From Eledone cirrhosa (Eukaryota), in assembly GCA_964016885.1 (NCBI GenBank), contig OZ024741.1:347758001-347822000 (forward strand): a stretch of DNA of 64,000 bases, given 5' to 3'. The notes under the pieces are model-generated. The model did no database searches. It saw only the letters and a list, made by a program, of their open reading frames with translations, and was not told where the DNA came from. A program made the position numbers and the translations under genes. How positions within the stretch are numbered: position 1 is the first letter of the stretch; the number at the start of each line of letters is the position of its first letter. Of this stretch, positions 1-64,000 are shown piece by piece.

Positions 1-28
1 ATAGAGCATTTCTGACGGAAATACTTCA

Positions 29-29
<1 letters not shown>

Positions 30-88
<59 letters not shown>

Positions 89-124
89 CATATATATATA
101 TATATATGTGAACGTATGTATATT

Positions 125-214
<90 letters not shown>

Positions 215-215
215 A

Positions 216-294
<79 letters not shown>

Positions 295-476
295 CGTATG
301 TATATATATACATATACGTATGTATGTATATACATATATACGTATGTATATATATATATATGTTTATATATACATACGTATATATATATGCATATATATG
401 TATATACATATATATATATACATACGTATATATATATGTATATATGTATATATATATATATATACGTATATAATAC

Positions 477-543
<67 letters not shown>

Positions 544-593
544 AATATATATATATATACTGTATATATATATATATATACTGTATATATATA
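30..593. repeat. (TA)n microsatellite with TAC/TG interruptions; representative of dozens of (TA)n, (CA)n and (GA)n tracts in the window
   Basis: Dinucleotide periodicity seen directly; explains the YIYI/HTHT/LSLS pseudo-ORFs. Confidence 0.98.
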
Positions 594-1079
<486 letters not shown>

Positions 1080-1080
1080 T

Positions 1081-1732
1081 GTAACAGTTTCGTGTGGCGC
1101 CATTTTGTGATTTGAACTCGATAATTTTAAATTCTCCGAGTGAGAAAAGCCTTCTGACGATGATCTCTTTCTCAATAAAAATCCGCCTGGATTATCTATT
1201 TATTTTGGAATCGGAAACCGCGGTAAAGGCACATATAGTAAGTGCAGTGAATTTTTTGAAATTTATTTTAAAACTTATTCTCCATTTGTTTGACCTTGAT
1301 TTTATATAATCTGGGTTGTTAATTTATTAACTTGCCATTGAATCACACTGGCATACGGTTGGAAAATACTTGTAACCATATGCGTATTATTTACCTTTAG
1401 GAATATATACTTTTATTATTATTCCCTCCTACGGTTGAGAAACCTTTGGTCGTTTGAACGGCTGGTATTTTTAGTAGCCGTACATTGACCTGTCAGCTAG
1501 CCTTTGTCTTTGCACACGGTACCAGACAGAATTGTTTTTCTCTCATTCACTCTCATTCGGGAACAGTATTGTGTGGCGTCAGTTTGTGATTTGAACTCGA
1601 GAATGTTATATTCTCCGAGTGAGAAAGCCTTCTTACAATGATCTCTTTCTCAATAGAAATCCATTTGGATTATCTATTTATTTTGGGATGGGAAACTGCG
1701 GTAAAGGCACATAGAGTAAGTACAGTGTTTCT
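1081..1732 (+). mobile_element. HHR-containing ~480-bp unit, about 1.3 tandem copies (family A pLTR/retrozyme-like)
   Basis: 1083-1250 repeated at 1562-1730; shares motifs with 7771-8560. Confidence 0.8.
1149..1230 (+). ncRNA. Type I hammerhead ribozyme
   Basis: gcctt CTGACGA [long helix II region] GAAA ccgcgg TA aaggc; the copy at ~1627-1708 has a mutated core. Confidence 0.8.
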
Positions 1733-1734
1733 TT

Positions 1735-2958
1735 ACAGTGTACAACACTTACTTCATCTTCCACCTCCACACATTCAGACAGACAACAGGATTGCGCATG
1801 GGATCCAGCCTATCGGGCCTGCTGGCCATCACCTATATGAACCAGCTAGAATGCCGAGCCCTCAACACCTGCCATTCCGATCCCTTTTTCACCCGATATA
1901 TAGATGACATACTCATCCTTACATCATCCCGTGAGGAAGCGGATAAAATATACACGATATTCTCCAGCATGGACGCCAGTATAAAGTTCAGCATGGAACA
2001 CCCCGATTACTGCGGATCTCTATACATACTGGACTTAAAACTCAGGGTAACAGAGGAAGGCAACATCCACAACTGCTTCTATAAAAAAGCCGCCAGGAGG
2101 GACCTGTTCATACATTTCAGATCGGCCGTCCCAGCCAGCGCTAAGTTCGGATACATAAGGAACGAACGAACACGTACCCGGTACAACCACACCGACGCAT
2201 GAGACCGACACACACACACCACACCTTTCTCGGAAGTACTTAAACTGAACGGATACCCGACGTCCACCGCGAACCGTGCTAGAACATAACAGTTTGGATA
2301 GAAGCTAAGGAAAGAAACCTCGGTAATCTTAGAATTCAGGAAGCACTGATTATAGACACAACACAACCACCAATCAATAATAGTCTAGAACACAACACAC
2401 AATTTTTAACATGATTGAGCACCTAGCCCCGCACTTACACCCCCCTCACACATGCACACGCACACGCACACACACACAAACACACACATACGCTTACACA
2501 TCCACTTATTCTCTCTCTCACACACACGCACACACAAAGACCAGTTTTAACATGATAGAGTATCTAGACCCCACATTTACATATAGACATATCCTCTCAC
2601 ACTCACACACGCACACACACACACGCATATTTACGCCTTCACATATTCTCCAACACACTTAAACATACATGTACAAAATCCCTTTTAAAGGGAGACAGCT
2701 CTTTATCCATCTAACCTTCACTCTTTGACATTAGAGATAGAATGGAATCTCTATACCATTTCCTGTCAGTATGACTTGGCAAGCTAATTAGAACACTGGG
2801 TTAGCCCCTTTACTTCCCTCCGAAGAAGAGATATTATCTTGAAAATTAAGGATATTTAAATAAATTTAAGGTAAAAGACTAATTGTCAACAATATCTTTT
2901 GCATTTACATTTATATCTATATCCATACCTGCATTGTCTTGGCCTTTCAACTCCAAAC

Positions 2959-2960
<2 letters not shown>
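1735..2960 (+). pseudogene. Truncated Penelope/Poseidon-like PLE: RT palm/thumb remnant, GIY-YIG tail and 3' region
   Basis: ORF 1738-2202 has GLRMGSSLSGLLA, FTRYIDD, IKFSME, YKK..R motifs; degenerate HHR-like CCGAAGA...GAAAatTA at 2817-2851. Confidence 0.85.
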
Positions 2961-3048
<88 letters not shown>

Positions 3049-3279
3049 ATGTGTATGAAATTATTTCTCACGAGTCAGTTCTGTCGTTGCTACGGACCCC
3101 GGCTGAATTACAGGTCGCTGTCTTCATTTTGCAAAGACCTTTAAACTGTATCTTTTTACTCTGAGGTCCTATACTTTGACGACTGCCTGGCTGCTGCAGT
3201 GCTGAAAGCATTCGCCGGCTTAGCTGAGGCCCTGACTTCGAATATGCTGTACTTCCATTTGTATATATATATATATGGC

Positions 3280-3520
3280 AAGTAAGAATGTTTTGCAACA
3301 GTGATCAGGTTTGAAATTAAAAAATAGAATAGCTTTCACCGTATTTTTGACTAAAGGAATGTTAGCCTGATAACGGGGTTTAGAACCCTCAGATAAATGG
3401 AAAAAGATGAGTATTGACGTACATGTACGTCAATAATCATCTTTTCCCATTTATCTGAGGTTTCTAAACCCCATTATCAGGCTAAAATTTGTTTAGCCAA
3501 AAATACGGTGAAAGCTATTA
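3280..3520. repeat. Fold-back copy of the 260-bp tRNA-like unit family
   Basis: Arms of ~95 bp centred on gacgtacatgtacgtc (~3423); homologous to 59466-59840. Confidence 0.85.
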
Positions 3521-3811
3521 TATATATATATACACATAGTATGCTTATATAATATATACATTTACATATAATTATCAAGCTTAAAGAACATGGAATTTTG
3601 AGGAGCTGCTTTCACCAAAGCACCCACCTGTTCAACGCGTACACAGACAAATGGACCCCAAGGGACACTGAAACCCCGCCTAAAAATAGCACATATTACA
3701 CAACTTTATTCAGGACTACAACACACAAACAAGCTAATTGAGGCTGATATGAAGAACTTCCCCTATTTATATATGTATGTATGTATTTGTGTATCTTTAC
3801 TTGCTTTTTTA

Positions 3812-3862
<51 letters not shown>

Positions 3863-3894
3863 AGATCAAAGGATGGTTAAAGGAGTTCCATATA

Positions 3895-3961
3895 TTTTAT
3901 TATGCGCATTTCAAAACCAAACATCATCAAGCAATAATATTTGTGTTTTCATCAGATAAAA
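3895..3961 (-). ncRNA. Type I hammerhead ribozyme in the 3' pLTR of the PLE
   Basis: ttttat CTGATGA aaac...gtttt GAAA tgcgca TA ataaaa; second copy at 9993-10059 (-). Confidence 0.85.
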
Positions 3962-4120
3962 CAGGAGAACATGATATGAAGGCTAAAAAAAAAAAAAAAC
4001 ACTTGTTGATAGTGCAGTTTTAAATCAACATATGAAAAGTGGTTTTAGATTGATGTGTGATATTGGGAAAAATATTTTATTTAGAGAGGGGGGGGGGGGA
4101 GGATGAAAAGGGAAGGAGAT

Positions 4121-4480
4121 GAGAGGGAGAGATGGGTGATAGAGAGAAAGAGATAGTTTTTATAACTGAGAAGAGATATATTTTTTACATAGAGGGGTTG
4201 AAAACCGTTGGAAGATACTGTATAAATTGAAAATTTTGAAAATTAACGAAGGGAGGATATGTGCGAGGAAAAAATATTTTATTTAGGGAGGGTGGGGTGG
4301 AAAGGATGAAAAAAAGGGGGGAGGAGATGAGAGTGAAGGTGGAGAGGGAGAGATGGGTGATAGAGAGAAAGAGATAGTTTTTATAACTGAGAAAAAGATA
4401 TATTGTTTTAACATAGAGAGGTTGGGAACCGTTGGAAGATAATGTATAAATTAAAGGAATTTGAAAATTAACGAAGGGAA
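4121..4480. repeat. ~221-bp-period direct duplication in the PLE 3' UTR
   Basis: gagagggagagatgggtgatagagagaaagagatagtttttataactgag at 4121 and 4342. Confidence 0.85.
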
Positions 4481-4972
4481 ATTATGTATGAAGATAGAGA
4501 GACAAAAATAATAATTGTGGGTGAATATTCTAACGTCAAAAGAAGAAATGTATGTATTGTGGCAATTTCAAAATTAGCGAAGAGAAAAATTGTTAAGGTA
4601 GAAGGATTTGAGAAGTGTAGAAGGATTTGTGAAAAATAATGTGAAGTTAAAGTTTGTATATTGAATTGATATGTATTAATAATGAGTTCGTTGATGGGGA
4701 GAAAAAAAAAAAATAATAATAATAAATTAAGGATGAAATTGAGATTAAAAAGATTTATGATAGAGAGAAAAAATAATAATGATTGCGGATGAATATTCAA
4801 AATGTCAAAAACAAATGTTATTATTTTACGAGAAGATAGAATGAGGGTAATGAGTAAACAAGTATTATAGAGTGTATAATGCCCTTTAAAGTAAGGTAGA
4901 TGGGTATATTTTAAAGAGGTGTATGTATATGTGCCTTTGAGAAAAGATTCTAAATTGATAAAGAATTGAATA

Positions 4973-7435
4973 TTAACTGTATACTTTGTGAAAAGTCCTA
5001 TGGAATTTATGCAGGCAGATAGAAAACAAATCGGAGCGTCTATTTATTATAGATTCTAGGTTAGAGATAATGGTAAATTTTTCATTTAGGCAGAGATTAC
5101 AGATTTTAGATAGAGAGCTGTTCAAGTATGAGGATGCAGAAGAAATCTTTTTCCAAAAGATGTTATATTTAATGTTTTTGTCTTTTAAGGACCATATGAG
5201 TTCTGAGAGAGCAGTGTTAGTTCTTTTAAGTTTGTATTTGAAAGATGAATGATGATTATAGAGACGAGCTTTAAAAGAGGTGGAAGTGGAGCCAAAATAG
5301 GTGAAGGAATTGGTGCTAGTTATAATTTTACATTCATAAATTAAGTTTTTATCGAGGCAATGGTTGTTGAGAGGACATTTATTTTTAATGCGGCAGTTGC
5401 AATTAGAGAGATTATTAATGAGTGATCTAGTGTTATCTATAGAAGGAATTGGATTGGAGAAGTTGTTTGCGATAGGAATAATAGGAATAATAGTTTCTGG
5501 ATTTAGAGTTGGATTATGAACATTTAGCGAAGTTGTGTTTGACGTTGTATTTGGGTTTACAGAAGTTAGCCTAGGGTTTACAATGACGTCGGGAGTACTA
5601 TTACTGTTATTATGAAATTCAATATTGGAAGGAAGAGATTTAGTATTTAATATTTTGTTGTTGTGTTTAGAGATGATGTTGGAAATATTGGAGGATGTAG
5701 AATACGAAAATTTGATGGTGTGTTTGTTAAATATTTTACTATAGATATGTGAGGGAGGGAAGCATTTATTTAAGGCACTAAAAAATAATTTAGGAATATT
5801 GTTATTAATAGAGATGGAGAAAGGAGCATTATACCAGATTATGTTTTTGTATCTAGGTCTTTTATTAAAATTATTGGAATGGTCAAGATTAATTATCCTA
5901 CTGTAAGTTTTCCTAGAATTTGTTTCTTTATTATATTTGATTTTATCTGGATAGCCGGCTTTAGAAAGTGCGTTATTATAGTAATTGGCGTTAGCATCAA
6001 AGATGTTTTTATTAGAAGATATGTTAGATATTCTATTTCCAATATTATTAACTATAGCATTCTTGATATTGGTAGGATGGTTAGATTTAAAGTTAACATA
6101 ATTAAGATTCTCATTGTTTTTATGGTAAGGGTTTTTATGGCCAGTGTCAAGATTAAGAGATACATCCAAGAAATTAGCTAGTTTGATACTATTATCAAAT
6201 TCCATTTTTAGGTTATGTTGGTTAAAGAGATTACGTATATTGTTCTTAATAATATTAAGTTTAACTATATTGCAATTTAGGATAGTAAAGAGTCCATCGT
6301 CACGATAAATTCCACCGCGAAGTTGAGGAATTTTCCGACTCAAAGAGTTCAAAATGAAGATACCAATTAAATCAGTCAATTGGGATGAATCGGATGCTCC
6401 CATTGTGATGTCGAAGTTGTTAGAGGTATCGGCTCTGGTCCAATATTCGTTGTTGAACTCTAGGATGGTTTTACGTGCGGTGAGGATGATGTGAAGTTCA
6501 TCTGTGGTGATGTCAGAATATTTAAGTGCGAAAGATAGAGCATTATTGAGAAGTGAAGGCGAAATGGGGGAATAGTAGCTGGCAATATCGAATTGAATAA
6601 ATTTTAGTTTGTTTTTATTATCCAATTTGTTGAACCAGCCAATCACTTCAGAAGTACCAAACCATAAATTTAGGTTTATAGAAGAGCAATTAGAACTAAC
6701 CTGTGGGATAATCCTATCCAAGGTGGCTTTACTAACAACCCCCAGATCAGATTTAGAGGGGGCGATTAATCTAACAGGTATTTCAGTGCGAAAATTGTTT
6801 TTGTGATCCTTGAGATTTATCCTCGGAGTTCTTGGGAGGAATGGTTCGGTCTTTTTTTCAATGCCAAGTTTTGACATAATCTCATAGGCTTCAAGGTTTA
6901 TGCATTCTAAATTTTCATGGTTGGTTTTACGATACTTTTTCCTAAGTTCCTTTAGGATAAGGTTGTTATAATTATCCTTGGAAATACCATATAGGTTATT
7001 GGTTTTGTCAGAGTGGACTAAAACATTTTTTGAGGAATTTAGGTTAGAGATTGTGTTCTTGAGATTTACAAGGTGCTCTTGTCCTTTGTAAGGGTATCTC
7101 TTGAATTTAAGATTTTTTATTATTTTAGTTAATTCTTCCTCGAATTGTGCTAGATTTTTGTTGGAAGGAGGATTTCGTCTAGAATTAAAAAGATGATCGA
7201 GGAAGTTGTGTTCTTTGGTATGAAAGTTCCCTTTTAGGCGCTGGTCATAGAAATAGGCTGTCCATCTAAGTCTTCTTACGAAGGAGTCAGTTTTTTCAAT
7301 AAGAAGTTTGGTGAATTCGGATTTACCAGGTATAGAAATGTCTTTAGTTGAATTTGTTATGTTGTAATAATCCATGTTGTAGAAGAAGAGGTGAAGGACC
7401 ATCAAAAGGTATCCAATATGAGAGTAAGCGCTCAA
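4973..7435 (-). CDS. PLE reverse transcriptase + C-terminal GIY-YIG endonuclease (likely ATG at 7401 or 7375)
   Basis: RT motifs QFDIASYY, ITMGASDS, GIYRDDGL, NFLDVSLNL, YVNFKSNHP; linker CNCx5C; EN LIYEC..YFGST..FKARLYNH, CNLCLNEK, CLH. Confidence 0.95.
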   Translation of the reverse strand: MSAYSHIGYLLMVLHLFFYNMDYYNITNSTKDISIPGKSEFTKLLIEKTDSFVRRLRWTAYFYDQRLKGNFHTKEHNFLDHLFNSRRNPPSNKNLAQFEEELTKIIKNLKFKRYPYKGQEHLVNLKNTISNLNSSKNVLVHSDKTNNLYGISKDNYNNLILKELRKKYRKTNHENLECINLEAYEIMSKLGIEKKTEPFLPRTPRINLKDHKNNFRTEIPVRLIAPSKSDLGVVSKATLDRIIPQVSSNCSSINLNLWFGTSEVIGWFNKLDNKNKLKFIQFDIASYYSPISPSLLNNALSFALKYSDITTDELHIILTARKTILEFNNEYWTRADTSNNFDITMGASDSSQLTDLIGIFILNSLSRKIPQLRGGIYRDDGLFTILNCNIVKLNIIKNNIRNLFNQHNLKMEFDNSIKLANFLDVSLNLDTGHKNPYHKNNENLNYVNFKSNHPTNIKNAIVNNIGNRISNISSNKNIFDANANYYNNALSKAGYPDKIKYNKETNSRKTYSRIINLDHSNNFNKRPRYKNIIWYNAPFSISINNNIPKLFFSALNKCFPPSHIYSKIFNKHTIKFSYSTSSNISNIISKHNNKILNTKSLPSNIEFHNNSNSTPDVIVNPRLTSVNPNTTSNTTSLNVHNPTLNPETIIPIIPIANNFSNPIPSIDNTRSLINNLSNCNCRIKNKCPLNNHCLDKNLIYECKIITSTNSFTYFGSTSTSFKARLYNHHSSFKYKLKRTNTALSELIWSLKDKNIKYNIFWKKISSASSYLNSSLSKICNLCLNEKFTIISNLESIINRRSDLFSICLHKFHRTFHKVYS

Positions 7436-7534
7436 CCGTTAAGGAGCAAGTTAATGTAGGAGGTGAATTTTATTGTAGTACAATAAAGCAATGCAGATAT
7501 CGGATAAGAAGCACTCTACAGTTTATATATATAT

Positions 7535-8560
7535 ATATAAACAAGGTTTAGCAAATAATGAAAAAGTTTCAAAATAAATTTTAAAAAATTGACTTTACCT
7601 ACTATAGTTACCTTTACCGATCGGTTTCGAATCCCAAAAATAAACGGAGACCATACGGCCTTCGTTGCAAAGAAAGATTCTCGTCAGAAGGTTCTTTTCA
7701 TTCGAAGAATATAAAATTCCTGAATTTAAATTACGAACTAGCGCTATCAAAACTGTTCCTGGGATGAGAGTAATTTAAATTCAGGAATGTTATATTCTTC
7801 GTATGAAAAGAACCTTCTGACGAGAATCTTTCTTTGCAACGAAGGCCGTATGGTCTCCGTTTATTTTGGGGATTCGAAACCGATCGGTAAAGGTAACTAT
7901 AGTAGGTAAAGTCAATTTTTTAAAATTTATTTTGAAACTTTTTCATTGTTTGCTAAACCTTGTTTATATTTGTTCTGGCTCGTTAATTTATTAACCTGCC
8001 ATTGAACCACACTGGCATTTGGTTGGACAATACATGCGTACCTTAGCGCCTTGTGCGTGAAGGAACACATATCCTATTATTACACACTCCTCTAAGTTGA
8101 GAACAAATTTGGTCGTTCCGACTGCTGCTAGTGATAGCTGCGGCTGGTTTGACCTACCTCCTTCTGCCTCTATCTTTACTTCGGCCCTTGATAAACCTGT
8201 TTCTACATCATCCACTCTCATCCCAGGAACAGTTTTGATAGCGCTAGTTCGTAATTTAAATTCAGGAATTTTATATTCTTCGAATGAAAAGAACCTTCTG
8301 ACGAGATTCTTTCTTTGCAACGAAGGCCGTATAGTCTCCGTTTATTTTTGGGATTCGAAACCGATCGGTAAAGGTAACTATAGCAGGTAAAGTCAATTTT
8401 TTAAAATTTATTTTGAAACTTTTTCATTATTTGCTAAACCTTGTTTATATTTGTTCTGGCTCGTTAATTTATTAACCTGCCATTGAACCACACTGGCATT
8501 TGGTTGGACAATACATGCGTACCTTAGCGCCTTGTGCGTGAAGGAACACATATCCTATTA
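7535..8560. mobile_element. 481-bp HHR unit (family A): inverted partial copy plus ~1.6 tandem copies, non-coding
   Basis: 7535-7770 is the reverse complement of the unit; 7771-8080 recurs at 8252-8560; HHRs at 7610-7692(-), 7812-7894(+), 8293-8375(+). Confidence 0.92.
7812..7894 (+). ncRNA. Type I hammerhead ribozyme
   Basis: acctt CTGACGA gaatc...gattc GAAA ccgatcgg TA aaggt. Confidence 0.9.
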
Positions 8561-9139
8561 TATATATATATATATGTATATATGAGGGTATGTCAGTGTA
8601 AGAATTTGTGCAATTAGGGGTCTTCGTGTATGTGTGTGTACATATATATTCCTATGTATGCTCACTTAACTATATGGAATAGTGTTTTTACCTATGAATA
8701 AACCTGTAAACTTATGAGTGTATGCAGATGTGTTTGTGTATGAACGATTATGTGTGCAATTGTAAATACATGCTCACAGACGCGTGCATATTCGAGCGCA
8801 TATCCACGCATGCACATGTGCACGCGATTATGTGTGCAATTATTAGGGTGTGCAGGCATGTGTTTATGTGGGCGAATACTTGTGTATATGTGTACAGTGG
8901 CGCTGGTGTATACACGCGTTCGTTTCTGTGGGTGAGAACATGCGTGTCTGTGTCTCCGCATATGAAAACACAGTGCTCATATGTTTGTATATATACGCCC
9001 ACCTGCACCTATATATATAAAATATTAACTATATATATATATATATATATACACATTCCTAATTGTTTATCTGTATATGCTATGTGTGTATATATATTTA
9101 TGAGTGTGCATCGATATGTACGCTGTTCCTATATATGTT

Positions 9140-9902
9140 CCCTCTGACCACTTCCGCACTACCACACCAGGATTTGACACCACCGATCATCGTTCCAGCT
9201 ATCCATTCTACGACAAGTGAAATCTCTAATCCTGTCTTACACTCCATTGAATTATCTTAGGAACATACACACGAACAAACACTTACATTGTTTTCGAACC
9301 ACGCCCCCTACATCCACACCACATATAAACACAAACACACACGTGCGTATCCCCATATACACACACTCAGGCCCCGGACTCCACACGCCACCTCCCCCAC
9401 CCTTCTCCATCCACACACACGCACACACCAGTTTCCCTATTACCTGAACATAGAACCTCGTTCTTCCCCCAACTCTCACATTCACACACAACACACCACA
9501 CACAACACACACACACACGTACACATACACCTATACACAAACACCACCTTCAGCCCCATCCACATCCCCCCATCCCTCTCCCCTCTCCAGCACCCATCCA
9601 CCCACCAACACCTCTACACGCCTCACACCCTTTCACCCCTTGTTTATTTTTGTTTTTATTTTTATTTATATTTGTATTTTTAAAACATTTCCTTTACTCT
9701 CTAAAAATATTGTCCCACCCCCCTTTTTAAATGTCTTTCCACCTCTGTCCCACACACCTTCGGAACTCGCTTCCTACCTACTGTTCTCCTGATGAAGGGC
9801 TTATGCGCGAAACGCCGTCCCCCACCCTCACTCTCAAGCGTGAAGCTAAAAACCATACAATTTGTACTGCCTCTCTGTTTTTTGTTCTCTGTACATTTAT
9901 TC

Positions 9903-9905
<3 letters not shown>
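9140..9905 (+). mobile_element. 3' end of a PLE-like repeat with an HHR-like core
   Basis: CTGATGA agggcttatgcgc GAAA at 9789-9812; homologous to 15883-16352 (-); helix I/III not intact. Confidence 0.6.
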
Positions 9906-9954
<49 letters not shown>

Positions 9955-9960
<6 letters not shown>

Positions 9961-10221
9961 AGAACAAAAGATGGTTAAAAGAGTTCCATGTATTTTATTA
10001 TGCGCATTTCAAAAACAAATATCATCATGCAATAATATTTGTGTTTTCATCAGATAAAACAGGAAGACATGATATGAAGGTTAAAAAACACTTGTGAACA
10101 GTGCAGTTTTAAATCAATATTTTGTTCTTATATATTATGTATACTCCAGTCCTACAAACTGTAGAGTGCTTCTTATCCGATATCTGCATTGCTTTATTGT
10201 ACTACAATAAAACTCACCTCC

Positions 10222-10226
<5 letters not shown>
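9955..10226. mobile_element. Short inverted remnant of the 3858-7523 PLE family (pLTR on -, leader on +)
   Basis: 9958-10118 matches 3860-4030; 10156-10226 is the reverse complement of 7453-7523. Confidence 0.88.
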
Positions 10227-10303
<77 letters not shown>

Positions 10304-10318
10304 GGGGGGAGAGAGAAA

Positions 10319-10864
10319 TTATATAGAAATTACATGAATCAAAGTTCTGTTTAAACCATTTATTCGCTTACAATTGTTTCTTCCAAATGGAGGTTTCGAG
10401 TCTTCGGAGCAATTTTTCAATGATTTTTTACATACTTGACCTCCTTTCCAACACAAGAGACATATAGAAACATATGTATATTTTGATGCACATTGGGTTG
10501 ACATCCATTATAATAATATAATGGATGTCAACCCACTGTGCATCAATATATACATATGTTTCTATATGTCTCTTGTGTTGGGAAGGAGGTCAAGTATGTA
10601 AACAATCATTGAAAAATTGCTCCGAAGCCCCCAAACCTCGGTTTGGAAGAAACTATTGTAAGCGATTAAATGGTTTAAACAGAACTTTGATTCATGTAAT
10701 TTCTATATAACTGCTCTGTAGAACAACTGATGTTGTTACATTGAGCTATTTATCTTACTGGTAATAATGTATTAATAAATTACTGTCTTTCACTATTTAG
10801 GGTTTAAAACATATGTAACTATAAAAGGTTTTAGTATATACATAACCATAAATAGTATCCTTAA

Positions 10865-10870
<6 letters not shown>
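10319..10870. mobile_element. Fold-back element with CCGAAGA-core HHR
   Basis: ~190-bp arms centred near 10514; ttgct CCGAAGA ... GAAA caattg TA agcga at 10364-10412(-); mutated copy at 10617-10665(+). Confidence 0.8.
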
Positions 10871-10952
<82 letters not shown>

Positions 10953-11021
10953 AATACTTTATAAAGAAAGAAGAAACATTAGATATAATGAATAAGATAT
11001 ACTATACCTAAATTTCTCATG

Positions 11022-11115
11022 ATACTCGACTACGTAGTTTCGTGGCTTATTATGCAAGAACAGTACATCACAGAGATGCAGTATTTTGTGAGGCTTGCCG
11101 ACTTATCAAGAGGAT
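11022..11115 (-). ncRNA. Hammerhead-like motif with U3-A8 core (UUGAUAA)
   Basis: atcctc TTGATAA ... GAAA ctacgtag TC gagtat. Confidence 0.6.
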
Positions 11116-11670
11116 ACCTCATTTAGAGTTACAAAACACGCCTGTAGGACGCGAGATAGAATCCCGAAAGGCGGAGGGGGAGTCCATCACGTGATACAGC
11201 GGTCAAGAAACAGAGCTAAGCCTCTTACAACCTAGAGAAAAATACCACAAAAGGCGGAGAGGGTATTCATGTCAAGGCCGTAGAAGAGATGACTAGGAGG
11301 GCGAGAAGTTTGAGTAATGTAAGCTGTGATGCAGTCACTACACTTCAGTGGTTACTCTACCGTAGGGAGTTATAAACAATATAAAGAAATACACAGACAC
11401 ATGCGAATACATACAGAGCTAAGACTCTTACAACCAAGAGAAAAATACCACAAAAGATATATATGTATTTATAAAATAAAACATAATAAAATATATGGAA
11501 CTCCTTTAACCATCTTTTGATCTTATATTATGTATTTATATATATATATGTACTTGAGCACACAAACTGTGAATGAGTCTCTGTGCTGATGCATACACAC
11601 ATGCATACATGCCTAGATAACGACCCACATGTACATATATACACACACACACACATATATATATATAGGA

Positions 11671-11701
<31 letters not shown>

Positions 11702-11707
11702 TATATT

Positions 11708-12256
11708 TAAATTTCGTTTCTGGATTTGTTTATCAAGATTCTTTATCTGGAAACGTGTGTTGAAACCGATATTATTATACTTTGGGAGGGTCATGTTGCC
11801 AATAAGAAACACACGCACCAGTTGCTTCCACTCATATTTATTATAAATTAAATTATAAATTTAAAAATTATTAAATTTCCGGTTGGTTGGTTCGACCATC
11901 GGACGGTTGTTCATATATTGTCAACGTTCTTTTGTCACGCATTATGTGACCTCTGCAGTGACTGGTGGTACTTTACTTTGTTTTGTGCCTCTCCAGTGTT
12001 CTGTCCTACGTCATGTAGGACAGAACAAAGAGAAGCACAAACAAAGAAAAGTATCCCCAGTCACTGAAGAGGTCACAGCATGCGTGACGAACGCACTTTG
12101 ACAATATATGAACAACCGTCCGATTGTCGAACCAACCAACCAACCGGAAATTTATAAATTTTTAAATTTATAATTTAATTTATAATAAATTTGAGTGAAA
12201 GCAGCTGGTGCGTGTGTTTCTTATTGGCAACACAACCCTCCCAAAGTATAACAATA
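11708..12256. mobile_element. Head-to-head pLTR pair (family B), no ORF
   Basis: Arms centred near 12012; homologous to the pLTRs of 40030-43177; degenerate HHRs at 11920-11962(-) and 12060-12102(+). Confidence 0.85.
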
Positions 12257-12278
12257 TATATACATATATATATACACC

Positions 12279-12349
<71 letters not shown>

Positions 12350-12519
12350 CTTTGTGTGTGGGAGTGGGTGTGTATATATATGTGCATGTGAGTCGGTATC
12401 TAAGCATGTATGCATGTGTGTATGCATCAACACACATGCTATGTATGAGTCTGTGTGCTGATGCACATATATACATGTGAATGCGATAGTTTTATGTATA
12501 ACTTTTCATTATTACTCTT

Positions 12520-12697
12520 ACGGTGGATTAGCAGTATCAGTAGAGGGTCGGACGCCATGCTTTGACGCTTAGAGTTACGGCCCTTGCCATTCTCAGTTCA
12601 AATCCTGCTGAGGTTAACTTTGCCTTTCTGCCGTACGGGGTCAATAAAATAAAGTACCAGTAATGCACCGGGTACCAAAAAGTAGAAACAATTATTA
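12520..12697 (+). mobile_element. tRNA-derived SINE resembling the abundant octopus SINEs
   Basis: B-box-like agttcaaatcc, body gaggttaactttgcctttc..ggggtcaataaaataaagtaccagt, tail caaaaagtagaaacaattatt; several copies in window. Confidence 0.8.
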
Positions 12698-13093
12698 CTC
12701 CTATTACGCTGTGTATGAACGAATTCATTTATCAACTTATTCATTTAACTATTTACTTACTTGGTAGCCGCTGTCCACATATTGTAATTGTGATTGTCTC
12801 TTCTATACACTATTTATTATTATTGTATTTATTATCACGCTCTATATAAATGATTTCATACACATAATTATTTATTTATTTATAATTTCCTTGGTCGCCG
12901 TACTCATCATGTGTGTATTCTCACTAGGCGTTCATTTAATACTGGGTCATAGTAGTGTGATATAGCCCACACAGCCACGCAAGTACGGTCACCCTGCCAT
13001 TCAGCTTTTAGTTTACATAAAAGATAGATATTGAATGTCGGAGTCACATACAAAAACGCACGCATGTGCGCATGCACACACATATGAATGAGT

Positions 13094-13124
<31 letters not shown>

Positions 13125-13472
13125 AACACACAAACAAACACACACACACACACACACAAACACACACGCACATCATGAATATAGGTGTGTATATATACGC
13201 ACAAGATTTTCCTAGCTATTGCACTCCAACACCCACAATCTTCCGCATACAAAATATAGGGCTGATGCTTATATATACACCCATCATCTCACAAATTACA
13301 ACAGACATTATATTGTTTGTCGCATCGCTACTCCGAAGCGCAAATCGATTAGATTATCCGCTTCATAAATACTATGGCTAACCCTGATACAATAACCTGC
13401 GAAACACATGGAACAGTGCGATCCAGAATGAAAATATAAATAAATGTAATGTAAACGAAACTTCGTCCTTCT

Positions 13473-13559
<87 letters not shown>

Positions 13560-13562
<3 letters not shown>

Positions 13563-13567
13563 GTTAC

Positions 13568-13600
<33 letters not shown>

Positions 13601-15132
13601 TACATATACGTGTTTTGCAACGGGTCACTTTGTGGCTCAATGAAAAGTTAATAAATTAAATAATCAGAGATATATATCATAAAACATGTCTATAGAATCA
13701 CCAGATAAAATATATGCCATTTCCTCTCCCAATTAGCATAATTAGCCATATAAAAAATCGAATAGACCAAGCTATAAGAATAAGGCTTCTATGAAGAAAT
13801 CTCCAACAAATAACCGAAACCAGCGCTTCGCGCCGGCTGCGACGGAATATTTCGACAGCGTAATCGCCCAGATATACAGTCAATTAAACAGAATTAGGTG
13901 TAAAATAAACTAGGAGAAAAGAGAATATATTTATTTACTTCGACCATGGTTTCGTCCGAATTTTAAGATATCCGATAGCTTCGGAACCTTGAGCACCGGA
14001 CTCTTCAGGAGTTAGCTCAAATCTAGACAATACATTTTCAAAAGTGATCGCACGAAGAATACATTAAAAAATGGCTAAGAATCGTGACGTAGGAGCCGTC
14101 AGGTTGGAAGTAGTGTGGTTAGTTGCTTACGGCTGGTGGCTTTTTGCTAGAAAGCGCAGCAAAATACAGCCAAATTTGTATCTCAACCTAACGGGAGATT
14201 ATTACATATAATGGTTACATATATATATATATATATATGTACCTATATACATATACCTGTTTTGTAACGGGTCACTTTGTGGCTCAATGAAAAGTTAATA
14301 AATTAAATAATCAGAGCTATATATCATGAAACATGTCTATAGAATCACCAGATAAAATATATACCATTTCCTCTCCCAATTAGCATGATTAACCATATAA
14401 AAAATCGAATAGACCAAGCTATAAGAATAAGGCTTTTATGAAGAAATCTACAACAAATAACCGAAACCAGCCCTGCGCGCCGGCTGCAACGGAATATTTA
14501 CCGAATATTTCAACGGCGTAATCACCCAGATATACAGTCAATTAAACAGAATTAGGTGTAAAATAAATTAGGAGAAAAGAGAATAACCTTTATATGTAAT
14601 AATCTCCCGTTAGATCGAGATGCAAATTTGGCTGTATTGTGCTGCGCTTTCTAGCAAAAAGCCACCAGCCGTAAGCAACTAACCACACTACATCCAACGT
14701 GACCGCTGCTACGTCACGATTCTTAGCCATTTTTTAATGTATTCTTGGCGCGATCACTTTGGAAAATGTATTGTCTAGATTTGAGCTAACTCCTGAAGAG
14801 TCCGGTGCTCAAGGTTCCGAAGCTATCGGATATCTTAAAATTCGAACGAAACCATGGTCGAGGTAAATAAATGTATTCTCTTTTCTCCTAGTTTATTTTA
14901 CACCTAATTCTGTTTAATTGACTGTATATCTGCGCGATTACGCTGTCGAAATATTCGATAAATATTCCGACGCAGCCGGCGCGAAGCGCTGGTTTCGGGT
15001 ATTTGTTGGAGACTTCTTCATAGAAGCATTATTCTTATAGCTTGGTCTATTCGATTTTTTATATGGTTAATTATGCTAATTGGGAGAGGAAATGGTATAT
15101 ATTTTATCTGGTGACTCTATCGACATGTTTTA

Positions 15133-15135
<3 letters not shown>
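13560..15135. mobile_element. ~645-bp HHR unit (family C): ~1.5 tandem copies on -, one copy on +, non-coding
   Basis: 13612-13925 repeated at 14259-14585; 14595-15135 inverted; HHRs ctc CTGAAGA gtccg...cg(g/a)ac GAAA ccatgg TC ga(g/a) at 13939-14011(-) and 14790-14862(+). Confidence 0.9.
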
Positions 15136-15169
<34 letters not shown>

Positions 15170-15229
15170 CCAAGGCTCAGATACTATCAACATCAAAAAC
15201 ACAGAGCTGGCATGTCTAAGAACTGACTA

Positions 15230-15285
15230 ACTGCCTGATGAAGTCATAGCCATTCAATGGCTATCATCGAAATATATATAGCAGT
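15230..15285 (+). ncRNA. Type I hammerhead ribozyme in a ~165-bp insert between TA tracts
   Basis: actgc CTGATGA agtc atagccat-tca-atggctat catc GAAA tatata TA gcagt. Confidence 0.85.
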
Positions 15286-15499
15286 AAATAAAGGATTATG
15301 AGTTCATGCAATTGACTTATGTTTCCTCACTATATATATATATGGGGGGGGGCGTGGGTGTATATATATATATATATATTTTTATATATATAAAGGAGTG
15401 AAGAATAACACGGATCAGCTATACAGTAGGTTTGATTCCAGGTATAAACAAAAAGTGTCTTAGAGCTGCTATCGGCAGTGTACCGCGACACTCGATTTT

Positions 15500-15815
15500 A
15501 ATTACAGTTCACACAAACTAATTCAGTTTAAACGCTTGGATTGCCCTAAACGATACCTTGTGAACTACGTTTGGTAATTCACCATCCACGCTATCCTCAA
15601 AAAGCAGAGTTGTTTACACAATGTGAGTATGTCTAATAATGTTAAGGAGTAGGAACGATGTATCAATACAACATCCTTGTGTAAATAACTCTGCTTTTTG
15701 AGTATACCAAGGATGGTGAAGAACCAAACGTAGAAGCCCACATACTTCATTGGAACTACATATTATCATAGAGCGCTGAAACTGAGGAACCACCAATTAA
15801 CACAGATAAATTATA
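15500..15815. repeat. Diverged inverted repeat between TA tracts
   Basis: ctacgtttggt..ttcaccatcc..ctcaaaaagcagagttgtttacacaa mirrored at 15677-15735; no HHR recognised. Confidence 0.65.
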
Positions 15816-15816
15816 C

Positions 15817-15882
<66 letters not shown>

Positions 15883-15887
<5 letters not shown>

Positions 15888-16352
15888 AATATGGAACGGG
15901 AACAAACAGAGAGGCAGTACGAACAAAGGTTTATTAGTTTCACGCTCTTGAGAGTGGGGGTGGCATTTCGGGCATAAGCCCTTCTTCAGGCGAAAAGTGT
16001 GTTGGAAGAGAGATCCAATGTTGTGTAGGGGAGTGGGGGAGAGACATTTAGAAAAATGGGGGAGGAGGAAACGGAGGAAAAACGGTGAAAGGGGTACAAA
16101 TAAAAATAAATATAAAAAAAATAAATATAAAAATAAACATGAAGATAAACAAGTGGTGGAAGGGTGTGGGGAGTGTAGGGGTGGTGGCGGGTGGAGTGGA
16201 GAGAGGGAGGCGGGTTGTCCGAGCGGGGAGGGCAGAAGGTGGTGTTTGTGTGTAGGTGTACGTGTGTGTGTGTGGTGTTTATACGTGTTGTGGTTGTAGG
16301 TGGTGTGTGGGAAAAAATTTTTGTGAGTGTATGTCCGTGGCTAATTCCTATA
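15883..16352 (-). mobile_element. 3' end of PLE-like repeat (same family as 9140-9905)
   Basis: CTGAAGA agggcttatgccc GAAA at 15966-15989(-); shared C/A-rich body. Confidence 0.6.
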
Positions 16353-16370
16353 CATACAATTATATATATA

Positions 16371-16449
<79 letters not shown>

Positions 16450-16472
16450 GCACACACATACACACACGCACA

Positions 16473-16539
<67 letters not shown>

Positions 16540-16849
16540 TATAATGTGTGCGAAAGAGTGAAATGGAATAATATATAAACATGTGAAGGGGGAGAGAATA
16601 AATAAATTTATATTTGTGCGTGCGTGGCCAGATATTTAGACGGAGCAAGGCAAAATGTAGAAATATAATTATGAAAACAGACACGATAAATCATGAAGTA
16701 AAAACAACCAGCGTTTGATCATGAGATAAGAAAGCAATCAAACTACAATAGTAACAAACACCGACACATTTTCAATTGTGTCTTTAAGTCAATTTTAAAT
16801 TACCGACCGAATGTAGATATTTAATGCTTCTTTCGGATGATTTTCAATT

Positions 16850-16918
16850 TTATTATCATTATTATTTTTATTATCATTATTATTATCATTCTTCTTCCAC
16901 TTCTTCTACTTCTTCTTC

Positions 16919-16973
<55 letters not shown>

Positions 16974-17508
16974 ATTATCATCATCACCGCCATCATCATC
17001 ATCATCACCCTCACCATCATCATCATCATCATCTATATCATCATCATCATCATCGTCGTTATTGGGGATGTTGCTGTTTCGTGTTGTGGTTATTATTATT
17101 CTCGTTTTATTTTATTAAATATAATTCATTGTCTGAAAGCATGCTATCTATTATATTCACAGATGCGATTCTCCGGTGCTAAAACCATTTTATTGATTGT
17201 TCGCTTTATTAAAAATAGTACCTCCGTTGTGAATAATATAATCCCGTATGAATCTATCACGTAGAGACAACAACAAGTATAATAAATAGCAATAACAATA
17301 AAAGAAACAATTAAAATTATGAAAAATAGTGCATTATCGAATGAAATAACATGAATGAATAACAACATCAATCACACCATTGAAAGACAACAAAACAATA
17401 TAACAATACCTAAGAGAATAGCAAACATTGAATCTACACAAACAACAAGAATAATAATAGTATTGATGATGATGATATTAATAATGATAATAATAATAAT
17501 AATAATAA

Positions 17509-17583
<75 letters not shown>

Positions 17584-17640
17584 AAGTAGTAGTAGTTATA
17601 ACAACATCATTACCGATAATAATAATGACAATAATATTAT
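16850..17640. repeat. Compound trinucleotide microsatellites (TAT, CTT, CAT, TAA, TAG)
   Basis: Seen directly; (TAG)n at 17508-17595. Confidence 0.95.
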
Positions 17641-18428
17641 AAAACTGATACTTAGGAACGTTAGAATGGCTTACCAATATTGAAAGAATTCATAAACCTT
17701 CTTCTGTATATGTATGGCATTTAACAGTTTGGGAAATCTGAAACCAGATAGATACTTCAGTTACAACTGTCCAGGTTTATAGCAGTTACATTGATATGAA
17801 AATTAGAATTTTCAAATGCTTTATGAAAAGATGGAAGAAAGCATATTTTAGTGGATTACAGCTGCCATTGGGAGAGACCGTAAGGAAACGGAAGATAGTT
17901 AAAACTAGAATTCGAGTATTTTAGAGCCGGATGATATTCTACAATGATAAATGAAGGAAAAGTATAAGGACATATTTAAAAAGAGTAAAAATGATTTTAA
18001 AATCCAAAGTAAATGGTGCAATGAAATTCTGGTTTGGACAGTTGCAGTGCGTAAATATAGTTTACCTATTCTCAGCATAGCATAAATAACAATGTTGTTG
18101 GATAGAATGAAGTGTCAGTTAAGTATATTGTACGGAGCGTTATACCCTAAAGCAAATATATACTTCAAGAGAAAATTGGTGGTAGAGGTCATATTTTTTA
18201 TCAGGAATGAAAGAACATTTGAAGAACATTTGGGTAATCAGTAACTAAGTGTAGTTGCAATATGCATCCAAAAGATATGCGTATAAAGTCAGATGGAATG
18301 TTTAGTATAGCGGAGTTTAGCTAATGATTATATGTTTTGTGCGTCCTTTTTTCCCTGGCTTTAAACTTCTTGTCTTTGTTTGTTTTGTGGTGCGTTTTTT
18401 TCTGTTTCTTGTATGTTCATGCATTTAC

Positions 18429-18519
<91 letters not shown>

Positions 18520-18685
18520 ATGATATTAAATAGATAGAAACTATATTTATAAAACATATTTATTCTATTATATATATTTCAAGGATACCAACATTTTGGT
18601 ACGATAATTATCAGATAAATTACGAAGTGTTTTTTTATAAATTTTGACTTTACCAAGGATAATATACCTTAACGGTTCAAGTTAT

Positions 18686-18754
<69 letters not shown>

Positions 18755-18875
18755 AGAGAGAGGGGGAGAGAGAGAGAGAAAGGCTTCTAAAGGACTAGAA
18801 CTCTTTCATTCGTAGGAGGCGTCCCTAGGCAGTATGCCAGTTGAGCACTCTATGCTCCTTCGGAGCAGAGCATAA

Positions 18876-19066
18876 TGATAATTGTTTCTACTTTTGGCAC
18901 AAGGCCAGCAATTATCCAGTGCATTACTGGTACTTTATTTTATGGACCCCGTAAGGATGAAAGGCAAAGTTGACCTCGGCGGGATTTGAACTCAGATCGT
19001 AAAGGCCCGTAACTCCATGCTGCAAAGCATGGCGTCCAACCCTCTACCGTTACTGCCAATCCAGCG
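18876..19066 (-). mobile_element. tRNA-derived SINE (same family as 12520-12697)
   Basis: aaggcaaagttgacctcggcgggatttgaactcag and tail tgtttctacttttggcacaaggcc. Confidence 0.85.
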
Positions 19067-19372
19067 GAGAATGAAGAATCAGTGATTCATCGGAACACAA
19101 TTTATTACGTATTACAATTGTTTCTACGGCGAACACCACGAGGTGCGATCTGTTTGTGGATCGAACCTGACTCTGGATTCGCAAGTTCCTCAGATATGTC
19201 TAGACACGTCTAGAGGATTTGCTTCGAAATCACTAGACGTATCTGAGGAACTTGCGAATCCAGAGTCAGGTTCGATCCACAAACAGATCGCACCTCGATG
19301 TGTTCGCCGGAGAAACAATTGTAATACGTAATAAATTGTGTTCCGATACATCACTGATTCTTCGTTCGCCAT
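19066..19372. mobile_element. Fold-back element with an HHR on each arm
   Basis: acgtat CTGAGGA [62 nt] GAAA caattg TA atacgt at 19237-19329(+); mirror at 19107-19199(-). Confidence 0.85.
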
Positions 19373-19375
19373 ATT

Positions 19376-19440
<65 letters not shown>

Positions 19441-19444
<4 letters not shown>

Positions 19445-20173
19445 GTTTACATATACATAAAGTCATAGATATATATGTTGGAACCGGTCACGTTCTGGCT
19501 CAATGAAGAATTAATAAATTAAATAATCAGAGCAATATATCATAAATCATGTCCTTAGAATTATTAGATAAAATATATACCATTTGCTCTCCCAATTAGC
19601 ATAATTTATAAACCTTTATATTTAATAATCTCCCGTTAGGTTGAGATATAATTGGGCGATATTTGGCGGCGCTTTCTAGCAACAAGCCTACCCGCCGTAA
19701 GCAACTAATCACATTCTTTCTAACTTGACCACTGCCACGTCACGATTATTAGCCATTTTAAAATCTATTTTTGGCGCGATCACTTTGGAAAACTAAATGT
19801 CTAATTTTGAGTTTGTCTACTAATGAATCCGATACTCTGGACATATCCTGTTAATTGGATGTCTAAAAATACGGATGAAACCATGGTTGAGATATAATTA
19901 CGGTATGTACACATTTCTTCTAAGTTTGAATTTACACCTAATTGTGTATGGTTGATGGTATATTTAGTCAGTTTCTATATGCTGTTGAAATGTTGGATAA
20001 ATACTCTATCGGGGCCACCGCGAAGAGGCCGCTTTCGGTTATTTGTCGGAAATGTCTTCATAGGAGCCTTTATTAATATAGCTTGGTCTAATTGATTTTT
20101 TATATCATTAATTATGCTAATTGGGAGAGGAAATGGTATATATTTTATCTAATAATTCTAAGGACATGATTTA

Positions 20174-20176
<3 letters not shown>
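19441..20176. mobile_element. Diverged family C element, inverted structure, mutated HHR core
   Basis: Homologous to 13560-15135; CTAATGA atccg...cggat GAAA ccatgg TT at 19820-19888. Confidence 0.85.
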
Positions 20177-20261
<85 letters not shown>

Positions 20262-20263
<2 letters not shown>

Positions 20264-20587
20264 CAGGGAGTGTAACGCGAAGTTACTGTAGGTTCACCCA
20301 GGTGAACACTCGATGTTTAGGTCCTCGTCAGTATCGAGAGGTAGAGGTGTACAGAGTTTTAATATAATAATACAATGATGAATGGTTACTCCTTCATTAC
20401 AATTATTGGTTGGTGACTCGCGTTTCGCTACTAATTAGCTCAAGATTCGATCTGTATCGATCTCGCCCGTCTCTGGAATCAAATTCTCGTCGGACCTCTG
20501 TGGTAGGAATGACATTCTGGACCAGATCGATACAGATTTAACCTTGAACTGATCAGTAGCGAAACGCGTGTCACCAAACAACAAATG

Positions 20588-20590
<3 letters not shown>
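20262..20590. mobile_element. Fold-back element with CCGACGA-core HHR-like motif
   Basis: ggt CCGACGA ... GAAA cgcgag TC acc at 20412-20496(-); 3' half mirrored at 20525-20590. Confidence 0.65.
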
Positions 20591-20623
<33 letters not shown>

Positions 20624-23600
20624 CATGCGATGGTATAAGTGTGTATGTGTGCACATATATGTATCTGCATGTGCATTTGTGGATGTATTTTTATAAATAT
20701 GAATAGATATATGTAGCTGAATGTGTTATGATTAATATATACTCATAACCTTATTCTATAAAATCCTTGATAAACTGTATTCATACTGATTTTAGGCGAA
20801 TAGTTCCTAATGATTAGATGTCATCCTATTGTTTGATTCATTATTACTAAATTAAACCTCCATAATTTTAATATTCTTTTTTTACTATACTATATTCTTA
20901 ATATTAAAGTTGCGCAAACTTTAATTAATTAGTATTATTCAATTCATAAGATTTATTACTATTACATTTTAATTTGTGCGTTTAGTCTTCCATACGTTTT
21001 TTTATCGCTATACTGGCTATATTGACGTTGTTTACGTTTTCGAATTTGGAGATATTCGGACATACGTTTGGTACATAATTATCTTCTTTGTATTATTTGA
21101 TGATTCTGAATAATCCAGTATAGAATAATAAAATGATACTTCTTTCGGTATTTGAAAGATTCGTTCGTAAATCTATTAAATAATGTAATTAAATCCTATT
21201 TATTTATTCATTTTTTATCTACTTTGTGATGTTATAAAGCTATTATGATTGGAAATTTACAAATTAGATTAAACTCTAAACCGTATTTTGCCAATCCTAC
21301 CCTGGACAATGAAATCGTATTTGATATTCGAATATCTATTTCTCTCATATGATTGTGTCATCAACTCATCTAATCGGCCTTGTTAATCCATTGTTATTGA
21401 AATAACCCGTGCGTAAATAGGATACGTCTCTCGACGTATTTTACTGTCAAGTTGAGTTATAATCTTGTTGAGCTGTGCACATCGGAGTATCAATACAATA
21501 ATAAATAAGTCAGTGTGGTTGAAATTTATATTATTTTAGTAATTACAGTAATAATGTTTTATATAATTCAGTGGTATATCATAAACTAGTTACGACCTCA
21601 TGAGACAGCTATTGTATAATCTTTTGTGCAACGTGTAATATGTGGCGGAGGATCGCAATTAATGGACTTAAACGTGTATGAGTGCCATTAAATCAATGAA
21701 ATGTGAAAAAAACAACACCCGAGCGGCCCGTTCTTTGACCCTTCGACATCATACTATACTATGCGCCCACCCTAAAATTACATATAGGGTAAAGTATACA
21801 TTTGAATAAAAATGGAATGATAAAGGAACAGGGTAAAAATCAACCAATAATATTGAATGAATACATGTTGAACAAAATATTACACATTTGCTGTCTCAGT
21901 AGGACATAAAACTATATGGTAGATACAACTGAAATATACGTAACAATAATAAGGTAATCAATAAAATGATGTAAGTTTGAATCACTTGCCATTATTCATA
22001 TTGTATTAAAAAAAAATTTCAAGATCACTAAATATAATGGCTTCTTATATTCAAGAACTTAAATTTGTTAAAGTATTTACACATACATCCTAAGTATGCT
22101 AACATCATTCTCCAATGCAATGAATTAAGCATCTTTATCATGTAAACTATTCACGTAATATGTATGTATCGTAAGGAATACAGCTGCAGTGTAAATGAAA
22201 TTATGTGAGACTCCAAAATTAGGTCAAACCAGCTATTCCCCTATATGTTTTAAAATATATTCAAGAATGCTTCACGTGTGTTGTAACACGGTAATATTTT
22301 AAATGTGTGAAAGAGAACGTTGATTGGCATTTTTATGTGTAGAGTTTATGATAGCATAGATGTATTATAACAATAAACATAAATGGAAACTTAGAAAAAC
22401 GTGTGAAAGTATTTTAATATGAAATAATTTTCCTCTCTAAGAAACATGGATTTTAAAATATTTGTGTCATTTTACACGTTCAATATGTGCGAAAATCGAT
22501 AAATTAACAAAACATAATTTTAATCTTAGAATGTTAGTATTTTCAGTACTCTCCGTCACTTTTTCTTTTTCCTTTGCACCTATTTTAACAGCACATGACT
22601 TCTTTTTTATCGCCTTGAATTATGGCTATAGAGTTTATGTGAAATATGTATTAATTACAACTGCAACATTCATTTCGTGTGAAATTTATCTTCCAAACAT
22701 ATTGTGTAAAATAATATGATAAAACACAAAGAAAACTAATATTGAAATATTTTTTTCTTCGGCTGGGTCTTTCATGCAGTTTCGTTTTTCATTTGAGGAA
22801 AATTTTCTTCAACTTCATTACATCAGGGAGGAACATGGGAAATATGTGTATCTTAGTATATCACATTAGTGCTACCACGACAATTATATTAATGTACTTG
22901 AGTAGAAAGGGGAAATAGAGGACAGTTATACAATGCGGAATAATGTATAAAAAAAGAAAAACAATTACACCGAACTATATTCGAGAAAGTATTTGGTGAG
23001 GATATACATGTTAGCTATATATTTGATGAGGAAGATTACAATTCCCACGTGAAATTCCCTATATTTCGGAATAAAATCATGCGAGTATCAATGCTTATAA
23101 CTCTAACTGAAGAATAAAAATAGAAAAATGAAAGAGTAATGTGAATGAAATGTGACACATACGAATCGAAAATCTAATAATTTGTGTGGTAAAACTACTA
23201 GCAATATAAAACAAAACAGAACTTTCCATTTCCCTGTTATAAAAGGAAAAAAAGTGATAGTTCTTGTTTTAGAAACAAATAAAATTACGTGTACGTTAAT
23301 TGTGCATATTCAATAAATGATATCCCTCCACCTAACTTATACGCCGAAACAATAACAATACCGGAATGAAATTATTTCAAATCAGGTTCTACAGTGTCCT
23401 TTTATCGATATGGGAAATTCATATGATTAGATAATGTTGCATATGTGAATGTACATATCTGTTGGTATAGAGGAAATGCTAGTAGTTTAACCATCTATAT
23501 GTTTAGTATTTCGTTATTGTTTTCAATTACTGCAACAATGGCGTCGATTAATACAAATATTAACATAATTTCGAACAGGTATTATACATGAAGCCGGGCT

Positions 23601-24600
23601 TGTTGAATGAAATTTATGCTTTCTATTCTCAAAAGGCTAACGTGCAAACAGACGTGTTAAAAACAAAATTATTACAAATAATTATTAGCGATAATTTAAT
23701 CTGTAATATAAAAGTTAAAGAGAATTGGTAAACTGAAAGAGAGCAACTGTGAATAAGATTATGTAGGAATTAAAATACAAGTGTTAATTTGTCAACAGGC
23801 ACAAGACTTAATGAGGCAATATGGAAAATACTCGGGGTAATTCACGTTATATGCAGACTAGAGAGATTCCTGGAAAGTGCAAGAACAGCTCTGGATATGT
23901 TCGGGTCTTATTTAATCGTCTTAGTGAAGTATATTATTCAACGTAATTGCAACACTTGATAATTGATATATATATATATATATACTATACTGAACTTACA
24001 AATTTATACTAACTAAATTTGTGTATAGTCTTTTATGACTTTACTAATAATTGATACTCATACTCACACCTTACACTGCCTCATTAAATTGAGTTGACAA
24101 ACCCTAATTAAGTTAACTCCTTGTAACAATAAACAAACATTTTTTTTTTACTAGCGTTCATTAGTTTGACAGATAACTCTACTTTGCACCGGTAATTACG
24201 TGCCTCAGAGCACAAAGACTTTTCCTCCATTTTTCTAAATGGAGTAATGCATTCTGATGTTAAAATACGTCTCTACCCATACAGGGTACTTTATTAAATA
24301 CTTTGCTTTTAATATTGCCTCAGAAGAGCCCCATTGAGCGACATATAGCTAAGAGCTTTTTTATAAATGTAATTTAACGGCTTGCCTCTCTTGCATTAAT
24401 ATTGTCACTTATAACCGCTCTGCTTATCTTCCTACACTAAATATTAACTCCACTAATATGTAACCCTGAGTACACAAGTATTGAGCACCTATATCATCCT
24501 CTTTTGGAAAATAACACTCTGTATCGCATCTCTTTATACCTCCTCTTTCTATCCTCATTTACGATACTGTAACTTTTTATTATATATATATATATATATA

Positions 24601-27600
24601 TTGGAATAAATGCTCTGAAATAGCGATATATATGTGAATATAGACATAGAATATTCGAAAATATTCTGTATGTTTATAATAAACATTTTGAAGACCTAAT
24701 CGCTATAGAATAGAATACGTCACGTATTACAATTAGATTCTCGATAAAAGCAAGGGAAGTAATCTACGCGTTTCATTCTTGTTAGAAATCATCAGGACTA
24801 CATATCCAGTGCTTTTATCGAGAATGACACAGCTAGAGACTTATAGAATACTTAGCTGTGTACAGGATCTGGTTTGAAAGAGCGGTTGCCGGTCCGGCAG
24901 AAATTAGAAATTGGAATAAATGCTCTGAAATAGCGATATATATGTGAATATAGACATAGAATATTCGAAAATATTCTGTATGTTTATAATAAACATTTTG
25001 AAGACCTAATCGCTATAGAATAGAATACGTCACGTATTACAATTAGATTCTCGATAAAAGCAAGGGAAGTAATCTACGCGTTTCATTATTGTTAGAAATC
25101 ATCAGGACTACATATCCAGTGCTTTTATCGAGAATGACACAGCTAGAGACTTATAGAATACTTAGCTGTGTACAGGAACTGGTTTGAAAGAGCGGTTGCC
25201 GGTCCGGCAGAAATTAGAAATTGGAATAAATGCTCTGAAATAGCGATATATATGTGAATATAGACATAGAATATTCGAAAATATTCTGTATGTTTATAAT
25301 AAACATTTTGAAGACCTAATCGCTATAGAATAGAATACGTCACGTATTACAATTTGATTCTCGATAAAAGCAAGGGAAGTAATCTACGCGTTTCATTCTT
25401 GTTAGAAATCATCAGGACTACATATCCAGTGCTTTTATCGAGAATGACACAGCTAGAGACTTATAGAATACTTAGCTGTGTACAGGAACTGGTTTGAAAG
25501 AGCGGTTGCCGGTCCGGCAGAAATTAGAAATTGGAATAAATGCTCTGAAATAGCGATATATATGTGAATATAGACATAGAATATTCGAAAATATTCTGTA
25601 TGTTTATAATAAACATTTTGAAGACCTAATCGCTATAGAATAGAATACGTCACGTATTACAATTAGATTCTCGATAAAAGCAAGGGAAGTAATCTACGCG
25701 TTTCATTCTTGTTAGAAATCATCAGGACTACATATCCAGTGCTTTTATCGAGAATGACACAGCTAGAGACTTATAGAATACTTAGCTGTGTACAGGAACT
25801 GGTTTGAAAGAGCGGTTGCCGGTCCGGCAGAAATTAGAAATTGGAATAAATGCTCTGAAATAGCGATATATATGTGAATATAGACATAGAATATTCGAAA
25901 ATATTCTGTATGTTTATAATAAACATTTTGAAGACCTAATCGCTATAGAATAGAATACGTCACGTATTACAATGATTTCTAACAAGAATGAAACGCGTAG
26001 ATTACTTCCCTTGCTTTTATCGAGAATCTAATTGTAATACGTGACGTATTCTATTCTATAGCGATTAGGTCTTCAAAATGTTTATTATAAACATACAGAA
26101 TATTTTCGAATATTCTATGTCTATATTCACATATATATCGCTATTTCAGAGCATTTATTCCAATTTCTAATTTCTGCCGGACCGGCAACCGCTCTTTCAA
26201 ACCAGTTCCTGTACACAGCTAAGTATTCTATAAGTCTCTAGCTGTGTCATTCTCGATAAAAGCACTGGATATGTAGTCCTGATGATTTCTAACAAGAATG
26301 AAACGCGTAGATTACTTCCCTTGCTTTTATCGAGAATCTAATTGTAATACGTGACGTATTCTATTCTATAGCGATTAGGTCTTCAAAATGTTTATTATAA
26401 ACATACAGAATATTTTCGAATATTCTATGTCTATATTCACATATATATCGCTATTTCAGAGCATTTATTCCAATTTCTAATTTCTGCCGGACCGGCAACC
26501 GCTCTTTCAAACCAGTTCCTGTACACAGCTAAGTATTCTATAAGTCTCTAGCTGTGTCATTCTCGATAAAAGCACTGGATATGTAGTCCTGATGATTTCT
26601 AACAAGAATGAAACGCGTAGATTACTTCCCTTGCTTTTATCGAGAATCTAATTGTAATACGTGACGTATTCTATTCTATAGCGATTAGGTCTTCAAAATG
26701 TTTATTATAAACATACAGAATATTTTCGAATATTCTATGTCTATATTCACATATATATCGCTATTTCAGAGCATTTATTCCAATTTCTAATTTCTGCCGG
26801 ACCGGCAACCGCTCTTTCAAACCAGTTCCTGTACACAGCTAAGTATTCTATAAGTCTCTAGCTGTGTCATTCTCGATAAAAGCACTGGATATGTAGTCCT
26901 GATGATTTCTAACAAGAATAAAACGCGTAGATTACTTCCCTTGCTTTTATCGAGAATCTAATTGTAATACGTGACGTATTCTATTCTATAGCGATTAGGT
27001 CTTCAAAATGTTTATTATAAACATACAGAATATTTTCGAATATTCTATGTCTATATTCACATATATATCGCTATTTCAGAGCATTTATTCCAATTTCTAA
27101 TTTCTGCCGGACCGGCAACCGCTCTTTCAAACCAGTTCCTGTACACAGCTAAGTATTCTATAAGTCTCTAGCTGTGTCATTCTCGATAAAAGCACTGGAT
27201 ATGTAGTCCTGATGATTTCTAACAAGAATGAAACGCGTAGATTACTTCCCTTGCTTTTATCGAGAATCTAATTGTAATACGTGACGTATTCTATTCTATA
27301 GCGATTAGGTCTTCAAAATGTTTATTATAAACATACAGAATATTTTCGAATATTCTATGTCTATATTCACATATATATCGCTATTTCAGAGCATTTATTC
27401 CAATTTCTAATTTCTGCCGGACCGGCAACCGCTCTTTCAAACCAGTTCCTGTACACAGCTAAGTATTCTATAAGTCTCTAGCTGTGTCATTCTCGATAAA
27501 AGCACTGGATATGTAGTCCTGATGATTTCTAACAAGAATGAAACGCGTAGATTACTTCCCTTGCTTTTATCGAGAATCTAATTGTAATACGTGACGTATT

Positions 27601-27680
27601 CTATTCTATAGCGATTAGGTCTTCAAAATGTTTATTATAAACATACAGAATATTTTCGAATATTCTATGTCTATATTCAT
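24601..27680. mobile_element. Head-to-head tandem array of a 310-bp hammerhead-containing unit (non-LTR retrozyme-like)
   Basis: Units start at 24601, 24911, 25221, 25531, 25841; orientation flips at 25972-25973; ~5.5 inverted units to 27680; (TA)n on both flanks; no ORF. Confidence 0.95.
26273..26315 (+). ncRNA. Minimal type I hammerhead ribozyme (one of 9 full-length copies in the array)
   Basis: gtagtc CTGATGA tttct-aaca-agaat GAAA cgcg TA gattac; + copies start at 26273, 26583, 26893 (GAAA>AAAA), 27203, 27513; - copies at 24759, 25069, 25379, 25689. Confidence 0.92.
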
Positions 27681-29998
27681 ATATATATATATATATATAT
27701 GTTTTAACTTGGTAACCATTTTTCATATGAGTACAACCAGTATGTTAGCCTTCACTAATATATTTTATGCTTATACAGAAGACGTTCTTGTGTAATAATC
27801 CTCCGCTCATTCTTTAATTTCGTCACATTGTTCAGGTTTCCTCCACTCAAAATCTATGTCACGTACTTTCCTCGGATGTGACTAGCTCGGGTAAGAATCG
27901 GTTTTGCTGAGGAAATATATTAATACTAAAATGGTGTTGGATTCATTAACGTGTTTGATAAAGGTGAGCATAGCTCAACATTCCCTGACGCTACCCATCT
28001 TTCAAATTTCGAAAAAGGCTTTGTTTGTGAACTATGACCGAACGTTAATGCCAATAAGATGGAGGCGACATTATTCAGTTAAACAATTTGTATTGACCCA
28101 CTTCATTAAACATACTTAATATACATTTCTTTTTAACATTTATTTAAGTATATATATTTATATACGTATTGGACATCAAAAATTGCTGATAGAAAACATT
28201 AGCAGCTAAAATGGTTAATGACAATGTTAGCTGCTTAATCTAAGATATATATTCTACTCTCGGATAAACCCGTTCTGTAACTGATTATAAAATGTAAAAT
28301 GCCAACGAAGAGAGATAACTACTGACGTCTGTTGTATACTCTAACGCACAAATATTGAAATTACTAGACAATGCGTTCGGTCAAATTGCTAGAGATAGGA
28401 TAGCTGCAACATTATTCTAAGTCTAACTACTCAATAAAAAAGGATGAACATATTGCTTAATATAATATATCATTTAAAGGAAAGTGAGGCTGTTTAGGCA
28501 CAGGCACTTTTTGTTGTAAGATATTTGACTAACAATAATGGTTAAATTCATCGCGTGTACATTTAGTTCATTACAAAGACATTATTGAAGGTCGAGGAGT
28601 GATACACACATGAAGCAAAATGTTTTCTTTTGTGGACAGAACATTTTTGTTTCCCTATACATTCCATCCACGTGATGTCAACAAATAATAAGTGCTGTGT
28701 ATGAACTACAATATATCAGTCTGTGTGTAATTATTTATGTAATTCATAATGTGTCAGAACATTTCGTTATAATATAAAAATCTCCTTCTTTTTTGCAGAA
28801 GACGCGTTGTTTTAACTTTTGATACTCTAAGTATAAATATGAATTTTAATTATACATCAGAACAATTTAAAATGTGTGAGTCATTTGCCTTAATAATATA
28901 GATATTAATCTAATGTAAATTAAATTCATAATACGTCCTGAAAACAGAAAATATTTTCCACCATCTAGATAGATAACAGACGTGATGTTTAAGCAAATCT
29001 GTATATCATCGAAACAATTTTTTTTGCGTCCTGCCTCATTCATTAATATTAATATAATGAGATCGTTTTCTTGACACTATCCGTGATATAGAAATCAGTA
29101 ATATTTGTTGAAACGTAAGATATTAATATTTATTGGTGATACGTAGATATTTGATAACATACTGTAAGAATTTGTTCATATAATCAGCAGGCTATTACGT
29201 TATCTATTCAATATTTTACAGTAAACTGATAAGTTTGCTTGTAGTTAAGCTTTCTTTTAGTGATGAATTATGTTAGTTATCTTGTCGGAGAATTCTAACC
29301 AAACTGCAGATTCCTCTGTTACTCAGAGTGTAGATGTATAAAAGGATTTTTTTCACACACGAAGTTTTAGGAATGTTATTATATTTACAAATGTATCGAC
29401 ATTTATTTACAAAAACATATTTAGAAAAAATATATAATTTTTTTTTTGCTTGGATTCAACAGACTTATACGCCAAACATTTATTAAAACCTGCTAAAAAT
29501 ATAATGCATTACTAATAATACTGAATATCGTATTTGTGCGTATGTGTGTATATGTGTTTCGTACTTGACGATGTTCTGTCCAAATGTAATGAGGAAACAC
29601 AGCAGTTAGAAACCTTCATCAACGAATGTTAAATTAATATCAAGTGTAATACTGAGATAACAATAAAAGGTGTTTTTCTCTCACGCGTACTTTCTATTTG
29701 TATATAGATCAAAATGTTCTTTAAGATACAATTGATTAATTACCTGATATTTAATCAATATTTTATGAACATGAACAGGAATTAATGAATGTATTCTAAT
29801 TAACTAATTTTCTAGACGAACGTTATCAGATTTCTTTGAATAGATGTATCATTAGCACATTGTAACATCATTGATATGCATAGATCGACGAAGACACAAG
29901 GCCAGGAGAGCAGATGCACGCACGCAAAACTACCATATAAATCTTTGTACATACATACACGCACACAGAATAATAAAAACACACACACATATATACAG

Positions 29999-30083
<85 letters not shown>

Positions 30084-30144
30084 TACATATATATACAGAC
30101 ACACACACACGCACGTAGTTGCCTCCGTTTATATACGTGTGTTT

Positions 30145-30179
<35 letters not shown>

Positions 30180-30782
30180 TATGGACTCGAGAGTAATTAT
30201 ATAAATCTTTTTCATAATCTAAAATATTTATTAACTATACTCCAAAAAATTATTTAATATGCAGCAAGTATTATTAAGCTAAACTATTTTATTCAATTAT
30301 TTCTCCGACATTTACATAGTCTAGAAAGTTTTAATTCAACTAAAATTGTAACATATTGGTGTTTACATATTCTCTTTTGGGTTAGAAAAACATGTTATTG
30401 CATAATTAAAATTTAGTTTCAGCATAGCTGTATACATATATGTATTTGAATTTCGTACATCTAAAGACATACGGTATTTTTAATATATAATCATTCTGAA
30501 AGCCCAGCTATGAATATTAAAATGCTGATGGCCAGTGGCATCTAGTGAATTCCGGCAAAAGGAACGAAGAAGTACTGGAAATGTGCATTTTGAGCTTTTG
30601 TCTCTCACCAGTACAGTCCTTCTCTGCTCTCTGGCGGAACTTCAAAACAGCCGAAAGTATATAGTATTTTCACCAGTGTAGGTGAGCTGACTAGCCTTAT
30701 TTCTATATGAAGCTGTAAAACATGCCTCAACTTAAAGGTAGTACTAAAATATAGCTTCGGCATAACTGATTATATATATATA

Positions 30783-31640
30783 TTAGAAAGTGTTTTTTTT
30801 TCAAAATGAAAAACAACGAGGTGTCCTACACGAGTGAAAATATAAAGAAAACAGATGAAATCGAAAATGAAACTGCAGTCTTTTTTTTTAAGTATATTTA
30901 TTTGGTTCCTTTACCGGTTTCGCAGTTCTTGTGCTTTTCAAAAGTAGAATTAAGATGGAGGGTTTGTGGTTTTTCTCGCATCTGGTTGGTGTTCAAATGT
31001 TACTTCTGTTTTATATGGAAAAAAGTGGCTCGAAATGCTAGGTTTTTGGAAAAGTAATTTGGTTTGTTGATGATTGTATATGATTTAATATTGGACGTAC
31101 CTTGAATTTGTTTCTGTTTTAGTAATTCATAAATGACTATTGCTTTAGCCCTTTCTATTCCATTATTTATTAGTAATGGTCGGTACTGTCTTTCAAGTAG
31201 AATTTTCTTTAATTCTTGAAGTCTTTTATTTCGCGTTTCATAATTGGAGGGAAGTGTGCAAATTCTTCTTGCTAGGTTAAAAGGGATGTTCGTCTTCGTG
31301 TGCTTTGGATGGTTGGAGATGAATAGCAGGAATTGTTTGGAATCTGTTGGTTTGTAGTGTATGTCAGTTTCAATATTTGTGTCTTTTTTTATGATTAAGA
31401 TGTCCAGAAATGGGAGTTGATCTTGGCTGTATTCCATAGTGAATTGGATGTGGTTATTGATGCCGTTAATTAAATTGTTGAAATAATTTAGTTGGTCGAG
31501 TGTGTGAGACCAAAGTATAAGAGAATCCTCCAAGTAGCGTTTCCAATTCTCTGATAAATATTTGTGGAAGTTCAATCCGTATTTTGATTTGGAATGTTCA
31601 TGTATTTGGACTTCCAAGTAAGTATGCCATGACTAAATTG
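30783..31640 (-). pseudogene. Truncated Neptune-like PLE RT thumb fragment joined directly to its pLTR (EN missing)
   Basis: KRYLED (decayed YLDD), IQFTME, LPFLDILI, YKPTDSKQ, SNHPKH, IPFNLARRICT; HHR variant at 30908-30945(-). Confidence 0.85.
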
Positions 31641-31695
<55 letters not shown>

Positions 31696-31797
31696 TGAAT
31701 TGTCGAAACCCCGACGGCAGAGCTCAAGCAGATTCGACAGCTATTTCTGGTCCACTGGTCTATTATGGTCCACCTGGTTCCTTACTACACTTCGTTC

Positions 31798-31848
<51 letters not shown>

Positions 31849-31850
31849 TG

Positions 31851-31881
<31 letters not shown>

Positions 31882-31898
31882 TATATATATCTATACTG

Positions 31899-31929
<31 letters not shown>

Positions 31930-31944
31930 TATATATCTATATAT

Positions 31945-32300
31945 ATATTAGAAAGTGAGGTTTTTTTTACAAAATGAAAAATAACCGAGGTGTCCTACAC
32001 GAGTGGAAGTATAAAGAAAAAGGGATGAAATCGAAAATGCAACTGAAGTCTTATTTTTTTTTAAATATATATATTTATTTGGTTACTTTACCGGTTTCGC
32101 AGTTCTTCTGCTTTTCAAAAGGTGAGTTGAGATGGAGGGTCTGTGGTTTTTCTCACAGATGTGAGAAAAACCACAGACCCTCCATCTCAACTCACCTTTT
32201 GAAAAGCAGAAGAACTGCGAAACTGGTAAAGGAACCAAATAAATATATATATTTTAAAAAAAATAAGACTTCAGTTGCATTTTCGATTTCATCCCTTTTT

Positions 32301-32305
<5 letters not shown>
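31945..32305. mobile_element. Head-to-head pLTR pair (family E) with UUGAAAA-core HHRs
   Basis: Palindrome centred near 32159; cctt TTGAAAA gcag-aagaa-ctgc GAAA c(c/t)gg TA aag(g/t) at 32085-32122(-) and 32195-32232(+). Confidence 0.85.
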
Positions 32306-32369
<64 letters not shown>

Positions 32370-32372
<3 letters not shown>

Positions 32373-32710
32373 GATATTAAATAAATGGAAACTATATTTA
32401 TAAAACCATATTTATTTCATTATACATATTTCAGGGATACCAAATTAAAATATGGCATGCCTTCGTCAGATAAAATACAATATATAAACAGTTTTATAAA
32501 TAATTTTGACGTACCCTATTATAAGCGACCATTATTTTTGGAAGCTGTCTAGATAGTGAAATGTTTATAATTATGTTATTAGTTATAGTGTTAAGCACAG
32601 TTTACTATTTCCATTTATTTAATATCGTTTCCATTTATTTAATATCGAGTGCTTTATATCAGTTATGAAATATTTACTTGTTGTATCCCAACAATTTTAA
32701 ATAAAACTTA

Positions 32711-32713
<3 letters not shown>
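32370..32713. mobile_element. pLTR remnant of the 43195-46335 family with HHR
   Basis: attttat CTGACGA agg...cct GAAA tatgta TA atgaaat at 32414-32476(-); diverged relative at 18520-18620. Confidence 0.82.
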
Positions 32714-32764
<51 letters not shown>

Positions 32765-32969
32765 TGTCGTATATCTACAGATAATTGTTTTATTGTTATT
32801 TTAGATTTGCACATAAAAATATATTTAATTAAGTATTCTTGTATTAGAAAAATATTTCTCAAAGTCAGAATTAGGTTTTTCTCAAATATTTTTCAATGCT
32901 ATATTTTAAATGTTTATATTGCAAGACTTATTGCATTTAAGAAATTGTTTTCTGGGGATATCTGGCTTA

Positions 32970-33170
32970 GTGATTAATGATTTCTTATTTAGGCAGAAGG
33001 CCAACAATTTTAGCGTAGGAAAGTCAATTAAATCTACCCCGGTGCAATACCGGTACTTTATTTCATCGAACCCGTAAACAGGAATTTCAAAGGAACCACG
33101 GCGGGATTTGAACTCAGATCGTAAATGGCATTGATTCCGTCGCTCTACCCATACTGCCAATCCACCGCTC
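32970..33170 (-). mobile_element. tRNA-derived SINE
   Basis: ggtactttatttcatcgaacccg and ggcgggatttgaactcag shared with 18876-19066. Confidence 0.75.
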
Positions 33171-33544
33171 AATTGTAATTAATGTATCCGGATCACAATT
33201 ATGAATCCATAACTACCATATATGGTAGAAATTATGGTTTGTTTATATTATACTATTTCTCGTTGCTTGTGCTTCCACGACGGAAAACATGTAGCATAAT
33301 TGACAGTGGTTAGGTGATAGTCTCAGACCCAGATCAGCGAGAAATGCTGTACCTTTAGTCATATAACAAACCATGGGTATGCGGTACACTCCAGCATTGC
33401 CCTGATACGTAAACGCATAGAGAAAAGCATAGAGAAACGATGACTTACACAATTTTCTGGATTGGAAGTAAATTACATATAATAAATATATCTCCATTTT
33501 GTCATGAATATATTATAGTTGTTTTGCATACCATCAATTGTGGC

Positions 33545-35960
33545 AAGCTACATTTTAAACCCTTTTAAACATTTAAAAACACATTTTAAAAATCTTTGGA
33601 TAAATGCCTTCACAGAGTCTTATGAGCTGTTAGCCCAACTTTACAATGGTTAAGGAGCCAAAAAAGATACAACATGGCTAGTTAACCGCATTACATTCTT
33701 ACATCGAATGAATTATAAGACAAATAATCCAAATAATTACAGACCGATACCTTTCTTGACCACAATGTATAAAATCTTAACATCAATCCTAAATGAATAT
33801 ACATATGATCACCTGATAACAAATTATATATTTCCCATTGAGTAGAAAGGATGTAAACGAGGCTCATATGACTGTAAGAATCAGCTTTTAATTAATAAAA
33901 TGATACTGGAAGATTGTCATACTAGACACATAAATCTATCAATTACTTGCATCGATTACCCAAAAAGCATTCGATAGTTTGACACACAGTTGGATTGAAA
34001 AGTGTTGAGAGATTTTCAAAATATCTTCCCTTGTCTGGATTTTCCTGCCATTCAGTATGAAAACATGGAAAGAACACTCATTTTGAACAGTTAAAAACTG
34101 GAAGCTGGAGAAGTTAATATCAATTTCAGGGTGACTCTTTAGCAGGCTTTTATTCTGCATCTCACTTATACCAATAAGTAAAATGCTCAATGAAACAAAA
34201 CATGGATATAAAATCGATGACAAAACACTTAATCGCTTGTTCTACATGGATGACTTGAAACTATTTGCAAAAAGTGATGAGCAATTGCAAGGGCTACTAT
34301 CCACTGTGAAACTGTTCAGTGATGCTATTAAAATGGAGTTTGGACTAGATAAATGCACCAAAGCCACGTTCACCGGAGGAAAGCTACTGAGAATTTCAGA
34401 CATTAATCTTAATCAGGGCAATGTGATAAGAGGACTTGATCACGAAGAAACTAATAAATATTTAGGCGTTTGTGAAAGAGATGGAATCAAGCACTCGACT
34501 ATGAGGGAAAGGATAAGTAAGGAATATTACCGCAGAGTACGAGCAATCTTAAGAACGGAGTTGAATGCAAGGAATAGGATCGATGCCATAAACACGCTTG
34601 CCATACCAGTAGTAACTACATTTTCAATGTCATCAACTGGTCAAACCCAGAGATCCGTAGGCTTGATACAAAAATGAGAAAATTCTTAACCATGCACATA
34701 ATGCATCACCCTAAGCCTATACAGATATAATATATCTCCATAGGAAAGAAGGAGGACGTGGATTAATCCAGTTAGGTATTGCTTTGAAAACTGCAACAGT
34801 TGGATTATCTACATATCTAAGGAAATCACATGATTGATGATCAATCTCGTTTTGAAACATAAAAGCATCAGAAGATCATACTCCATTACAAAAGATGCAC
34901 AAAAATAGAATAATGAACTACAAATTTCAGAAGTGCCCTTTACTGCTGAAATAAAATCAAGGAAAAGCAAAGGAGGTAAAAGTAACTGCAAAGAAAGACG
35001 TGCTACAGAAAGTGTCTAAGAAATGGTAAGAAAAGCCTCTGATGGAAACTACCCAGAAAGAGCTAACAATCCTGATGTTGACAAAACTTGAACCCATCAG
35101 TGGTTGGCGTCATCTGGACTGAAATCGGATTATATCAGAACAAGATCAGTGTCTACCAACAAAATAGTATCAAGCCAACATCATAAAACCTGGATGCAAC
35201 CCATTATGCCGTAGTATGTAAAAAACAACCATATACCAGTATTCATAAAATTTCAATGTGCAGTCTTATAGCCCCAACCGAATACCTAAACAGGCACGAT
35301 AGAGCTGTACAATACATACATTGGGTAATGTGTAAGCATTTTGACCTGCCCCATCAAAAGAAATGGTGGGAGCATCAACCACCTCCCGTACTTGTAAAAG
35401 GTCACATCTAAATTTTGTAGAACTTTAACATCCAAATACCGAATAATAGATGCAAATAGACCTCATATAATACTGAAGGACTATAAAAAGAGGGTATGCC
35501 TGCTAATTGATATGTCCGTCCCTATAGACATGAATGTATCTATAAAAATATTTGAACAATTGAGCAAGTATAAAGACCTGGAGATAGAGATTGGAAAAAT
35601 GTGGAAGTTTAAAACTAAAACAATACCAGTGGTTGTAGGTGCTCTGGGAATGATACCTAAGGGGTCTAATGATTACTTATCCAAAATCCCAGGAAATCCA
35701 TGTATAGAAGAAATACAAAAGATAGTACTAATGGGAACTGCCCATATCCCAAGGAAGATTCCGACGATATAAATACATCACAAGTATAAACAGCTGAAGA
35801 TGCATGTATGTATGTGTTCTTTCTTGAACATGGCGGACCTTGTTGTCTCTTGAGGTCACTTGTTGTGATTGGTGATAACTCGTATGAATATAAAGCAAGA
35901 TAAATGAAAAAATAATAATAAGTATAATAATAATAGTAATAATAATATTAATAATAAGAA
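33545..35960 (+). pseudogene. Decayed 5'-truncated R4/Dong-type non-LTR retrotransposon (RT + restriction-like endonuclease) with (TAA)n tail
   Basis: NYRPI, TMYKILT, KAFDS, LFYMDDLKLFAK, FGLDKC, KYLG, RHD, DMSVP..KYKDLEIEI..IPVVVGALG; multiple stops and frameshifts; TAA-rich tail 35910-35960. Confidence 0.9.
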
Positions 35961-38900
35961 GAAGAATCTGTGTATATCGTTTCCTTTTACACATCTTCTC
36001 CTAATGTTTCATTGCAACAGTTGTCTCAACATGCACTCTACAGTAAGCGTGAATTTAATATTTCTCTTGTTTTAGTTTTCAAACAATGCTCTAATAATCA
36101 TTATGGACATTTTCATTAACTTTGTGAGAAAATAAGAAACGAACTTTCTTTACAGGGAGTGCTTAAATGGTGTTTCATGTATATTAGCTGTGTAGCCCAT
36201 TTATTATTTGTAACAAAATTGTTCCTAATTTAAGCACAAATAAACTAATTTGGCGAATCGGAAAGCCTAGAGGTTATAGTGAAGTAAAAAAAAAAATATG
36301 AAGATTTTTCACATATTATTTTATCAAATAAATTAGTCTCCTGTTTGAAATTTAGTAGCTATTTTTCATGTAAAGCAAAATACATGTTATATTCCTTAAG
36401 AATATAAAGTAATTTAAAAAGAAAGAAAATAATAGCTAGAAAGTTTGATGAATAAAATTACATAACTTCTCAGTTTGAAGAGGTTTTATATTGTTTTATT
36501 GAAGCATAGCTATGATGATAGTGGATGGAATAGAAAAAGCGGTTCAGAATTTTGAATTTATGAATATACTGTCAGATTTCATTTTGCTAACCCGATTTTT
36601 TTTTCTTGAATTTTAAAGAACCATTAACCAATACCTTAAATATTATTTTATCGAAATATCTTCAACTTTCTTAGCAAGAACCCTATTTTTTAGAACTGAA
36701 TATTGAACTTTATGACATAACTTTTTGGTTCACACAAACACCTATTTATAACGCACCAGAACTCCTAAACTGGTTAACACATTCCGAATATTTGGCAACA
36801 ATCAATTTTGCATTCATTTACCTCATGACCCGGAGAGAAAAACAACGTTAAATATCAAGCCTAATAGAATAAAAAGGTAATATTAATTTAGTTAGTATTA
36901 CGATATATTTGTCATCATCGTCACATAAAACAATATTATGAATTAGTAATGATCTGCGTTCACTAAACATCGTCTAGAAGTTTATATATTAGGCAGACGA
37001 CAAATCCTCTAAGGAAAATGTAGTGTTCATCTAAATGTGTATTCAATTTTGTATCATTCAGAATTTCTGATAACATATGTTATAAAATAAATGACTATTT
37101 ACCATATTTTCGGAAGTCAACAGTTGTTACATCAAAGCTAATATTTATAGAATTTAAATATCATAAAAGTGCATACAATTGTTTTAATTGATAAGTATGT
37201 ATTTATTGATATGTATGTATTTATTCTGACGGTCGCTAAATGTTGGAAACGATACAAAGTAGAGAACTTGATTTTTTCTTCTAGTCAATGTTTACCCATT
37301 TCACAAAAACAGCTTAATTATTTATATATTATGAATACTTATAGGTGGAATAATAGCAACATCGAGTACACAAGTTCAATATTTATATTTGATAATTTCT
37401 ATGTCAGGCAGAGTTGCTTTTAAAAGGCATTTACATCAATATATTTGTGTCATCAACTTAACCCATCATTCATACTATGTCTTTGAGCTTTGCAAAGAGC
37501 TAAATCCACGATATTACCTTTAAACAATTAATATTGTGAGTCATATAGATATATATGTACATGAAAGACGCGCTATAGTGTTATATGTATCCTAAACGTC
37601 GGTATGCTTGGAAGAGTTTTCATAACAATCACGTTATATTAACATTTTTGTATTTAATTAGGTAGATTGAAAATATTAACTATTTCATTTTATTTTTTTA
37701 AATGTGTTTTACACTAATTTAAGCATTGTCAAATCTGCATTAACTTGCATATTCGTGAAACTTACTCTTTGCTATGTGATACTTATGAACATTAAGAATA
37801 CCTTAGTATTTAAAGTGAGTAAGCATCTAACAGCAAATGTAATATCACAGATATAGTAATTTTAGATTTATCCTAACGCGTTGGATATTTGATGAAATAT
37901 AAGGTTCACATACGTTTAAAAGTAAAGAAAAAAAAACGCCAGGTTATTCGCCAATATTTCAAGTTTCATAATGACACCTTATGCACTATGCACGGAAATA
38001 AAAATGTTGAAAAAACTCCTATTGACATTACGATTCTATACAAACACTTAACAGGGAAAAAAACGAGATTTTCACGAGGAAAATAATAAGAGATTACGAA
38101 AAGCGTATTTTACACACCTATTCATCAAATTCCTCACATATAAAGTTCAAATTAGAAACCAAAGCAAACGGTAAAATTTGAATGACAAATATAAAGAAAT
38201 CAAATACGCTTATTGGGGAGCAGAGTGTAGGAATATTGTAACATGTAATCCAATCAACGCCTAACTTATTTGTACTTGTAAAGAATTGAATTGATCTGCA
38301 ATTTAGGCGAAATAATGATAGTACCAAATCCAAAATTACGTTTCCTTGCGAATAAGAATACTGCAAGTCATGTTTATTCTAAAACATACAGCGTAGATCA
38401 AACACCAATAGAACTTACTACAAATCCTGAGAAACTGCTATATCAAACATTTACGAATACACGAGGATTAAATCTGTTTTCCGTATCCATAATACTTACA
38501 CTATAATTTGTTATTTATAATTTCAAAGCAATTTATTATCCTTTATTTTCCTGGATACTTCTTTAGTGGTATGTCATCTCACGATTTATTTCTGACGTTA
38601 TGTGTGGATATCGGGTCTCGGGTGTCAGGAAAGCAAATGCCAGAATGGATTTTAAGCAGTATTTAATATAAATATAAAGTTGAGTTATCAGAAAAATCCC
38701 CAAATGATAACAAGATATGGCAGCGATAGTGAGGAATACACTTAGGGCAGTGAGATACTTTATGTTTTGCGTGACAAATTCCAGTGGATCAGTAGTTTAG
38801 ACGATGCAAAGTAGATTATTAAATGCTGTATATCAGAGACATCTGTTTCATTGGACAGGGGAACATAATGTAAAGATTCAAGTAATGTCGATAAATGTAT

Positions 38901-39489
38901 CAACATATATATTTCTCGTGGCACTGCAGTGTGTTTTAAGACTTGCATATTACGAAACATTACATTTCACAACATTTCGACTAACATGGTGCAAGATTGC
39001 TTTTTATATGTCAGTGCTAATACAATCTTAATTCATACGTTTTAGAAATATATTTGTATAAGAAAGTATAATGCTAACCATATGGAAGGCAATGCATTAA
39101 GCTAATGCTTCACTATGTGAAGATGTATACGTGCATTTTTGTTGCATTTTAATATTTGCAAATAGTCCCCAAAGGAAAAAATCCAGAATCAATTTCAAGT
39201 AATATTATATCAGAAACAGTAGTCTTACGTGTTAAGTGTTAGACGTTATTATATATACATTTTATAATTCATATAAATGTATATTCAACTGATTAAGACT
39301 GCATAGTGATTCTTGTAACTCTGGATTCCCGCCTGTAACTAACAGGCGAAACTCTAGAGTAACAAACTCACTATTTCGCCTTAAACAGCATAATAAAACT
39401 GTACTTCGATTACTCTTGATTACTCTTTTCTCTTAGCCATCAATCCCACAATGATATGTATATATATATATTTATATATATATATATAT

Positions 39490-39912
39490 TTCGTTAACTC
39501 AGTTTGTTTAGCAAGATTCTTTATTTGAAACCGATATTGTTATACTTTGGGAGGGTCATGTTGCCAATAAGAAACACACGCACCAGTTGTGTCACTCCAA
39601 TTTGTTATGAATTAAATTTATAAATTTAAGAATTTATAATTTTCCGGTTGGTTGGTTGGTTCCACAACCGGACGGTTATTCATAATGGCGTAGGACAGAA
39701 CAAAGGAGAGGGCACAAAACAAAAAGAAGAATCCTCAGTCACTGAAGAGGTCACAGAATATGTGACGAAAGAACTTTGACAATATATGAACCAATCAACC
39801 GGAAATTTATAAATTTTTAAATTTATAAATTTAATTTATAATAAATTGGAGTGAAAGCATGAGGTGCGTGTGTTTCTTATTAGCAACATGACCCTCCCAA
39901 AGTATAACAATA
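39490..39912. mobile_element. Head-to-head pLTR pair (family B) with near-intact HHR
   Basis: gtca CTGAAGA g gtcaca-gaata-tgtgac GAAA gaac TT tgac at 39738-39780(+). Confidence 0.85.
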
Positions 39913-40029
39913 TATATATATATATAACAATATATATATATGTATATATATATATGTATATATATATATATAACAATATATATATATATATATAACAATA
40001 TATATATAACAATATAACAATATATATAT

Positions 40030-43000
40030 ATTTCGTTTCTAAATTTTTTTAGCAAGATTCTTTATCTGAAAACATGTGTTGAAACCGATATTGTTATACT
40101 GGGGGGGGGGGGTCATGTTGCCAATGAGAAACACACGCACCACTTACTTTCACTTCAATTTATTATAAACTAAATTATAAATTTAAAAAAAATTATAAAT
40201 TTCCAGTTGGTTCCACAACCGGACGGTTGTTCATATATTGTCAAAGTTCTTTCGTCACACATTCTCTGACCTCATCCGTGACTGGGGATTATTTTTTTTG
40301 TTTTGTGCCTCTTTTTTATTCGGTCCTCCGCCATCTTGTTTTTGTGTGTGTTGTATGCTTAGTTTGCGCATGTGTTACATCCGGATGTATGTGTGTGTTT
40401 TTATTTGTTTATTTATTTATTTATTTACATGTTACTAGTTAGTTGTTTGTTCTATGTGTGTGTGTTTTCATCCTTCGACTTACGACAAGTCAATGCCATC
40501 ACTTTAGCTTTCAACAAACGCACGCAATTTCCGTCGCAGGTCGATGAACAAACAGAAACACAATTTAGTATAGCTAGATCCAAACTTTAAAATATTGTAG
40601 AACCGTAGAGAAATAAACAAAATAGAATGGAGGCCTAGCAACTGAGAGAACATCCGTAAATGGCTTGCGTAAGCACATGGAGCGCTCACGTAATGGAGAG
40701 ATTGCACACTTTTCAACAGACAAGTCTGGCAGAATGTCGGTTGACAGTATGTCAAACTACAACCAGGCAATGCAACCCCACATCACTAACACAAGAGAAG
40801 CAACACGACAAGAGCATGAGGATAGGGAGAAACCCTCAACGTTCATATGATGATGTGGACAAAGATAATACATCCCAATAAACGGACTGCCAACAACTTC
40901 CAAGCCTGCAACAATGACGTGCCAGCACTGTATGGGCTTCGAAAAGACCATAAGATGAACAATAACCCAGTCACAGGACCACCAACACGGCCAGTCTGTG
41001 GAGCTAACATTGCTAGCAACTACATACTTTCCTACTTCCTCTCCCTGATCGAACGCCCCATCTTTGAAATGTCCCCGGATATATGTCACAGCACGGTGGA
41101 CCTCCTCAGCAGAATCATCGAAAATAACCTGTCTAGGGACCTAACAGACTGTATAGTAGGTAGTATGGGTGCTGTGTCCCTATACCCATCCATTGACGTG
41201 GATTTTCCTGTGGAGAAATGCGTAGAAATGATCAGTCAGAGCAATGTAGAATTGCGTGGGATTGATACCAGTGAGCTGGTACTCCTACTTAAACTCACAT
41301 ATAATAATGATTATCTAGATACCTATGACCTTAGCAACTCTTCCCCACAAGGCCAGCAAGAGGCAGACCACCTACCATTACTTCAATGGCCAAGAAAACG
41401 CACACAGAAAGATGGAACGGGTGGACCAGAGCCATACGGACCCCCGAAAACCATGATGAACTAAAGAAAATGATTGCAGATGCGCTGAGGGCCAGTATAA
41501 AACTAACCCTTAAGGAACATATGTTCAAATTTAATAGAAAAACATATGCCCAAGAGGAGGGAGCAGCCATTGTCGTTGGCATTGCAGGTGACATAGCTAA
41601 CCTATTTATGGTATGGTGGGACAAAATACTTAAAGAACAATTAGAAGACACCAATCTCTTAACCCTGATAATGTACACTCGCGACGTTGATGATATAAAC
41701 ATCGTAGTAAAAACACCCGCAATAGAGAACAGTCAGGAATTAGAGACAAACACCATGGAAAGCATCCAGCACATAGCTAACTCCATCCACCAGAATAATA
41801 AAGTTCCTATAGACTTCCCAAACAAACACCCCAACCATTGATTACCTGTACTAGAAACCATTAATAACAAAAGAAATCCTCCATTCCCATTATGTCAAAT
41901 CCATTACTTCCAAATACTTGATCCACCGAAACTCAGCTGTTTCAGATCAAAATCAACATACTGATTGCGGATTTAGTAAGGGTGATGAGAAACGTGTCCC
42001 GCATGTGCAACCCCAAAGAACTAGAGCGACACATACAACACTTCATCCACCGTCTGCAGTTCTCTGGTTACAGAGAGATAAAATCAGAGTATATAGAGGA
42101 GCCAGAACCAAATGGGAAAAAATGGTAAATAATGATACAAATGGGACTTGCTACTTGTATAGGAGCAACTTTAGGAATAGAATAGAAAGAACTTGGAATA
42201 AGGTTAATAAAATAAACTCATGGTATGATAGCAATAAATACCAGAGTGTAATGTTCATCAATACAGCCCCTAGAGGTGAACTAGCTTCAAATTTAGAAGG
42301 GCCCTAGATAAACTTAAACTAAATATTAAGATAGTAGAAATACCGGGTACCTCCATAAAAACACTTATTAACAGTACATACCCTTTCCAAAGACGTCCCT
42401 GTATAGATAAGAAATGCATAATCTGTAAACTAAGCCCCCATATTAACTGTAAAACTTGAAATGTAGTATATAGCATAAGATGTACTGAAGGACAATGTAA
42501 AGATAAGAATATATTGTACATAGGGGAGAGAGCTCGTAGTATAGGAGAACGGATAAATGAACACTGGCAAGAGCTTCAAGATAGAAAAGAATCATCTGTA
42601 CTCCACCAACATGCTAAAATAGAACATAAGGGCAAATTAGAGAACATAGAAATAAAAATAGAATCTACACACAGAAAAGACACAATGTTTAGACAATCAC
42701 AGAGGCAATAAACATAAATGAACTCCAACCAAAATTAGATAGAAAACATGAATGGAATAGCAACATCATAACTTACAATTAAGTACAAAATGAAAACACA
42801 CACACATAAAACAAACAATTAACTAGTAACATGTAAGTAAACAAATAAATAAACAAATAAAAACACACACAGACACCCTGATGTAACACATGCGCAAACT
42901 AAGCACACAACACACACAAAAACAAGATGGCGTAGAACAGAACAAAGGAGAGGCACAAAACAAAGAAAATAATCCCCAGTTACTGATGAGGTCAGATAAT

Positions 43001-43177
43001 GTGTGACGAAATAACTTTGACAATATATGAACAAACGTCCGGTGGTGTAACCAACCAACCAACCGGAAATTTATAAATTTTTTAAAATTTATAATTTAAT
43101 TCATAATAAATTGAAGTGAAAGCATCGTGTTGCGTGTGTTTCTTATTGGAAACATGACCCTCCCAAAGTATAAAATA
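40030..43177 (+). pseudogene. Frameshifted EN+ PLE (tentatively Nematis-like) with inverted 5' pLTR and 3' pLTR
   Basis: ALYGLRKDHK, PTRPVCG, VSLYPSI, GIAGDIANLFMVWWD, YTRDVDD (YVDD), YIGERARSIGERINEH; 40085-40470 mirrors 42790-43177; HHR at 42979-43021. Confidence 0.9.
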
Positions 43178-43194
43178 TATATATATATATATAT

Positions 43195-45937
43195 GCAAAG
43201 TTTTATTTAAATTGTTGGGTTACAACGAGTAAATATTTATAACTGTTATAAAAGCACTCAACAAGTATTTGGCGTATATTTACGATATTAAATAAATGGA
43301 AACTATATTTATAAAACCATATTTATTTCATTATACATATTTCAGGGATATCATATTAAAAATATGGCATGCCTTCATCAGACAAAATACAATATAAACA
43401 GTCTTATAAATAGATAGATTTGACATACCTTACAACTTCAACTTCCATTTAAAAAGTTGATTTGGTAGTGAAAAATGTTAGGGACAGTTATAAAAAGAAA
43501 GAAAGCGAAGAAAAAGAAGAAATGCATGCAACGAAAAACAGAGAGAGAGAGAGATATAGAGAGATAGATAGAGAGAAGAAATTCATGTAAAGAAAAAACA
43601 GAGAGAGATAGATAGAGAGAGAAAAAACACAGAGGGAGATAGATAGAGAGAGAGAGAGAAGAGAGAGAGAGAAAAATAAAGAGAGATAGATATAGATAGA
43701 GATAGAGAGAAAGAAAATAGGTAGTTGGGCACCAGTTGAATGACGTATCAATGATATATTTAGTTATTTATTTATTCATTTATTTAGTTCTAGTATTAAG
43801 GCAGAGAGAGATATATGTGGTTAGGAGAGAAAACAGCCGTTACATAGAGAGAAAAGAAAAATATCCAGAAATAAACGAGGCAGATTTAAAACATTAGTGA
43901 ACTCTGTTCAAAAACGTATCTCTAGAATCTCATCTAATAAAAAGATTTTTGACGAAAAAGCCCAGTATTACAATGAAGCGTTAGCTAGAGCAGGATATAG
44001 TGATAAAATTACGTACATAGATAATAATAGACAAACTAACCAAAATAACAACAATTTTAATTACGGCAACAACTTTAACAACTATAATAGAAAGCATTAC
44101 AATTATTCCAAAAGCCAAAAAAGAAATAGAACTAGGAATATAATATGGTTTGCCCCCCCCCCCCCTTTCTCAATAAACATTAAAACCCACATCGCTAAAC
44201 TATTTTTTAATGCTCTTGATAATCGCTTCCCTAGAACACATAAGTATCACTCAATTTTCAATAGACATACTATAAAATTAACCTACTCATCCACCAAAGA
44301 TTTAGCACAAAATATTAATAGAATAAATAATAGGAATTTAAAACCTAGCCAAAATACCGATAATAGCATAAATAATATCCAAGTAAACAAATGTAACTGT
44401 AGAGATAGATCTAAATGTCCGTTAAATAACAATTGCTTAGTTACAAATATAATATACAACTGTAATGTTAAAACGGACTTAAATTCTTTTAACTATGTTG
44501 GTTCCACCTCGACAGAATTTAAACTTCGCTATAATAACCACAAGAATTCTTTCACAGATCCAAGCAAAAAATCTTCAACATCACTATCAGGCTTACTCTG
44601 GCAACTTAAGCATGATAACGTTGGATATTCGACGGCTTGGAATATAGTCTCAAGAGGGATTCCTTTTAATTCATCTTCTGAGACATGTGACCTCTGCGCG
44701 GAGGAGATATTCTTTATACTAAAATCTAAAAATTCCCTTAATTTACGGACAAATTTATTCAGTTGCTGCAGACATAGATTGAACTCAACTTTTAAATATA
44801 AATATAAATTTAAAATGTAGTATATTTACTTATGATTTGTAATTATTTATGAAACTCGCCGATAAATCTTTCGATTTCTTTTTTTTTAAACATTCTTCAT
44901 GAATAATTAAACTACCCTAAAAGCTGATGCTCCAAATATATCGAATAAGTTTTACACTAGATACACTTCTATAATAAATATAAGACCATCCGTAGATCAA
45001 ATGGGTATCCTAAACTTTTGGAATGATTTCTGCTAGACAGGATTTGGTAAATAATTTTGGTTTTGTTTGCTTTTGATTCTGATGCTTATAATGAACTTGG
45101 CAATATATTGTCAATTATTTTTGAAGGGTTGATTTCTGTGGTTGATTTGCGGGGCATACTGTTTTATTTTTAATATTTTTTAATTTTTTAATATTTTTAT
45201 TGATATATTGATATCTGTTGTCTATTTATGCTTGAACTATAGTCATGTAGAGTAAAGACAAGAATAGTATTATTAAAATTAATGTAGATTCTATATATAT
45301 TTGTGTGTATGTACACATATATGTATACTAGAATTTTTATAGCACAATGAGAATGTTTTCATGTGAAATAGGAATTTGCAGAGTTGATCACGTAAATTCA
45401 CATGGATGTCTATAGTATCGAATCTGGCATAACCTTCTATTTTCTTTTTCTTTTTTCATGAAAGTGCATATATACTTATGTATTTCAATTTTTTGTTTGA
45501 AGTTTTTTATCTCATTTTTTATCTCAGTTTTTTTATCTCAGTTTTTTTAACTCATTTTTTTAACTCAGTTCTGATTATAAACCTAGGAATTTTAAACTAG
45601 ACATATGATCATTATTTTTCACACATTATTGATACGTGTCTCATTCATGAATACTGATATTTACATTATAATACCTAATTCATACGAATTGATATTTTTA
45701 GATTGATGAAACATAATGTTTTAAATCTGCCTCGTTTATCTCTGGATATTTTTCTTTTCTCTCTATGTAACGGCTGTTTTCTCTCCTAACCACATATATC
45801 TCTCTCTACCTTAATACTAGAACTAAATAAATAAATAAATAAATAAATAAATATATCATTGACACATCATTCAACAGGTGCCCAACTACCTATTTTCTGT
45901 CTCTCTATCTCTATCTATATCTATCTCTCTCTATTGT

Positions 45938-45969
<32 letters not shown>

Positions 45970-46331
45970 ATCTATCTCTTTCTGTGTTTTTCTCTCTCTA
46001 TCTATCTCTCTCTGTTTTTTCTTTACATGAATTTCTTCTCTCTATCTATCTCTCTATATCTATCTCTCTCTGTTTTTCGTTGCATGCATTTCTTCTTTTT
46101 CTTCGCTTTCTTTCTTTCTTTTTATAACTGTCCCTAACATTTTTCACTACCAAATCAACTTTTTAAATGGAAGTTGAAGTTGTAAGGTCTGTCAAATCTA
46201 TCTATTTATAAGACTGTTTATATTGTATTTTGTCTGATGAAGGCATGCCATATTTTTAATATGATATCCCTGAAATATGTATAATGAAATAAATATGGTT
46301 TTATAAATATAGTTTCCATTTATTTAATATC

Positions 46332-46335
<4 letters not shown>
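43195..46335 (+). mobile_element. 5'-truncated PLE (same clade as 4973-7435) with ~615-bp inverted pLTR
   Basis: 43281-43896 mirrors 45715-46333; HHRs at 43325-43388(-) and 46227-46290(+). Confidence 0.92.
43897..44820 (+). pseudogene. PLE RT-thumb end + GIY-YIG endonuclease (307 aa, no RT core)
   Basis: RISRISSNK, YYNEALARAGY, NIIWF, CNCRDRSKCPL, YVGST..FKLRYNNH, CDLC, CRH; colinear with the C-terminus of the 820-aa ORF. Confidence 0.92.
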
Positions 46336-46404
<69 letters not shown>

Positions 46405-46409
<5 letters not shown>

Positions 46410-46680
46410 GTAAGTCCAAAGAATCATTAGATAAAATATATACAGTATTTCTTCTCCCAATCAGTATAAATTAACGACACAAAAAATCATTTAAACGAGG
46501 CTATAAGTTTAAAATGTACTTATGAAGAAATAATAGATAAATGATATAGATACTTTTCCGCGATGTACAACTGCATGACATCTACCTACTATTTCTCCTA
46601 GCCTGTAGAAATTGACTAGACACATAGTTAACTACACAGAATTAGGTACAACATTAAAGTTAGTTCTTCTGACTTCAATT
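46405..46680 (-). mobile_element. Diverged family C fragment
   Basis: gataaaatatatacagtatttcttctcccaat and cagaattaggtac shared with 13700-13900. Confidence 0.7.
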
Positions 46681-47629
46681 TTGTATATATATATATATAA
46701 CGAAGAAAGTGTGGTAAGGAACCAGATGCACCATTACGCACCATATTACTCGATACTTAGGGTAGTAGAGTGGGTAAAATATCCAGGACCCCGAACGGTG
46801 AGCTCCGGCTGTTTCGATAGCTAGATCTGAACTAAACTATGTAGTGTTAGGACGGTAGGGACCTAGCTGAACTTATGAAGGTGTACAGTCCATATATGGA
46901 CATGCAATCAAAATACAGCAGTAGTATCATATCAAACAAGCCTAAATATGTTGTTTTTCTTTTCTACACTATTATATTCAGTTTCCATTCTTCCATAGGT
47001 TAGCCCAAATATTTTCACCCCTGTTACTTATACATACTACCGGCCGAACACGTAGCCATACTTTTTTTTTATTGGGGTGTATCATTATGGAAGATAATAT
47101 TGATAAATTACCAGTAATGCACTGGAATAATTGCTGGTCTTGTGCCAAAAGTAGAAACAAATATTGATAAATTACTACATTGAGGTGCCGTTTCAGTGCA
47201 TTAGAGTAACTAATAAGTACAGTTTATTAATTAGATATTTAATCAGTATTAAATTATATTTGCTTCGCTCTTTGGCCAACTGTTAGACCTGGCATACTCA
47301 TTTTCACTCTACAATATTCCTTGTTTCTCATGTTTTTACCCCCTTTAGAGATAGCTGTAAATAATTCACTCTTAACGCATGACTGGCCTGGCACGCACAG
47401 ATCAAATGTCATCTTACTCCCTCCTCTTTGTTCCACGTGACAGAAAAGAAAAACAAGTTCTAGGATTGTTTGATCTGATACTACTGTTATGTTTTGATTG
47501 CATGCCCCAATATGGATTGTACACCTTGACAAGTTCAGCTAGCTCCCTACCATCATAACACTACTGGTTTAGTTCGGATCTATCTGTCGAAAAGGCCGGA
47601 GCTCAGCCGTCGGGTCCTGACTCTTTTCC

Positions 47630-47664
<35 letters not shown>

Positions 47665-47667
<3 letters not shown>

Positions 47668-48760
47668 AATATAAGTATGTATACGTACATACATATATGT
47701 ATACAGACGTAAAGTAGTATGTATATATACATACATGCACACATATATATATATGTACGTATGCATTCACCGAACATTTATTATAATGCTCGCGTGTTTG
47801 CAAACACACATCCCGAATTAAGCCGTACAGTGTCTAGCAACCATCGTTGCTCATTTTTTCAACACTGACAAAGGAACGCTGTACTAGTTTCAAGCTTATT
47901 AGCTATCGTCAGCAACGTATAATTCCTGCCATATGGTAGAACGTCTGAAAGTATATACTTTCTCTATGCATATTAACGGCTGAGCAGCCTAATGTGCATA
48001 TCGAAGAAGGTATACGTTGCTGACGATAGCTAATAAGCTTGAAACTAGTACAGCGTTCCTTTGTCAGTGTTGAAAAAATGAGCAACGATGGTTGCTAGAC
48101 ACTGTACGTCTTAATTCTGGATGTTTGCTTCCAAACACACCTAACATTATAATAAATGTTTGGTGAATCCATACGTACATATATATATATGTGTGCATGT
48201 ATGTGTATATATATACATACTACTGTACGTCTGTATACATATATGTATGTACGTATACATACTTATATTTAAGTAACAGCCGTACTAAGAGTGAGAAATG
48301 AAATTTCGTTTCATTTTTTCCGTTTATTGTTTTCGGTACCCCGGCCGATTAACTCAATCGATATGCAAATTAGGCTGCTCAGCCGTTAATATGCATAGGG
48401 AAAGTATATACGTTCAGACGTTCAACCATCTGGCAGGAAGGTATACGTTGCTGACGATAGCTAATATGCTTGAAACTAGAACAGCGTTCCTTTGTCAGTG
48501 TTGAAAAAATGAGCAACGATGGTTGCTAGACACTGTATGGCTTAATTCGAGATGTTTGTTTGCAAACACACCGTGCATTATAATAACTGTTGGGTGAATC
48601 CATACGTACATATATATATATGTGTGCATGTATGTATATATATATATACATACTACTGTACGTCTGTATACATATATGTATGTACGTATACATACTTATA
48701 TTTAAGTAACAGCCGTACTAAGAGTGGGAAATGAAATTTCGTTTCATTTTTTCCGTTTAT
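47665..48760. mobile_element. 431-bp HHR unit (family F): inverted copy plus ~1.7 tandem copies, non-coding
   Basis: acgttg CTGACGA tagct-aata-agctt GAAA ctag TA cagcgt at 48014-48056(+) and 47876-47918(-); copy at 48445-48487 has TA>AA. Confidence 0.92.
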
Positions 48761-48761
48761 G

Positions 48762-48804
<43 letters not shown>

Positions 48805-48807
48805 ATG

Positions 48808-48864
<57 letters not shown>

Positions 48865-48869
48865 ATGAG

Positions 48870-48904
<35 letters not shown>

Positions 48905-49254
48905 ATGATTATATATATATATATATATATTACTCAATACCGAGTAAGGGTGGCCCATAGCAATAGGCAATTTTCCGAAAGTTAGAATATTGATGCTCCC
49001 TCACCGAAAAATATGTGTTTGCTCTATACCAGCGCAGTGTCCCCAGCTTTGCAAGTTACCTTACCTCTTATATTTATTGCCACCTATCTTTTTAATACCA
49101 AGAATAAATCTGAACAAGCTTTTAATTTAAGAGAATATATATATATATATGTATATATATATACACTCCTTACTATCCTTGCTTTCATATTTAATAACAG
49201 TATTTACATTGGTATTTTCAATTGCCAATACTAGACACCGACCGCAAATCCAAG

Positions 49255-49372
49255 AAGGTGTGACGTGATATAAAATGTCTGGCTCAAGGACATAACACAT
49301 CGCCCGGTCTGGGAAACGAACTCACAACCTCAGGATTGCGAATCCAATTTTCTACATACTCAGCCATCGTGC
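49255..49372 (-). mobile_element. Second tRNA-derived SINE family, head region
   Basis: On -: A-box-like tggctgagtatg, B-box-like gagttcgtttccc, then tgtccttgagccagac. Confidence 0.6.
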
Positions 49373-50429
49373 AGGATGAATTATTGAACAAAATTAACGT
49401 TTCACACCATTGAATGCTTTGTGTCTGCCTCACACAATTAAATTACCTTTCTAACAATTATAAGTATCTACTCTACGGTGGCTAAAACTTCAATTTATAT
49501 ATGTATATGTGCGTGTGTGTGTTTGTGGGTGTTTGTGTTGTGTGTGTATATGTGTTTCTCTCTCTGTGTGTGTGTGTGTACGTGTATATGAGTGTATGTG
49601 TGCATGTGTATGATTGCATGCCAAGACAATGCTGATCACTAAAATAATATAAGGTAGACTTGAATGTATACCGAACAGGTTTAGTGTCGCACATATCAGA
49701 CATAAAAAGCAAATTCTGAAGAGAAATTTCAAATAAACTATTTTAACCCTCATGAGATGATAACGATGAGGGACTTCTCCACACATATACACATACACAC
49801 ATACACGCACACAAATACACATACATACATACACAGACATACATACACGCACACAAACACACACACACACACATACACACACAAACACACACACACACAG
49901 ACACACCAATTAATACTTTTTATAGTATCTAAACAGTAAACATTGAGACGACTTCATAACTTATATATAATGTATTTACATTGTAAAATATAATTCACCA
50001 CCTGTTCCATACATAACCAAATCTAAATGTATTTCTATTGAATTAAATGTGAGCAACTTCCACTAGGCAAACAGATATATATATAGTATATTAGTTTTTG
50101 TAATTTTTGTCACGAGTAATAACCACGTTAAGACTGTATATCAAAATAACAAAATCCCTGAAAAATACATGCACACACACATACTACGTATATATGTATG
50201 TGTATGCATGGGATTGTATACTTTCGTGTGCGTGCGTGTGTATGTTTGGGTATGAGTGTGTGTGCCTGTGTATTCTGCCATATAATAAATTATATATGTT
50301 ATCATGTTCACAATAATTAATATAACATCGTGTTTGATTTGAATCAACGCTGCCATTCACCAAGGAATATATCAGTATATAAATTAGAAGTATATTTTTA
50401 CGCACGTTTTTAAGCAGAATCTCACTGTG

Positions 50430-51170
50430 AAATATGTCAGAGATACCATTGTTTATTGAAGGGCCTCTAACATGGGATATCTTGGCTAGGGCCCAACCGT
50501 TCAGTGGACGAAGAAACTATTGTCATCTCTGTCTTACCGAAGCCTATTACATAACTCTATCACAACCTCTACCGATTAATGATAGAACGGAGGTAACTAT
50601 TAGCTGTCAACATCAAAGGGCTAATTCCTTCGCCAACAGAATATTTGACCCAACATAGTCATCTATTCCCACTTTTTCTTATAGCTAACACGTTAAATAG
50701 TTATGGCTAACTTAGATTATTATAAGTTACCTCCCTTACATTATCTCTCACTTAAACTCTTTAGCAGTTCTTAACTATAAGCCACCTACAATTTCTAATT
50801 TCTCGAGGAGTTACTTCCCTGAAACCAACCTCTAATTAGTAAGATAAATATGTCCTTTGGCGGCCATAGTGTTACCCATAGGCAGATCTCACATAATGCA
50901 GCCTCGGCAGAAGAATATTGCTCGCCTATGGCAGACAATAGAATACCCAGGACACCATAGTGGAATACCAATATATGGAACATTACATTCATGTAGCCAT
51001 CTTTCTTTACCTTAATTTATATTCCTTTTGAAGTTCCGATGAACCGCTCCAAATTTGCCTAAGTAAATTATCTTCAACTGAACCAGATCAATAATGATCT
51101 ATAATCATTTGATCCAGAAACATTATATGGAGAAGCGAAACAATTTTAAACGGACATTATTAGTATTATT
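50430..51170 (+). pseudogene. PLE GIY-YIG C-terminal remnant + 3' UTR with HHR-like motif
   Basis: WDILARAQPF..CHLCLTE..INDRTEV..CQH; gtt CCGATGA ... GAAA caattt TA aac at 51033-51151. Confidence 0.8.
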
Positions 51171-51510
51171 ATTATTATTATTTATATTCCTTACATTAAA
51201 ATAAAATTATGCTGACAATCTTTAAATAATGTCTTCCTTCTGAAAAGTGTGGTCTTGTTTTGCTTAACTAATGAATATTTCCAGCTATGTGCACCTAACA
51301 TCTGCATCAATCCAGCCACCTAGCTACCTTCCACTGCATATTGCACATTGAGCACATGCCTTTACGCTTTGGCTTCTAACTAATTCACCATTCTCTCTTC
51401 TCCTCTCCTATCTCCATCTCTCTCTTTAAAATTGGTTACTCTTGAACTGTGTATAAATATATAGATATATATACAAAAAGTATCATATATATAATAATAT
51501 ATTTAACAGA

Positions 51511-51585
<75 letters not shown>

Positions 51586-51678
51586 GTACCTATAGACTGT
51601 GTTAAATATATTATTATATATAAGACAATATATATATATATATATATATAAATCTCTCTATATATATATATATATCTC

Positions 51679-51721
<43 letters not shown>

Positions 51722-51753
51722 ATACGTGTGTGGTGCAAATGTAGGATACCTAG

Positions 51754-51832
<79 letters not shown>

Positions 51833-51836
<4 letters not shown>

Positions 51837-52685
51837 AATATGATAATAATGGAGCTGCGGCGTTGCAAATGGGTTACATAAGAAAAAGTAAGTCCTTCAT
51901 CAGTGACCCTCCAACCGTCCTAGGCATTTCATCGCTTTAAGGGCCATATACCTCAGGTTGGTGCGAACAACGGCTAAAAAAAGTCGTTGGGACAGGTAAA
52001 TAAAGAGAACGTTGGGGTGAACAAACAAAATGGTTTAAGCAACAGAAAGTGAGAAGAAAGAGACAAGTCCCAGATTTCTATGAATATAAACTCGGTGAAA
52101 TCGTGAAAGAGAGAATAAAGACCATCAAAACTGGTTGAAATGTGAGCAAGGAAGGAATTTCGCACAGGTCTAACGGGGGGAAGAAGAAGGGGTCTGGTCT
52201 GCGAATTCGGTAAACATAAGTTCTGTGAAGTCGCAGACGAGAGAGAGAGAGAGAAAAAAAATTCATACCGGCTTGGCCAAGAGAGCGCGAGAAAAGAAAT
52301 CGGACAGGTCAAACGGGAAGAAAGAGGAGGAGGAGGAGAGGTAGTGACAGAGAATGAGTGAGTGAAAGTTGAGGAAGATGCTAACAGTGAGAGACTACTA
52401 GAAAGGGTAAAGATACAAAGAACGAAACAGACGGGTGGCAGCAGAGGAAAAAATATATGTGTAAATATGATAATAATGGAGCTGCGGCGTTGCAAATGGG
52501 TTACATAAGAAAAAGTAAGTCCTTCATCAGTGACCCTCCAACCGTCCTAGGCATTTCATCGCTTTAAGGGCCACTTACGTGTCCCAACGACTTTTTTTAG
52601 CCATTGTTCGCACCAACCTGAGGTATATGGCCCTTAAAGCGATGACATGCCTAGGACGGTTGGAGGTTCACTGATGAAGGACTTA

Positions 52686-52690
<5 letters not shown>
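51833..52690. mobile_element. ~627-bp unit with direct and inverted partial copies (family G), atypical HHR-like cores
   Basis: 51833-51946 repeated at 52460-52573; 52580-52690 is inverted 51893-51995. Confidence 0.75.
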
Positions 52691-52728
<38 letters not shown>

Positions 52729-53712
52729 TCTGTTAAATATATTATTATATATATGAAACTTTTTGTATCCTAACGATTTGAAATTGTCGAAATTCGCCAT
52801 ACATAGTGACAATCCGCAGACCGATAAATTATTTAGAAGAAAATGCTTTTTTAGTAGTATTATATTGTCGTATTATATCTGCTTCATATGTAATTAGTAC
52901 ACATGCATTTAAAAAATTATTATGACTATTAATCTAATTAATGATTAGAATTCCTCGAAATACGTTAAATATTGTGTATATACTATTTGCAATACGCACA
53001 TCACGTCCGCAATAAAAATCAAAAATGCATAAAACTTTACACATGTTTAAATAGATAGATACAGTGATTGAGAGATAGTTGATACAAACACTCATACATA
53101 ATCTTATAGCAGACAGAAACATATATTTGAATGTGTGCATCTATACATATATATTTGCACATGCACATGCATAAATGTGTATTTATAAATATGCATTGTC
53201 AATAAATCCACACATATACATACATGCAGACATAAATACATAGAGATATGCATGCATACATGCATATATATATACATAGAAACCTTTAGTTATGAAAATG
53301 ACTGCAATCTTTCTTTGCTTCTTATCAATGCAATCAAGTAATATTTTCCAGTATACATGCGTGTACGGGTGCATATTGTTTCCTACTTGCATATTCTAAC
53401 TTTCATTACACGAAATTTCAAACAATGTGTAGTCGTGCGCAGTGCAGCATATAATTCATAATCCATTTGCCGCCAATACGATAACCAGTAGCATGATCAT
53501 AATGTAGAATTTATGTCTGGATTGACATGTTCCTTTTCACTCTAACGGAAGTGCACAATGTACACAATTATCATAATTTCCGGTGAAACCACGTTCGTTG
53601 TCGAGAGGATTCGTAACATAAACAGAAATCTTCATATATTTTCACATATACTCTAATAAAGATATATATGCACGGACAAGATTAAAATACAAAAACAAAC
53701 ACCTGCGTATGA

Positions 53713-53751
<39 letters not shown>

Positions 53752-54002
53752 GATAGAGAGAGAGAAAAAGAGACATAGAAACAGACACAAACACACACGA
53801 ACAATTATTAAATCTCTATCTTAACCTGTCTTTATCTGTGCGTGCATATCTCCATATATTAATGTTTAATCATTAAACCGTAAATGCACATTTATAGGTG
53901 GACAACCTAATGTCGCTGAGAAACCGTAAATTCATATTAATACATAAAACCTACATACACATGTGCATATATGTGTGTGCGCGTCTTTGTTTTTGTCATA
54001 TA

Positions 54003-54042
<40 letters not shown>

Positions 54043-54050
<8 letters not shown>

Positions 54051-54848
54051 AATATATCAACTAACATAAGCGCACAGATGCACGCCCATGCTAGCAAATA
54101 CACAGGTTATGTCATAGTACCTAGGTGGTTCAATGCAGGAGAATGCAGAACAATAATATAAAGGACGTAAAATAAGAAAATATTTTTTTTTTTAAATTTT
54201 AAAAAAATTTTTTACTTACTTAAATTTTCACTGCAAAAAAATTTTTTTAGAATTTAAAAAAAAAATATTTTCTTATTTTACGTCCTTTATATTATTGTTC
54301 TGCATTCTCCTGCATTGAACCACCTAGGTACTATGACATAACCTGTGTATTTGCTAGCATGGGCGTGCATCTGTGCGCTTATGTTAGTTGATATATTAAA
54401 TTATCTATATTTATCTCCAAATCACTGATTTGTCGAGCAAACTTGCCAAAACCACTTCTAAAAAAATTTTTTTTGGGGTGTTAGTAGGCGTCAGTCATCT
54501 TACCATCCCATTCCTTCTAACTAGCCTCTGTGTCACGTGATTGATTCTTTAGAATCGGCCATTTGACTTGAAGCAGTGAGAATTTCGGTACATAGAATCC
54601 AGTCCTCGCAAGCTGTTCGATCTACCGAATTATTATTATTTTTATATGAGCCGCCAGTGTCCGCGCATTGCCTGGAGACTTAACTGAGAATAGACTCCCT
54701 GATGACGCAATGAATTCTCGACAGTTGGATTACGTAACTGTCTTTATCCCATTGCAGAAACTAATTGGTTGGAGTGAAAATTTAAGTAAGTAAAAGATTT
54801 TTAAAAAATTTTTTTTTAAAAATATTTTCTTATTTTACGTCCTTTATA
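54043..54848. mobile_element. ~557-bp HHR unit with inverted 5' part, non-coding
   Basis: 54043-54232 mirrors 54236-54403; actcc CTGATGA cgcaatg...cattgca GAAA ctaattgg TT ggagt at 54694-54775(+). Confidence 0.88.
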
Positions 54849-54875
54849 TATATATATATATATATTTATATGAAC

Positions 54876-55062
54876 ATAATTGTTTCTACTATTGGCACAA
54901 GGCCAGCAATTACCCAGTACTGGTACCTTATTTTATCGACCCCGTAAGGATGAAAGGCAAATTTAACCTCGGTGGAATTTCAACTCAGAAGGGCAAGGGC
55001 CGTAACTCTGTGCGCCAAAGCATGGCGTCCGACTCTCTACCGATACTGCCAATTCAACGCCC
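54876..55062 (-). mobile_element. tRNA-derived SINE (same family as 12520-12697)
   Basis: tcgaccccgtaaggatgaaaggcaaa...ggaatttcaactcag...gcatggcgtccga. Confidence 0.85.
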
Positions 55063-55114
55063 TTATATATATGAACATAATGAGAGATAGATAGACAGAG
55101 AGAACGAAAGAACG

Positions 55115-55273
<159 letters not shown>

Positions 55274-57967
55274 TACGCAGACACGCACATGGAGATATAC
55301 ACATAAAGATAGATAAATAGATAGATATATATATATACATAGATTAGGATATATTAAATTGTGCAACAATTATAATAGAGCTTTGTATGGACGTAATTTC
55401 AGTCTGTAATAATATGCTTCATATAATAATTAAAATATGATCGCTTATAGTCTGGCGACTATTGCAAAATGAGGTCCAATATGTTAGATAATGAGATTAA
55501 ATATTATCTACTTTACGAAATGAAGCTATGTCTTTCTAAGAATTTTCAATATGTACTTTATTCCAACGCAAGAAGTGTTTCCCGCCAGATGTGCACTGTG
55601 CAAGATGTCAGATGTAGCTTACATTTACCTAGTATAGATTAAAAAAAAAATTCATTTGAAAATAGTTTATGAAGCTACATGACAAGAATATGAACTCTTT
55701 TGAGTAAAGATGGACATGTTTAAATATTTGTATAACACAATGCTGCTGTTGTACGTGTATCAATTGACATTGATTAAAATAAGAACCTTAAAGTTGTGAG
55801 CTTTCTAAAACAGTTTCAGCTACAGTTTTATCGGTTTGCACATTCTACTCTTGGATGAGCAACTTCGAATACATTTCTTCCTCATGATTCTTTTTACGCT
55901 CGGAACTTGGGCCGATGTTGCTAAGATAATTCTATTAGTCAAATTTTTTTAACCAAACACGGCTGCCTGTATTGTCGGGTTGAGCTTATCTGAATGGAAC
56001 TGTTTTTTGTTTTCAAAGACCAGGTTTTCCGTTACCAAATACCATTTTTTAAATATGTTATCAATAATAATAAATCATGCAGCTTTACCATCTGGTCATA
56101 CCAATTAGTTGCATGTTTAAGTTTCAGAATTGTGTGTTTAATAAAACGCTTTGAAGCATGTATGTTTATATACTTCTAAAACCGCACTTATAACGAATTC
56201 GTAGTGCTCGCATATGCAGATTAGATGTTTAAAGGTGTAAGACCTACAATGGGAAAGTATATTATTCCATAAAAAATATGTTAGATACTCTAAAGGACTC
56301 AGGCCCAAGAAGAAAATATTTTCATTTCATGTGAAGTTGGTAAGTTATTTTTTAACGCGTCCACTCTCCTCACATCACAATAAAACAAAGTATATAACAC
56401 TTACCAATCGACACTAGAAAACAATACAAATCACGCATCACACTGGAAACATTAACAATCAACAGATAAACACAATTCACTTAGAACCTACTGAACCTGG
56501 CAAACTAGAATCATTAAAATAACAAGTAAAATAACAAAACGCACCCCAGGACAAGTGAAAACGTCTGTAGTATATAAAGAAGTATCACATATGATCAATA
56601 CTGCACATATTTTCTGGTATTGGAAATACAACTACGTGTGTAATTGAAGCTGACTTGTACTTTTTAGAGCATAGGTACATTACGCATACATATACCTGAG
56701 ACCGAATCATTGCTAAAGACAATATTGACAACATGTCAAATAAAATGTATCTTCAAACTGAAATGTGTGTCATAAATGTGAAACAAATGTTTTTAATCGA
56801 AAACAATTATTATTAGAAAAATCATAAAAAGAACAATGGGGACCTCGATTTGTTAAATGTCAGGCAAGAAAAATATCCAATAACATAAAATGATGCTAAC
56901 ACAATTCAAAGAACATTTATGACAGGTTTGGGTGATGAGAATATATTTTAACATGTATCGTGCGTTTAATATGGCAGTGGAAATGCATAAATAATCTACT
57001 AGCTAAATCATTGGCAGAAAACAGGTATTTATAAACTTCCATGATTGATGTGGAATTATTTTAAAGATTACCTGAATACATAATTAAACCTAGACTCAGG
57101 AAGATAACGTTCTTTCTAAATAAATAATATTATCACACCAAATTAAAAATAAATATTTGATGTTGTTTCTTTTTTCGTCAATTGTAGAGGGTTTGGATTG
57201 AACTTTATTCAGATAATGACATAAAAGAATAATTTCTTAAACGGAATAAAATGTATTAAATATGTTATATTTTCTCTCTAAACAATAAATAATTAATTTT
57301 ACTACCTAACAGAGAAGAAAAAAACTTTGTTCGACCATTTTTGTAAACGAAAAAAAAAAAATCTTAGTTACCTTTTCCTCCTTTAAAGACAGTTGCATAG
57401 GCGATAGTGAATGTAAAAATTGTACATATTGAAATTATTTTACAGCACCTCCCATCTTGGTTTTATACTTACCAAGCAAACCCGCAACGGTTTCAATGAA
57501 TTTCCCAGGAGAAATATAATTAAATATATATGAAGAGATTAAGTGATTATCAAAATATATATACTTGCATACTTTTTCTAGTTCATTTAATTTTAATTGC
57601 AATCAAAATATACACACGTTTAAGAATATGTGCCATACGCTATACAGTTTGATATTAAGTTAACGAAATGTCTGTCGATACATGAGAGTAAAGCGAAGAA
57701 CAATATCAGTTTAGTTTGTTTACCGCATTCACTCTAAATGTTATATTACAAATTCATACAAAGTGCAGTGGGAAATAAAATTATCTCCAGCACATCAGAA
57801 ACAGAATACTAAACATCACTAGAGTTGAACTTACACTTGATTCTTTATATAGAAAAATAGAAAAACTGTCTAACAACATCAGAGAAAAACAAAAGACGAT
57901 AAGTCTATTGAAAGTCAACACCAGAAGCGAAATCATATAATAATTTCTATATATATCCATATCATTA

Positions 57968-57997
<30 letters not shown>

Positions 57998-57999
<2 letters not shown>

Positions 58000-59268
58000 C
58001 TATAAATTATGTCCATAGAATCATTTGATAAGATGTATATACTCCATTTCCTCTCCCAATTAGCATATCAACCACACACAAAAAAAAACAATTAAACCAG
58101 GCTATAAGATTAAAAGGCTCTTTTGGAGAAATAATAGATAAATAAACGACAGCCATCTATTCGCGATCAATAGCTATAGAATATTTACCCAGCATTTCAA
58201 TAGCATGTGGAAATCGATTAAAAATATCGTCAACCATACACAATTAGGTACAACATTAAAGTTAGAAGAAAAAAAAGCATATACACATACCAGGATTACG
58301 TTTCTACCCTTTAGGATTTCGTTCGCTTTCGGAAATATCCCATCAAGGATAAATTCTCGAGCTTCGAACTCACCAGGAAACAACTCACTTGGACAAAGAT
58401 TTTTCTTAAATGTTCCCCGCCAGAAATGAATTCAAAATGACTAAGAACTGTGACGTGGCAGTGGTCAAGTCAGAAAGAATGTGATTGGTGCCTTACGGCT
58501 AGTGTGGGCTGGTTGCTAGAAGCGCAGCCTAATATTGCCTAAATTGCATCTCAAACTTATGGGAGCTTATCAAATATAAAGATTTACATATAAACAAACT
58601 AGACAAAGTCATAGATATGTTTTTGGCAACCATTCACGATGTGGCTCAATGATGAATTAATAAATTAAATAATAAGCAATATACTATAGATTATGTCCAT
58701 ATAATCATTTGATAAGATATATATATGTATTTTGGGCAACCGTCACGTTGTGGCTCCATGACGAATTAATTAATTAAATAATCAACAATCAGAGCAATAT
58801 ACAAGAAAGTACGTCCATAGAATTATTTGATAAAATATATACAGTATTTCCTTTCCCCATTAGCATAATCAACCACACAAAAAAACAATTAAACCAGGCT
58901 TTAAGATTAAAAGGCAACTATGAAGAAATAATAGATAAATAAACGACAGGCATCCGGTTTCCAAGTGCTATTGAAATGCTGGGTAAATATTCTATTGCTG
59001 TTGATCACGAATAGATAGCTGTCGTTTATGTATCTATTATTTCTTCATAGGTGCCTTTTAATCTTATAGCCTGGTTTAATTGTTTTTTTTTTGTTTGGTT
59101 GATTATGCTAATTGGGAGACGAAATGGAGTATATATTTTATCAAATGATTCTAAGGACATAATTTATAGTATATTGCTCTGATTATTTAATTTATTAATT
59201 CATCATTGAGCCACATCGTGAATGGTTTCCAAAAACATATCTAAGACTATATCTAGTTTGTGTATATG

Positions 59269-59270
<2 letters not shown>
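57998..59270. mobile_element. Family C relative, tandem + inverted
   Basis: Homologous to 13560-15135; gtttc CTGGTGA gttcg...cgaac GAAA tcctaaaggg TA gaaac at 58300-58381(-), core A6G. Confidence 0.85.
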
Positions 59271-59334
<64 letters not shown>

Positions 59335-59465
59335 TATATAGATAGATAGATAGATATGCAGGGGGCGGATGTCGAAGAAAAATCAACACGCGTTATGCCG
59401 TCCTCCTGCAAAACGAAATGAGAATTTTCTTCGTGTTTTTTTTTTATTAATATATATATATATAT

Positions 59466-59840
59466 ATTAGAAAATATATAGCTTTCACCGTATTTTTGAC
59501 TAAAGGAATTTTAGCTTGATAACGGGGTTTAGAACCCTCAGATAAATGGAAAAAGATGTGTATTGACGTACATGGGAGTCGAACCCACATCTGTGGTTAT
59601 CGCGACCACTGTGCTACCATTACACCAACACATCACCCATCTCTTTCCATTCAAATTAGAAACTACATTCTTAGCAAGTTTAAATGGCAAGTAAGTATTT
59701 TTTGAAAACAGTGAGCGAGTTTGAAATTAGAAAATATATAGCTTTCACCGTATTTTTGACTAAAGGAATTTTAGCTTGATAACGGAGTTTAGAACCCTCA
59801 GATAAATGGAAAAAGATAACCACAGATGTGGGTTCGATTC
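59466..59840 (-). mobile_element. 260-bp tandem unit carrying a tRNA-like cloverleaf
   Basis: gctttcaccgtatttttgac at 59481 and 59741; short inverted tRNA fragment at 59815-59840. Confidence 0.85.
59564..59634 (-). tRNA. 71-nt tRNA-like cloverleaf with non-canonical anticodon loop (probably not a decoding tRNA)
   Basis: GATGTGT TG GTGT-AATGGTA-GCAC A GTGGT-CGCGATA-ACCAC AGAT GTGGG-TTCGACT-CCCAT GTACGTC A; A and B boxes intact; G at position 33. Confidence 0.7.
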
Positions 59841-59896
59841 GAGCTCCGGCTATTCCGACATCTACATCCGAACTAAGTCACCGGTATACTGGTGGG

Positions 59897-60808
<912 letters not shown>

Positions 60809-62000
60809 TATATATATATATATATGGTGGCTGCCAACTCGTTTTCGAGTACGGCCACTACTTTATATCCATGTAGGAGAACCCCTACCGATGCGCTGAA
60901 CGAGTGTGACTTTTTAGTCCAGCCAGCGACTTGAAAACTGGCACAATCACTACACTTGTGACAATTATTGACACATAGTGTTGGGCCCATGGTACCACGT
61001 GATGACAAGTGCAGAGAGATCTCCAGATATAAAGCAATGCCTGTGCTCTGAAGCTTTTATAGTGAGCAAAGGCAATGCACAAAGCCAGTCCCACTCTCTT
61101 AACCAAGATGATATTTACCAAAAAGAAGAACAAGTCAACATCATTGGATACCATCAGGGTTGCAGGTGTTATATCAGAGTTTTCCTTCTCCTAGAATTCT
61201 GCCTTGACAAAGGCTAAGGGGTCATCTCTCCCGGATATATATATATATATATATAAATGTAGGTAGATCGTTGAAAGACTGGTTTTGGTAACAAATCAAG
61301 CATAACTCCTAGGGGTCAACTTGAGCCAATCCCCTGTGAGACGCGCGTAGCATGTCGATACGCAATAAATACTTTTCTTATCTAAACGTAACTTGCTCGT
61401 TTCTTCTATTATATATATATATATTAATTTATTTATTTATTCATATGTGTGTCTTGATGTGTATTGCAAGTGAAAGCGAAATACATTTAACTGGTGAATA
61501 AAAAGAATTATAATAGAAAGAAAAAAGAATGGCGTAAAAGAGCAACTCGATATAAGAAAAGGCTTCTCTAAGCATTTAAATAAATGTTCGTTGTACTGCA
61601 ATTGGCTTTATCTTATCTACTCGTTCATTATGATTTATTTAATGTCGAAAATTATGATCATCTTAAAATATTTCATTCGATTTACCGAACAAGGAATGAG
61701 AAAAAATGGAAGAGAAATATATGATTATATTAAATTGAAAGACAAAACCAACAGCATGTATAATAAAAAAAAAAAATGATAATGGTGATTATGATATTTG
61801 TGATAATGCAGATAATCATAATGACAAAAGGAAATATAATTCATTTGAAACAATTTGATACATGACATGAATTTAAAATCAAAATCATGACATATATGTA
61901 TACTTCTATATATATATCTGAGAATGTGTTTATGCACATGTATGTGTATGTTTCTCTACCAAAATACAATATGAATTAGTTGCCTTCTGCAGACACATAA

Positions 62001-62079
<79 letters not shown>

Positions 62080-62331
62080 TAGATAGATAGATATACATAT
62101 ATATACATATATATCGAATAAGAAAGCAGAGTAATTTCAGATGTTAAAGTCCTTTAATAATAATGCTGTGATACATATTTCAATGACAACAGTGACCACA
62201 CGGTTCGGTGCGCCCGGTGCCGTAACATGATCAGACAGCTTGTTACATGATAAGGTTATATTTCCGAGGCAATCCATGAATGGACATGGGAACGAACACA
62301 GCGTGTGCACTTGACTTCTTCGCCGATTCCG

Positions 62332-62404
<73 letters not shown>

Positions 62405-62411
<7 letters not shown>

Positions 62412-64000
62412 TAAAATAACAGATTAAAGTTTAAAGCAAAGAATCGCTGCTTTCACCCTTAACAGGATCATCTGAAACTAACAAAGTCAATCTGTAAACG
62501 CAGAAGTGGATATTTCAAAAAACGTTGCAACCGGAGGAAGGCAGGAAGACGATACTTTGGCTCGTGGAAACGTTCGCTGGCAAAGAACGGGAAAAAACGA
62601 ATATAATACGTCATTAATAGGAGCGGTGAAAAACAATTACACGCAAAGACAGAACCACGTTTATGGTATAAAAGAAGTCGTAGACTAATGTTGTCTTAGT
62701 TGGTTCAGAGAGACGTTCTCTTCAATGAACCGAAAAAACGAAGATAATACGTCATTTGTAGAGCGTGGAGAAGAATTGCACGCAAAGACAAAACCACGTA
62801 AATGGTATAACTGAAGTCGTAGACTAAAATTCTAACTTGGAAACCAAATGATTCTCCGATTCAGAGTTAAGAATAAAGTAAATAAAATAAAATACAGAGA
62901 TAATTGAAATTGAATAAATACATATACGCTTCCAAATACGTACATACACAAGCATACGCGAAAGCACTCGCCATAGATATACTAAACCACGCACATATAC
63001 ATATGTGTGTGTGTATGTGCGTGTATACAAATAAATAAGTAATTAAATAAACCTATATAAATAAATAAATACGTATATAACAAGCGCACACACATACCTA
63101 CGTGTAAATACACAAATGTTCGGAGACGTACGTCAGCCAAAACATGAAGTACACATATACACACACCCAACATAAGTACGAACCCGCATAATCACACAGA
63201 CGCAAAACTCCCGTATACACATAACCGAAATCATATGTACCAGAATATATAAAAATATGCGCCATAACATATACAATCAAATATACGTACGAGAAAGTAT
63301 ACGTACCTTCACAAAACATACAGGTAATATATACTTACCTATGCAAATAAGTAATGGTATAAACATAACATATACTTAGCTACAACATCAAGACGTAAAA
63401 TATCCACGTATAGATCGTACTATCCGGTAGGGTATTATGTGGGGCTGTAATACAGTAAAGTTTAGTGCAATTTATGTTTACAAGCCGAAATTGCCTCAGA
63501 TTTTTCGTTTAAGATGTGGTCTGTGGCGTAGAGTATTTCCAGGGCCTCAGCGGCGTAGAGGTCACATGATCTTTTATTTCCGTTATACGATCTAGCCCTA
63601 GCTAGGATCTCCTGATGTAACTTATAATGGATGTGGTTCTCTTTTAGACTCCAGATATAAGCTGAAAGTGACGTCATATTCCTTCTTAGAGGGTAACGAA
63701 AAGAATGGGTATGCATGTAAAGACGCTGCTTGAATCTATTGGCGGTTAACCCTATGTAGGCCCTATGGGATGTGGGTGTTTCAACCTTACATTAGTAGAC
63801 AATGTTACTAGAGAGGTATTTCCCGGATAGGGGGCAATCAACCCGATTCCTACAATTACAGTTAGTACTAACTACAGGGTTGCACGTGTTCCTACGGCTA
63901 GGTAGTTTGGCTAAATCTGAAGCTGTGATGTTATGTGCAAGGTTAGGAGTCGTAGAGTAAGACATGTTAATAGTATTTCTATTAAAAATGTATTATCTTT
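62405..64000 (-). pseudogene. 3' part of another PLE of the same clade (EN domain + 3' UTR), continuing past the window end
   Basis: On -: CNCRNRVDCP, YIGLTANRFKQR..HTHSF, TSLSAYIWSLKE, CDL..E, CKH; HHR-like CAGATGA...GAAA at 62428-62479. Confidence 0.88.

Follow-up and report, generated by a model that had tools for sequence, protein, structure and literature searches.

How does a non-coding 310-bp repeat come to stand as two opposed blocks of near-identical copies inside a dinucleotide tract, and from what template were those copies made? The question is raised by an array in a 64,000-nucleotide stretch of the Eledone cirrhosa genome (contig OZ024741.1), which is called the window here. Units are numbered from the base that follows the predicted ribozyme cut, so that 26310 is unit position 1 and 26310-26619 is the reference unit. 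The array, at 24600..27688, has the following parts.

24581..24601, no strand: left (TA)n target tract, read from the sequence; it is the terminus of an older repeat.
24600..25973, minus strand: left arm of 4.43 units (1,374 bp); its outer terminus, the long and tail-bearing one, falls at unit position 165 and its inner one at 32 (TRF and base comparison).
24600..24625, minus strand: Penelope-type tail, unit 140-165, at the left outer end only (base comparison, family ends and the accessible text of PMC11167929).
25972..25973, no strand: head-to-head junction with a 2-bp (AT) overlap or microhomology (base comparison).
25972..27688, plus strand: right arm of 5.54 units (1,717 bp), unambiguous up to base 27679; its inner terminus falls at unit position 283 and its outer one at 130-139 (the short, AU-rich end, merging into the TA tract) (TRF and base comparison).
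26310..26619, plus strand: predicted monomer of 310 nt (34% GC), bounded by two cut sites.
27680..27700, no strand: right (TA)n target tract, read from the sequence.

The two arms lie head-to-head, and their 4.43 and 5.54 units, obtained by TRF and base-level comparison, agree with the original prediction of about 10 near-identical 310-bp units, about 4.4 on the minus and 5.5 on the plus strand, with (TA)n at both array ends. Exactly four substitutions separate the array from the reference unit, at 24868, 25088, 25355 and 26920; their number and three of the positions had been given correctly, and the fourth had been placed one base away, at 25087. One haplotype runs through all units, and this together with the few substitutions supports the single recent insertion that had been proposed. 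The earlier statement that the unit has no open reading frame also holds, the longest stop-free frame in a unit trimer being 59 codons; in the trimer frames checked, the reverse transcriptase (RT) and GIY-YIG reading frame of an autonomous Penelope-like element (PLE) is absent from the unit. A simple consensus scan of the unit found no Pol III A or B box. A target-site duplication would be concealed in the (TA)n, and no empty allele of the window insertion was found in its own genome, the left flank itself being a repeat end whose other copies likewise run into TA-rich sequence.

Each complete unit carries a candidate hammerhead ribozyme, for which the relevant positions are listed below.

26273..26315, plus strand: type I hammerhead motif, taken as the example, with a predicted cut after GUA at 26309 (sequence, Rfam below threshold, folding).
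A17 at 26619, 26929, 27239 and 27549, plus strand: further motifs.
A17 at 25695, 25385, 25075 and 24765, minus strand: further motifs.
26249..26337, plus strand: perfect 16-bp extension of helix I (26249-26264 with 26322-26337), which closes the monomer (base comparison).
26920..26920, plus strand: core G12 to A in one motif, predicted inactive (base comparison).
25088..25088, minus strand: substitution breaking a helix II pair of one motif (base comparison).

Read by eye, the strands are GUAGUC/GAUUAC (helix I, 6 bp), CUGAUGA, UUUC/GAAU (helix II, 4 bp with a U.U pair at its base), GAAA and GUA, and helix III has 2 bp and a GC loop within the palindrome ACGCGU. The Infernal search that had been put forward as a check gave nothing above threshold: the sole match was Hammerhead_HH9 at 19.2 bits (E 0.49), against a gathering score of 52. 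Of the claim that every unit holds one minimal type I hammerhead, the type I assignment stands, given a full core and three helices found by eye and by folding. "Minimal" does not, because the minimal hammerhead of PLEs as described in part of PMC4209133 is one from which helix III and loop 3 are absent, and the unit here has a 2-bp helix III, "canonical" in that usage, with a palindromic loop; and complete motifs number 9 rather than 10, the plus arm beginning inside the core. The circular monomer is predicted to fold with z = -4.8 (100 shuffles) and 60% of its bases paired, a score that cannot by itself assign the strand because the opposite strand gives -4.9. A lone motif is not predicted to reach the active form, helices II and III being weak. 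For two motifs, the predicted minimum-energy fold is a double hammerhead joined through ACGCGU, and for 26200-26620 the minimum-energy and centroid folds both hold the inter-motif helix with A17 unpaired. By these predictions the motif is of the weak-helix-III, dimer-dependent type known from animal repeats, as the available sections of PMC4209133 and PMC7229834 describe it.

The genome has haemocyanin genes of the mollusc type, each with seven domain matches. One haemocyanin unit scores 650-659 bits with 1js8, 4yd9 and 6r83, which are octopus and squid proteins, and no higher than 507 with the remaining chains; seven units per gene are a mark of octopods. The cephalopod host that had been proposed is thereby supported, and it is likely an octopod. 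The exact 43-nt motif of the window haplotype has 4,177 matches in the 3.0 Gb searched (C1-C4, the largest contigs, are approximately 380-440 Mb each and the others much smaller), compared with 0 for a control. Junctions between the unit and (TA)n number at least 1,228 for the long end (unit 165-170 followed by TA) and at least 1,245 for the short end (unit 130-139 followed by TA), both lower bounds because the patterns were matched exactly. This genome-wide copy search, which had been suggested from the window alone, makes the window array one among roughly 1,200 recent dispersed copies of a non-coding 310-bp repeat. We drew two samples. The first comprised 12 insertions taken from the first 100 motif matches with their ends ignored; 10 are head-to-head with one long and one short end, 1 is cut by an assembly gap and 1 is single-armed. 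The second comprised 60 further stretches of contig 1 from the end lists, mostly paired matches; 5 of its 7 unpaired picks turned out to be two-armed as well. All comparison loci lie within the first 202 Mb of one contig. Together they gave 66 complete two-armed insertions, from which a complex junction (L043), a duplicate in L064 and two insertions truncated by the stretch end were excluded. Their arms have medians of 982 and 1,245 bp with lengths that are only roughly exponential (KS p 0.03), and the mean total is 10 units, which extrapolates to approximately 12,000 units in all. The insertions are dispersed, with a median size of 2.6 kb and a maximum of 15 kb, and the view that this is not a classical satellite is upheld by the presence of about 1,200 short dispersed arrays, the lack of large blocks and local growth in a few arrays only. 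The earlier suggestion of a retrozyme is likewise supported by the 310-bp length, 34% GC, a hammerhead per unit, no reading frame, dispersal and a self-paired monomer. On its sequence characters, the family is a young, abundant, dispersed non-coding hammerhead repeat that we class as a non-LTR retrozyme.

The ends of these insertions bear on the machinery. All 66 have one short and one long end, 36 with the long end on the left and 30 with the short end on the left, although for the 56 that were selected by their ends the pairing alone is informative. The accessible portions of PMC8557442 and PMC3846280 describe insertions of endonuclease-bearing PLEs in which copies lie head-to-head, one end bears a tail of 30-40 nt and the target is (TA)n; the 310-bp family has head-to-head copies (10/12), a tail of 26-35 nt at one end, this being the offset between long and short ends (66/66), and (TA)n targets. 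According to part of PMC11167929, purified Anolis PLE protein cuts and extends both strands, and two internal RNA start sites define the tail. Thus the two systems share inverted head-to-head copies, a one-end tail, AT-rich or (TA)n targets, a hammerhead upstream of the start sites and extension of both strands, whereas the 310-bp family has no reading frame and its entire element is the 310-nt unit, repeated about 10 times per insertion. The short start site of the unit is also AU-rich and able to pair with the target, in contrast to the Anolis start site, which that source describes as not target-homologous. With two fixed ends, a head-to-head layout, (TA)n targets and the same layout in the autonomous PLEs of this genome, the Penelope-type machinery that had been proposed gains support, and a Penelope-type two-ended insertion is very likely for the family. 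That both arms end at two fixed sites points to two separately primed cDNAs, a point that the original prediction had missed.

Palindromes are hard for assemblers, and the inversion itself might therefore be an assembly or fold-back artefact, as had been allowed for at the outset. We give this practically no credence: the two flanks are not mirror images of each other, the arms terminate at different sites, every locus has its own junction, and the layout is common to about 1,200 loci and to the autonomous PLEs of the same genome. The inversion is thus a family-wide architecture and not an error at one locus. A further explanation is that a monomer or dimer was inserted and then amplified locally as a minisatellite, the inversion being a later rearrangement. 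This model is stated in 10.64898/2026.07.22.740005, a preprint that, in its available part, leans on local amplification for tandem retrozyme arrays, and duplication is visible in the longest arrays here. As an account of the family it is very improbable, given that the inverted arms share a haplotype, that each terminates in (TA)n at a fixed tail site, and that the arrays are nearly mutation-free, with approximately 4 singletons per 10,000 bases. The arrays with repeated internal variants (L070/71, with its 46-unit arm, L034, L036 and L054) are cases of local duplication or multimer copying. The L070-L071 arm, of 14 kb and about 46 units with repeated internal variants, has the appearance of a retrozyme array becoming a minisatellite, and at L036:2099-2370 a stretch of 272 bases of unrelated sequence has been captured at the head-to-head junction.

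We examined 67 inner junctions, of which 39 are direct joins and 28 have filler or unresolved bases. Microhomology of at least 2 bases occurs in 25 of the 39 direct joins, compared with 18.5% by chance, and the inner ends are scattered along the unit and do not accumulate at the cut site. We infer from these features that the two ends of a cleaved TA tract each primed a cDNA, that both cDNAs were copied off the ribozyme-sense strand and that they were joined in mid-array. In L1 twin priming, both target ends prime and give an inverted product with microhomology at the join. The 310-bp insertions have these same features, but their arms start at two fixed, close sites, and each arm runs repeatedly through one and the same sequence. 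We also considered blocked twin priming along a single linear RNA and rejected it, as the inner ends are not adjacent to the start of the other arm. For head-to-head PLE insertions, antisense self-priming is proposed in the accessible part of PMC3846280, and Craig et al. list the mechanism as unresolved.

If two cDNAs were made, the composition of their units should bear on the RNA from which they were copied. The haplotype test covered 56 loci with at least 2 full units (489 units), four double-insertion stretches being excluded. Each locus has one haplotype, with 24 haplotypes and 26 fixed alleles among the 56 loci, 15 of these alleles occurring in a single sampled locus, and the haplotype stays constant along up to 26 units. 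In the two-armed insertions, 66 in number, both arms carry 27 alleles in fixed form, whereas 63 entries that are not fixed, over an overlap of 58 kb, have no counterpart in the opposite arm. A new variant in every unit of both inverted arms implies a reiterated monomer. The same Penelope-type insertion from a template that was always an uncut linear multimer, with the ribozyme a passenger or rarely active, is in conflict with these data, since such a template cannot spread a new variant to all units and would have to account for 24 pure haplotypes in 56 loci with 15 private alleles, for 63 single-unit entries that the arms do not share and for fixed variants that spare the catalytic core. Three observations nevertheless speak for it: helices II and III are weak; the Anolis PLE used mainly unprocessed RNA in vitro, where ribozyme cleavage was dispensable for insertion (PMC11167929, accessible text); and at L080 and L067 the two arms have non-fixed variants in common, in register. 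At L080 the same haplotype switch occurs in both arms, two outer units being of one type and the remainder of another, and at L067 a variant is confined to the outer unit of both arms. These two loci do not fit a monomer circle; their variants suggest that at least 2 of the 66 insertions were copied from linear multimers, and their in-register switch is the best sign that the two cDNAs were begun within one unit of a single RNA. As the sole template, an uncut linear multimer appears unlikely.

A reiterated monomer could be read either around a circle or along a cleaved linear RNA, in which case the enzyme would jump from the 5' end to the 3' end in every round. The linear monomer explains pure haplotypes without ligation and allows an L080-like switch, and 6 loci have fixed one-base insertions (two alleles) at 2-4 nt from the cut site; these could be old jump scars. 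Yet the junction at the cut site is intact in 523 of 530 units, the other 7 having substitutions, and no indel was found in the 530 crossings. Inner ends do not gather at unit position 1, where there are none, and the three at position 3 are in loci bearing the insertion allele there. A haplotype that remains unchanged over up to 26 units also tells against repeated jumping. The intact junction and the absence of an inner-end pile-up favor a closed circle over end-to-end jumping, and we regard the linear monomer as quite improbable. A monomer circle is probably the main template, as far as the haplotypes can tell. The rolling reverse transcription of a 310-nt circle that had been proposed is accordingly favored by pure haplotypes and clean junctions for most of the sample, and falls short for the insertions that look copied from linear multimers.

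Variants that have propagated provide a separate view of the ribozyme. Fixed alleles are enriched in the 43-nt motif (11/26, p 0.0004) and absent from the 12 core positions (0/26, p 0.03), and those in the motif are at N7, in loop 2 or pair-preserving, one of them repairing the U.U pair. Singletons include three core substitutions. When variants that keep pairs were counted against those that break pairs or alter the core, the fixed alleles gave 10 versus 4 and the singletons 6 versus 25 (Fisher p 0.0017; transitions only, 0.0015), in a test that depends on the predicted fold and takes the window unit as its reference. With the core spared and the pairs kept, the propagated variants support selection on the ribozyme, within the terms of that predicted fold. 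A-to-G changes are enriched among the propagated variants (9/24 versus 5/51, p 0.009), and this excess fits either selection for G.U pairs or RNA editing.

We compared the unit with three PLE families that have open full-length frames: a 775-aa Neptune-type family, the 821-aa Hydra-type family of the window and the Hydra-type family of L161. Two of these are represented in the window.

4973-7438, minus strand: 821-codon open Penelope-type frame with the Hydra-clade motifs RW, DKT and CxCx5C; the genome has many near-identical full-length copies.
31000-31632, minus strand: Neptune-type fragment, with its head-to-head terminal repeat at 31980-32300; the family has many open 775-codon copies.

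Similarity of their tails to the unit was not significant (p 0.15 for the Neptune-type, 0.999 for the 821-aa Hydra-type and 0.5 for the L161 Hydra-type family), and no standard hammerhead pattern was found at the ends of the 775-codon Neptune-type family. Of the three, the L161 family alone has more than the core in common with the unit, namely most of helix II and its loop (p 0.001 versus shuffles, a value inflated by the conserved core). Like the 310-bp family, the Hydra-clade PLEs of this genome (L161-L173) have (TA)n targets, two fixed ends and a head-to-head layout; the L161 tail, however, is approximately 70 nt long as opposed to 26-35, and the tail regions are dissimilar. A Hydra-clade PLE of the L161 type is at present a weak lead as the possible partner. 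The autonomous L161-L173 family has 4,001 exact ribozyme matches, and some of its copies hold kilobases of flanking DNA between the repeats. Beside the 821-codon frame, a short head-to-head repeat element lies in (TA)n at window positions 7540-7960 and 8200-8400, and hammerhead-like cores of other repeat families occur in the window at 9789, 15235, 15989, 32469, 39742, 42983, 47912, 48020 and 48451.

The genome also contains relatives of the unit. Sibling family B (L123-L142 and L048:966-1273) is older, non-coding and 318-324 bp long, with 638 end matches; it is 75-78% identical over unit 59-235 and has the same two ends. Its hammerhead differs, with GUC and a longer palindromic helix III, the start-site region being kept while the ribozyme differs. 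A 351-bp non-coding relative was seen once. The relative at L057 resembles the L161 tail (p 0.009, in a post hoc comparison of a single copy).

Outside this genome, 19 public runs under 16 organism codes and from 16 studies hold 73-100% of the unit's words, a possible source run being excluded; no RNA run is among those listed, which has no bearing on expression. Four were assembled, and each gave one closed, unit-length contig of 340 bases at a depth of 10-34 and at least 99% identity; three match the window unit exactly, and the fourth has the variant already known at position 287. Such contigs are no proof of expression or transfer because a tandem array also closes a contig, and the run type is not on record. 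The runs are explained at least as well by trace cross-contamination or closely related octopods as by horizontal movement. No exact 27-nt match was found in metagenome or viral contigs. A bolder reading, in which the 310-nt RNA is a viroid-like circle that is selected as RNA, edited by ADAR, moves between animal species and becomes fixed in genomes when a dimeric Penelope enzyme rolls two cDNAs off one circle, strikes us as a long shot.

Much of this fits what has been published on metazoan non-LTR retrozymes from coral, mussel and axolotl (PMC7229834, PMC7761336 and Li et al., 10.64898/2026.07.22.740005, each in its accessible part). In common with them the family has a non-coding tandem unit within 150-450 bp, one type I hammerhead in each, low GC, a self-paired monomer and thousands of copies, and with axolotl HHR_Amex2 (PMC7229834, same part) it shares a 2-bp helix III, a U.U at the helix II base and better performance as a dimer, here by prediction. 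The difference is that cleavage and circles are demonstrated there, whereas the 310-bp family is known from sequence alone. The circle template and the Penelope partner of animal retrozymes are themselves proposals in the available text of PMC7229834 and PMC7761336. In the accessible portions of these two papers and of the preprint there are no head-to-head two-armed insertions with fixed Penelope tails and no cephalopod case, and a search of open-access main texts, to which supplements may add, found no report of a retrozyme inserted as two arms, of one from a cephalopod or of a template test by haplotype. Retrozymes, their circles and a proposed PLE partner are already published, also in PMC8490949; what is added here is the haplotype test of the template.

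Taken together, these data make it reasonably probable that the array is a recent retrozyme insertion, made by a likely borrowed Penelope-type RT/endonuclease from two fixed starts and likely from a single 310-nt RNA circle. An array would give a multimeric transcript, in which adjacent motifs would pair through ACGCGU to form a double hammerhead that cuts after GUA, as folding predicts and the variant pattern suggests. The monomer would then be ligated to a circle, as the precedent of other animals and the purity of the haplotypes suggest. The enzyme would cut (TA)n, and both DNA ends would prime at unit 130-139 and 165-170, the positions at which the insertions are seen to end. The cDNAs would run for a median of approximately 1 kb, stop at unfixed positions and be joined by microhomology or short fillers, as the observed arms and junctions indicate. 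A minority of insertions would likely come from uncut linear multimers, and a few arrays may later have expanded by local duplication. We count against this explanation that of nine Xenopus retrozyme dimers one was cut in vitro, as given in part of 10.64898/2026.07.22.740005.

The family thus offers approximately 1,200 natural products of insertion, and each array can be read as a record of one template. The sample supports arrays that are born multimeric, from two cDNAs primed at both target ends, copied off the ribozyme-sense strand and mostly off a reiterated monomer. Two putative start sites and a candidate 310-nt substrate are now specified for Penelope-type insertion.
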